Shown here: positions 1 through 60,043 of the stretch, piece after piece
Layout of the letters: every line of letters begins with the position of its first letter
How positions within the stretch are numbered: the first letter of the stretch is position 1
NCBI GenBank assembly: GCA_027604505.1
Contig: JADIIX010000006.1
Coordinates: 248,001-308,043, forward strand
Source: Gonapodya sp. JEL0774
Taxonomy: Eukaryota
DNA length: 60,043 nucleotides
Direction: 5' to 3'
The notes under the pieces: generated by a model
The model's database searches: none
What the model was told of the DNA's origin: nothing
What the model saw: the letters and a program-made list of their open reading frames with translations, nothing else
Made by a program: the position numbers and the translations under genes

Positions 1-1
1 C

Positions 2-1156
<1,155 letters not shown>

Positions 1157-1321
1157 CACTGATGTAGAATAGTTTAACATGCAAATACCCTAATGATTGC
1201 AATACAGTACTTAAACCGTTGTTAAGGAATTCAAATTATACGGTACAGTTGGAGTAAAGATAAATCGGGCGAATCGCTTATATTCATCCCTCTCATAACA
1301 TCTTCGTTGGAACATTTGATC

Positions 1322-2860
1322 ATGGACACGAAAGGAAAGAGACCTCTGAGGGAACTGGGAGATGACGATGATCACGGTCCCAACTCAAACAAGAGGAAAA
1401 AGGTACATTTTGATGAGGTTACAGAGGTGCGCAAGTTTTCGGGGGAATCTGAGGAACCCGACGACGCTGAAGAAGAGGACTTGGAGCTAGGTTTGTTGCG
1501 AATCGCCTCGTACATGCTGGGATCTTGATTTGCTTACTTGTTTGCTCTGTAGCTCCAAAGCGCAGGAAGGCGGTGCGACTAGGTAAGTCGGTTCCAATTT
1601 TTTTAACACGCAACAATGTCCCGCACTACACTTTCTGTATAGAGGGCTACGACTCCGATGACGATACTCCGGCTCTTGCGGCCGGGATGGGAGACGACGA
1701 TGACGACCTTTTTGGCGACGATACGAAGAGTTCGAAGAAAGCTAAACGGAAGTTCGAATCAAAGTCAAAAAAGGAAGTCAAATTCATGCAAAAAGAGGAC
1801 ATTGAAGGTCAGGAGTGGGAGAACGGCGAAGACGACGACGAGTACGACGAGGGAGGCGTGAAGATTGAACCTTTCAACATGGATGACGAGCTTCAAAATG
1901 GGTGAGCAGAACGATATTGAGATGCAGACAATCACAATGATATGGTTTTCAAGCTTAACATGACGAATATCAGAGCCTTTGACGAGTCGGGCATGTACAT
2001 AAGGAAGAAGGATGAATTTGAGCATCATGACAAGTGGTTGCAGGGAACAACCCGGGACGACATAGAGAAAGTGGGCGTCGGATTCGCCGGGCTCGGAATG
2101 GTCGCCGCACTCATCAGTATCTTTCTTCAGGCTCGACTCGCCCACGAAAAGCAGGTTGCTCAAGCTTCGGAGCAAGATGCAAAAGATAGGAAGGCCATGA
2201 GTAGCCTTGATATCACAGATTTGTGGAAGGTACTTTTGATGCTTCTTAAGCCTGGTGAGAATATCATACGAGTGAGTTTTGATTGTGTTCATTGGTGGTG
2301 CACACAAGCTGAACGTATCTTGAAGGCGCTCAAACGGCTAGGATCAAATGTTCCCTCTTCAACTGTGCCGGCATGGAAGCGAAAGCTGGAAGAGAGTAAA
2401 CGCAAGAAAGAGCAAATGGCCGTGCTTGCAAATAAAACCCACAAGCAAGCACAGTCTTTAAGGGATGATTCTCATGAGATTGAAGCACGCGCTAGCGCAA
2501 AGATCGACATGGATGCAATCACAGCTCTTGCCGACAAAATGATGGCTATGGGTGTTCTTGGTCGGTCCTTGCTGTTGTTCGCCCCGTACGGAGAATTATT
2601 AATTTTTGTCATGCACTCAGATGTTTACGAGGAAACTTTCGAGCAGATAACGCGACAACTGAGACTGAAGGATGTTGTTGGTGAGTGTACTGTCATTTTT
2701 GTGAGAGGATCTGTGTGCCAGGGATTACGGGACCACTTCATTTTCAACAGATGAGTTCTGGCAGCCAGGCGAAGGTAGGCCAGCCAAGTCCGTGCTAGAT
2801 GCGATGCCAGAGTTGTCGAAAAGATTTCCAGATGATCAAAGTGTGGAAGAAATTTCCTAA
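1322..2860 (+). CDS. LIN1: LIN1/CD2BP2 (U5 snRNP 52K)-like protein, multi-exon
   Basis: Motifs GYDSDDD, IEPFNMDDELQNG-FDESGMYIRKKD, DKWLQG, LKPGENI..ALKRLG, ITALADKMM..G..DVYEETFEQI. The stop is inferred at 2858-2860 after the last intron. Confidence 0.75.
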
Positions 2861-2928
2861 GCTCAACAGCCACAGCAATAACACCCCATCGTACGGTGAA
2901 AGTTGTGAAAGGAGCTGTAAAATTAAAA

Positions 2929-3885
2929 ATGCCATCACCTCCATCTGACTACTATACAGTTTTGGAGGTACCGCGAACAGCCACCCAACAACAGATCCGG
3001 GAATCTTACAGGTGATCACCTTCATCATGTTGCATATGCTATCCCCAGTGGTCTTCAACACTGAAACCCGGTTTTCTCTTCAGACGCCTTGCACTTTTAA
3101 ACCATCCCGACAGGTGAACATCTCATCATACTGTGCTTTCGTTTTCTGACGCTCATCGCGCTGGTGCCCTTCGAAAGAGAACCCGACGATCCTGGACTTA
3201 CAGCAAGATTTCAGGTAAACTCATACATTTGCGTCACACCGCATTCTGTTACATCACACATCGCTTATTGTTCGGCAAAACCCTGCAATGTAGCTTATCG
3301 CAGATGCCTATTACACTTTGAGTGACATTGGGAAACGGCGGGATTACGATTCAAGACATCAAGCCCCCTCTTCGCACGTCAACGCAAACGGGCTCTTTAC
3401 CGAAGTGTTCGAGGATCTTTTGCGACCAGAAGTGGATGGTCGTGTTCGTCAAACGTCTAGGGGGACCTTCACTACTGGTTGGTTACAGTGAAGCATTCTT
3501 CAAGTTTCTCTTCAATCTGAAATTCAAATGGGCTTGCTAGTTGGAGGGGTATCTGGGGCGGGAATAGGATTTATTGTTGCCAACGTACCAGGTGCCATTG
3601 TGGGGGGAGTTGTCGGAGGAGCTCTGGGGATGATAAGAGATCGCAAGGTGGTTACCAAAGCAAAGAAACAGCTACAACATTTTGCAAGCATGTCTTGATC
3701 AACTCTGCGTTTGTTTCTTCAAGGGAATGTCTCTTTTGGATTCCTTTAACCAACTTCCCACAGAGACGAGACAGGAAATAATTAAAGTCATCAGTGGAAT
3801 TATTATGGGTGGTGTCGCAGGCTATGCTCGTGAGAAACTTGGACTTACCTTTGGTGGTGTGGGTTCCGTTCATCATCATGGGTGA
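2929..3885 (+). CDS. DnaJ (J-domain) protein with glycine-rich hydrophobic C-terminal segment, multi-exon
   Basis: MPSPPSDYYTVLEVPRTATQQQIRESY, RLALLNHPDR (HPD motif), IADAYYTLSDIGKRRDYD, then GAGIGFIVANVPGAIVGGVVGGALG. Confidence 0.88.
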
Positions 3886-4083
3886 TGAAAGTGTCATGAC
3901 CATGCCGGAAGGCCCAGCCATTTCACAAAAGCTGCTATAGTTAGTCCATCGCACTTGTATTGCTGGTATCTCACAAGCTTTGTTTGTTGTATTTTGATCT
4001 ATCTTGCTCTACTGTCGGTTTCTTGGCCCTGTCAGACTCGCGAGTGCCCAAAACAATTTACAATTCACTCGCACCCAACAATC

Positions 4084-6019
4084 ATGTTGACAGAATCAAA
4101 TTCCAAATCTCTCCAGTCAACTCCCCCTGACGTTCTCCTCCATATCGGCTCGAAGAACCCGTCCGCAGGTGTTGATCTGGCCCCAATCAACTCGGTTCCA
4201 GTTTCAGATTCGCAATTACCCTCAATGTACTATTCTGCACCTGTAGTCCAAAGGAAGGAGTTGCGTCCGGAATCACCAGGAGGGCGCCGTGTGGTATTCA
4301 CGGAGCCCGAAACTGTTCGGAATGGAGATGATACTCCAGGAAACGAGCCTGAAGGAATCAACAATTCCAATTGGGAGAGGCGATTATCGATCGCCAAGAC
4401 AGAGAATGGAACAAGCAGGGAAGGTGACACTGGACGGGGAGGATCAGAGAATGGGGGCGAGGAGCGTGACACATTTGTGACACAGCGGGCGGGGACCCTG
4501 TAAGCCATCTCTCTGCTCCTTTTGCGTGGACACTGTTGTAAGGGGCTCTTAACACTAGTATCGAGCTTCCTCGGCCCTCTGCCACCATTAATTCCCATTT
4601 GGCAATGGAACTGGTGCGAGCACAGCACCCGTCGATCTTTGAAGGGCGAAGAACTCTGCAGTCCACTCTTCTTTTGGCCAAAAAGCGTGAAATGCTCGAA
4701 GTGCAGCAGCAATTGGATGAGAAGCGTGCGGAGTTCAATCATCGAATGCAAGATTGCCGGGAAAAGCAGGAGGAGCTGATGGCTAAGCAAAAGCAAATAA
4801 GAGAGCGCGTCTCGAAATTTGAAAAGTTCTTGGTTGAAAACGACGCGAAGAGACAGAGGGCGCTGGTGAAAGCACAACAGGAGCGTAAGACAAGAGAGTT
4901 GAAGGACGTTGAGCTCGCTCAATTGAAAGAGAGGCTCCTTCAGGAATCGAAAAGTGCCGAACAAATACGGAAGCTCCTGGGTAGTTCGCTCATTGGTATT
5001 TTTGGGGGCGTTTGTAAACTTATACCTTGACTCTCTAGAGAAGTACCGACCCTACGAGGAATACCTTCAGCTCGTTGTTTCCACCCTTCCTCTCAATTAC
5101 CTCGACACTCCTGAACCTCAAATTAGTGATTTCTTGGCCCGCCATCGTACCCTTCTCGAGACCTCCTTAGATTTGGAGCGTCAGCTTTCTCGATCCCAGG
5201 ATGAAATCGAACGGGAGCAAACGCGACTCAGCTATCTCCTCAAAGAAAAGAGTGACACGATATTGGTATACAATAGCACTCTCGGCACGTTACAGAAGCG
5301 ACTCGATGCAATGAAGGGAGAAAATGCGAGTGTGGAGGCGAAAGTCAATGACCGCGACAGGGCAGCGAAACATAAAGTGAGGTTGTGTGGTTCGTCGATC
5401 AGGCCACATAATGTGAGCTCTTCCCACCTCGACAGCAACGCCTTCTCAGCGAGGTGAAACTTGCAATCAACAATATCCATGAGCGGTTGCAGTCGAGGCC
5501 TCCCGCTAGCGGGATGGTTCGATTCTCCACAGGCCCAGCGAACCCGGGCCACCCGATTGGTCACTCACCATCTTCTCAATTGCAAGGAGCAGATATGTGC
5601 CGAGGAAACCAGTCGACAATGAAGTCCCGACCATTTGTCGCAACCGACCTTGTAGTTGGAGTTGCACCAGGCGATCACGGATTGGAGATCATGCAGCCAT
5701 CAAGACCGCATACTCAGACTGGCTTAGGACCACCTATGACGTCACAGGGTAACATTAACGGTAAAAGGCGAAAGGTAGCGCTCCCTGTTGCCCCTCGTGC
5801 CCGCACTGCTCCAACAGGGGCATCCACGGACGATTCATTAAAAGCATTGCTGGAGAAGTTAACGGCGATTCGGGACAGGTTAATTGACTTACAAAGTGAG
5901 TGGTGTGCCTAATGCGACGGTGGCGTCCTTGGCGGCTAACGTGCAATTGGCCTCGTCTATGCGTAGTTATTGTTAAGACATTAGAAGAAGAGAGTTCGTC
6001 AGATGTAGAGCCTTCGTAA
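4084..6019 (+). CDS. Cilia/flagella-associated coiled-coil protein, CFAP73/CCDC42 (DUF4200) family
   Basis: QSTLLLAKKREMLEVQQQLDEKRAEF...KFEKFLVENDAKRQRA...LEKYRPYEEYL matches the DUF4200 pattern. Four GT-AG introns join the ORF pieces. Confidence 0.8.
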
Positions 6020-6211
6020 AACATGCTCATTCTGTTATCAGTTTCCAGGCGCTTCGCTTCATGGTTGGTTTTTTGGCAGTCTTGCTCAGTGGGGCGGTGC
6101 TTTGGGCTTCGATCATATTTGTGAAAGAGCGAGTTGGTCACAACTGCATAACAGCATCAGTGATCAGATCACAACCACTCCAATCACTTTTAACCATTCT
6201 GAGAATTCTCG

Positions 6212-7314
6212 ATGGCAACCTACACACCGTATAGTCAGTTACAGCAAACCCAGAGCCAACAGGACCAGTACTACTCCCACTCTCCATACTCTCAGTATCA
6301 CCCACAGAGCCAAAGCTCGGGCCCTTCAGGTTCACATCCCGACCCCTATAGCGCGCGAAACTATCGGGAACCACCACAGTCGTGGGATACCGACGAGAAA
6401 AGAAGCTCGCGCTCAGCACTGAATCCTTCTCAGGAGATCCCTTTGACTGGAATGTACTCTCCAAACAAGACCGATGATTATGAAGGGGATCCAGAACCCT
6501 TGCCGAAGAAGAAGAGAAACGCGTTCCTCCGCTATTGTTGTTGTTGTTGCTTCTCTAGGAGGGGACGGTGGACCTGCTGTCTCATAACATTATTCTTGAT
6601 GGCGGGTCTCGCTGTTGCAGGCTTTTTCTTGTGGCCGAGAATACCAACAGTAAATGTGAGTTATACAGAAGCTGCTTTTGGAACACATTTTGGTGCTCAT
6701 CTTCGTCGCTGTTTGTGATAAATTCAGATAGGATCATTTGCCTTATCTTCCAGCACTCCAACTCCCATCAAATTCTCTTTGTCGACCACAAACCCTGGCA
6801 TTACTATTGCCATGGATCTCAATGTGGCTGTCGCGTCAAAGAATTACATTCCCTGGACGGTCGATATTTCGGTATCTGGTTACTACCCTTCGAATGGTGG
6901 CACACTTCCGAACCGTACCCTCGTTGCCACGGGTCTCAAGTCGGGCGTAGTTTTTGCCCCTATGATTGTTACCAACTTCACCTTCCCAATCACGGTTGCA
7001 TACAATGCTTCCACTCTGCGGGACCCGCTTCTCCTTGACTCTCTCAACAAATGCGGCTACTGGGACGGCACTCAGAAAACATTCCAATTCTCATACACGG
7101 CGACGGTGAGTTTGCTGTCATGGGTATTAGTTATTTGGTTTCCGGGAGCTTTATTTTGGTCAACCCCCTTTAGGTTTCACCTTCCGCGCTGTCCTTCATC
7201 AAGGTCTCATTCGATGGATCCACTTCCTTCAACTGTCCATTAACGCAAGATGAAGTCAATCAACTAAAGCAACAAGCCGGAAACGCTCTCGATGGCCTTC
7301 AACCCTCTCGGTAA
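6212..7314 (+). CDS. Type II single-pass membrane protein, LEA_2/TMEM106-like
   Basis: Low-complexity N-terminus, YCCCCCF cluster, TM helix ending FFLWPRIPTV, beta-rich luminal domain, C-terminal SFNCP. Two introns. Confidence 0.6.
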
Positions 7315-7395
7315 CCCCACATGGACTTGCATTGATTCCCATTGCTTTGCATTCAACACTGAAAATATGCAGTGATATAATTGTAAAATTGGTAT

Positions 7396-9284
7396 TCATG
7401 TGTGCATCTGTTCGCTCTGAATGTTGTCACGGTGTGGACCATCCTCCACCAATGCTCTCTCCCGGGCTTGCCGTGCTTCTTCGCGCCAGTCAATGCGCAA
7501 TATTGCAGCAACCATGACGGAAGCCACGCCATAAAGCGCCAAGCAAAGCCCTAACCACAGTCCTGTCACACCCAATCGTGTTTTGAACGCCAGATATGCA
7601 CCCAGAGGAATCCCGAACAGATAATCTGTGGACAGACATTTGAAGCTTCGAACCGACAACCGCACTTACAAAATGCACACACGTACACAAGACCATGTTC
7701 GCCTCGGCTCCAACTTCCTGCCATCCCACGCCTCTCACAACACCACCAGCCCACATGACCACACCGTCTGCAAGTTGAAGAGCAGCACCAGCGATTAATA
7801 GCTGTGACACCATATCGGCGGTCTGCGAATCATCAGTAAAAAATGGTCCCCATACCGGTCGAACGGCGATGAGAAACACCATATTGATGAGCTCTAAAGG
7901 GATACAAAGGAAGAAGGAGGAGTCTGCAGCGGTGTATGACACGATCAGTTAGGTGAGGTGTTGCTAATGTGAACAACACGCACATGCCACCACACGCGCT
8001 TGCACCCAACGGTTTTCACCCAGCAGGTTACCGATTCTGTTACCTGACGCTATTGTGGTCCCGTAAACAATCTGATAGGTGCATGTGAGAGTCAACAGTG
8101 CTATGGTCTGCGCAGCAAGTGCGGACTCTCCGAAAACGCCAGCGAGAAGGGCTATTATCTACGACGGGAATAGGAGGTTTTTAAACCTTACCGAATAACG
8201 ACAGTGGTACGATACTCACCTCATACGCCCAATACTCGCCGCAAAGCAGAAAAACTCCGGGTATTGCCAGACGCACCATGGGCCACCAATTGTCAAGTGA
8301 ACGCTTGTCCAAGCCTAGAAATGAGTACATACGCCGTATGAATCACGACATGCACAAGACATACTGCCGCCAGGATTCCCACACAAAACATACCTCCCCA
8401 TCGGCCGAACCCTTTTGTCATCGATATGTAAACTCCCAGAATCAGAAATTGAAGAGTGTATGTAATACACAACGAAACTGCGGCTCCGTCAAATCCGATC
8501 GCCGTGTCATTTTGCTGTATCAGGAAATAAGCCGTAAACAAATGGACTGGGACAGTAACCAGTTGCACGTAGAACGGAACACGCATGTAACCCATTGCCT
8601 GGCAGTACTTTTTCAAACATTCGAACCAGAGGACCGGGAGTAGACCAGGCAAAAGAAAAATACAAAACCGGCCAGCCAGTCGTGAAACTTCCGGGTCCTG
8701 ACCCAACAACAAAAGGACTTTCTCGACGTGGAACCAAAAAAATCCGAGTGGAGCTGATATGAAAACCATCAAAAGCATGCCTCGTTGGAGGATCACTCCA
8801 GTCACAAATGGGTCCAAACTCTCTGCGTCTGACGCAGTCACTGCTTGTGAAAGTAACGTATCGAGGGACAATGCCGCTCCGAAACCGACATATACTCCGG
8901 TGCAATTAGCGACCATAACTCCCAAAGCTAGCCCCGCGAGATAGGTTGTGGATAAATGTCCCACAAAATAAGCGTTGGAGGATGGAACTAAAATTTGCAT
9001 CAAGTACCCAAGAGACACGGGTGTCCCCCTGAGACCAGAGACTCGTTTAACATTTGAAAAAGTAGTGAAGCATGGCATCTTTCATACTCTTTGACGAGCC
9101 CCCAGGTTTCTTCCCATCCCGATTTTTGCAATGAAGACCACAGATCGCTGTCTAATTTGGAGCGCGGAAGGCAAACCGAGTCTTCCCCATTTACAGCAAC
9201 CTGTGCCTGCGGAAGAAGCGGATCAGATTCGCTCGACATCGTGATGGGTTCCCTCGGAAGAAGCGGATCAGATTCACTCGACAT
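7396..9284 (-). CDS. MATE family multidrug/toxin efflux transporter, multi-exon
   Basis: FVGHLSTTYLAGLALG, ALSLDTLLSQA, LLLLGQDPEVSRLAG, CGEYWAYE, RIGNLLG, GVVRGVGWQ, LGVTGLWLG, IDWREEA. Confidence 0.92.
9210..9284 (-). repeat. Tandem duplication of the first 10 codons of the MATE gene
   Basis: cggaagaagcggatcagattc(g/a)ctcgacat occurs at 9210-9239 and 9255-9284, one mismatch, period 45 nt. It encodes MSSESDPLLP twice. Confidence 0.9.
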
Positions 9285-9414
9285 AGGAATGGAGTGGAAA
9301 CAGAAGAGTGGGATCGCGAGTTGTTTGTCAAGGTTCGGGTTTGGAGCAGCGACTTTCCCAATGATCGTGACCAAAGGCCTTCCAAATTTGGAATTCACAA
9401 CACATCATCACAGA

Positions 9415-10922
9415 CTAATATGATCTTCCCGGTACTACGGGGTGTGAAGCGCTCAGACCTCCACAAACTGGCAGACTCTGGCCATTCACGTAGCTAGCGT
9501 CATCACTTGCCAAAAATACCACAGCAGCAGCAATTTCCTCGGGGACGCCGTAACGCCCCATCGGGTTAAGTTGACCCACTTTACCCAGTGTGCCACGGCC
9601 GCGCGCATAGTCAAATGTACCGGCAGTCATGCCTTATTGTAAGCAAAGCCTGAGAACACATACTCTTCAACAAGGGTAGCAGAGCAAACAACGTACCAGT
9701 TTCCGTCAGTCCCGGGTTCACTGCGTTCACGCGAACACCCGTCCTCTGGAGTTGCCAAGATGCAGCCGCCACAAGATTGATGACCCTACAATGTCGTCAA
9801 AATCACGTTGATGTTGAGGCTGCCCCAAGCCTGCACTACCTCACCAATGCTTACGCGGCTTTCGACATTGAATAAACAACTCCCCCGGCACCAGATCGCA
9901 TTCCGGCTGTATGAACCGTGAAAGAATATTGAACAAGATGAACATGTTATTCTATTGGAAAAGTGAACCATTGTTACCGACCTACGCTGGCGGTGCAAAC
10001 AATGGACCCTCCTGCTTCTGGCTTCTCGTTCGAGGTCACGCGCATGGCGGTTGACGCTAATTTGCATGCGAGGAAAGGCCCAAGCTTAAATGACATCAAA
10101 CAAGTCAAAACGAGCTCAAACACAATCAACAACATCATTGCAAAACTCACCGCATTGACCCTCATGGTTTTGTTAAAGGTCTCCACGGTCGTGTCAACAA
10201 GAATCTCACCAGATCCAACGCCAGCATTCGCGAAGAATACATCCAGTCGTCCAAAGTCGGATAAGGCCCTCTGGAAACATCTAGATATACAAAACAGACT
10301 TTCGGCGGTATCGGTCTCCTGAACAACCTACCTGACAAATGGCCTTCACATCAGCTTCGTTCGCCGCATCAAGTTGAAGGGCGATGGCAAGGGTACTTGG
10401 ATATTGCTTCTCGATAAGATTCGCGAGCTCGGGCAGATTGGAAGAATCATAGTCCGTGCAGTACTACCGAACGGACGCTTGTTGTAAGTTATGAAGAACT
10501 CAGAAGCGCGAATGCGATACACGATGCTTTTCCAGTGCCCTCGAAGATGCGTGTTCGGCACTCTCACCACGGCCTTGGCTCCATTCTGCGCGAATGCGAT
10601 ACACGAAGCCCTTCCAATTCCCTTCAGAGAGTTTGCGCCAGTTCTGTTTCGAAAGCGAAAATATACAACCGGTTTCACAATCAGTGGCCCCCTGTTGCAA
10701 CACAGTATGAGTTAACTTACACAATGCACACCTGATGTTCCCGTAATCAACCGTCAATACCAATCTCAGCGTTTACTTTTGCGAGAAAACTTCACTCACT
10801 TTGCCTTCCAAACGTGGACGGCCCACTCTGGCAGCAAGTTTCTCCCGAACTACATCTCCCGGATCGCCGGGTTTCGCCGCGAGTTGCGAAGAGATTTGAG
10901 CAGCGCGGGAATTGGCGGACAT
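9415..10922 (-). CDS. Short-chain dehydrogenase/reductase (SDR), multi-exon
   Basis: [77 protein letters not shown]. Confidence 0.92.
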
Positions 10923-11156
10923 AGAAAGAGTGTGATGGAAGCTAGAGTTGTTTGCAAGAAACACTTTCTGGATGAGTTTGCCGGCCACAAATTTGTCGAC
11001 TATTTTTTTTTCCGGAGATGGTTCCGATTGTGCACCCATCGGCAGTCCAATATCGCTTTCAAAAATTTGTGAAACTTTTTGATGTGAACACAGCTACCAC
11101 TGACGAATCCCCAAGCTCGAATTGATACTGAATAAACAGAACTAATAGAATCATTC

Positions 11157-13015
11157 TCAGACGGAGTCCTTCGTTGCTAGATTTTTGTGAAGAAATTCCA
11201 CAATTCGATCATAAAGCTCAGGTGTCAGTGACTTGTAGTACTTAACCTGCAAGTGTTTGGAGGAAATCATTTGCAATACTTGGTCAATAAAGTGGGTCAC
11301 TCTCTGCTTGCATAGCCACTCAAGTACCTTGTTGTCTAGTCCCCCTAGCACGTTCAACAATGCCTGAGTAAATTGATTACCTTCGGATTCTACAACATGT
11401 CGAAGCAAATGCTGAAGCACGTGTTGATAATATATGGGAACGAGACTGTGTGAAGGTAGCACTTGACAAAGATTGTTTCTCACCTGGTTCGATTTCACGC
11501 CAAACGCCACGGCTTTTGTTCGTGGCAGTCGAATAAGCGTTTGCCGCTCAGTGCGATAGTAAACTTGGTCTCCGGTTTTGTCCTGAGATTGATGGACAAG
11601 CTCATCTCCACGATATGCCGGAGAAGTCGCGTGACTTTGATGATCCTTTCGCCACAATCGACAATCAGTCGTCAGAATCCAATTAAAGCGGTTAATCGGC
11701 TTTCCTTCTCGAAGTCCGGATGAGAAGAACCTGAGTGAAGTATGTACGATGAGACGAAATGAAAACTGGGGGCACGAGGCAATCTCCTCAGATTGCTCGC
11801 GCACTTGTTCATACTCTTTCGCAGCACTGAGTCATAGCTTGGTACCGGGTTGTGGACAAAGGACATAATGCGGCCTATGCGATCCCTTTGAAGGAAACCT
11901 TGGAAACAAAATGTGCTGTTTAATCATCATCACAACATTGCATTTATGACATACTTGTCTCACCTGGAAAGGTGAAAATGTTGACTGCGGACACGAAACG
12001 GTACTGTGCAACTCCGCCGTCCAAATCGGGATCGGGCTCTTCGGTACCGGGCATGACGATTATCCAGTCCGCCTGGAGGCGTCAGTGATGAAATGAAAAC
12101 GGAACACAGCTTGAAAGTCGCGACGTAGACGTCATCATTCTCACTTGTGTCAAGAGGCCCAGGACGTATAGAGGCCTCTCCCAATCCTTGCCCCCTGGTC
12201 CGAGATCCCATTCATCTCCACGCAGCTTGTTAGCAAACGTCCTTCGCCCATCTGGACTTGTGTTCCACATAAAGGACGTCGGAAAACGCTTGCCAAGGTA
12301 ATCAATTACGACTTCTAGCATTTCGCGGTTGGCGTCCGCCAGTTTGTCAAGGTCAACGAGCTTGTCGTAGGGAGCAGGCGGTTGGTGGCAAATAACTTCT
12401 TCATACGCCTTTGATATCGCATCTTTTCGAATGTCCATGTCAGCTTGATACTTTGTGATGGTGATTGGTTACCAGTTGGCGACGGTGATGGTGTGACCCG
12501 TGACTTTCACACAAAACGTACATGTGAGTCTATTTCAATAATTTCATCAACTGGACATATGGAGAGGTCTGAAAAGCGGGGATGGGGAATACACGGGTAT
12601 TGAATCAGGAACTTCCCATCACACGATCCACGGATTCTCCAGAGAAGTTATGGACTCACTCACTCATCTTTTGACGATGTGGTATTGGAGTACCAAGGAC
12701 TCCTTGCTTGTTTCTGTTGTGAGATGAATGAGGTACATGTCCATCAATGACTATCGCGGAAATATCAGCTCACATCGCTGGAGGAGGAAACTCTCCCACA
12801 AAAGGCTCAACCTTCACTGACGGCATTATCAACGATGCTCCGTCGACTGCCACTTCTCTGTTTTCCTGATCCTCATTCGAAAGCTCGTGTTGACGAACAA
12901 GGGAGTGTAGGATATCAATCACCTCGGGCGATCGGAACGCGATCGACACTGCGATCACAGCGCTGGCGGCGATAGCGGAAGAAACTAGCAGTGAATGCGA
13001 GAGTTGCTGGGACAT
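11157..13015 (-). CDS. DUF3445 / heme-dependent oxidative N-demethylase alpha-subunit-like protein, multi-exon
   Basis: YLGKRFPTSF, FVHNPVPSY, KPINRFNW and YRTERQTLIRLPRTKAVAFGVK are DUF3445 hallmarks. N-terminal hydrophobic anchor. Confidence 0.8.
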
Positions 13016-13171
13016 ATGTCAGAGAAACGTCTCCTTTGAGATGTCTCAGAAGTTGTTCATTTACGGGCCGCCCATTTGTTTACAGATGCACAAACCATCC
13101 ACTGTCAACATTCAAAAAAGTGGGGTCCTTCAACGCTGCAATTTCGCCGGACAGATTCCCCGGCTACGAAT

Positions 13172-13330
13172 GACTCCAACTCCAAATCCGTCCCCCAAAT
13201 CCAATCCAAAACCGTCCTAAACCAATCCCAAACCAGTCCCAACCCCGTCCCAAACCTATTCCAAATCCGTTTCCAACTCCCAACTCCCAACCTCCAACCA
13301 TCCCGCCTCCCCAAACTCTCCCTCTTCCTT
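13172..13330. repeat. Degenerate C-rich (G-rich on - strand) short tandem repeat tract
   Basis: Iterated units such as tccaac, tccaaa, tcccaa and aactccc, with very few G on the + strand. Confidence 0.8.
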
Positions 13331-14270
13331 CAACCGGCCGCAGCTGTGGCAACCGGTGCCGGAACCGGCGCGTGGGCCCGGAACCTGCGCCTGAAGTTGG
13401 CAGGGCGCGCGCCGGTGTGCAATTTGCGGTACAGGAAGACGGCGCGGATGTTGAGTGCCGCGTTAATGCCACTGTGCCACCTCACGGCGCACCGCGGGCA
13501 CCGCTTCCGCCGCCAGTCCCGCCCCTGGCCATTTGCCATGTAGGTCGGGTTGCCGTTGAAGAAGCACTAGTTGCACTCGATGGACGTGCGGTCCTCATTT
13601 TCAGAAACGAAGGCGTGGACGGACGTGCTGTTTCTCGAGCAGCAACTTACAGACCTTCTTCAATGGCATCGACGACCCACGGATGCCCGCATGTTGACAA
13701 CGTCCAGGTCCCCAACGGCCAGCAAAATGTCCAACGGCCTCATCCCCCGCTCCTTCCGCTTCGCTTTGTCCCGGTCCCGCTTGGCCACAAACCCAAAGTC
13801 CTTCCCGTCTGGCTCGCTCTGCCCAAGGATGGCGAACCGACGCGCGATTTGGTGGGGCGCGCGCGGCTTTGCGATGGTGCTGGACCATCGGCCCCTCCGA
13901 GAAGCCCCCTCGCGGTAGCAATCCAACAACACCTCGCCAAACTCCGAAATCTGCTCGAGCCGGCTAGTGAGGCCGGCTGCGTCCGAGGTTTTCAACGTGA
14001 CGAGTTGGCTCTCGAGCCACGAAAAGTCCATGTCCTCCTTGTAAGCGTTGAGGCGGCGGGTGGCTCGGTTCTTGCCGATTTGCTCGAAGTACTCGTCGCG
14101 TTGAAGGAGACAGACGGCTTGACGCCGACCTCCGCCGCGGGTCCGCCGGTTGACACATCCACCAGGTTTGTGGGGTCAAGGCCCAGGACGATGGTGTTGG
14201 GGTGCATAGGGACGGGTTGGAGGGGAGGTTGCGGTGGGAGGCGTTGCCGCTGCCCACGCTTCACGGTCCG
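13330..14270 (-). pseudogene. Fanzor (eukaryotic TnpB-like RNA-guided RuvC nuclease) relic, 5'-truncated and frameshifted
   Basis: Motifs in order across frames: IVLGLDP (RuvC-I, 14172-14192), DEYFEQIG..LKT..CY..RRGRW..IAKPRA, ILLAVGD, NEDRTSIECN*C (RuvC-II plus first Zn pair, 13564-13599), CPRC..WHSGINAALNI (second Zn pair plus RuvC-III, from 13447), RPANF. Intronless and GC-richer than its neighbours. Confidence 0.85.
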
Positions 14271-14355
14271 CTAAAGTTGAGCATGTGCACTGACACCCGT
14301 GACAACTCCATTTGCTGATGACAATACAGATGTGATACGGGGGACTCTCACGTTC

Positions 14356-15138
14356 CTATGATTGATTCCTAAATACATCAAAGCTATTATCTTTAATCAT
14401 CTGCCAGCAGCACCATATTCCCACCGCCGGGCCTATGATCCAAATAATATTGGAAATCCAGACAACTGCCATACCGGCAATGGTCTTCCCCCTCTGACGG
14501 TCGTTAAGAAAAAAGGACGTAAAATACAAGATAGTGCCCACAAGTTCTTGCCAAAAAAACAGGGCGTTGGTGAACCCCAGGAGGCGTGGGGATAGGGAGA
14601 GAGGGGGGGGCAGTTCGACTGTCAACGAGAGAAGGAGGTGGACCGTAGGAAGGAAAGTGACGAAACCATTGCCGATATCCACAGTGAATCCGAACGTGGT
14701 TTGGTCCGAATAGCTTCAATGGGGTTGATGAAGGTCGTCAATTCATGGGAGTGATTACAGGATACTCAATGATCAACATTCAAACGTCATTCGTGCCACA
14801 CCAGCTCACCTTGGATCCAGTAACGAGTACGTACTCCATACTCTAGACCAGTACTTCATGGACAGTGCGTCCGACAAATCTACGTGTTCGAAAAGGAATA
14901 TGTTGCGGGGAAGCTTGTCTTTACCCCAAACCTTTCTGAGATCGTCGTACTGCTGTTTGATGAGCCGTCGATGAATGAACAAAGTCATTTCCCATAGACA
15001 AATCAAAACGTTTATGAGGAGAAAGAGGGAGAGTGCGAGGTACATCGGAGGTAGCGAGCCATATGCATTGAGGTGGAGAAAGGCGAGGCCGAGGAAAGGC
15101 CCGCCTACCAAGAGCGAGCAGTAAAAGATTGCAAGCAT
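14356..15138 (-). CDS. Emopamil-binding (EBP/EXPERA-like) membrane protein, 2 exons
   Basis: Intron 14714-14809 joins VWSTYSLLDP-SYSDQTTFGFTVDIGNG. Also NVLICLWE, FWQELVGTILYF, SNIIWIIGP. Several TM helices. Confidence 0.6.
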
Positions 15139-15534
15139 TGATTGTGAATAAGAGTGATTCCTACGACGATGACGAGGAAAAAGTGATAATGCGTTGTGGA
15201 ATTAATTGTCAAACCTCGCTCCACAGCCCGCCCCTCAGGCGAGGTGGCACCAACAAGCGGGGGAAGCACCTTCCCCAACACCAACCTAGATAAGTGCCTA
15301 TTCCAGAAGATGAAAGAGCATTATCTTTAAATCTCCTTAAGCGTATTAGCAACCACATAACGAACTTTCGATGAGTATGGTTCAGCATCGGCCCGTGACA
15401 CCTTTATTCATAACCAGACCTTCAGTCTACGTAGTTACATAATGAAACAAACGTTGTTATTATAATAATAATACGAAGAAATGTGAGGTCTGTAAATCTA
15501 GCGGTGTCGAAAACATTCCGTACATATCTCACTA

Positions 15535-18091
15535 TCACCCATAGTCCTTCATCATCTCCCTCTCCTCCAGCCACCCCACTGCACTACACCCTGCGGGCCC
15601 TCCCACTCCATACTGCCCCATTCCAGATCGCCCCCTCGGACACCTGAAGCCAGCGAACCTCGGACATGCCCGCATAACGAGCCAGCACAAGTCGACGCAT
15701 GGGAGCAACTCGGTGTAAGGTAAATACGCACCAGTATCGTTCAAGGCGCCAGCGAGGATGGGGAGTGCTTTGGGTGGCGGTGGAGCAGATGCAGCATTCT
15801 CGGGGAAAGGGGTGTCGTGTACCTGGAGCACACGACCTGCCGATACGCCCCGCGCACTGTGCGGTGGGTCGCTTCGAGGGTCGCGTGCGATGAGCGAATT
15901 GGGAACAATCGTTGCAAAGGATGGGTTGGATGGTGAGGGTGCGCATCGAGGAAAGAGCGATGCACACAGCCAGGCACGATAGGCCGCCATGCAGTCAGGG
16001 GGTTCATAAAGAGGAGAGTAACTATGTTGGAAGAACCACGTATGTGGGGAGCAGGTAACGACATGTAAGCATCAAATAGTCAAATGGCAAAGGTCAAAAA
16101 TTACCAAAAGTTTCACTTCCCGGGCCCCGGCCCCCGCGGGGGGCCGGGGGGGCGGCGGGGGCGCCGCGGCGGGGGGGGCGGGGGAACGCCGGGCGCGGGG
16201 GCCGGGGGAACGGCGGGCGGGCAGGAGNNNNNNNNNNCCCCCCCCCCCCCCCTCCCCACTCGCTAGATCATAGAAATACCCACGTGACATTCCCAAACCC
16301 TTTAATTACCCATCCCCACTTATCACCCATATTTCCTGCCACTCGGTCTACCGCCTCTGCAACATTAAATCTCTCAACGTCTGAATTGAGCGACCACGTG
16401 GGGAATGGCGTAGAGTACGCGATTTGAGAGCAGTAGGAGAGAGAATTTGGAGGAATCAGGCGGCAGGAAGAGGGGTCTCAAGTACAGAGGTCGAGGTGGG
16501 ATCGTCGGAAGACATAAAACAGAGAGGTGTCAGCAACGAATGGGGAGGATCACCACTGGCAATCACATCTTTCTCCAGGGCGATTCGATGATCCGCATCA
16601 CCAATTCACAACAGTGGTGAAAGGCGACTCCCCAGAACCAGTGTTGACGTCTCACAAAAACACCCACCGCTAAACTACCACACACTTGGTGACTCTCATT
16701 TTGACGCCTTCAACTGGCAACCACCAAGATGCTCCAATCAACTCACCGTTCTCCTCTCTCGTCACCGCCACCACTGGTTGCGACACCACCTGCCCCCCCG
16801 CGATCATATCGTCAACAACCCAGAGAATTACAATGGCCCCGAATTTGGAAGGTCGGGATAGTGTGACGATGATGTTGCAGTAGGTCGGGGTGGATGACCG
16901 GTAATGGGAGAGGACTTGAGCCGCGCCGGCGAGACCGGCAGATGTACGGTTGGTGCGGAGAACGAGGGCGGTGAAGGTTGTATTGCCATAGGACGTGAAG
17001 TTGGGAGTTCCAGTTGTACCAGATGGTTGGCTTAGCCCGGAGACAACACCAGAAACACTGACATCAGTTCCATTGACCTTCTTTGTGTCGGAGACGGGCA
17101 CAAGAAGGGACGACGTGGAGATGGCACATGGTGTGGCGAGGAGGACATGCAAAGGGATCTGCTGATCCGAAGAAGCACGGTGGGTGACAGAGACGTAATA
17201 CAATCGGCGGGAAACGAGAAAAGGATTCGGTGGGTCGAGAATAGCGAGGAAAGAGGCGGAGGAGATGTCGGCGTCGTCGAGGAATGCTGTAGAGAATGGT
17301 AGATTCACCAAGCGTCCACTCGAGTCTTCTCCGCCATCTGTGGTGGTCGTGTATGTGATGATACGATATGACCAAAATTGAGAGGAAGAAAGAGAAGAAG
17401 GCGTAACGACGGTCACATAGAGGATTCGTCGTCCGAGGTCGTCTTTCGGGATAGAAGCGGCCGGTATTGCGAAACGTGCGACACCAGGGGCGAGTCCCGA
17501 GCCAAATGAAACAACAGTGGATGCATTAGGTGGTGAGTAAGGCACTGGTGGTACGAATGTAACATAGAGGGATGGGAAAGCTGAGGCGGGGGGAACGGCG
17601 CAGAGGGAGACCGAGAGAGTCACGTTTCGGACCACTGAAGCTGTGGAAACGCTGCCTGGAGATACCGTGACCTGCCTGCGAGCAAGAAATGATAGAGGGT
17701 GAAGTTTGCTTAAGAGGGTGTTAAACACGGATCGAGGTGCCGGCGGTGGTGGTGGAGGAGGGAAAGGTGTGAAGCGTCCGAGACCGGATTCGTGTTCATC
17801 CTTTACGTCGCCTTCTTTCTCGCCTTTCACTCCATTTTGGCGTTTCTCGATTCGCTCTCTCCCAATTTCCTGTGCCTCAGTGAGTTTAAACATGCCAGGC
17901 TGCGTTGGTGAGTCTCCCACCACGTAGACAAAAGTCTGTGCTACCGTCCCAGTTTGAGAAACTGCCAACCACTGTGTATCGTTCAACTGAATGCTGGTAT
18001 TTCCTGTTGCGTTGAAGGTTCGCGTTGGAGGAGCTTGACTCAACGCTGGCAGTGTCCAAACTACCACTACCATCAGAACACGCCAAGACAT
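15535..18091 (-). CDS. MID1: Mid1-like calcium channel accessory subunit, multi-exon, spans an assembly gap
   Basis: Signal-peptide-like MSWRVLMVVVVWTLPALSQA, many NxS/T sites, CRLIPPNSLSYCSQIAYSTP, CMAAYRAWLCASLFPRC, YTELLPCVDLCWLVMRACP..GFRCP. The start could lie further upstream, up to 18223. Confidence 0.85.
16228..16237. other. Assembly gap with low-quality poly-G/poly-C flanks
   Basis: Run of 10 N between extremely G-rich and poly-C sequence. Confidence 0.95.
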
Positions 18092-18328
18092 GTAAAAGGG
18101 ACAACTGATTCCTGCTGCAGCCATTGGGAGTGGATCTCGTCGCTTGGCTGTCGGCTGAGGTGGCTGTCCCATTTTCTTGCCTGCAACGTGGACGGACAGA
18201 ATTGGACCCCATTGGTGTCCCAAATCAAGACGGCCTGGGTGACTCTCACTATCAGATTATGTATGCTTTACTTGTTCGGTCAAGAAAATTCCTAATCGCG
18301 GAGATATTTAAACTCTTTGGATTCCCCA

Positions 18329-20189
18329 CTACCCAAAAGCACCCCAGCCTCTTCCACCTCCCGCTCCGACTCCGAATCCAGTGAATCCTCCATTGCTCCC
18401 TGTATCCACACCAAGTTCTTGCCGTTGAGCTCCCAACCCAGAAACACCTCCAACTGTTCGCCTGTCGACGCCGGGAGTCCAATTAAGGTCAATGCTGCTG
18501 GACCCTTCACGGAACCCAAATACACCACTGCCTCCGTGGTGGTTTTCCTGTTTGTCTTGCTGTTCTTGCACACTCCCAACACTTGTTTCGACACTGAATG
18601 CACGTCCATCGGATTCCGTGCGAGGAGGGGGCGTCGACAGCGGTGGTAACGCTGGAAAGGCTGATGGCTGCAGCAAGTGGTATTGTTGCTGTTGCTGCTG
18701 ATGTCCGATTCCACTTGCATTCCCCCACCGACCACGCTTCGTTGCTGGTCCCTCCTCGCCATGCACTCCAATATCCATTCCCACGTTAACGCCTCCACCT
18801 GTGCCCGCATCCACCGCAAAACTCTTCCCTAGAAAAGAAAATCCACCCTGAACTTGCACCTGCAATGGAGTTTCTGAACCCACGGGCACGTAAAAGGACG
18901 GGGAGGGATTTGATATCCTTTGGAGAGTGGCAGGAGTTGGATAGCGGCGTTTGAGCGAAGCGGACGAGGACGGTGAGGATATGGAAGCTGAGGAGGATGC
19001 GGGACGAGGGATGCGGCGGGAGACGGGGCGAGTAGTGAAAGGAGGCCGAGGTGGAGTGTTGGAGAGTTGCGAAGTTGAGTTGCGTATGGTAGGATTGGTG
19101 ATTGTGGAGAGAGATAGAGACGACAAGGCCTGGTGAAGGAGGTTTTGAGAAATGATGTGGGGTAGTTTGCGAAAGACATGTAACACGTTAGATAATCTCC
19201 CCTCGCAGAATGACAGGTTCAACAGGAATGATCAGAGACATGCGCAAAAAAATGCAGCATTAACAAAGTTCCAACATCTCATGGTGACATGGCAGTCATG
19301 GATCGAGCCAATCCGTCCCTGCTACCGCTCCTACCTTTTGTTCATATTCGCATTGCCATCTGTTCTCAAAACTCACCTGTACACTCGCCCCGCCCCGTTC
19401 ATCACCACCATCATCTTTTTCCCAATCTGCACTGTTCCCGTCCTGGTCTTCATCTCCATTGTCCCTTTCCCGCACTTCATCCTCTCCCGTATCCGCAGCC
19501 AAATCCGGTGGAGAAGATGACGACGAGGAAGGTTCCATAGGTGGAGAAGGCGGGGCTCGGTGCGAGTGAATGTTGATGTTGGTTTGAAACGATCGGCCCC
19601 CGTCTACAAGCGCTCGGATGTTTGAATTTGAGGTTGTCCCTAGATGCGATGAAGCCATGCCGCCGGTCGCTGCACTCGAGAAACTTCCCCCACCATCGCG
19701 AGCGCAGGAGTGGGAAGCTTGTCGTGCATGTCCGGTCCTTCCTGAATCCGTACCTGCTGCGACCAACTGGCTGTCCACTCTCTCCTCCCCAAGTCCCCCA
19801 CCAGCGTTTGCTCCCGCTTCCCTGTTCCCACCGCCCTCATCATACCGCCGCTTAATCCACGCTACCAGTTCAGCATAACCGACCACCATCGTGGCTAAGT
19901 TCTGTGGTTGTGGTGCACCAGTCCCAATGCCATTGTTCAAGCCCCCCTCTGAAACCATTTCGTCCCCGTCCGCACCCCGCGCCAAGGCTGCCGCCTGATT
20001 CCACACGTCAAGCAAAGCCTGTTCATAGCCAGCTGAGTACGAGAGTTTATTCGTCCGCAAGCCCTGAACATAGAGCTGGGTAATGGTGGAGGCCGCAGTT
20101 TTGAAAGAAGAGTTGAAAGACTGTTCAAGAGTCTGGAGGGAGGACGAAGGTGAAGATGAAGGAGTCGGAGGGAGAAGAGAAGGCGTCAT
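18329..20189 (-). CDS. HAPSTR1/C16orf72-like N-terminal domain protein with long disordered tail, 2 exons
   Basis: SFKTAASTITQLY...YSAGYEQAL...LVAWIKRR. A phase-0 intron at 19130-19376 (GTGAGT..CTAAC..CAG) joins the two long ORFs in frame. Confidence 0.6.
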
Positions 20190-20599
20190 TTTCTGGAGAG
20201 CAACCGGGTTTATTCAAAGTGGAAAGAGGGAAGGGGATAAGTGGATGCACGTTTGACCACAGCGTGTGACCTCGCTTTGCGATTCCAAAGGCGGCACCGG
20301 CACATAAAATTATTACCGTGAAGCGAACTATGGAAGAGGGATGTGGACAGTAGAGGGTTTGTGAAGTATGTCGCGAAAAGATGAACTAGAGTGAGGGCCA
20401 TGAGAAAGGGGTATACAACCATTGCCGCCATTGCTAATATGCGCACACAACCGCTCCTAATAAAACTATTCATGGGAGAACCAACAAGAAGTTGCTATTG
20501 TGTTTAAGTCCCAAAAATATATACACAAATTCAAGAATAATTATGTAAATAGGGGTCGTGTCTAATTTAGATCCAGAGATCCAGAGATGTTTCGCCAAG

Positions 20600-22739
20600 T
20601 CCGTTTTATATCATCCGTCCACAATATAACGTATAATATGGAAATCACGGAGAGTGAAACCAGGCATATGCCTGAACAGACGACGTGTTCTGTTTTCACG
20701 AATTACCTTCGCAAGTTTGCATCATTCACTCACCAACAAAAGGCCAAACAGAGTCCTCCGGAGTTCCTGTACTCTGCCACGGAACATGTAATTGAGTGCT
20801 CCACAAAGTCGCAACAAAGTTCAACGGAAGAAACACTGCGGCGACTATGGCGAGCTGAGAACGGTGGATGATTTATCTTGGGATACAAAGCGTCAAGTAA
20901 ATCTGTTCCTGACCCACCTTGGTTTGATTCTCCGCTGTGTCGATCTCCAACCTCTTTCCAAAGCTCTCGACTCTATATTCAAGCCTTTTCTCGATTCTAC
21001 TCAACAGCTCGGTATTGTCCTTCACATTCGCATCCATTGCCAACCACCGCCGCTTGGCTCGCGGGTCTACGTCAAGGTAAGGAACACCCTCAGCATCATG
21101 AATCCAGATCTTGCTCGTATCCCGCTCCAGGATTGGTAGCATCCCGGCGACGAGGACTTTACGATCCGCAAGAAGTGTCTCAATCAAGATTTGACAGTCG
21201 GAGTATTGGCCTGCGGTTGGAATTGTAGGGCGATATCGAACAATGATATGTCACCACGAGACACTCAATATGCAAAGTTGGTGAAGACACTGACGCAGGT
21301 GTCGGCTGAGGAGCTTCTTATCCCTAGCTGTCAGTTTATCGCTGTTCAACTGGAGCGCAAACTTGTCAATCCCTGTTTCTAAGGAAGCGATTTTCTGTAC
21401 CAATCCGTCCATGAATGTCTCGTGAACGGCATCGAATAGTACGGAAGCTGCATGTGGGGAGTGCCGACATACAACCTTTGGTTGTCGTCTTCGAAGACAT
21501 GAAAGAATTTTAGTTCTCACCCAAAGACGGAAATCCTGTTCCAGGTGTACGTCCAGGTACAATCCTCGGCGCATTGGTTGTTTTGTTACTTATCTGCGGA
21601 TTTGAAGAGCGCTGAACGCCTCTGCTTCTGAATGAGACACGCTGCTAGGAAACTCACAATGACAGCAAAGTTTCTACGCAAATAGGAGATAAGCAGGCCC
21701 GTTGGGGGTGTGCTCCAAAATTCCACACCTTGATCCCGGTGGAATCGGGAAACACTGTAGGAGTACTCCCAACAATGAGGGATGATCGGCATAACTGTGG
21801 CAACGTTTTTGAAACATAAGAGACTTACATAACAGTGATAGGTGGAGCTCTCCGCTCAAAATAGTCTTCATGCACGCTGACTCGCGAATGCAGGGAAGTA
21901 ATACTCATCTCTTCCACCACTTTCGGCACAAAGAAGCACTGCCCAAAAAATGCTTCGCTTACAATGACGCACATGGACACAAAAACGTGACTCACATCTG
22001 TAACTATTTCAAAAAGCTCTCTTTGGGGGTCCAGCAATCGCCCAGTCGGGTCGTGTACCCAGGTTTCGGGTTCAACTAAATCCAACACGAACCAATGGTC
22101 TCCAGGCTGCAAGCTGCACAGAAGCAGGGTCATGGCCAACGCAGAAATTTTGGTTCTTATCACTTCCAAGTCCATTTGGGGCGTCGCCTCTAAGATTGCC
22201 GTGTCCGGAGGAAATGCCTTTTCGGTTGCGATCATCATCTCGTCCACTCGAGACCTTAGTGCGCCTCCAAGTTGCTCGTTTAAATGATTAAGGTTGTTGG
22301 CTCGGATGGGTACCTCTTGAGTGGGTATCCAGAGATTTACTGACACATCTTGCAATTGAGGTAGCGTCATCATCTTGTCAATCGCTTTAAACTTGATCCA
22401 GAACCGTGTTCCGTGAACTTCATGAGGGTAATGTAATTCATTATGCGAAGTTCGCGGGAGTGTGAATCTCAAGCTCACCCACACTGTGAAATTGTTGCTG
22501 GCAAGTGTCCCTGGAAATGCTCTCCTGCGATCGAGAACGTATCTGATTTTCCTAAGGCAGGCTTGGCGGATAAGCTCACGAACTCGGGTGGTTGAGTCAT
22601 TTTCCAAATTATGTGAAGCAGTTACATAAGTCGGTGAGATCAGGGTGGACGATGACCAACTTGATCGAGACTTCACTAAAAATGAATTGAGCGGAGAAAT
22701 AGAGCGCTTCACGAAGGCGTGATTGAGGATTGACAGCAA
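20600..22739 (-). CDS. Hypothetical protein, multi-exon
   Basis: A chain of - strand ORFs (304, 65, 107, 104 aa) separated by GTGAG/GTAAG donors. No family recognised; both ends are uncertain. Confidence 0.5.
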
Positions 22740-22859
22740 AAGTGAATGAACGCTGGGCAGATTCGTCTTGCTCCGAATTCACAAATCTTAACATCTATTT
22801 TAAGAAAGTGTTATATCTTACGAGTCCTTGACTATCATCGGAGTCACGCTCAAGTTGCA

Positions 22860-25253
22860 TCTATATTTTTGACCGTGGGTGCATCCATCGTCTAAGGAAG
22901 CTGAAAAATGCACAACTGTTAAGAACGGAGCACAGAGGGTCAACGAAATGAAACAGACTCACTTCCGCTTCTTGTCTTCCTGTTCAATTTTCTTCTTTCT
23001 ATCTTCCTCTTCCAGTTCTTCCCGCTCCACGCGCCAACCTATCTCCCTTCGCAGTGCAACATTTAAAGCCACGTTCCTGCTCCTGGCCTCGTCAAGTTCA
23101 CTTGTAAGTGACGATATAGCGGCACGAAGAGCCGCTGGGCTATCTAAATCTGAACGAAGAGCGGCAAGCTCATACTCCAGTTCCTCGACCCGCAACTGAA
23201 GCGCATCGCGAGAAAGGTGGAGTTTTGATATTGTGGCGTACTCTTCACGGTCATTGTGTGAAGATGACTTGAAAGCATTGCTCAACTTGCTGTTATTTTG
23301 CGGTTCGACGGATGCATCCTGCGCATCTCCGGCGTCACTTCTCGTGCGTTCGCGATACAGAGAATCCAGCTCAGCTTTCACTGATTCCAACTCGGATTGC
23401 AGATTCCGGTACTGCTGTTCAAGCTCCGTGTCATCGTTGCTTGAAGATCGTGCCGTGGCCGTATCAGTATCTCGGTCTGCATCCTCTCGGTATGCCTCGT
23501 GACTTTCGTGAGGCAAGTTGGATTCCGTCTTGAGGCGCTCATTCTCATTACGGAGGGTTAGAATTTCATGGCGAGCCGCCGTGAGATCGTCTTTAAGATT
23601 TTGTAGGCTCTCGGACGTCTGAAAGTCATCGTCCTTCCTTTCAGCACCTGCGCGATGTTGTCTCAATTGATCTAGTTCAGATCGCACGGAGGTCAACTCA
23701 TTGCGCGCTTGCTGCAACTCGTCCCTCAATTCGTCATAGTCTGATGTATCTGATCCATTGCTGCCACTCGCTGTAAACTCTTCACCGTTGTCGACAGTGC
23801 CACTGTTCTGCTCTTTCAAATCCGCAAGTTCGGATAAGGCAGATGAGAGGTCGCTTCGAGCCTTCTCCAACGCTTCCTCTAATTTTTTAGCAACAGACAC
23901 ATCGAGACCATCCCTGATTGGTGATTCACCTTCGTCCCCGCCGCCATTGTTACGATCCCGCAATCTTTCCACCTCTGATTGAGCGAGTAACAAGTCATTC
24001 TGAGCCTTCTCCAACGCCTCCTTCAACTCCTCAATCATGGAAGAGTCAGATCCATGAGTGCTCGTTCTTTTTGGGTCTTCATCGTCCCCGAAGCCCTTAT
24101 CCCGCTCCTTCAAAAGTGCGAGTTCCGACTGCGCGAATGAGAGGTCAACGCGAAGCCTCTCTACTTCTTCTCGTAGTTGTTGAAGCTCCGACGAATCAGA
24201 ATCACGAGTCCCCCTTAAATGCGGTCCATCTTCATCTTGAACGAGGTCACTCTCCTCCCTGAATCGCTGAAGCTCAGATTGTGCCGATAGTAGGTCGTCC
24301 CGAGCTTTCTGCAATTGTCCCCTTAGTTCTTCCATCTCTGACGGATCGAAATCCTGAACACTCCTCATCTGCACTTCGTCTTCATCTTTGCTGCTAGCAT
24401 TCCCCTCTTGTAATCGCTCAATCTCCGACTGTGCAAGTAGCAAGTCCTTCCGAACCTTCTCTAACTCTTCCCGTAGATCTTCGAGCCGCGATGAATCAGG
24501 TTCACGAGTGTCCCCCATCTGCGGTTCGTCTTCATCGTCGGCGCTGCTAGATTGCTCCGTCAATTGCGCGAGCTCCGACTGGGCCAACGACAGATCGTTT
24601 CGAGCTTTCTCTAACTCCTCCCTGAGATTGTTAAACTCTCTTGCGTCAAACTTATGGGCATCCCTCGTTCGCGGTTCGTCGTCGTCCTCTGCGTGAGAAT
24701 CTTGAAGCTTTAATTGCTCGATTTCCAATTGGGCAGTCGCTAGGTCGTTACGAACTCTCTCCAATTCGTTCAGAGCACGCTCTAATTGTTCCCGCAGCTC
24801 ATCTGCTGCCGAGGTGTCAGAATCACGGCTTCTTGATGTACCCAATTCCGAATCCCTCTCTCCGCTAACCCCATTCTCCTTCTCTTCGAGATCCTCTTTT
24901 AACTGATCGTGCTGCAATTTCACTTGCGCGAATTGCCCTTGGAGATCGTCTAGCTCGCGCTGTAGTTCCGAGACACGTTGCTGCTCCATTTGAAGTTGAG
25001 AGTCCTCAGCTTCTACACGGCGGGAGGGCGAGAGCGGGGATGATCCTGAAAGCCTATGATTCGCAAGCTCCTCAAGTTTTTTTCGCAGCAAATCGTTCTC
25101 CTCGACTAAGGCTACTCCCATCGCGATGGCGTGTCGCACCCATTGAGCTCTCGTAAACAGCTCGGGCTTCGATTGGGCGACATCAGGTTTCCCAGGTCTC
25201 GATGGTACAGTGGAGTTAGAGGAATCATCTTCTTCGTCGTCCCAATTCGCCAT
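22860..25253 (-). CDS. Acidic coiled-coil protein with about nine ~50-aa internal repeats
   Basis: 764-aa ORF with repeated D..ELREELEKARNDLxxAQSELxxL + acidic linker. A GTGAGT donor near 22962 adds a short last exon. Confidence 0.8.
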
Positions 25254-25364
25254 CGTGCAATGACAGTGTCAGGATCCAACTTTTCTGTTCCGAAGGCTCG
25301 GCTGTGAGCATCGGCCTCAGCCATAAATTAGTAAAATTACTCGGGCAATTGTATTCTTATGCAA

Positions 25365-26302
25365 TCACAGTTTCTTACGAGATACTCCACCTGTCTTCAG
25401 AATCTGTTTTATGAACTCATGGTCTTCGTTGGTCAAAATGTCATCACCAGCCAGCAAAGACATTACAACCGGGATTTTGTCATTTCCCCAGAGGATTTCG
25501 TCGCTGTGATCAAAGGTGACTGCGAGTTGAGGGCATACGAATTGTTGTGACAGTTCTTAGAAAGTCGCATTGGAAGAAACTCCCAACAGCAGGGCACAAC
25601 ATACAAGAAGGGACTCCAAACAGTCCACGTTCAATCGCCGCGTCAGTGCTCTCTCTCAGAGCGTGTTTTACCGCATCTGATTTGGAGATCTCAATGAGTT
25701 CGTCACTATCTCCGCGGCCCATGTCCAACAGGGCGAGCCTCAAATCAGTGGCGACTGACAGGTCGTATTTGAAACGATGGCCCCACGCAGCATTAAAAAG
25801 CCCACTAATAATGGAAGGTTGCTCTTGTGAAGGTACCGCAAGAGCGATTCTGCAGAGAAAGTGAGGCAACAGCTCTGCACTCTGACCAACCAACCCACGT
25901 GAGGAACTCACCTGAGAGCATCAACACTCTTGTACGGATGGCTTTTTGGTTGCCCGAGAAAGATCCCCTCTCTTTTGGCCACTCTGTGCAAATCCAAGTA
26001 CAGCCCAGTCCTTTTCGTGGAAATTTCAGCAGGGCCAACCAAACCATGATGCGAGAGCAGAGCGCCTAACACAATGGGATGATACCGAACCGTGACTTCA
26101 GGGAATGCAGGAAGAACTCGATGAACAAGATTTTGATGGGCTAGGAATGAGTAGGGCTGCAACAGTTTGAGATGAGTGTGTCTTATGGGTCATACTGTTT
26201 TCTTGAGGACGACTGCATCAAAGCAAAAGCCATTGGACTCAGATGGAGGCTCACGCTGACAAAGTCAAACCAAAAGCTCAGCGTTTTTCCTGTGCCGGAC
26301 AT
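25365..26302 (-). CDS. DsbA-like / glutathione S-transferase kappa (2-hydroxychromene-2-carboxylate isomerase family), multi-exon
   Basis: LSFWFDFVS-PYSFLA, VRYHPIVLGAL, HPYKSVDALR, LRESTDAAIERGLFGVPS, LWGNDKI. Confidence 0.85.
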
Positions 26303-26698
26303 GGAGGATGCAATTTATTGGTTGTAATGAAAATTTGATTCTGTACACGACGACCATGATACATCACCAGTTCATTACCGGTATACAATACGTACACATG
26401 ATATTAATGTATTCTGCCGAGCAGAGATCATCAATGAGAACGGACCTTCTCCCAAAGGTCCTGGCTCACATCACTCCTCGGATGCATATGGCTGGTGCAT
26501 GCGGCAGTTCTAACTTACCTATCACCTGTGAAGGCAATGCTCGCAACTGGCCGCACCTAACTTCATGACACACCCCACGACAACACGGAAATTGCAACGT
26601 GTTCAATCTCAGCCACAAAAGTTAATGCAGATAAATGCGCTCGAACTCATCGCTCTCGTGGGTCTCGAGGAGGCTATCCTGCCCTTCTTCTCTGCTCT

Positions 26699-28378
26699 TC
26701 ATCTCCTCTCCCATCTTTCAAGCTCCTCCACTGCCACCCCCATGGCAACTAGCGCTTCCCCATCTAAGCTCCAAAACGCGTCCAGATACTTTTTGGGATA
26801 GGCAGACGGAACGTCCACCTCCTCTGGTGGCGGAAGAGGCGGATACATTATGGGGTCAATTTCTGATTCTTGGACATAGAGTGAGTGGAACAAATGTGCA
26901 GCGAGGACGTGAATGCGGTCTAAGAGAGTGGAGGATGGGAAGGGAGAGCCCAACTGCGGAACCTTGGGCTCAAAGGAAGGAGAAATATTTGCCGACGGAG
27001 AGGTGACCGACAGCGGAGAGGGAGAGCGTGGTATTTCCTTGAACTTCTTCTGAATCTCATCAGCTTCGTCGTTCGAGCCGTCCTTGATGCCATACACGGC
27101 ATCTCCGACATCATCATCACCCGTCCTAACCATCTTCTTCTTTCTCGCATCTGGCGCCCGTGATCGTGTTCTTTTTCTTTTTCGAGGTGCCCCCGATTCC
27201 CTACCAAGCGTTGCACCGTCGTCGCTATCGGATTTGATGTACGACTTAGTTCTGGCGCGGTCCGACGTAGAGCGAGCAAATGCAAGCCATCTTCGGGAGC
27301 CAAATAGTGTGCTTTGCGGGTAACGGACAGTAGGGATCAACATTGGTGGGAGGGGGATCTTGGCGGCCATGAGAGCAGACGGAAGTGAAAGAGCCGGTGT
27401 TGGTGCCTGCATTGTGTTGCTCTCTAAACCCATTTGGGCTTTGGCTGGATGCTCCATATTAAGTGGAGGGTAGTCCAATGAGTCGGTATCCGAGTGAGAA
27501 TTCCGAAGACCCTCGGATTTCTTCCTGTTATCGTCTGTATCGGCCACTTCATTCCCCCGCCATTGTGAAGCCTGTTCAATAGTATCAACGGAGGGAGTTT
27601 GAGCAGCTTCTTCGAGGTCACCATCATTTCGAGTAATTGATCTACCACGAGTTCTTGATATCTCCCATCCCATACGCAAACCTTGAGGTACCATCGAGTC
27701 CACGTCAACTTCCATTGTCCCAAAAACGGCATCCAGCGCTCTTTCGGTGGCATCTTTGATCTCTGCTGTTCCAATGTATCCATCTCTGAAGGGCCCTTCC
27801 TCCACGGTAAACAAAGCCGCATCCGCGAACCCAATGTCCTCGGCGGAGAATAGATTGTCACCATCTCTGCTCAGCATGGCACGCTGCTTCCAATAGCTCC
27901 CCAAATATTTATCCTCTAAAGGATGGAAGTGTTTGTTTATTGACTGAGCACGACGACGTGCTGGAGGGTCAGAGGAGTTGAATACGTCTCCCGAGCCCAC
28001 ATGGTGCGTCAAGGGACCTGGCAAAAAGGCGCAAACCTTTGCTTTCAAGTGACATGCTGTGCAAGGAGGCTGCGGGATGAGACGAATCTCGAGCTGTCCG
28101 ACTTCTTCACCTCCTGGACGTGATTTACGCAAAACAGACACGTCTTGCTTGCCATTCTCTGACTCCATATCCATTTCATTGTCATGATTTCCGTCATTGT
28201 GTCCATCCGTTCGTTTGTGGTCAATTTTCCCTATACTTTGTCGTTCTTCCACAAAAGCCAGGTCGCAGTCGAGATTGCCCCTGAAGCATCTGTCACACCG
28301 GCGAAGAATGGGGCTCTTAAAAGACCGTGTGACATTCTTGGGGATGGGAACACTGGTGCCGCGTGGAAGATAAGTCAT
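26699..28378 (-). CDS. Rrn10-like (RNA Pol I upstream activation factor) protein with N-terminal split Zn2Cys6-like motif
   Basis: C-terminal PSSTLLDRIHVLAAHLF...SLDGEALVAMGVAVEE resembles the UAF Rrn10 signature. N-terminal CDRCFRGNLDC ... PCTACHLKAKVC. Confidence 0.6.
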   Translation of the reverse strand: MTYLPRGTSVPIPKNVTRSFKSPILRRCDRCFRGNLDCDLAFVEERQSIGKIDHKRTDGHNDGNHDNEMDMESENGKQDVSVLRKSRPGGEEVGQLEIRLIPQPPCTACHLKAKVCAFLPGPLTHHVGSGDVFNSSDPPARRRAQSINKHFHPLEDKYLGSYWKQRAMLSRDGDNLFSAEDIGFADAALFTVEEGPFRDGYIGTAEIKDATERALDAVFGTMEVDVDSMVPQGLRMGWEISRTRGRSITRNDGDLEEAAQTPSVDTIEQASQWRGNEVADTDDNRKKSEGLRNSHSDTDSLDYPPLNMEHPAKAQMGLESNTMQAPTPALSLPSALMAAKIPLPPMLIPTVRYPQSTLFGSRRWLAFARSTSDRARTKSYIKSDSDDGATLGRESGAPRKRKRTRSRAPDARKKKMVRTGDDDVGDAVYGIKDGSNDEADEIQKKFKEIPRSPSPLSVTSPSANISPSFEPKVPQLGSPFPSSTLLDRIHVLAAHLFHSLYVQESEIDPIMYPPLPPPEEVDVPSAYPKKYLDAFWSLDGEALVAMGVAVEELERWERR

Positions 28379-28548
28379 TGTGACTCTGTTTGAGCTGCCC
28401 TCAATGTGTATCAAATGTGGCCCGTGCACTGGTTCGGGACAAATCCTGGAACTGTGCCCATGACGTTTGGTGTCGTCAACTGAACCCACTTGGTCCATAT
28501 ATAGTCTCAGAGCTTTCAGTTTTCGCAATCGAGGACAAGCAATCAAGC

Positions 28549-29553
28549 ATGCCCTTCTTAGGCACAGAAGTCAATGCCCCGCCGGGCGACGACGTTATCT
28601 CTCGAATGCTCACTGGGAACAAGCTCTGGGTGGAGACATCGAAACAGCAATTCGGCGAAGATTTCTTCCAAAACTTGAGTAAGGGACAAGCACCGGAGGT
28701 TTGCTTCATTGGATGTTCGGACTCTCGAGTTCCGGCGGAAAGACTGACTGGAATGAAACCGGTGAGAGATGAGAGATGCCTGGAACTCCTGATATGCTCC
28801 TCATTTGATTTTCCCGTCCTCCAAAGGGCGAGCTTTTCGTACACCGCAATATTGCCAATGTCATTTCGCATACAGATGTCTCCGCACTTTCTGTCCTTCA
28901 GTTCTCAGTGTTGTCGCTTGGGGTCAAACACGTCGTTGTGGGTTGGACTTGATCTATTCTATCGCAACTTCCGATAAAATAGCTGTCTCCCAAAACAGAT
29001 TTGTGGTCATGACCACTGCGGAGGTGTCGGTGAGCTCACTCTATTCATATGATTCTGTTCGCGCACCAACCGGTATGGAACTCCTCTTTCGTAAAACTCG
29101 AAAGCGGCGGCCCTGGTTTGTTCGGCATTGATAGCAGCATTTCAAGAAAAAGGAGCGTGATACTGAACATGCTCTTGTCTTCTTATGATCCCACCGTACC
29201 GCCAGAGTGGAAATGATTTTCCGGGAGTTATCGACACCTGGCTTAACAACATCCGTGACGTCATCAACAAACACAAATCGGCCATTTCCAAACTACCGCC
29301 GGCTGCCAAGCTTGCGCTAACTGTCCAACTCAACGTTGCCAACTCGTTGCGCAATGTGTGCGCGAGCCCAGCCGTACGAGAAGCGTGGAAAGCGGGAAAG
29401 TCTCTTACGGTGCACGGCTGGGTCTACGATTTGACAACTGGACTGGTAGAAGACCTTGATTTGAAGGTCTCTAAAATAGAGGAGGTTGACCGCTTCGAGG
29501 AGGATGTGGAAGAGAAGATTATCAAAAAGGCACTGCGATTACAACACGCGTAG
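28549..29553 (+). CDS. NCE103: Beta-class carbonic anhydrase, multi-exon
   Basis: [58 protein letters not shown]. Confidence 0.95.
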
Positions 29554-29941
29554 GGACGGGGTAAACAATCGGTCCATCTTTGGCGACGGGCAATCATGCC
29601 AGAATGTTGCTGATTTGTAAAATATAGAAAACTGCACCAATCTCTGTCTTTCGTCTTTGGGTCTGTCTTTGTATTTGGGTAAAGTGTTAAGGTTTAAGGC
29701 ATGTTGTAAACATTGAAGAACCGGTCTCTGAATATTATTCTGCACACTGCCGCACTCTCAAATAACGACTTAAAAATACTTTGGAGGAGCAGCAAACAGG
29801 CTCTTCGATATTGAGTACATGAGAAACGTGTTCTCATACACAACGTGTTTTCCTCCTTTTTCGGTGGCTCGGCCATGTATGGGCATATTTGTCCGTGACC
29901 TTTCATCAATATAAAGTGTGAGCACTCGCCATCTGCTCCCA

Positions 29942-32776
29942 ATGGCTTCGGAATCAGCGGACGTGAACGTTGTATCTCAGGCGACGCTTGCTGATGCCGA
30001 AATGGAGGTTAAACCCGCGGACGATTCTGATCCTGAGGAGTCCTTGCAGCTGAAGGACCACGACGGCGTCGCAGATGAGGCAGACAAAGCACCAACAACC
30101 CTACAATACACCCCGCTATCATTTTCTCTGCTCTTTGTTGGGTGAGAGCACATGTTTTTTCCGTTTTCGGGTCACATTCACAGAATTTATTGCGCAATCC
30201 ACTACCTGTAGACTAGCGTGCGTTCTCAATCGTCTCAGTTCTATGCCGTATTATTGACCTCTTATTGGATGTAGTCTCGCTGTCTTCCTTGGGGCGCTGG
30301 ACCAAACAATTCTTGCGGTGGCAATTCGCAAGTGTCATCTGTACCAGTGTCATCTCCACGTATCCAGATGCTCATCTCTCCGCTCTCTCGGGCTCTCTGT
30401 ATCTCACTCCTTTATCTTTCTTCTCTTTGCGACTTTACTACAGCATCCATTGTGACAGGTCAGTCTTCGTCTTCGCCTTTTTCACCACTGCGTGTGTATC
30501 CCTCAAATGCCGCTTTCAGATTTCCAAACATTCTCCGGTCTCTCTTGGATTTTTACCTCTTATTTACTCACAGCTACGGGTGCGTGTAGATAAACATTGT
30601 TTTGGTTCACCGTTATGTTGTAACGTTGCGGTCTCTGTCAGCGTTTATACCAACTTATGGAAAAGCCGCGGATGTATTCGGACGGAAGGCAGTTATTCTT
30701 GTTGCCATTATTGTGTTTGAAGTTGGTAGTGCGATTTGTGGTGTAGCGACTAGCATGACAATGCTCATCGTAGGAAGAGCAGGTACGTTGTAAGTCCATG
30801 TAAGGACGATTTGCGGAGTAGTGACCTGTTTGTCGAATTGCAGTTGCCGGGCTCGGGGGAGGCGGAATCTTCTCGATCGTTATCGTCATAATCTCGTATG
30901 TGTCTTTCGCGGAAGTTGACTCTGGGCTCAAAATGATACTCAAATCGTCGCACTCTTCGTACGTAAAAAAGCGACATCACACCGTTGGAGAAACGTCCTC
31001 TGTACCAGGGGGTCATAGGGGGTGAGTTCCAGATTGCGAACAGTGATCCCCTGCGAATCTGTGACACCCTTTGCTGTCAAAATCTCAGGTGTCTTTGGTC
31101 TTGCCTCAGTCGCTGGTCCACTAATGGGAGGTGCCTTCACGTGAGCGGCTGTTGCGAGGAACCGAGATATCTCAACGCACCCACTCACGTGTCCATTGGT
31201 CATATTTCGAAATGAAGTGATCATATTTCTTGGCGATGGTGCTTGTGAGTCGACGTTTGGTTCTATCTGTTCCTGGGACCCCGTGTCTTAATGTTTCCTC
31301 CGTTCAACGCCTTCAGCTACATCAACCTACCGCTGGGAGTGATTACGATTTTGACTGTTATCTTTTTGCTACGGTTGCCCGTGAGTATTTCGCGAGAGGT
31401 TGCGCCACCGTGCATTATCCCCACCCCACAAGTTCCCATCCTACCAAAACAAACTTATCTAGGTTGGTTCCGGTGACATATCAAAACAACTTCGGAGAAT
31501 GGATGTCTCCGGCACCTTTCTGCTTGTTCTTGGGATCGTGCTTGTTCTTGTTCCACTCGCCGAGGGGGGAAACGAGTACCCCTGGAACTCTGGCTTTGTC
31601 ATTGGACTTTTGATAGCTGGATGTAAGTCAAGATTTTAGTCAGCATACCTGACTCGAATGGGAACTCATCGAAGTTCGGAATTCCAGTCGTTGTGCTGGG
31701 CCTTTTCGTTTATGTAGAAGCCAGGGTGGCAGTGGAACCAGTCATTCCACTTTCGTTGTACGTATACATTCGCACGGTGGTATCAGCAGGTGGTCTCCTC
31801 ACATGTTGATAACTAACAGGTTCAAAAATCGTTACGTGGCGATTGTTTTCCTGTGCTCATTCTTCAACGGGATGGCCTTTTTCTCGCTGCTCTCCTATAC
31901 ACCGACCTACTTCCAAGTGGTCAACGGTGACACACCTACACAAGCGGGCATTGACTCCCTTCCTCTCATCCTGTCGCTCGTTGTATTTTCCATTCTCTCG
32001 GGAGTCATTATGTCATCCACGGGTTACTACCAACCATTATTAATGATCGGAGCATCCATGGAGATCGTGGGAGGTGCATTAATGTACACTCTCAACCAGA
32101 ATTCTCGCACGGATCAGAAAGTTGGCTATCTGATCATGACTGGAGGAGGTAGGTACTTCTTGCAGTGTTTGAAGAACGCTTCCCGCTAATTAGTTTGTGG
32201 ATATGACTGTAATGTACGGCAATTTAGGCCTGGGCCTGAGTGTACAGACTCTAATAATTGCTGCTCAAGTGGCCGCTCCTCCAGAGCAACTTTCAGTGCG
32301 TGATCACAACACTGGACATGCGTGAACTGGCACTTATTCACTTATTGGGTCCCGCGTCTTACCAATAGCTTGTCACTGCCAATGTAAATTTCTGGCAGCA
32401 AATTGGTGCTGTTTTGGGGATAGCTATCACGTCATCGGTAAGCTGCCCAGAGCCCCAAATCCGTTTGTGATGGTTCGTTGTGCTGACACAATGAGGTGTT
32501 TGCTAGGTCTTTTCGAACAAATTGACCACTTCTCTCATGGAACTTGCACCGAATGCCGTCGTTGCCTACGTCAAAAATAACCCATCCAACCTGCGTAACT
32601 CACCTCCATCTCTCATCCCACCAGAAGAGCTCGAAGGCGTCATCAGCGCATACGTGGCGGGCCTGGACTTGCTCTTCCTGCTCACCGTGCCGTTCGCGGG
32701 CATGTACTTCATTTCAAGCTTGTTCGTAAAGAAATCCAAGCTTCCAAAAGGTATCGAGATGGCAGTAGCTGGCTAG
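29942..32776 (+). CDS. MFS drug:H+ antiporter (DHA2, 14-TMS type), many exons
   Basis: LGALDQTI, PTYGKAADVFGRK, FEVGSAICG, LIVGRA-VAGLGGGG, DITPLEKRPLYQG, GPLMGGAF, WRWC-YINLPLG, YFQVVNGDTP. Confidence 0.93.
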
Positions 32777-33024
32777 AAACGGAATATATCATTGGCCTTA
32801 GATTTTGGCTGTGGTCATGATCACTGCAACTACTATGCAAACATAGATGTATTCCCCACCATAAACTTTTTATTCTTTCAAAGAGATCTTCCGCTAACTT
32901 GCGATAGGGCGTTTCTCAAGCGGAGGAACAGAAATGAATCATGGTGGGATTTGTGTGAGGTACACATACTGTACACACATAGTCTGGGTGCTCCATTCGC
33001 GTACTCCGGACGTTATGCAACTTT

Positions 33025-33190
33025 TGTGACAAAGTCCGGTGGGAGGTTGGACTTGGCGCACAAAAACTCTGACGGGCCCCACCGGAGGCACAAGCTTCCC
33101 TAGGCTGGGATACTCGCCTCTCCCAAAGGCGCCCATATTGAAAAATTGTGGTGCAAAGTCCAAGCCGACCTTCCCAGCCTTGTTAGCACA
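33025..33190. repeat. Imperfect inverted repeat (MITE-like or structured RNA)
   Basis: The left arm tgtgacaaagtccggtgggaggttggacttggcgcacaa aligns, with gaps, to the reverse complement of ttgtggtgcaaagtccaagccgaccttcccagccttgttagcaca. Confidence 0.5.
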
Positions 33191-33590
33191 TCACCCTTGC
33201 ATTGGTGAGTTGACAAATCGTGCTCAGACCTCGTGGGCGGCAACAGCACCAGGACACTATTTCTCGACTATCTGGACGCCTGGAACTATCCACTCGTTCC
33301 CGACGACTTCGTAATATATGTATCGTGTACCACCCTCGCTCAAAAACTACACGACACAACCGACTCAGCGCATAACACGTATACCAATAAATCAGTACTG
33401 CTATTATTGCGCCGGGTTACTGGTTACCGTCTCAGGAAGCACCGGACCCCTCAACCGGGAGTGCCGGCTGGGCTGCTTCAGGCATTGCTCCGGATTCACA
33501 ACAACCATCACCAAAACGTGCTGTGGCCATTCTCTTCACCTCCTGGTTGCGCAACAAACAGTTTCCATTCTGCCCGCGCTCTGAAACATC

Positions 33591-35590
33591 ATGTCGTCGA
33601 ACGCAGATCCTCTCGATCCGTTCAATGTTCTCGATATACTGAGGAAAACGCTCCCACGATCGGAGTCCCTACAACGTGAATCCGCCCTGTCATCCGAGTC
33701 AAGCTCATCGGCTCCCTCAACTCCCGATGTTCTGTTTCGAAGCCAAGCCGATGTAGTAACGGGAACTATTCATGCATCCATGCTGGCACTGGGTTTCAGA
33801 TTGGTCGCGCTTGGTGAAGAGGGACCTGTCGATGAGTCTATGGGCGATGGCGGGGTCCCCACTGGTAGGTAATCAACCATTCATCCTCCATTTCACTTGT
33901 CACTGGGAAAGTGAAAGAGAATGACGAAACCGGACGAAAATTATCTCCCATGATTGATCTCTATATTTTTGCTTGGGACTACCACCTTTTATCCGGTGTA
34001 CAAGTCCGACCTCTCCTTCCGCAATGGAACGCATCGCAGGATGCGTACGCCTTTCGCTATAAACATGAGCGCTCTGCGTTCACTTTTTTGATCAAGATTC
34101 TAAAAATGGCCAGCAAGCTCATTATCAATGGTCTTGCTCCTGAGGTGAGCTAGATGATTAAATCTCCGCTTTGGTGAAAAGCCAAGTCTTAAGATGGATG
34201 GATTTTGGTTTGAAGTCTGGAGAGGCCAAAGAGATGAGGAGATGCGTTTGCTAGTTGGGGACCCATGGCGTGAGATGTTGCACCATTCAAACTGTGTCAC
34301 ATGAACTCCTGTTTCCCACTAAAACACACACACTAGGACAACAAACTCCGCACTCTCACTATCGCCCTCCCAGACTTCATGTCCCCTTTTGGCAAGTACC
34401 CCTTCACCACTTCGGACGAGGCACGCATCCTCTTCGAACCGGAACCGCCAGCGAGTCCTTACTTCCGCCTCTTCAAGTCTTACGACAAGCTCCACGATTT
34501 GATATCCGGTTTTAAGGTCGACGTAATAATCCGAATCGCGCCAAACTTGCAGAAGGAGGGTTATGAGGAGGGAGTGAGGTGGGGCACCCATTTCAGACAA
34601 ACCATTTCGTGGTCTGGGAGAAACTATCAGAACATCAGCCACGTCATAACTCGAATTGAATACTTCTCTTGTAGCAACCCAACTCGTACTTCCGCTCCAT
34701 CTTCATCGTCAACACGGCCACCATCAGTCCAACCTCTTCCACGCCCTAATCCTCCGCAACCCCCTCGGCCCACACCATACGGCGACTTCCCTGCCAATCC
34801 CCTTGGCCCCGGCCGAAGTCCCTTCGCCATCGGCGACAGAGATTTGGATCCATTCTCTGCCGCGCCAGGTGTTGTGGGCATCGGTCCTTACTTCGGTGGG
34901 GGTGCCGGAGGTATTGGCCCATTTGGTGGTGGTGTTGGTGGTGGAGGCGGGCGAGGTCCATTCAGAGGCGGTGGAGGAGGCATGTATGTGGATCCCGCAC
35001 ATCCAATATTTGGCCCAAGAGGGGGTGGGGGAGGAGGATTCGGTGGCGGATGGGGTGAGGGCATACCATCTGGCCCTGGTGGGGAACGATTACCGCCCGG
35101 AGCTGTTCCTCCAGGTGCAAGATTTGATCCCATTATGCCTGGGATATCTGGTCCTGGATTTGGACCAAGACCGGGGAGGATGGGCCCAGGTTCAGGTGGG
35201 GGTGGGATTGGGTTGCCGCCGGGATCTGGAAGTCTGCCAGGGCAGCCGGGATGGGGTCCGGGAAGGAGACTGGGTGGAGATGAAGTTGAGATGCCTAGAT
35301 CGTGAGTAATTTTTCGCGTTCGCACGGCTGATGAGGGATCGTTGGATTGAACACCACCATATGCGCTCTGAAAGGGGAGAACCAGATCCAGACATTGACC
35401 TTCCCCCTCAAGGTGATGACGTGGGCGTGCCACCACACCAAACTCTAAGTGAGAGGTCACCACCAGGGTATGAGGTTGGTGATTGATGTTTGCTGCCTGC
35501 ACGTCCGATCAATTCAATGCTTTCCTACACATTCTCAATTGGCTTGGGTCCCGCCGTTGTCGTACCACGTTTTAGGACATGTTCATGTGA
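33591..35590 (+). CDS. PSMF1: PI31 proteasome regulator, multi-exon
   Basis: IHASMLALGFRL, LPQWN...YAFRYKH, IGDRDLDP, GGGMYV, PPGAVPPGARFDPI, GEPDPD, C-terminal DMFM* (HbYX-like). Confidence 0.9.
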
Positions 35591-35739
35591 TGAGACATGA
35601 GATATGATACGAGATGTGGAATGTCTTTGTGTATTTTGACACACGAAACATAGTGACGAGTCACATCAGAGAATGTGGAAATTTTGTATCAAAATAGATA
35701 AAATAATGAAAACAGGCATTAACAGATGCTACCAAGAAC

Positions 35740-38700
35740 TCATAGCAACTCGATGGAGGCCTCCAACCGCTCAGTCTCACGGGCCAGCTTCAATCTCTCA
35801 TGCACAGACTTAAGTCTCCTGAAGAAAAATTTACAATCGCCGTTGGCGCACAACACCTCCCTCATCCAAGAACCCTGGCATTGCCAACATTGGCTTTGCA
35901 CACGGCATTGTTCAGCATCAAGACTCCACACCTGTCCCAGTTTAGCCTCATATATCCTGGGCAGATCCACGACGTGCTTGACGCACACCGCGTGATCGAC
36001 ATGGATCTTCACACGGCATACCATACAGGAAGCGGACTCTGTAGACTTGCCAAAAAAGTTCGTGATTGTGCCAGGTTTGTGCTTCGATACCACGGGAACT
36101 TGCGAGGAGCGGGAGACCTTAGTGTGTGGACCATAAAAGAGATTCGAGACTTCCGATGGTGAAATAAACAGCTCGAACAGACGTTTGAGCTGATTCTCGA
36201 GTTGGTGATGGAGGTCTTTTGCATGAGCAAGAGAAGGATGTTCTTGAAATTCAAAATGAAAAGACTAGAACCCAACATTACCTACAGTATTCGTAGTCCA
36301 AAGGAATTTGATTTTGAATGGCATAAACTGGATCTTCACTCTTCTCGTGCCCCTTTGCCCCAACGTCTCCCTGAATATAGACAAACGAAATCCGTTCTCC
36401 GTCTTCAAACACACGCCCAGGCTCCCGCTTGCGAATTCGCTCTGCCAACTCCACATGTACTTGTTTCGTCTTGTAACTCTCAGTCTCGGTTCCAAGCCAC
36501 AAGCCTTTCGTAATAATAAACTGAAGACGCAGTGAAGTATTAGAAGAAACTCCGCAACTTTGCAAACATCTGCGCCGTCTTGCACCACACCAACCTCGCT
36601 GACATCAAAACTACCCTCGAGCATGCTTTGAATACTGCTTTTCACGTAGGTTTTTGCCTTTTCGATTGAAGACGCTCTCTCCAGGTCGGAAATCTGCTGA
36701 GCTCCATCTACTTGATCATTGTTCTTTCCAGAAGGACATATTATTTGAAGAACCGTGGTCATCATTCGAGCTAACAACGGGCACGAATCTCGGCGCTGTG
36801 ATTCCACACCCTGTGGCAGCACACGTCAGAGCTTTGAGTTTCAGTTTAGATCCACGAGGAGGAATACCTTCGCGTCCAATCCGATGGACCGGCCGTCTGG
36901 GGACCATTCCAGCCCCGCATAACGTTTTCTGTTCACCATTATAAACGGAAAATAAACTTTTTGAAACTCTAGCGCGATTGGATACTTGAAAATAGAAGAA
37001 CAATGATCGGCAATCAGCTTGCTGAATCGAATGGCGTCGTTGACCGATGTGTTCGGAAACTTCAGAAATACCGAGTCTGTGTCGCCATAGATGACCTGGG
37101 TATCAGTGGGAAAACCCTGACTCCTACGGAACTTCGTTTCGATTTCGACCTTTGTTCGTGCAAGCATTTGGGCTAGTGTGGTCCAAGTGGCGAGAAGATG
37201 ATATGAGCAGACCCTCAGCAGAGTGTTCGCGTCTTGAGTGACCCACTTACCACCGAAGAGAATGGTGGACTCCGCGATGGGCAAACACTGTAGTTTGGAA
37301 TCCTTCGCGCCAGTGAAGCCATATATAGCATTTGCGCTAACTTTTAGTGCAGTCTGGCGACCTGACCGGAACAAGGACCGTGGAGAATAATATCAGGAAA
37401 CTCGTAGGACAAAACTTAACCACCAACCGTTTAGCACAAGCTTCATCGTAGGGTCAGACGTTGCTAGCATTTGCTTTTTAACTTTTCTGAAATATGGGGG
37501 GGACATGATAAACATGAGCATTCCTGACTCTGAGAATTGTCTTTCGCAATGAACTCAAACTTGCTTTCTTTCCTCCAAAAAGGCTTCGAGTATAAGTGGA
37601 ACGATACCCTTCTTCACTGAAGAGTTAACAAAGTAACACTCTTGCGGGCCGAGTCCAGCCTCCCATTCACTACAGTCCATGAGATGGCGATCCTCTGGTT
37701 TCAACAAAGTATCGTAGGAAAGATTCTGGGATATAATAATAGAAGGATCTGAGATTTGAGAAGTCATGAAGTGAGAAATTGAGATGACGTTGAACGCATC
37801 GTGACACCCACAAAGTGAGCGGAAGTCAAGTACCGCACAGGGGTCGGTCGTATTCAGTCCCGTCTCCGGCATGCTCATTCGGGAGAACCCCTCAATGATC
37901 AATTGATGTTGAAAATTTTGACTTTAAAAACTCACTAATTAAGTGGTCCTTCGGTCATGCCACTGTCATTGCGATCCTTGGCACTTGGTATTACGATGTC
38001 CCTGGCCCGACAATAACGGCAGAGCTGACTCCAAAATCGTGCCATCTGTCCTCTCTAAAAGGATATGGGCACCAGGCGATCAGAATTAGTGGGTCCTGGC
38101 GTAATACAATGAGGGAAGAGTTTACCTGAAAACACTCCGCAATGTTGAGACCAGTCACTCGTGCCATCTCCAAGTAACCCACTAGGTGGGCGCCTTTTCT
38201 CCCTATATCCACAGCTAGTACTACTTCCCTCGCAACGTAATCGAAGAACCGTTTTCGAGATACTTCGTTGCCTGAGAACAGTCGGCCGAGTTGTGTCGGA
38301 GTGAGCGTTTCCTTAGTCCGCCCCAGATAACTTTGAACTGCCTCAGCAAACGAATACGAGCGGAGCCGCTCGTCGCGCTCTACTATCTGCCTGAGGTCCA
38401 GGAGAAGGCGACCAGGCACAACCATTTCCGTGAAAGCACGATTATTCGTTCCTGTACGAATAATAGTAATAAAATAAGGTAGAGACTTGACCCTCAAACA
38501 CAACACGAGATTTTACCGGCCATTCTCCTCTGTGCTCTCACCCAACTAGCTCCGTATATCTGGTGCTTCCCAATTTTGACATCAACCGCGGCGAGACGGC
38601 CCAGTTTCCCCCAACCATTAACATTCAACTCCTTTGCCCTGTTGATGATCAGCGCAAAGCTTTCGGCGGCATCCCAGCCACTCAGCACATCCGGATCATA

Positions 38701-40743
38701 CAAGAGCAGCACGTCTTTGAGACCAATAAGCATCTCCCGCTCACTTCCATACTCGAATACAGTATAGAACTGAGCCACTGTTGACGGAATATGACGAGGT
38801 GGTAATTGTGGGCTCGAAAGGGCGGGAGCGTTTTCACCGCGGTGAGTGAAAACAACGGTAGGGTCCATTTTGGTAGGAGAACTTGATGAATTCGAAGAGC
38901 TTTCGACATGTCGTGTGGTGAAAACAATAGGAATCGCGACAATGCGTTTTTGCGACCCATTTGAGAAGAGGGTCGTCGGATGCGCAACTGGGCGATAGCT
39001 ATTGTGATTGGCCCCGACCGAAGCTGAAGAAGAACTGACAATCCGCGATGTAGGACTAGGTGATAGCGGCGACATACCACGTCGATCCAGTCGTTGGAAC
39101 GAAGATTTTTGCTTCCTTGGCGCCCAGGGAGTATCAGCTGAGACCGCCGATCGGGTTGGTGGAGTCCTGGGCGAATCACGTCCCAAACTTGATGTGACGT
39201 GCATTCCCGTGCGGTTTGTTCTCTCTGTGTCGTTTGGGGTGCTATCAACTTCAGGATCCATTTTCCTCTCGTTCACACTCGAAACACCTTCCGACAGGGC
39301 GACGATCGCACACATTCGCCACCCCACCATGCCCCCCCATTTGCCCTCGTCCTCCTCCGTTGTGTGTGCTTGGATGTCAGACCATCGAATCGCCACTGAA
39401 TTCGAGCACCGACTCCACCGAGATGAGAGAACACGGTACGCACGACGAGGGAGAGTGCAAAACGAGCCGCCAGAGAGGCGGGCAGCGACAAGGAAACGAA
39501 GGACGGGGGTCATGTTCGACTCATAAACGGTCTGCGGAGATGCGAAAAAAGACAATTGGAAGCCTGACAAAACATCAACGATGGCATAACACACCGCGTC
39601 ATACAATTTCCCGCTGGTCCACAAAGCTGTAAATGCTTCACCACCCGCTCCTTGCTTCTCACTCGATTCCAGGGCCTTGGTCGCCTTCCCAACATCGGTA
39701 TGCTTGTCAAACTCAATTCGGACGAAATTCTCATACCGGTCACCAGCACCAGGACGGTAGTACATTAGAGGTTTACGTTTGCAAAGCTCTGCTGTGCGAG
39801 GGCATACACCTGAGGCGGCACGGAGAGCGTACAGGAAGGAGGGTATATCCGTGGCCGTGAAAATGGGAGCCACGGGGAAGTAAATGAATGGATGGAAATC
39901 TTCAACCTGGGCGCAACGAGTCCAATAGGATGAGGAGAGGGAAAGCAAGCAGATCTCGTCCCAATGGGCAAGAGGTTTGAACGTTTGTCACATGTTCGAA
40001 GAACTCACCCAAACGCAGACGCTACGCCCATCCAGTGTACTCCCTACAATTCTGATTGGTGGGGCGTTTCCCTTGAGTGGCGGCAATGCTCCATGTTTTG
40101 CCTCGCGAGAAGCGTCTTCACATTCCAGAATTTGGATATGTATGTCATCAGTTTCAGAATTCAACGTAAATGTGGGACGAGGAAGAAGCGGAAACACGGA
40201 GGCGAAGTAAGAGGAGTGATTGCCCTGTGCAACTGCGATGAAGTCGGATGCGGCGACAGGATGAAGTTCTCCGCATGGCTCCCCATCATCACTGCTCTCT
40301 ACCAGGGGGGGATCATCGTCACTCAGATATGGTCGGAGTTCGCCATTACCAGTTTCATCCACAGTTACGTTCTCGTGCAATTGGTGATCCTCAGTGTCTG
40401 TTTCGCTGTTATCAATTCTGTCCCGTTCGACATTCTGCAACGAAATCAAGCCGGTATTGTCGTCATCATCGAGAATTTTCTCAGAAGAATTAATGTTCAA
40501 TCGCGGACGCAATGTCCCATTCGGCGGAGAGGAAGCGACCATGCCATTCGACTTTCCCTCCCGCGAGCTTGGTTTTCTTCGCTTGAATTCTTGAAAGCCA
40601 TAGAATTTGGATTTTGATCCATCACCATCGCCGAGTCCCACAGACTGATTTGGCAATTTCATCACATAAGGGAAACCACAAGAAGGCCACGAGTTCACCA
40701 TTATAACGAGTTTCATACAAAAATTGAGATCGCAAACAGTCAC
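35740..40743 (-). CDS. Family B DNA polymerase, divergent Pol delta (POL3/POLD1)-like catalytic subunit with degenerate exonuclease domain, multi-exon
   Basis: DFRSL/YPSIII (spliced), RQTALKVSANAIYGFTGA, VIYGDTDSVF, NRKRYAG, KGVESQRRDSC, KQVHVELAERIRKR, KSEDPVY, CysA CMVC..VCVKH, CysB CWQC..CANGDC. The start is uncertain. Confidence 0.9.
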
Positions 40744-41046
40744 TCACACAGAAAAAAATAAAGAGAACGTTGTTTACTAACCAGAATGAGCTAAGGTACT
40801 TCCTGAATAATGTGTCACTCCGGAACCCTCGCTCGCTTCCATGAACTTCGACATGTCGGCATCAACTTTGGTGGGAACTGACACTGTTGGCTTATAATGA
40901 TAAATGACCGCCAGATACGGCAAAATAGATGGCACACGACAAGTCAATTAGATTTAGATCAAGGTCGAACTGTTGGGCGATGGACACTGCTCTGTTCTCG
41001 AGAGTGGGTCCAGATGCAAACGTTTAACACTATATCAGGTTCAATA

Positions 41047-43801
41047 CTAGCAGCGAAACAATAAGTATTTCGTTCTTTCTATATCCCGGTGTACCCTTCC
41101 CGGGGTTTCAAGACGCCGGACTTGCCATACGGCTTGGCGGAACTGTTGGCGGCTTGGGAAGAAAGTCTTTCCACTCCCCTTCTCCTGAGTTTGATCTCCT
41201 TCGTCTTTTCCTCTCCTTCTCTCTATTTCGATCCCTGTCCCTGTCCCTGTCCCAAGCTCTCTCTCGCGACTCGCCACGCGAACGCGACCTCGAGCGAGAC
41301 CTGGATCTGGATGTCGCCCTCCGCCTCTTTGTGCGCCGAGGAGATGATGAGCGGGATCGAGGCGAGAGAGAGCGCGAGCGGGAATGAGAAAGCGAAGAAA
41401 AAGAGTGATTGTGGTGTTTTAAGGGTGCGGTGGGAGCAGGCAGAGCGGAATCTCGGGAAGGCGTCGTGAGCGATGAGGGTGAGTCGGTTGAGGGTGTCAG
41501 GTGGACTTTTGATTGGAGGCAAAGACGGTCATCGTCAGACATGCTAAACAAAGAGGATCCATTGTGCTTTTGGATTTCAGAGGACGCACGGGGGACCAGA
41601 ATACGAGCGGCATTCGTGGAATTTTTGGGAGGAATCACATCACATTTGTGCACTCTAAAGAATTGCATCAGAGCCCTAGACCGGCTTACCTTAGCGACTG
41701 TGATCACACGCCCTGCCCACTGCCCCATATTTAGTGTTTCAACGGCCCGATCTCGCTCCTCGACAGTTTCAAACACAACTAGCCTGTGCGAGAGGACCAC
41801 AAGTGAATCAGTGAATTCGCAAAGAGAGAATATCATTCTGCGGAATAGTTTGTGGCAGCCACCTACCCCCGCCCATTGCGATCAATGGCCCGCCACAGCA
41901 CCGTGCCCACGAGTGAAAACAATTCAGCGAGTTCCTGTTAATAAGGCATCGTAAACCAAATGAAAGTACTGACGGTATGGCGAACGATTCCCCGCGGACA
42001 ACACAGGTTATAGTTCCGGCAAACCACATTCCGCAGTCGGCATCTCCTGTGAAGGAATTGTCAGCGATAACTCACATGAACTCCTTTCTCTGGAGGGACA
42101 TTCCGCACTAAAACTGCCGTCGGCAACACCTCGCCGGAACCGTTCGCTTTGACAGCAATTCCGGAAGCAGCAATGTCCGTTAGATTCCGCTCTATGGAAA
42201 TATCCATATCATCAATGAGATGTGGCGGAGTATGGGAAGAAGACTTGATGGGAAGGCAAAGTGGTTGGATGTTATGGGAAATGTTAGACTATTTTTAGTA
42301 AAGTTTGTCATGAACGGGTCTGAATCGCACCTCCATGGATGCCTCCACCCGGCTTCCACGCCACGAACCACCGTGCAAAAAATAGACACATGCCACGGCG
42401 GACTCGAGTGATGAGAACCGTGCGGTCCTGTGTGTTAGAGAATGCCCCACGAAGCCATTATGATACATTAACAGACTGCAAAAGCCCCCTATCACCTAGC
42501 TCACCCTTTTCCCCCGGCATCAACCTTCACGCTCTCCACTTCTCCGATAAGTTTGAGTAACGAGGTTAAATCGGAATCACTGACGTCGCGTGGCAAGCCT
42601 TCCAAAATGACATCCTGACCCTTTGATATCGCCACCTGGTCTCTCACTTCCAATTCTCTCGTCTTCTTGAACAAATTTCCGGGGGCTGATACCACCTTGC
42701 CTTGCGAACCCCGAGACGACGCGAAACTCTCTGTTTCACCCAGACCTCGAGGTACAGCATTGGGCGGTATGCCACTTTGAGTGCTTGCAGACATCGGTAC
42801 AGCGGCAGATGAAGGGGGGGGCGGTGGAGAGGATAGTGATACAGGCCGTGATTCGGTGCGATACATGTCGTAGCCAGATCGGTTGGACCATTCACGATCT
42901 CGGACGCGGTCTCGTTCTCGGTCACGGTCCCGTTCGCGGCGTGAAGCGTAGTTTCGCAAGCGGTCCCGAGACGTGGAGCGAGAGCGGGATCGCGGCCGGG
43001 TAACCGATGACCGGCGGTGACGGTCAACAAAGAGAGGGTCACGGTCCCGGCGTTCGTCCCACTTGTCCGTACGTCTGGACGCGGCAGGGTAGTTCGGAAT
43101 ATAATGAGTGAAATGGCTACGGTCACGGTCACTCCCGCGGTCGGAGCGGTTGGATTCCTGGGGATGATCATCACGACGGTATGCTTGCGATGAAGATCCG
43201 GACTCGTCGATGACAAAGCGGGCGGAAGAGTCGAAAATGAATCCAGGTTTCGCGTAGTCGCATGTAATGTTATTGTTGAGGCGAATTTGTTCGATGGCGA
43301 GGGTTGCAGCGTTAACACCGTCTGGACCTCCGAATTCCTTGAGATGGCAGTAAAAACGAAATGTTGATGAATAAGAGGAGACAAAAAAACTTGAGCATTG
43401 CGGATTAATCGAACCATGGACCCTCCCAAATGGGGATTTCAATCTTAGCAAGAGGAGAACAACCCGTGCAACAGAGGGCAGTCTCTCTCGAGAGTTCAGA
43501 TGCACCGAAAAATCCACTAGACCATGCTGTGGTACTCACCACCCAGGCGAAATTTTGTTTCATCTGATATTGCCTGACTGTCCCGTACTTCTCGCACTGC
43601 AGAGATCATATTGCAAATGAGCTCTTTGCCGCCAGTACTGAGGAACCTTGTAGCTACCAGATGTATGAGATCTTCCAGGTTGTACTTAAGTGAGAACTTG
43701 GCTGTTCGAAAGTTGGACATGAGTCCGATGCGTTTGGACCAAGGAGGGATTCTTGATTCGGGAAGCTGCATGCTTACTGAAAAACACCACGTTCCATGCA
43801 T
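41047..43801 (-). CDS. RRM-containing SR/RD-rich RNA-binding protein, multi-exon
   Basis: RRM-like pieces (VILEGLPRDVSDSDL..GEVESVKV; LVVFETVEERDRAVETLN...GRVITVAK; AATLAIEQIRLNNNITCDYA) with two RS/RD/RE dipeptide tracts. Ends are approximate. Confidence 0.7.
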
Positions 43802-44183
43802 TTCTTGACGATTGTCGCTGACTCATGAAATCAGGTGGAATGAATGTTTCGGGTGTGCTGGACTAGATCAAGCACTGAGACCGGCACTGGGTTCTCTGGT
43901 ACATGTGAACATTATGGATGAATTATCCGTATCACCCAGTCTGTGGTGAATAGTCTGAAATGTGAGTGCATCATTGTGAGATACTATGGAGGAGGTACGC
44001 AGGAAGAGACATCTGGAGAGAATCCGAACTCCATTAGGGTAACATTTAGATAACTGCTTGAGGTTCGGGATGAAAAATTATAAGTCTTGCGATCCACTCT
44101 GCGCGGGCCGCCTGAACCGCTTGTCAGTTATCATCTCTTCTCAATCTCAAACACCACATTCCTGCTCAACCCTCCGAAAATCA

Positions 44184-46805
<2,622 letters not shown>

Positions 46806-46816
46806 AGTGCGCATAA

Positions 46817-48340
46817 TTAGATTGAGGAAGCACTGTTAATCGCAAAATACAGGAGCAACACAGAACTCCGACTTGACGGTGTAAAGATCCTAAAGATCCC
46901 CCGCTGGATCACCCTGAAGCTGTGTGCCGAAAGGGTGGCCAAGTTGTAGCAGGTGGGAGGATGTTGATCAAACTCCGAACGCTTGTATTTAAATAGAAAC
47001 GACACCAATCACCGAGAAATTGAGAATATATATTAATCGAGAAATCCTAGTCAAGTACTCCGCGTGTCGGAGGTTTTCAGCCACATGTAATGTCCGTCCC
47101 GCACAGGTAGCTCTTTCCATTGCTCGCAGACTCAGCTTATTCCCTGACACAGTCGCGGCAAGAACCACAAGCAGGGTCGTAATTGCGATGAACCTTGGCG
47201 GTGAATCGAAATGCGGGTAATGCCCACTTTGGCCACATCGCTCGACTATCTTCAAAACCTCGATGTATGTGACAGCGGTGGCTGGGAGATTCCTTACTAA
47301 CTCCAGGAGTTTGACTCGAAAGAATGCTTGACCGCAGTGGAGCACCACGACTGACTGAGACCCTTGTACATCTGCGAGTTAAGTTCCAATTCTGCTCAGA
47401 AGAGATACTCATATGACAATTCAAAGGTGTGAAAGGAAACGATGCACAATTCAATATCTGTGTGAGTGCCTCTCTCAGCGTCTCAAACATATATTGCGAC
47501 GTACAAATTATGTTAAACAATAGTGCTAGAAGAATCAGAGTTTCGAATCCCGTCTCAAAGCCTGAAAAGCAGAATTGCATAAACTGATCAATTGCGGACT
47601 CGTCAATTACAAAGAACCCTGTGCCTGCCTCTCCAAGCACAATCCACCAGAGAAATTATGATTGTTCTTAGAAGTACTTTCATTGGGCGCGGGGAGCTCG
47701 GTAAACGTTTCTAGGATTCTGAGCTACCATCGCAGCACAAGCATGAGCGATTTAGCTTCATTGACTTACTTTCCTAGGTAAGATCAGCTTTCCCCTGAAC
47801 TGGCTGACCAGAGGTCCTTCTCCACTAAGAGAATCACCATGGAGTGTTCGTCTCATCGACGGGACAGAGCATCATCCATTCCATGTCAAGCGGTTTCATT
47901 ACATACGCCACTCCAAATAGCAAGACTGCATTTGTTTTTATGGCTGTCGCGGAACTCGGAGCCCCCCAAGCAGAAGTACGCCAGTCCGTTTCAAGTATCG
48001 AAGCGGGTTCCCCGCGAGCTCCATGACAAGCCACCAAGAAGGGGAGCACCTTTGCGCCAATGACAAAAGGGTGATGCGGTGTCACAAGCAGGTGTGAATG
48101 AAGCTACTCCGGGGGCGCGAGACTGATACCGATTCCCTCGCCGAAAGCGATTCCACCGCATTCCTGGAGAAGCTGCATCCTGAGTACAGCCACGCAGCGT
48201 TCACAGTAATAACTGATGGAAGATCACTGAGATGCGTCGCAAATCCTCCGGAATGGCCCAGACGAGACGTATCAATGCAATCCAAGGAGAGCGCGGCACC
48301 CAGTGACAGGGTCACAGAGAAGCCACACGTTTGCTAGCAC
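46817..48340 (-). CDS. Hypothetical protein (possible multi-exon gene)
   Basis: Successive - strand ORFs of 63-167 aa between ADH and the 2OG oxygenase. No family recognised. Confidence 0.3.
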
Positions 48341-48740
48341 AAACAGCCATCGAAGGCAGTAGCTGGCAGTTGGCAGCGATGGGGACGCAGAAACGGTGGG
48401 AGGAATTAAAATGCGCAACAGGTAAAATCAATTCCACGGTGATTGCTGTCGGTTCTATTTAAAAACAATCCTCACCACTGATACCGTCCCACAACTAGGC
48501 CATCTTTGGTGTACACATCTACATTGATAAATCGGGGGATTTTACACCATCTGACACTCTCGGTGACACTGAGACGCTCGTCAGAGAGGACGGGGGAGGG
48601 TCCTCCTGGTGGTGGGGTAGGGTAATAGATTAGGTAATATAACTCGGCCCGCGATCCGTCGAGCGTATTTGAGTCATTCGCCTCCACTCCAAGTTTTTAA
48701 CCAGATTCAGAGAAACTTTTATACATCAATATCTTTCGCA

Positions 48741-50530
48741 ATGGGTGACCACTCGATTCCTTCAAACTTCCCAATCATCGACTTTTCGGCTTTCGTTGGC
48801 ACTTCCATTGATTCCGATGTCACCGAAGCACAGAGGGTTGTGGGGGAGAAGATCGTCAACGCATACAAGACTTCAGGCTTCATCTACCTCGTGAATCACG
48901 GCATTGTGAGACAGTGATGGGTACCCGATCATGGTGGTTGATCTTGGCTCCTCGTTGGCTGATGGGCGTCTTTGTCTTCTCAAAAGGAATCTGATGCGCT
49001 TGACACGGTGCTCGCAACGGTGAGAGAACTGTTTGATTCGCCACGTAGTTATTGAGAGGTTTTGGCCTTCACACCGATTATGATTCCATTATCGTCCAGG
49101 CAAAAAAGTTCTTCGAAACGATTCCCTTGGAGGAGAAGTTGGTACCGTGTCCATGCGAGAGCTCTCCGCTAACCCGTTTCTAAGCAAGGCTGATTGTACT
49201 TTTCAGACTCAAATTGGAGCTCGATGATCCCGAGGAAAACCGTGGATACCTCGCAACAGGCCGTGAACGCGTCGCGATGAAGGAGGACTCCAAGGAGGTG
49301 GCGGATGCCAATCGGTCAGAAAAGCCTGACATAAAGGAGTCCTGTGAGTTGAATGGGAAAACTTCAACCTCCGACATGATAGTAATCCAACAACGAACAG
49401 TCGAAATTGGAAGGGAACCTCATCCCAAATTTGCAAACAAATGGCATGTTTCCCTGCCGTCAGATAACAGAAAATCATGGTCTCAACATATTTAGCCCGT
49501 ACCGCAGGCCTGAGTCGATGCCGGAAATGCAGACCACGATCATGCCATTCTGGGAGGTGTGTTCCAACGTGTGTTTTAACGACAGGATTGATACCGTGAT
49601 CCACCAATGATTCCAAAGAAATGTCACGATCTTCATCTGAAAATACTGAACGCGATCGCTCTGGGCTTCGAGTTGCCCAGTGGTTTCTTCACACCTTTTG
49701 CCGACAAAAAGGACCACAACATGCGAATTCTTTACTGTGGGTTGTACACGTCGAATATACTCTTGGTTGAACTCTTTGCGAGGTTATTGTGTTTAGATCC
49801 AGAAGTTGAGGTCTCGCAACTTTCAAAGCCAGGGCAAGCCCGTATCGGCGCGCACACTGGTGAGATTGCTGTGGGCAAATGTTCTAGTCCTTCGCTATCG
49901 AAACTGAGAATCTTGCTCGCAATACAGATTATGGCACTCTTACTCTCCTATTCCAAGGTATTGTGTTCTCGCTCAGTTTTCTCGACACCCTTCACCGATC
50001 GTCCCACGGCCTCGCAGATTCAGTTGGAGGCCTCCAGGTGCAAACACCAAACGGTGACTGGGTTGACGCAACACCGATTCCTGGCTCAATTGTGGTGAAT
50101 GCTGGTGAGCAATGACTTGAGACATCCATCCGTCAGTGCGTCGCAGGTGTTTCATAGAACTGAGCGATTGCGTTACCAATTGCAGGCGACCTTCTTGCAC
50201 GATGGTCCAACGATATTATTAAATCCAACCCACATCGAGGTATTTGAGTTCGGGACAGAAAATGGTTTTGCGGACTTCTCGCCACGCCACACTTCTGATT
50301 GTAACAACACTCTGCCCTTGCCCTCCGATGCTCCAGTTCTGTCCCCCGCCGCTGACAAGGCAATTGATGGCAAATTCCCCCTACGTCAGAGCCTCGCCTT
50401 CTTCTGCAACCCCAACTTTGATGCCACCATTGAAGTTTTGGACCCATGTATCACACCAGATAGACCCGCCTCATACCCGCCCATTTCAACGAGAGATTAT
50501 CTCGTCCGCAGATTATCAGTGACATACTAA
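48741..50530 (+). CDS. 2-oxoglutarate/Fe(II) dioxygenase (isopenicillin N synthase-like), many exons
   Basis: FPIIDFSAF, GFIYLVNHGI, ENRGY, RIGAHT-DYGTLTLLFQ, VGGLQV, IVVNA-GDLLARWSND...THHR, RQSLAFFCNP (HxD...H triad and RxS). Confidence 0.93.
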
Positions 50531-51054
50531 AGAATAGGAAATCATTTTCTGGCCATTTTGTGTTTGCAAGGTGTGGGTTGATAATATATAATTGCTCTTG
50601 CGATCTGTCTGATGTGGCCGCTGCATGTCTTCTATTCGTCTGTACACTGTTGTCACTCATCATTTGGGACTGTAAAGGGTACGCCGGGTAGAATGGGGGG
50701 GATAAGCGGCGAACACATAAAACAGCATAGAAATTAAGGCGCTCGGTGTACAATAACAAATCCCTCAATCCGTGCCAACCCCCCCTGTACCCTTTACAGG
50801 CCCCATTTTACTACTTGGAGCAGTTCGCACCTTCCTCCCAGTTGCAACCCAACCACATCCCAGGTGTTCAATTATTGTATGCAAAGCACTGAACAAACAA
50901 TCTGTTCACTGCAAACATCACTCTAAAAAAAAAGTCAGGTAGAACCAAATGAAAGATACTTGTAGCAAGTCCACCACCATCTCTCCCCTCAAAGTCAACT
51001 CTCCCAGGCAAGTGCAAGCTATCTACATTTTGAGCCTACACATGCTTGTTGTCA

Positions 51055-53576
51055 TCACCGAGCCCAGGCAAGCGCAGGCATACCAAATCTCTCTCTCGAT
51101 GCTCCCATGCCCACAACTCCCAAACCCGCTGCAATCCCTTTCAATTCCCCAGCAAGTCCGTCAACAAAGCCCCTGCCGAATCCATTCCCCAACCCACTGC
51201 TTCCAAATCCTGCTGCAGCACCCCGGCCCGATTCGCCCAACCTTAATCCAAATCCAAACCTCTCCGCCGAAGAAGAACCACTCCACCAAGCTCGCCCGAA
51301 ACGCGCGACGTGATCGGACCAATCGCTCCGTTGACGTGGCTGTGGAGCGACCGGTGCCCTCACAACCTCACCGCTCTGTCCAGCCTCCGCGGCTCGCCCT
51401 CTCAGCTGGTTCGTAAGATCTTGCACTAGTCCCGCACCAACTGTTTCTGATGGGATCCGAACCGACACTTGTGGTCTTGCAGCCGCCCGGATCGCATCCC
51501 CTGTTCGCCCTGTGCGCGAGTGTGCCGCTCGGAAGAAGAGCGCAAACGAGCGTCCAGGCCTGGACATCAGAGACGAGGATAAAGCTGCAAGTTTGAGCAA
51601 GAACTCTCGTGCCGCGGCACGGTTGGGGTACAGAGCGCGTACGATGGTGCGCCGGGCGACCGGCGCACTCGGGACGACCGTTGACGCGGCATGTCGCACG
51701 ATGGAGTAAGCCGACGCCGCCACTGCAGCGGCGAGGATAATAGAGTCAGACGACGGAACAGGGAGGCTTGCCAGCAGATAAGGTGTGGAAATAGCGAGAG
51801 AGGGGTGAGGCTGAGGTTGCGAGGATGGCAGGAAGTGTGAAGCAGAGGATAGTGTCAGAGACGGATGAAGAGAGAGCGAGAGGGAAGATGATATCGATGA
51901 CGAAGAGCCGGTTGGAGAGAGGGGAATGTTTGGGGATACGGAGAGTGAAGCTAAAGGTGCCAGACCGAGGTTTGTCGCAAGAGAAGACGGCGGCGCGAGC
52001 ATTGTTGCTCCGGATGAAATGGAGGAGCCGGACGACACCGAGTTGGTCGAGGCAGCCGGTGAGAGAATGGACGTGAAGTCAAAGGTGGGAAGTGCTGATG
52101 GAGCGATTGTAGTGGGGAGGCTGGTGGGAGTGTTGCTACCAAACAGGACTTCCGTGACTACAGAGAAATGCGTGAGCAAGGGAGAAACAAATGCCAGAAT
52201 TAAGTTGAGCCTCACAATTCGTCTCTGTCAATTTCTCCTTCAAAAAACTGATGACACCCTCAAACTCGGCCAACTTCCCCAAAAAAAATCGGTTTTGTGC
52301 CTCAAGACCCTGCACTTTACTAGCCAGTTGCCTGTTCTGCGCTACAAGTGCCTCGTTGGTTGATTCGAGTGAGTTTTGATAGCGCTTTTTGCGGTCGCGA
52401 GATTCTTGGGCGGCGGCACGGTTGCGGAGCATGCTGATGTCATAGAACTTTGATTAGAAAGGAGTAACAAGAGTCGCAAACCACTAGAGAGCACTCTATA
52501 GTGCAGAATCCAAGGCTTCGACAGACTTGTCACATATTCTTGCGTTGATCTTGTGTAGGTGGCCGAACCTTTTCTTCCGTGCTGGCTAAAGCAGAACCGG
52601 TTTCGTCAACCCACCGAATCATTTGTTTCTCATCTAACTCCTCCACGTCCCCAACATTTGCTGGCCGCTTTTTGGTGTTCTTCACAGCAGCTATGAGTGT
52701 CCTTTGGTCCACAGTTTCCCCCTTGTCTCCAATGGCTACACCGCCAATGATATTGACCTTGGGCTGTCTATGCATTGCGGTTTCCGATTCCGACGAAGAC
52801 GAGCGGGGACGTTTGACACGAGTTGATGCGGAGCCGCCAGAGCTGGCGGAACCTGATGAGGTGCGGCCGGATGGATAGGGTTCAAAGAGGGAAGTCGGGA
52901 CTCGGGATTCCACGCGAGAGGCGAGAGTGGGCTCCTTGTCCGACGAGTCTGCAGGCATAAACATGAAAGCACTATCGTCGTGCACAGGTGTTGAATCCGA
53001 GGAGGTGGAGGACGGGGAGGGAGGGTGCAGCGGAGTCGGTTGGTTGCCAAAGTACCTGGGAATAAAAGTCACACCCAAAGTTAAGACGATTGTCCGAATA
53101 CGAAAAGAGCCTGAAAAGTGTCAAGCAATGAGAAGCATCAGAGCAACAAAGTTGACGCACCAGAAACCGGCGTTCGCATCAGAGTTTGCGTTCCCGCTGA
53201 GTTGTTCATCCGCGAGTGAAGCCATGAGCTGATCAAAGGACATTTCCGAGCCAAGTGGTGACAATTCCACTTGCGATGGGTGGCGGTTCTGGGTCATTGG
53301 GAGGGAGTATATGCCGCGATTCCGTGTTCTCAGAAGACTCGCTTTTTCCGTTGGATTGGGATAGCGAGGGCCAAGAGGAGCCAAACTTTGGAGAGTCCCG
53401 GAACTGAAGCTGCAAGATTTTTTACCGGAAGGCTTAGAGCTGTGAATAGACTTCGCCTCAAGGCTGGCTGATTGCTGCTCTTGCTGAATGTTCTGCTCCC
53501 GACTTGAATACGTCACACCGGGTGGCGCAGCTGTCCATAACAAACACGGTTCGAAGTATCGGAATGATTTCCCCAT
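51055..53576 (-). CDS. bZIP transcription factor, HAC1/XBP1-like basic region, multi-exon
   Basis: MLRNRAAAQESRDRKKRYQNSLESTNEALVAQNRQL leucine zipper, preceded by KRP/TEEK segments and followed by a long Ser-rich tail. The start is uncertain (53576 or about 53297). Confidence 0.8.
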
Positions 53577-54041
53577 GTTAGGAGCCCTCCCCGATTCCTA
53601 TCTCTCGTAACTACATACACCTCCCAGAACATGATATGTACAAAACATGTTTGCGTTTTGTCAAAGCACCATCGTTCAGAACCAATAGGCCGCTGTGCCA
53701 CCCGAGGGGCAAGCACCACAGCAAATTCGTGGTAAGGCACCACATCGATTTTATGCATCCCCCGGGACACATTACTATATCAAGAGGTCATTAAGCTGGT
53801 TGTCAATCCCAACACAATAACTGGATGATACGAGGCAGGGAGAAACGCACGTTTGGTGGACATTCTTCCCCCAGTGTTAGAAAGTACCCATTATAATTCC
53901 CGAACCAGCTCAAAAATTAGCAAATTTGCTTCGGCTCATCTCTCTACATATTTGAAAAGGATCCAAGTGAACAGCTTTGGTGGAGGGTCACAAACCCCTT
54001 CACCTGGCTTCACGTGAAAGGAACTGAGAAACTGCAGTGAC

Positions 54042-55084
54042 ATGTCGTCAACTGGACCTGCGCCCGCCCCCAAACCCAAGGATGTACCGAAAGCGCCGCC
54101 GACACCCGTCGTGAATCAGCCTGGCCCCGTCGTGCCGGTAGACCAGCAGTGAGCAGGAGTTCGCCTTACACAGAGCTTCAGATTTTCCTTGATTTTCAAC
54201 GAGTGCGATCGTCATACTTTTTACTGTGATCTGACGCTATGTTTTGTCATTGGCGGAATGGAATTGATGATTCTTGAACTCAATCGGAACTGCCAGTCGC
54301 GCCAACTGTGAGTTTGGAAAGAGCCCTCTTTCCCCAGATCGCTGATACTCGCTAACCCCTCCTCCTTTGAAAGTGGCTATTCTTGCCACATTCGGTGGCT
54401 TTGCGGGATTTTCCTCGGGTTATTTCATGAAGAAGGTCGGGCGACTGACAGTGATCTTTGCGGGGGGGATGCTCATCTTTCTGCAGTACTTGGGTGGGTT
54501 GTGCCATTGAAGATCGCTTCTCCTAATTCTGCCACAGAATTCATGACCTCGATGCTTTATTCGTCTTCCGCTACTTCCCAACGATAGCCCGCATTGGGTT
54601 CCTTGAAGTAAGTGTCCTATCGTGCAACAGCCGCACCTTCAAACAGAAATGAATATTCCCTCAGATCCACTGGGAAGTTATCAGTCGAGACTTTGAGAAG
54701 CAGCTGGACCTTAACAAAGGTATCACAGTCCCCGCTGCCCTCCTGTGCCACAAGCTTCTTTCCCATAACACAATGTCGTCTCACCACCACAGACGGCACA
54801 GTGGACACCAAAGATGTCCAACATGGAGTAACTTCGTTCGTGAAATGGATGTCCTACAAGGGGTTTCCTGCCACCGCTGGTGAGTCGTGCCGTTACGTTC
54901 ATGCTCTAGCCATGGTCCGTGAAACTGTTGTCGTCACTATTTCTTTGCGACCGGCCGTTGCTCGAATTCTCCAGGTTATACCGCGGGTCTCCTTGCGGGA
55001 TGGTGAGACCCTGCTTCCATTTCCCACTCAACAGTCCACTAGTGTCAACATTCCGTTCTATACTTCCTCAGGTATTCTGCGTAA
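54042..55084 (+). CDS. FUN14: FUN14/FUNDC family mitochondrial outer membrane protein, multi-exon
   Basis: FGGFAGFSSGYFMKKVGRL..FAGGMLIFLQYL, IHWEVI, QLDLNKDGTVDTKD, TA-GYTAGLLAG. Confidence 0.85.
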
Positions 55085-55245
55085 TCCCAATCCTGTGTTC
55101 ATGTCACGACCGGTCCTCTCGGCAAGAAGTTCTACGGCACGTCACAGATTACCGTTACGCTATAGGAACAAATGTACACATCACCACATGAATATTCATT
55201 CGTAATCATTTCTTCAGCCATTATTTCCTCATATCTCGTGCTCCG

Positions 55246-57299
55246 TTAGCCCAAGTGCTCAGACCGGAACCAAGGTTCGTTCCCTTTATATTCTGATGCA
55301 GGGCGCTTGTAAGGGATGTAAGGAGGTTCTTCATCATCGTAGAGGGGAACTACGACGCCGAGCTGGTGTCAAAGATGGGGATCGGAAATCAGCAGCGGGT
55401 CGGCACTTCGTCATCCTCCTACTGCAGCCTTTGTCCAAACCCACCTCGTAATTGTTCACGCGGACTTCCCGTTGCCCAGAGGCTTTAGATTTGACTACCG
55501 TGCCCCAAGCTGATTGGGAGCAATTATGGGAACTGAGGCGTGGTGTGTTAAGCATAACGTTCGAGTCCCATTTCGACATGATATCCATACCCACCCGTAG
55601 TAAACAAACCCTCTTACTCTCCCTTTGGCTGCTACTCTAGATGACTCTTGTGACGTCCCTGAGGCCTTTTCTTGTGGTGCAACCTTCCGCACTTCCTGTT
55701 CCACCACGACAACCTTTGCATGTGACACTGCGCCGCTCCTCGTGCTCACACTGTCCCTCATCACAGTCTTCGGAAAGCTTTCCGCATTGTACCATTTCCG
55801 TTCCAAACATATTGCTTCACATCCTTCGGGATACGACCCATTTCGTTTTGCGGAACTAATGGTGGAGAGTGTAGGAAAGAGAACACGAAAGAGAGGTGGT
55901 AAAGGGGAGCGCGAAGTAGCTGTAGGGAGTGTGCCCGAGCACGCGGAGTGAAAGAGATGGAGCCATGGAATCTTGAGAGCACCAAGGGACGACGTCTAGG
56001 AAATGTCAACCTGTCAATGTGGCAGAGTGAAGTCGGAAAGGCTTGGAGCATCGTAGAGCAGACCTGATATTCTACACTGTATCCGGCCTTCGGTGAAAAT
56101 CCTATCTTCTTCGCAACCGCGGCGAGCCGTCCGACTCCGCTGAATTCGATCCCATGGGAGTGAGATGGAATACTTCCTACAAGCTCGGCTTTTGCAGAGG
56201 TGAAATCGTACTCCCGTACCACGTCAACGAATTTGTGGACAGTGAGAACCTTCAAGTACTTGTGGAGATAGGTACCAAACGACGGGAGGGCTTCGTAGTT
56301 GGTGGACGGGTCGCGAGGAGGGAAGTCTTGTGCGAACACAACCTGGAATGGATCCACGAGGCGATTCAGAGCAAGTAAAGGTCATGCAGAGTGGGACGCT
56401 CACATTATCAACCGTCGACCAGTCCCGGTGGGTCAAATTTGCAGATGTAATCACAACACGAAGACAGTCCTGGAACACGAGTAGCATGAGCTTGACATGC
56501 ATGGTTCCAAAATTCTCAGGTACAGGAGGATAGAGGAATATTCGTCGAGGTGAAGCACCGACAATCCGAGGCTGATGAGTCGAAAATTATGTTCAGCTGT
56601 GGGGAATCTTGACCCGCAGAGTGTCCCTCACTTTATTGGGTTCGTGGACCACAAAGTAGGCCTCTGTCTCCATCTCCAACTTGTCAGCAATCCAATCGAC
56701 ACCCTTGAAACCGTGACCCCAATCGAATGAAGAAAACAATCCCTTTCGAAGCCTTTTCTATGAGTGTGAACAGGACATAGTTGAGGTAGAAAGTCTAGAA
56801 GGACAGAGCGCCACCTCTCACTGAGTCAATGAGCAAATCCAACCCAAGGTCACAAGAGTTGCATATGGTTGCCTCCCAAAACCGGGCGGTTGCACCAGTT
56901 ACAGAGGGTTTTAATCTCTTTGAATGGGATTCACATTCATCCGTTTCTTCTAACGCTCTTTTTCGAGTTCGTGCGATTCTTTCCTGCTCCAACATTGCTC
57001 GGTTTATTAAGAACGAACTGGTGGTTGTCAACTTGGCAGCCGACGAGAAAAGCGCATCTGGATTCAAATCTGATGAATCACGAGTCCCAGGCGAAGAACT
57101 AGAGCTGGCCTTTTTAAGCCGTGAAAGGTAAGAGATCTCTTCATATGATTCTTGGATCAGATGAGCTTTATACCTGAGTTCCATGATCCGCTATACTCAG
57201 TTCAATCGCTCTCTTGAGATCATCGTCGTCATCTGGATCGCTTCGCTTCGAGTCTTGAAGACTGAGCTCGATTGCAAGACGCAGTTCGTCGTCGTCCAT
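55246..57299 (-). CDS. TDP1: Tyrosyl-DNA phosphodiesterase 1 (PLD superfamily) with N-terminal UIM-like motifs, multi-exon
   Basis: GTMHVKLMLL..LRVVITSANL..DW, LVGSIP, SHAKVV, SHNCSQSAWG, VNNYE, terminal EPWF. The N-terminus is DDELRLAIELSL / DDLKRAIELSI. Confidence 0.9.
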
Positions 57300-57559
57300 T
57301 TTATTCTGATCTGATTTTCAAAGCTATTATCGTGTTCCTGAGTGCAACACCACAGCGGTCTTCGCAATTCTCAAAGATTTCACTCCTCAACTCTCCGTTC
57401 TGCAAAATCCTTTCCGATGTCTTTGGGTTTATCCATCAGAGCAAGCCCCATTCCAACTGTGAACGAAACACGTGGTGAGCGGGCCTATGTTCCGATTGAC
57501 CAACTTGACACAAACGAAACACCTACCGACTGTTTCTCTGAATCCGCCCTCATTTGGCG

Positions 57560-58314
57560 CCTTAGGATGTGGATGCGTGGGAGCCACCCATGTCCATTGT
57601 ATTGTAAGGAAGTGCGTGAGTGTTTGATCAGAGCGGGGTTGTCACCGTTTTTGCTCTCCCAAACTGTCGCCCCAATTCCACACGAGCATCAAGAGTATAC
57701 TTTATGGTAAGCATGGGCAGATCCTTCACCTCCTCGTTTGACATGTGATCTGGAAGTGCATTCATAATGAGATTCAGCTGACCACAAACATGGATTTGCG
57801 ATAACTCACGTTCAAGCTCACGGACGGCCTCCAGAAAGTTTCTCTTCACTATTTACAAAATTGGATCATTCAAAGCGATCTACTTCTGGTTGCTGGACAA
57901 GTGGGAGTCCACCAGAGCGAGGAACTCTTTGATTCTCAAGTGAGTGTTCCTGGTGTTCATGCTCAGTATGGTCCACCATATCTTTGGTGAGAAGTGAAGG
58001 GTAGAGCACAGTTTCCTCTGCAATGGAGTGCTGCGACACCCCGCGAATGTCATCTAGTGGTTGTAACATGTTGCTCCACGAGTCTCACACAAATCGCAAG
58101 AAGGAATCCTTATTCCTCACACTCATTGACCACACCACTTTTCTCGTGTTGATCCAGAGAGGCTTGGTATCGATTGTTCGCTCTTGAAACCAGCTGGGAA
58201 GCAAGAAGAAGTAACGGCAGAACCCATCAGCTGATTCCAGAGGAGCGAGGGAAAACTCAAGACACAAGTGTGGTCGGCTAAAAAAGCTTGCTCAATGGTC
58301 TCATTCTTCTTCAT
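57560..58314 (-). pseudogene. Hemerythrin/HHE cation-binding domain gene, probably degenerate
   Basis: LADH, VSQHSIAEETVLYP, DHTEHEHQ, DHMSNEEVKDLPML, ELGRQF. No canonical GT donor follows EHQ, and there is an early stop where a Pro-rich tail is expected. Confidence 0.6.
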
Positions 58315-59367
58315 CTTTCTTTACTCGAACTTCGAGTGCGCGGGGTGATGTAACTATTCCGCTGTTCTGTAAAAAACCATCTGGGACAACCCAAACATGA
58401 ACATGAAACAACAAGAAAACAAGAAATGGAATTAGCACAGGTATTTACGTGTTTATGAACAAGACAGGAAATGGAAAGGTGAAAACGTAACCCATCATCG
58501 TCTGAAAACCCAGTTCCCAGACTAGATGTCATTAAATGCATTTAAGAGAAATCATCATTCAGAAAATTTTGCATGTAATTTGAATATCTGCTCTTCATTG
58601 TATCTTGCAAAAATGGCCGTAAATGGGATGTAAATGTGTCGTTGACATTTGTATGACACTGCCAGCATTTAATTCAAAAACCATGGAATTCTTATAAATG
58701 GTTCTTTGGAGCAGCTGGTGACTCTATGACCACTTCTGACTGCTGGAAGCATCCAGAAATGCCGTGTGGGCGGTAATTCATATTTGCCCGTTTCTTTGAC
58801 ATAAGTATCTGCAGTTCCATCGGAGTCCCAATCAGCCAAGAGATGATGTTCCCTGTCGGGGGTTGGAAGAGAATTTCTCGAAGTGGGTGATGTTGTGTGA
58901 CACGACACCCAGAGTGTTGGAGCAGGCCAGAAGAACCTAGAACTACGTATGAGGATGTAGAAATAGTACCACGACAACGAAAACACTTATTTGCCCTTCT
59001 GGGCGTTCGGTTTGTAGGCGCAAAAGAAGTTTAGACAAAGAACACATAATCACATTCAATGAGCATGCGTGGCTTGTGGCGACTCCCTCAGGACGTTTCC
59101 TGAGTGAATGAGATATGGTGTAGATGTTCATACTTCTGTCCTTTGTTCTTTTTGTCGCGTTTTTCTTCACTTTTCCTCGTAATCGTATTCAGTGTCCCCC
59201 AGTACAAAGCCTAGTGATGTATGTGACATCACTGTCTCCTAATGTCCTCAGACCACATGACTCTTCATGTCTGCAACTAAAATATTGCACTCTCACTACT
59301 CTCATTTGAACGCGGAGCTAAATGTAAACTCAGATATAAAAATGAGATTTTTCAGAATGTCAAAAGT

Positions 59368-59521
59368 TCTGGTCTCAGGGTGACCAGGACCCTGTGTGAT
59401 GTCCCGTACTGGACTGGACTGGTAGATGTAGGACGGGGATCTGATGTATGTCTAGATCTTCCAATACATATATGACTACCTACAGGCATCTCAGGACTGT
59501 GGTCACCCCAGGTGCCCAGTA
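59368..59521. repeat. ~150-bp imperfect long hairpin / inverted repeat
   Basis: Nested complementary blocks: gggtgacca/tggtcaccc, ggtag/ctacc, atgta/tacat, ggggatct/agatcttc. Confidence 0.65.
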
Positions 59522-59687
59522 CACCACACTCCCCCTTCTTCTTTCAAGTGACGCCCTCGTCACTAAAAGCACGCAGTCACATACGAAAAGGACGTAACGC
59601 AATCGTACTGTACAGAAGTGTACAAAACACCCCGACCCATAAATGTAATCATCATAAACACATAACATGCAACTGTTCGGCGGTCTC

Positions 59688-60043
59688 TCACTCATCGTCG
59701 ACGGCCATGACTCCTTGAGTCACTTTCTCCCCCTTCCTCTTTCGGAGGGAGCCATGTTGCCCTTTCTTTAAATCAGAGCCACTAGGCTTCATACCACGAG
59801 GCCGTTTCGGCGGTCGAGTACATTGCGGTGGCGGATCATCAGTACCAACGCGCCCGAAGTACGCCGCACGGCGAATTTCCAACCGTGTATTCATATCCCG
59901 CTTGCGTTGCCCTCGAGTAAGAGCACGTCCATTTGGACCAGTTGGGTGACGGCGTTCATAATCATTCAACATAGCCTCTGCCAAAACGTTTTCCTCCTCA
60001 ATCCACTCAGGGACAGAGTAACCATTAAACTTCACATAGTACT
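59688..60043 (-). CDS. 3' end of an unidentified basic protein that begins outside the window
   Basis: An open frame of at least 115 aa running essentially to the window edge, with a K/R-rich NLS-like tail. Confidence 0.45.
   Translation of the reverse strand, partial: YYVKFNGYSVPEWIEEENVLAEAMLNDYERRHPTGPNGRALTRGQRKRDMNTRLEIRRAAYFGRVGTDDPPPQCTRPPKRPRGMKPSGSDLKKGQHGSLRKRKGEKVTQGVMAVDDE

What the first reader, a model, noticed from the sequence alone, without database searches (positions are those of the whole stretch)
13330..14270. Hidden Fanzor (eukaryotic TnpB-like RNA-guided nuclease) relic split over three reading frames
Seen in sequence: joining - strand frames gives PNTIVLGLDPTNLV... 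/ RDEYFEQIGKNRATRRLNAYKEDMDFSWLESQLVTLKTSD...LLDCYREGASRRGRWSSTIAKPRAPHQIARRF...ILLAVGD... / GSSMPLKKVCKLL / VSENEDRTSIECN*CFF...KRCPRCAVRWHSGINAALNIRAVFLY...RPANF. Established: TnpB/Fanzor proteins carry RuvC-I (GxDPG), RuvC-II (E in xExxTSxxC), a CxxC..CxxC zinc ribbon and RuvC-III (RDxNAAxNI) in this order. The long helical insert after RuvC-I, the hhhGD strand and the terminal RPxxF fit Fanzor1. Lesions: a frameshift near 14100, two compensating frameshifts near 13690 and 13625, TAG at 13567-13569, the RuvC-III RD reading SG, and a missing REC/WED N-terminal half. Inference: this is a dead copy, so intact relatives with their own TAM and omegaRNA may exist elsewhere in this genome or lineage. 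The ORF track hides it because the longest ORF here (13372-14274, +) is on the antisense strand.
Basis: partly seen in the sequence, partly recalled or inferred. Interest (0 to 1): 0.88.

Follow-up and report, generated by a model that had tools for sequence, protein, structure and literature searches.

The report
Dead Fanzor1 fragment in water fungus
Between two ordinary genes of an aquatic fungus lies a real but broken piece of a Fanzor1 gene, a known family of RNA-guided DNA cutters; it is most likely the dead leftover of an old jumping-gene insertion, and a related gene from the same genus is already catalogued.

Summary
The relic is real. The minus strand at 14270-13330 holds about 300 codons of the C-terminal half of a Fanzor1. 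The best of 21 hits among 1.84 billion proteins is KXS09892.1 of Gonapodya prolifera (E=2.8e-33, 37%), which Saito 2023 already lists as FZ1. A model of the read-through matches solved Fanzor1 structures first (SpuFz1, Z 9.1). The window matches a gene model of Gonapodya sp. JEL0774 letter for letter; that model splices parts of the relic into a three-locus chimera. No transposase or terminal repeats were found. The antisense ORF is explained by codon bias (328 of 2000 shuffles). Two metagenome relatives share two hairpins around the stop codon, a tentative guide-RNA scaffold that is partly deleted here. Intact copies in this genome could not be tested because no assembly is held, and none appeared in protein searches. 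Verdict: an uncatalogued dead member of a known family; low interest.

The parts
13330..14270 (-). Fanzor1 relic: linker before RuvC-I, RuvC-I, helical insertion, RuvC-II, zinc finger, RuvC-III and tail; about 300 codons over six frame pieces. Homology is clear from about 14246-14228 down to 13372.
   Evidence: Frameshift-aware alignments, 38-47% identity to 5 relatives; phmmer; fold
14172..14183 (-). RuvC-I G-L-D-P; catalytic Asp codon 14177-14175 is kept
   Evidence: relatives read D-P-N here
14148..14171 (-).
14095..14102 (-). Third frameshift, with about two codons missing against relatives
13708..14097 (-). Longest piece (130 codons): helical insertion typical of Fanzor1, basic linker and the hydrophobic strand ending in G-D
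13621..13707 (-). Fourth (placed 13707-13691 depending on the relative) and fifth (13639-13621) frameshifts, with IRGSSMPLKK between them
13594..13596 (-). RuvC-II alternative Glu, kept; six residues lie between it and the first zinc-finger Cys
   Evidence: definition in PMC10711439 section 23
13489..13575 (-). CxxC...CxxC zinc finger, all four Cys kept, interrupted by TAG at 13569-13567
   Evidence: Pfam PF07282 E=6.2e-5, 23.5 bits, below the 26.3 cut-off
13468..13470 (-). RuvC-III position reads Gly where relatives have the catalytic Asp
13350..13359 (-). Tentative remnant of the 3' arm of a post-stop hairpin seen in two relatives; about 17 nt that hold the stop and the 5' arm in the relatives are absent here, so the frame runs on to TGA 13332-13330
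   Evidence: three sequences only
13194..13268 (.). 11-nt minisatellite, 6.5 copies, downstream of the relic; link to the element unknown
13174..14274 (+). Antisense open frame, 366 codons, in register with the main Fanzor frame; no Pfam match; explained by codon bias
14356..15138 (-). Upstream host gene, hydrophobic protein with one intron, no Pfam match; its frame ends at TAG 14358-14356, 85 nt before the relic
11160..12468 (-). Downstream host gene, PF11927 (haem-dependent N-demethylase alpha-like); a possible first exon starts at ATG 13015 (inferred, no Pfam match)

Best explanation
This is a 5'-truncated, frameshifted Fanzor1 gene fragment, most likely the dead remnant of a Fanzor-carrying DNA transposon that once inserted between two host genes. 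Its ancestor would have worked like SpuFz1: a protein bound to a guide RNA made from the element's 3' end, cutting DNA next to a short motif with a D-E-D RuvC site, which likely helped the element persist. This copy lacks the N-terminal REC/WED half, which in studied Fanzor1 proteins binds the guide and the motif, and its frame is broken six times, so it is predicted to make no working nuclease. Its putative guide scaffold also looks partly deleted. Shown: homology, fold, lesions, truncation. Inferred: transposon origin, guide RNA, ancestral activity, neutrality today.
For: Best hit KXS09892.1, E=2.8e-33, labelled FZ1 in Saito 2023 supplementary file 3; hit KAI3660701.1 is also FZ1 there. A profile of 27 relatives without window sequence matches SpuFz1 over positions 15-303 of 317 (E=1.4e-15) but Fanzor2 9B0L only over 162-286. 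The read-through model (pLDDT 80) ranks Fanzor1 entries 1-5 by Foldseek (best E=1.3e-4) and by VIA-align (Z 9.1, 193 residues, rmsd 4.5; Fanzor2 6.0, TnpB 6.4). Five frameshifts and a TAG in 899 nt, while the same window holds unbroken frames of 769, 623, 528 and 497 codons. RuvC-I Asp is residue 386 of the 713-aa relative P0009 but only 31 codons precede it here after the last stop, and the whole gap between host genes is about 1.3 kb. GC3 is 0.80 against 0.40-0.69 for the 22 other frames of 200 or more codons, which fits foreign origin.
Against: No transposase, terminal repeat or target duplication was found, so the carrier element is not identified. No reads were available to confirm the indels. 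Retention of conserved columns (0.70-0.76) is within the range of relatives (0.69-0.95), so amino-acid drift alone does not prove decay. The tree groups it with KXS09892.1 at 84/98 support, short of the starred level. Both models were built from alignments that contain Fanzor1 relatives, so the fold result is not independent of the sequence result.
Confidence: 0.9

Rival explanations
1. The protein is dead but the locus is a guide-RNA donor, like the ghost loci of Spizellomyces, and serves intact Fanzor1 copies elsewhere in the genome.
For: Ghost loci that lack the gene, and whose guide RNAs work, are described in PMC10432273. Two relatives keep two hairpins around the stop.
Against: Here the stop and the 5' arm of the second hairpin are absent and the first hairpin does not pair in register. 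Folding z-scores are unremarkable (-0.3 and -0.7). No inverted ends. No Rfam match.
Confidence: 0.04
2. The fragment has been taken into a spliced host gene, as in the public gene model that joins the upstream gene, two Fanzor pieces and the PF11927 gene into one 692-aa protein.
For: The model exists (KAJ3343512.1) and its junctions have GT and AG ends.
Against: The model is a cluster of one. It skips the upstream gene's own in-frame ending and stop at 14356, and it treats conserved Fanzor coding sequence at 14129-14070 as an intron, which is how gene finders step over frameshifts (inference).
Confidence: 0.03
3. The lesions are assembly errors and the gene is an intact or nuclease-dead (TldR-like) Fanzor.
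For: Several indels are single bases; no reads could be checked. RuvC-I Asp, RuvC-II Glu and four Cys are kept.
Against: Base errors cannot remove about 370 codons. No N lies near the locus (only 16228-16237). Long host frames nearby are unbroken. The two closest relatives held as DNA are also broken.
Confidence: 0.02
4. The 366-codon antisense frame is a new gene and the reason the DNA is kept.
For: It spans the whole relic, across the frameshifts.
Against: The main Fanzor frame has 0 TTA/CTA/TCA in 227 codons and GC3 0.82; 328 of 2000 codon shuffles give a frame as long. No Pfam match.
Confidence: 0.01

Closest known systems
KXS09892.1, Gonapodya prolifera JEL478, 449 aa, labelled FZ1 in Saito et al. 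2023 (PMC10432273, supplementary file 3)
   Same: Collinear from before RuvC-I to the C-terminus; 37-41% identity; shared D-P-[N]-K-P-G-G, EDRTS-x-ECN and C-terminal R-P-x-N-F motifs; same genus.
   Different: KXS09892.1 is one open frame with all three catalytic residues (D165, E370, D415) and keeps about 150 more N-terminal residues. The window copy has five frameshifts, a stop and D to G. Whether the two are the same insertion is untested.
SpuFz1 / Spu-1 elements of Spizellomyces punctatus (PDB 8GKH; PMC10432273)
   Same: Best structural match (Z 9.1 over chain residues 404-633); also reads D-P-N at RuvC-I; partial copies are common in that genome (19 full-length of 42 loci).
   Different: Only 15-18% identity. 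SpuFz1 is active, 2.1 kb, with 30-nt inverted repeats and a 75-nt guide scaffold; none of these is shown here.
Fanzor2 (ApmFz2, PDB 9B0L) and prokaryotic TnpB (ISDra2, PDB 8H1J)
   Same: RuvC plus zinc-finger order; the alternative Glu is shared with Fanzor2.
   Different: They match only the C-terminal part of the family profile and rank below Fanzor1 in both fold searches. No relative was confirmed in one scan of the prokaryotic genome collection.

Membership tests
Fanzor (any) | RuvC-I D-P-G motif (PMC10711439) | tested here: inconclusive
   D-P is present; the third residue falls on a frameshift. Closest relatives and SpuFz1 read D-P-N, not D-P-G.
Fanzor (any) | Alternative RuvC-II Glu six residues before the zinc finger, with an inert residue at the canonical place (PMC10711439, PMC10530073) | tested here: met
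   E-D-R-T-S-I-E-C at 13596-13573; hydrophobic strand ends in G-D at 13713-13708.
Fanzor (any) | CxxC...CxxC zinc finger between RuvC-II and RuvC-III | tested here: met
   Four Cys kept, TAG between the first two; PF07282 E=6.2e-5, under the curated cut-off.
Fanzor (any) | Eukaryotic (or eukaryote-virus) host | tested here: met
   Intron-bearing fungal neighbours (Mid1, PI31, DNA polymerase B with C4 finger); identity to a Gonapodya gene model.
Fanzor1 (by descent) | Large helical insertion after RuvC-I and closest fold to solved Fanzor1 | tested here: met
   nearest named relative labelled FZ1.
Fanzor1 (by descent) | WED domain with the T-D-G motif and REC1 insertions | tested here: inconclusive
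   This half is missing from the locus. Relatives have T-[ND]-G. A possible trace at 14300-14275 is not significant (434 of 2800 window controls).
Active Fanzor1 nuclease | Intact D-E-D (or D-E-N) triad in one open frame | tested here: not met
   Third residue is Gly; five frameshifts and a stop. D or N is what PMC11423790 section 7 describes.
Active Fanzor1 nuclease | Guide RNA expressed from the 3' end, and a target-adjacent motif | not testable with these tools
   No RNA run was listed; needs small-RNA sequencing and a cleavage assay.
Fanzor1 transposon (Mariner, IS4-like, Sola, MuDR, Helitron, hAT, Crypton) | Terminal repeats or hairpin ends, target duplication, linked transposase | tested here: inconclusive
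   None found, but one end is lost and only one copy is on hand.

The most novel reading that the evidence does not exclude
The relic belongs to a distinct, untested Fanzor1 subfamily (D-P-N-K-P-G-G at RuvC-I, NF[IV]xG[YF]xGH tail) that spans Monoblepharidomycota and other hosts with very different GC content, uses a very compact two-hairpin guide scaffold that overlaps the stop codon, reached this fungus by horizontal transfer, and still has intact active copies in the Gonapodya genome that gene finders missed.
Probability: 0.12. Interest if true: 0.45.

Novelty: new member of a known kind. Interest (0 to 1): 0.2.

Why it matters
As a dead fragment it matters little. It adds one more early-diverging fungus to the Fanzor1 host list, and it shows that the public gene model KAJ3343512.1 is likely a chimera of three loci. 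Its use is as a pointer: the subfamily around KXS09892.1 has no solved or assayed member among the PDB matches seen here, and two relatives hint at a short guide scaffold. An intact member could be one more editing candidate, but thousands of Fanzors are already catalogued (3655 in PMC10530073).

Tried and rejected
Own genome: not held, so copy number, ends and synteny are open. Sequencing runs: none was listed; no evidence either way. Single pieces against PDB sequences: no real match. Word-based search with the C-terminal piece: 0 of 24 candidates. Phage records: no match. Viral contigs: no close relative with the window piece (0 of 7 stretches) or P0026 (0 of 50); the family alignment gave 4 weak TnpB-like loci of 55. 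Prokaryote genomes: 0 of 27 stretches confirmed. Hairpin pattern in viral contigs: 11 matches, none beside a Fanzor, read as chance. 5' extension into 14354-14271: 434 of 2800 window controls and 184 of 1000 shuffles score as high, although the profile envelope reaches 14300. Inverted similarity between the C-rich 5' part and the G-rich 3' tail: 157 of 500 and 217 of 500 shuffles reach it. Rfam: 0 matches. Folding energy of the 3' ends: z from -1.0 to +0.3, not significant. Atlas: no answer. No second Fanzor remnant in the 60 kb. Earlier findings: none for this place or sequence; the 8 shown for 'Fanzor' concern other genomes.

Full report
Observation. The stretch stands out in composition: 100-nt windows inside it are 53-70% GC against 37-57% on either side. 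The C-terminal piece matches Pfam PF07282 at E=6.2e-5, just under the curated cut-off; the other three pieces match nothing alone.

Host. The middle piece found one protein, a 692-aa gene model named for Gonapodya sp. JEL0774 (KAJ3343512.1), a monoblepharid fungus. Its exons match the window letter for letter and join three things: a hydrophobic gene at 15138-14425, two Fanzor pieces, and a PF11927 gene at 12450-11160. The upstream frame has its own stop at 14358-14356, so I read the model as a chimera (inference). The rest of the window holds ordinary fungal genes. The whole genome is not held.

Relatives. Frame -2 from 14100 to 13375, with X at its two stops, was searched against 1.84 billion representatives: 21 hits at E up to 0.001, 6 up to 1e-10. 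The best is KXS09892.1 of G. prolifera (E=2.8e-33, 37%, query 1-241). Saito et al. 2023 list that accession as FZ1 (supplement rows seen), as they do hit KAI3660701.1. A profile search added five closer proteins from metagenomes, 7 hits among 7993 candidates scored. No other protein named for JEL0774 appeared; these searches are limited in sensitivity and see only called genes. In a 21-row tree the relic falls in a 10-row group with KXS09892.1 (84/98, not starred), with the 713-aa P0009 beside it on a long branch (short fragments were left out).

Which Fanzor. A profile of 27 relatives, with no window sequence, hits SpuFz1 over nearly its whole length (E=1.4e-15), then PpFz1, Fanzor2 L79 (C-terminal part only) and GtFz1. 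The model of the read-through (pLDDT 80, pTM 0.63) ranks Fanzor1 entries in places 1-5 by Foldseek and by VIA-align (Z 9.1-8.5; next family 7.0; Fanzor2 6.0). GtFz1 scores only 5.6 there. The relative P0026 gives Fanzor1 in ranks 1-7. These models lean on alignments that contain Fanzor1 proteins. Of the two fingerprints defined by Yoon et al. (section 23 read), the alternative Glu is met; D-P-G is D-P-N in this subfamily and in SpuFz1.

Lesions. Frameshift-aware alignment to five relatives gives five shifts: about 14171, about 14151, about 14100, 13707-13691 and 13639-13621, plus TAG at 13569-13567. P0028 aligned without that pair, and P0027 starts between them. The RuvC-I Asp and RuvC-II Glu are kept; the RuvC-III Asp is Gly. 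The relic keeps 57 of 74 columns invariant in four relatives; its leave-one-out retention (0.70-0.76) is low but no lower than that of P0028 (0.69), so this measure is inconclusive. About 370 residues are missing at the N-terminus against P0009, and the space between the host genes is about 1.3 kb, against 2.1 kb for Spu-1. A possible trace of the last WED strand at 14300-14275 is not significant.

Element ends and guide RNA. No terminal repeats, transposase or Rfam family were found. A metagenome scan confirmed 5 loci among 130 stretches; two are close. Both are themselves broken. They align without gaps around the stop and share two hairpins of 5 and 6 pairs, each with one change on both sides. 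With two sequences this is weak: 130 of 500 shuffles reach it, slid controls pair 23-55% against 100%, and the structure was derived from these same sequences. After the stop they agree at 17 of 24 bases. The window keeps 9 of 10 bases of L001's stretch that holds the second hairpin's 3' arm but lacks about 17 nt with the stop and 5' arm. Guide RNAs of Fanzor1 come from this region and can overlap the last codons, so I read this as a possible scaffold that has decayed here; it is a lead only.

Codon bias. GC3 of the relic is 0.80; the 22 other frames of 200 or more codons in the window range 0.40-0.69, and the two relatives have 0.53 and 0.27. This fits an incoming element that has not adjusted to the host, but a donor is not identified. 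The same bias explains the antisense ORF.

Mechanism. The ancestor likely acted as other Fanzor1 do: guide RNA from the right end, motif-dependent cleavage by the rearranged RuvC site (PMC10432273 section 7 and passages; PMC10530073 passages; PMC11423790 abstract and section 7). That such cutting helps the element persist is inferred from TnpB work (recalled, and stated in the abstract listing of PMC10705468). This copy is predicted to be inert.

Novelty. Full-text searches for Fanzor plus Gonapodya and Gonapodya plus transposon plus TnpB gave 0 papers; the 3 papers that name JEL0774 concern other topics by their listings. JEL0774 is absent from the searched supplements of Saito (file 3), Jiang (2 files) and Yoon (1 file). 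G. prolifera Fanzors are in Saito (2 rows) and Yoon (2 rows). One Saito file was an unreadable scan, long files may be cut, subscription journals and Repbase were not searched. The giant-virus preprint PMC12247965 (passages searched) does not mention Gonapodya. So the locus seems uncatalogued, but family and genus are known.

Verdict. Observation confirmed, reading supported, lesion list corrected. New dead member of a known family; interest 0.2.

Noticed in passing
window 15138-11160 (-), protein P0001: The public gene model KAJ3343512.1 joins two host genes and two Fanzor pieces into one 692-aa protein; likely an annotation chimera that hides the relic.
   Followed up: partly
L004 4048-6204 (+): Unbroken frame of about 700 aa with PF07282 above cut-off and D, E, D motifs, a more distant Fanzor1-like gene, among dense intronless genes including a SPRY/F-box-like one; looks like a giant-virus contig (impression from recall, untested).
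   Followed up: partly
L005 1-2115 (+): 704-aa Fanzor1-like frame open at the contig start, followed by several short palindromes and a transporter gene.
   Followed up: partly
L002 about 174-230: A short palindromic insertion breaks this AT-rich (33% GC) relative; L001 has an in-frame stop and an internal deletion of roughly 70 codons. Both closest DNA-level relatives are dead too.
   Followed up: partly
P0009 (713 aa, cluster of 3): Nearest full-length relative with all three catalytic residues (D386, E644, D688); source unnamed.
   Followed up: partly
window 46983-47023 and 48428-48468: Inverted arms of 41 nt, 88% complementary, 1404 nt apart; could be the ends of a separate small DNA element.
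   Followed up: no
window 23962-24778: Six 150-nt-spaced repeats inside a 769-codon frame with only weak coiled-coil-type Pfam matches.
   Followed up: no
window 13194-13268: 11-nt minisatellite between the relic and the next gene; not a significant inverted copy of the 5' part.
   Followed up: yes

What the first reader, a model, noticed from the sequence alone, without database searches (positions are those of the whole stretch)
35740..40743. DNA polymerase delta paralog with intact polymerase but apparently dead proofreading domain
Seen: polymerase motifs A, B and C are intact (DFRSLYPS, KVSANAIYG, YGDTDS). The thumb (KQVHVELAERIRKR, KSEDPVY) and CysB (CWQC..CANGDC) are delta-type rather than REV3-type. 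All exonuclease motifs are eroded: ExoI reads WRMCAIVALSE (~39290-39320) instead of LRxLSFDIE, ExoII reads DPDVLSGWDAAESF (~38655-38696) instead of DPDxxxGYNxxxFD, and ExoIII reads DYVAREVVL (~38215-38243) instead of YCLKDAxL. The last CysA cysteine is His. Established: canonical POL3/POLD1 is highly conserved and needs these acidic residues for proofreading. Inference: this is a second, non-proofreading delta-derived polymerase, possibly error-prone or translesion, that may still bind Pol31 through CysB.
Basis: partly seen in the sequence, partly recalled or inferred. Interest (0 to 1): 0.75.

Follow-up and report, generated by a model that had tools for sequence, protein, structure and literature searches.

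The report
Fifth eukaryotic B-family DNA polymerase
This intact fungal gene encodes a DNA polymerase delta look-alike that has lost its proofreading residues; it belongs to an old, apparently unnamed polymerase family also found in green algae, ferns and other protists, and it likely works as a non-proofreading repair polymerase beside the normal replicative enzyme.

Summary
A 12-intron model gives an unbroken 1375-aa frame, 62.8% identical to a Gonapodya prolifera protein. Polymerase residues, a PCNA-binding (PIP-like) motif and CysB are kept; the ExoI and ExoII acids are lost (ExoIII Asp is Glu). The gene belongs to a distinct family: 9 named fungi (chytrids, a monoblepharid, a blastoclad, Bifiguratus, Saitoella, Savitreella), green algae, ferns, a lycophyte, Platysulcus and unnamed rows. 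None of 20 members keeps the four exonuclease acids; 20 of 20 canonical deltas do. Members share a basic helical insert at the beta-hairpin tip and a thumb tryptophan. Trees give one clade (SH-aLRT 99-100) apart from POL3 and REV3. A fungus-only duplication is rejected (p 1e-7); a sister position to REV3 is not (p 0.195). REV3 is present in Gonapodya and Spizellomyces; a canonical POL3 there is inferred only. Ten paper searches found no description. Best reading: an ancient fifth eukaryotic B-family polymerase, likely non-proofreading and PCNA/Pol31-bound, used in repair synthesis. Expression and activity are untested.

The parts
35740..40716 (-). Whole gene, 13 coding exons / 12 introns, 1375 aa; start codon uncertain (ATG 40716 used; ATG 40854 possible)
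   Evidence: 62.8% identity over 1251 columns to P0001
40009..40716 (-). Exon 1: unconserved acidic N-terminal stretch, then the start of the N-terminal domain
39595..39906 (-). Exon 2, N-terminal domain
38517..39531 (-). Exon 3: end of N-terminal domain, ExoI, low-complexity insert, ExoII, start of hairpin insert
39289..39321 (-). Degenerate ExoI: no acid at either metal-ligand position (Val417/Leu419 read without gaps; Gly422/Ser424 in the MAFFT alignment)
38656..38697 (-). Degenerate ExoII: Asp627 at the Asn position, one residue shorter, Ser631 at the catalytic Asp position
38441..38562 (-). Family signature: about 10 extra residues at the tip of the exonuclease beta-hairpin (aa 664-682, across intron 3); basic, with conserved Tyr666, Trp670, Met677, Asn682; two short helices in the model of relative P0008
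38126..38451 (-). Exon 4, holds ExoIII (Tyr750 at 38239 kept; Glu754 at 38227 in place of Asp)
37936..38054 (-). Exon 5
37812..37873 (-). Exon 6: motif A catalytic Asp843 (37827); the steric-gate Tyr848 codon is split by intron 6
37565..37748 (-). Exon 7, followed by a GC-AG intron (37564-37487)
37428..37486 (-). Exon 8, fingers
37251..37361 (-). Exon 9: motif B, Lys935 (37344) and Tyr942 (37323)
36868..37172 (-). Exon 10: motif C, Asp996 (37083) and Asp998 (37077)
36595..36810 (-). Exon 11, thumb
36286..36520 (-). Exon 12, thumb, with family-specific Trp1147 (36499-36497)
35740..36215 (-). Exon 13, C-terminal domain and stop
36052..36069 (-). PIP-like PCNA-binding motif (Ile1268, Phe1271, Phe1272) at the place of the human p125 PIP-box 1001-1005
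35974..36027 (-). CysA: three Cys plus His1298
35833..35889 (-). CysB: all four Cys kept (predicted Fe-S cluster and B-subunit binding site)

Best explanation
The gene is an intact member of an ancient, separate family of delta-type B-family DNA polymerases that has lost its proofreading residues, and it likely acts as a PCNA-bound, non-proofreading polymerase for repair synthesis (gap filling and extension from damaged or mismatched primer ends) beside canonical Pol delta and Pol zeta. Shown: an intact frame; both catalytic Asp, the steric-gate Tyr and the fingers Lys and Tyr kept; exonuclease acids lost across the family; a PIP-like motif and CysB kept; one clade outside POL3. Inferred steps: (1) it polymerises DNA in the fungal branch; (2) PCNA recruits it through the PIP-like motif; (3) it borrows the Pol31 B-subunit through CysB, as REV3 does (recalled), which fits genomes that list five PolB catalytic subunits but only three B-subunits; (4) the dead exonuclease domain is kept as a scaffold, and the basic helical insert on its beta-hairpin grips the template or displaced strand instead of feeding the primer to an editing site. 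The enzyme would then extend ends at which proofreading delta idles. Odds: distinct ancient family about 0.9; active non-proofreading polymerase in fungi about 0.8; this repair role about 0.5.
For: Intact 1375-aa model. Conservation against Gonapodya: 78% palm/fingers, 71% thumb, 71% in the back half of the dead exonuclease domain, 81% (25 of 31) in the hairpin insert, 40% in the low-complexity part. Exonuclease acids (orangutan POLD1 numbering D316/E318/D402/D515): complete in 0 of 20 family rows and 20 of 20 canonical rows chosen for the tree, and in 123 of 132 non-family rows of the wider set. In yeast, loss of the ExoI pair or of D407 gives a 25-50-fold mutator (PMC3188538, passages). Both catalytic Asp, the steric-gate Tyr and the motif B Lys and Tyr are kept in 20 of 20 family rows. 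A hydrophobic and an aromatic residue at the p125 PIP-box positions in 20 of 20 rows, and the full Q-x-x-h-x-x-a-a consensus in 7 of 9 green rows (box defined in PMC7048817). CysB complete in 16 of 20 rows. Family monophyly: 99 and 100; its fungal and green halves each score 100, with the green half in organismal order. Grouping the fungal members with fungal POL3 is rejected, p-AU 1.1e-7. Signature Tyr in 51 of 52, Trp in 47 of 52, thumb Trp in 39 of 41 covered family rows (the 60 rows include fragments and near-duplicates). REV3-type rows for Gonapodya and Spizellomyces punctatus stand beside family-type rows in Table S2 of PMC7544198 (typed by eye from the first 400 residues). PolB = 5 and B-subunit = 3 for S. 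punctatus and Chlorella variabilis in Table S1 of PMC12680538.
Against: No activity, expression or knockout data. A canonical POL3 was not shown directly in this genome or in any carrier; the count of 5 is not specific, since Arabidopsis and Danio also list 5. Nothing in the active site points to lesion bypass: the Leu and Tyr of motif A are as in delta. In 9 of 9 green rows the first Asp of motif C is Gln or His and the basic motif after it is altered, so that branch may be weak or inactive. CysB is eroded in 3 of 20 rows (P0003, P0274, P0278) and cut off in 1. A family+REV3 clade is not rejected (p-AU 0.195). All trees are quick or FastTree runs with long branches, no bootstrap, and REV3 from only 5 rows (4 near-identical fungal-type). 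A metagenomic member (L105) keeps two of the four exonuclease acids, so some members may keep partial nuclease chemistry.
Confidence: 0.5

Rival explanations
1. A specialised recombination or meiotic polymerase: same anatomy, but its job is D-loop extension and strand-displacement synthesis rather than damage bypass. Loss of the exonuclease removes idling, and the basic hairpin insert handles the displaced strand.
For: Delta-like active site with an unchanged fidelity Leu and steric gate; PIP-like motif closer to consensus than in POL3; the family's main innovation is at the hairpin. That exonuclease-dead delta displaces strands more strongly is recalled, not tested here.
Against: No expression data. 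Patchy retention does not obviously follow sexual versus asexual lifestyles (not tested).
Confidence: 0.25
2. A mainly non-catalytic scaffold (like the dead half of Pol epsilon) that binds DNA, PCNA and Pol31 and regulates access of other polymerases. Polymerase activity is residual, and already lost in the green branch.
For: Green rows lose the first Asp of motif C (9 of 9) and alter the following basic motif; the dead exonuclease domain and insert are as conserved as the thumb.
Against: All 10 fungal rows and Platysulcus keep every polymerase residue; all 20 rows keep both metal-binding Asp; palm and fingers are among the best-kept regions.
Confidence: 0.12
3. An evolutionary sister or alternative of Pol zeta: family and REV3 share an exonuclease-dead ancestor, and the family is a stripped-down zeta-like extender.
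For: Family+REV3 is not rejected (p 0.195); both have an acid at the ExoII Asn position (Asp in 18 and Glu in 4 of 52 family rows, Glu in 4 of 4 REV3 rows).
Against: The best tree puts the family on the delta side (96); 769 versus 395 bits; delta-type thumb and motif B; L105 keeps the ExoI and ExoII Asp, which points to an independent loss; REV3 is present alongside.
Confidence: 0.1
4. It is the organism's only Pol delta, a replicase that lost proofreading; or it is a decaying or virus-derived copy.
For: Databases label several members 'DNA polymerase delta'; no canonical POL3 was seen directly in a carrier.
Against: The family lies outside the opisthokont POL3 clade that holds animal, ascomycete and basidiomycete rows; five PolBs are listed in two carriers; intact frame, 12 spliceosomal introns and ordinary host neighbours; the best 80 viral loci are at most 31% identical.
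Confidence: 0.03

Closest known systems
DNA polymerase delta catalytic subunit (yeast Pol3, human POLD1/p125)
   Same: Domain order and fold (TM about 0.8; Z 33.2, rmsd 3.5 over 962 residues, for relative P0008); polymerase motifs; PIP-like box; CysA and CysB.
   Different: Exonuclease acids lost; basic helical insert on the beta-hairpin; thumb Trp; only 46% identity in palm/fingers to orangutan POLD1, against 68% for a yeast POL3; separate clade.
Pol zeta catalytic subunit REV3
   Same: Dead exonuclease with an acid at the ExoII Asn position; CysB; active polymerase site.
   Different: About half the profile score (395 vs 769 bits); delta-type motif B and thumb; not inside the REV3 clade; present alongside REV3 in Gonapodya and Spizellomyces.
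Pol alpha catalytic subunit
   Same: B-family polymerase with a dead exonuclease.
   Different: 208 bits; far away in the trees; delta-type C-terminal domain (Pfam zf-C4pol).
Archaeal PolB2 (Dpo2), an exonuclease-less extender
   Same: Functional analogy only: a proofreading-less B-family paralogue kept beside the replicase; the search listing of PMC8764526 calls it a translesion extender (title and abstract start only).
   Different: Unrelated subfamily; not compared by sequence here.

Membership tests
B-family DNA polymerases | Motifs A, B and C with two catalytic Asp; PolB fold | tested here: met
Pol delta catalytic subunit (POL3/POLD1 orthologues) | Four exonuclease acids in ExoI, II and III | tested here: not met
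   None of the four in canonical form in the window protein (ExoIII Glu only); 0 of 20 family rows complete vs 20 of 20 canonical
Pol delta catalytic subunit (POL3/POLD1 orthologues) | Groups with the POL3 of its own lineage | tested here: not met
   Separate clade; fungal members + fungal POL3 rejected, p 1.1e-7
Pol delta catalytic subunit (POL3/POLD1 orthologues) | C-terminal PIP-like box | tested here: met
Pol delta catalytic subunit (POL3/POLD1 orthologues) | CysA with four Cys | tested here: inconclusive
   Three Cys plus His1298; Cys3His can still bind zinc (own knowledge)
Pol delta catalytic subunit (POL3/POLD1 orthologues) | CysB with four Cys | tested here: met
Pol delta catalytic subunit (POL3/POLD1 orthologues) | Binds Pol31 and PCNA; does bulk lagging-strand synthesis | not testable with these tools
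   No Pol31 or PCNA sequence of a carrier was on hand; needs biochemistry
Pol zeta (REV3) | Inactive exonuclease | tested here: met
Pol zeta (REV3) | Falls inside the REV3 clade and has REV3-type motif B and thumb | tested here: not met
Pol zeta (REV3) | Sister to REV3 rather than to delta | tested here: inconclusive
   Best tree says delta side (96); alternative not rejected, p 0.195
Pol zeta (REV3) | Rev7-binding motif and large insert before the exonuclease domain | not tested
   No motif search was run; the window protein's long insert lies after ExoI
Nucleocytovirus PolB | Groups with viral PolBs; intron-free; viral neighbours | tested here: not met
   12 introns, host neighbours, at most 31% identity among the best 80 viral loci, separate clades

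The most novel reading that the evidence does not exclude
The last eukaryotic common ancestor had a fifth B-family DNA polymerase besides alpha, delta, epsilon and zeta: a delta paralogue without proofreading and with its own DNA-gripping hairpin insert. It shares PCNA and Pol31, survives in zoosporic and other early-branching fungi, Taphrinomycotina, green algae, ferns, lycophytes and some stramenopiles, and was lost in the model yeasts, animals and seed plants, which is why it was missed.
Probability: 0.6. Interest if true: 0.9.

Novelty: new variant of a known kind. Interest (0 to 1): 0.8.

Why it matters
Current surveys count four eukaryotic B-family polymerases (PMC7544198, PMC12198294). 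A fifth, conserved family on both sides of the eukaryotic tree would change the reconstruction of the ancestral replication and repair kit. It would add a third possible user of the Pol31 subunit, and it gives a natural experiment on what a delta-type enzyme does without proofreading. It also warns that several database entries named 'DNA polymerase delta' are not POL3, which matters for phylogenomic markers and for claims of proofreading loss. Carriers such as Ceratopteris, Chlorella, Spizellomyces and Saitoella make knockouts and biochemistry feasible (their tractability is my own knowledge).

Tried and rejected
Whole-genome search for POL3 and REV3: no genome is held; the earlier-findings index has nothing for this genome or sequence. 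Sequencing runs: none was listed, so no reads were laid and exons and expression are unchecked. dN/dS: not computed, as no coding DNA of an orthologue was on hand; region-wise protein identity was used instead. ESM Atlas: no answer in six tries. Complex prediction with Pol31 or PCNA: not run, no partner sequence on hand. A lookup of motif columns by text string was dropped; the columns were read by residue number instead. My recollection of a published 'Delta2' or 'Pol delta-II' group was not confirmed: 0 papers; 0 occurrences of 'Delta2' in the held supplement of PMC7544198; no such clade in the parts read of PMC12198294 or bioRxiv 2024.04.22.590592. Rejected: splicing artefact (motifs are inside exons and relatives agree); pseudogene (intact frame); viral origin; fungus-specific duplication. 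Not rejected: sister to REV3. The first FastTree alignment misplaces ExoI in family rows, so the L-INS-i alignment was used for the family counts.
Full report
1. The observation. The minus strand of 35740-40716 holds a spliced B-family polymerase gene. Guided by its best relative, I placed 12 introns of 57-102 nt: 11 GT-AG and one GC-AG; two acceptors are unusual. This gives an unbroken 1375-aa frame ending at TGA 35742-35740. The start is uncertain. Pfam finds the exonuclease, polymerase and C4 zinc-finger domains. Against orangutan POLD1 (P0109; residue letters printed, motif names recalled), both ExoI acids are gone, the ExoII Asp is Ser631 and the ExoIII Asp is Glu754. Asp843, Tyr848, Lys935, Tyr942, Asp996 and Asp998 are kept. 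In yeast, the ExoI double mutant and D407A are strong mutators (PMC3188538, passages), so proofreading is very likely absent.

2. Context. Neighbours are ordinary host genes: of 24 ORFs scanned, 8 hit Pfam at E 0.01, among them PI31, MatE, tyrosyl-DNA phosphodiesterase and DUF4200. The closest protein is Gonapodya prolifera M427DRAFT_399532, 62.8% identical over 1251 columns, so the source is probably a monoblepharid-like zoosporic fungus (inference). No genome is held.

3. A family, not a one-off. A search with the Rhizophlyctis relative gave 10 proteins at 521-899 bits (the self hit scored 1953), then a gap to canonical delta at 423 or less; 120 of 310 hits were listed. A profile search of 1.84 billion representatives (best 150 listed), scored against family and canonical profiles, added more members and an intermediate group. 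Look-ups named Savitreella, Borealophlyctis, Auxenochlorella, Adiantum, Chlorokybus and Platysulcus. A third search added Ceratopteris, Diphasiastrum, Klebsormidium, Chlorella vulgaris, Symbiochloris and a second Adiantum; Chlorella sp. A99 followed. Metagenome loci L081, L105 and L135 are further members (3 of 80 loci). Named fungi: Gonapodya, Rhizophlyctis, Spizellomyces, Cladochytrium, Borealophlyctis, Paraphysoderma, Bifiguratus, Saitoella, Savitreella; their phylum labels are from my own knowledge, or from Table S2 of PMC7544198 where shown. No animal, seed plant or Saccharomycotina member appeared, but many rows are unnamed and the searches are capped, so absence is not shown.

4. What defines it. 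The four exonuclease acids are complete in 0 of 20 family rows and 20 of 20 canonical rows. They are complete in 123 of 132 non-family rows of the wider set; the 9 exceptions include three dinoflagellate-type paralogues and a Pol alpha. All 20 family rows keep both metal-binding polymerase Asp, the steric-gate Tyr and the motif B Lys and Tyr. Positive signatures: about 10 extra residues at the beta-hairpin tip, with Tyr in 51 of 52, Trp in 47 of 52, Met in 50 of 52 and Asn in 53 of 54 covered rows, and a thumb Trp in 39 of 41. In non-family rows neither Trp is among the four commonest letters (the 60 family rows include fragments and near-duplicates). The insert region has 6 Lys/Arg and no acid in 27 residues in the window protein. 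An AlphaFold model of relative P0008 (pLDDT 89, pTM 0.88; its alignment included canonical deltas) places two short helices there between the hairpin strands. The fold is closest to Pol delta. The PIP-like box of human p125 (PMC7048817, passages) is matched in 20 of 20 rows. CysB is complete in 16 of 20 rows; CysA ends in His in 5 of 20. The dead domain is under constraint: 71% identity to Gonapodya in its back half and 81% in the insert, against 40% in the low-complexity part.

5. Phylogeny. FastTree on 146 rows and IQ-TREE PMSF quick searches on 56 rows and 49 rows with five REV3 ORFs all give the family as one clade (99, 99, 100). These rows were chosen from more than 330 proteins; fragments and most canonical rows were left out. 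Fungal and green halves each score 100. The green half follows organismal order, and Platysulcus and two unnamed rows join it (88-95), which fits vertical descent from an early eukaryote; transfer was not tested. A clade of fungal members plus fungal POL3 is rejected (p-AU 1.1e-7). With REV3 present, the family sits on the delta side (96), next to a separate dinoflagellate exonuclease-dead group. However, forcing family+REV3 costs only 12.4 log-likelihood units and is not rejected (p 0.195). Profile scores favour delta (769 vs 395 bits). L105 keeps the ExoI and ExoII Asp, which suggests stepwise loss within the family. Long branches are in play and there is no bootstrap.

6. Coexistence. Table S2 of PMC7544198 lists, all under the one label PolBmain, a family member, a REV3-type and an alpha-type protein for both Gonapodya and Spizellomyces punctatus (typed by eye). 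Table S1 of PMC12680538 gives 5 PolB and 3 B-subunits for S. punctatus and Chlorella variabilis. That fits alpha, delta, epsilon, zeta and this family, with a shared B-subunit, but other genomes also list 5. A canonical POL3 in a carrier is therefore inferred, not shown.

7. Mechanism. Most likely a PCNA-recruited, Pol31-partnered polymerase without editing. It would do repair synthesis and extend ends at which proofreading delta stalls, with the remodelled hairpin holding the template or displaced strand (0.5). Rivals: a recombination or strand-displacement specialist (0.25); a non-catalytic scaffold, which fits the green branch where the first Asp of motif C is Gln or His in 9 of 9 rows (0.12); a zeta sister (0.10); the sole delta, or a decaying or viral copy (0.03). 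'Error-prone' rests only on the missing proofreading.

8. Novelty. Ten full-text searches listed no paper whose title or abstract start describes this family; most listed papers were not opened. Read: PMC7544198 (passages, section 18, supplement part 1 and table rows; its Table S8 lies beyond the held text and may bear on this); PMC12198294 (parts 1-2 of 7; no hit for six genera in its supplements); bioRxiv 2024.04.22.590592 (part 1 of 4; supplements not seen); PMC12680538 (passages and table rows; two scanned PDFs unread); PMC7048817 and PMC3188538 (passages). The first two state that eukaryotes have four PolBs. Subscription papers were not searched, so a prior mention is possible (I put it near 1 in 4). 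Verdict: a real, conserved, apparently unnamed delta-type polymerase family; new variant of a known kind; interest 0.8.

Noticed in passing
P0199, P0171, P0274, P0278, P0194, P0221, P0247, P0275, P0279: The green branch of the family replaces the first Asp of motif C by Gln or His and changes the basic motif after it, yet often has a full-consensus PIP-box; it may be an altered or inactive polymerase.
   Followed up: partly
P0156, P0162, P0207: Dinoflagellates carry another delta paralogue with eroded exonuclease motifs but without the hairpin insert or thumb Trp; it forms its own clade (100), next to this family.
   Followed up: partly
L105:157-4737: Unnamed 1526-aa member with no introns that keeps the ExoI and ExoII Asp: the least eroded member seen.
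   Followed up: partly
L001:4001-6586: A giant-virus MAG contig encodes a delta-like polymerase with all exonuclease acids and both CysA and CysB, grouping beside canonical delta; either host contamination or a captured gene.
   Followed up: no
P0003: The Spizellomyces sp. member has lost 3 of 4 CysB cysteines; it may be a true loss of B-subunit binding or a gene-model error.
   Followed up: no
window 37564-37487, 37874, 36216: One GC-AG intron and two non-YAG acceptors (GAG, AAG) in the model; supported by protein homology only.
   Followed up: partly
window 34337-35302 (+): PI31 proteasome regulator gene converges tail to tail on the polymerase gene.
   Followed up: no
window 41111-41881 (-): Upstream ORF with an Arg/Ser-rich tail, resembling an SR-type protein; no Pfam hit at E 0.01.
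   Followed up: no
window 55764-56381 (-), 8296-9081 (-), 4542-5027 (+), 11160-11831 (-): Exons of tyrosyl-DNA phosphodiesterase, a MatE transporter, a DUF4200 protein and a haem-dependent N-demethylase-like protein.
   Followed up: no
window 16228-16237: Ten N bases, an assembly gap far from the gene.
   Followed up: no
P0149: Anaeramoeba intein-containing Pol delta appears to lack three exonuclease acids in the quick alignment; this may be misalignment.
   Followed up: no
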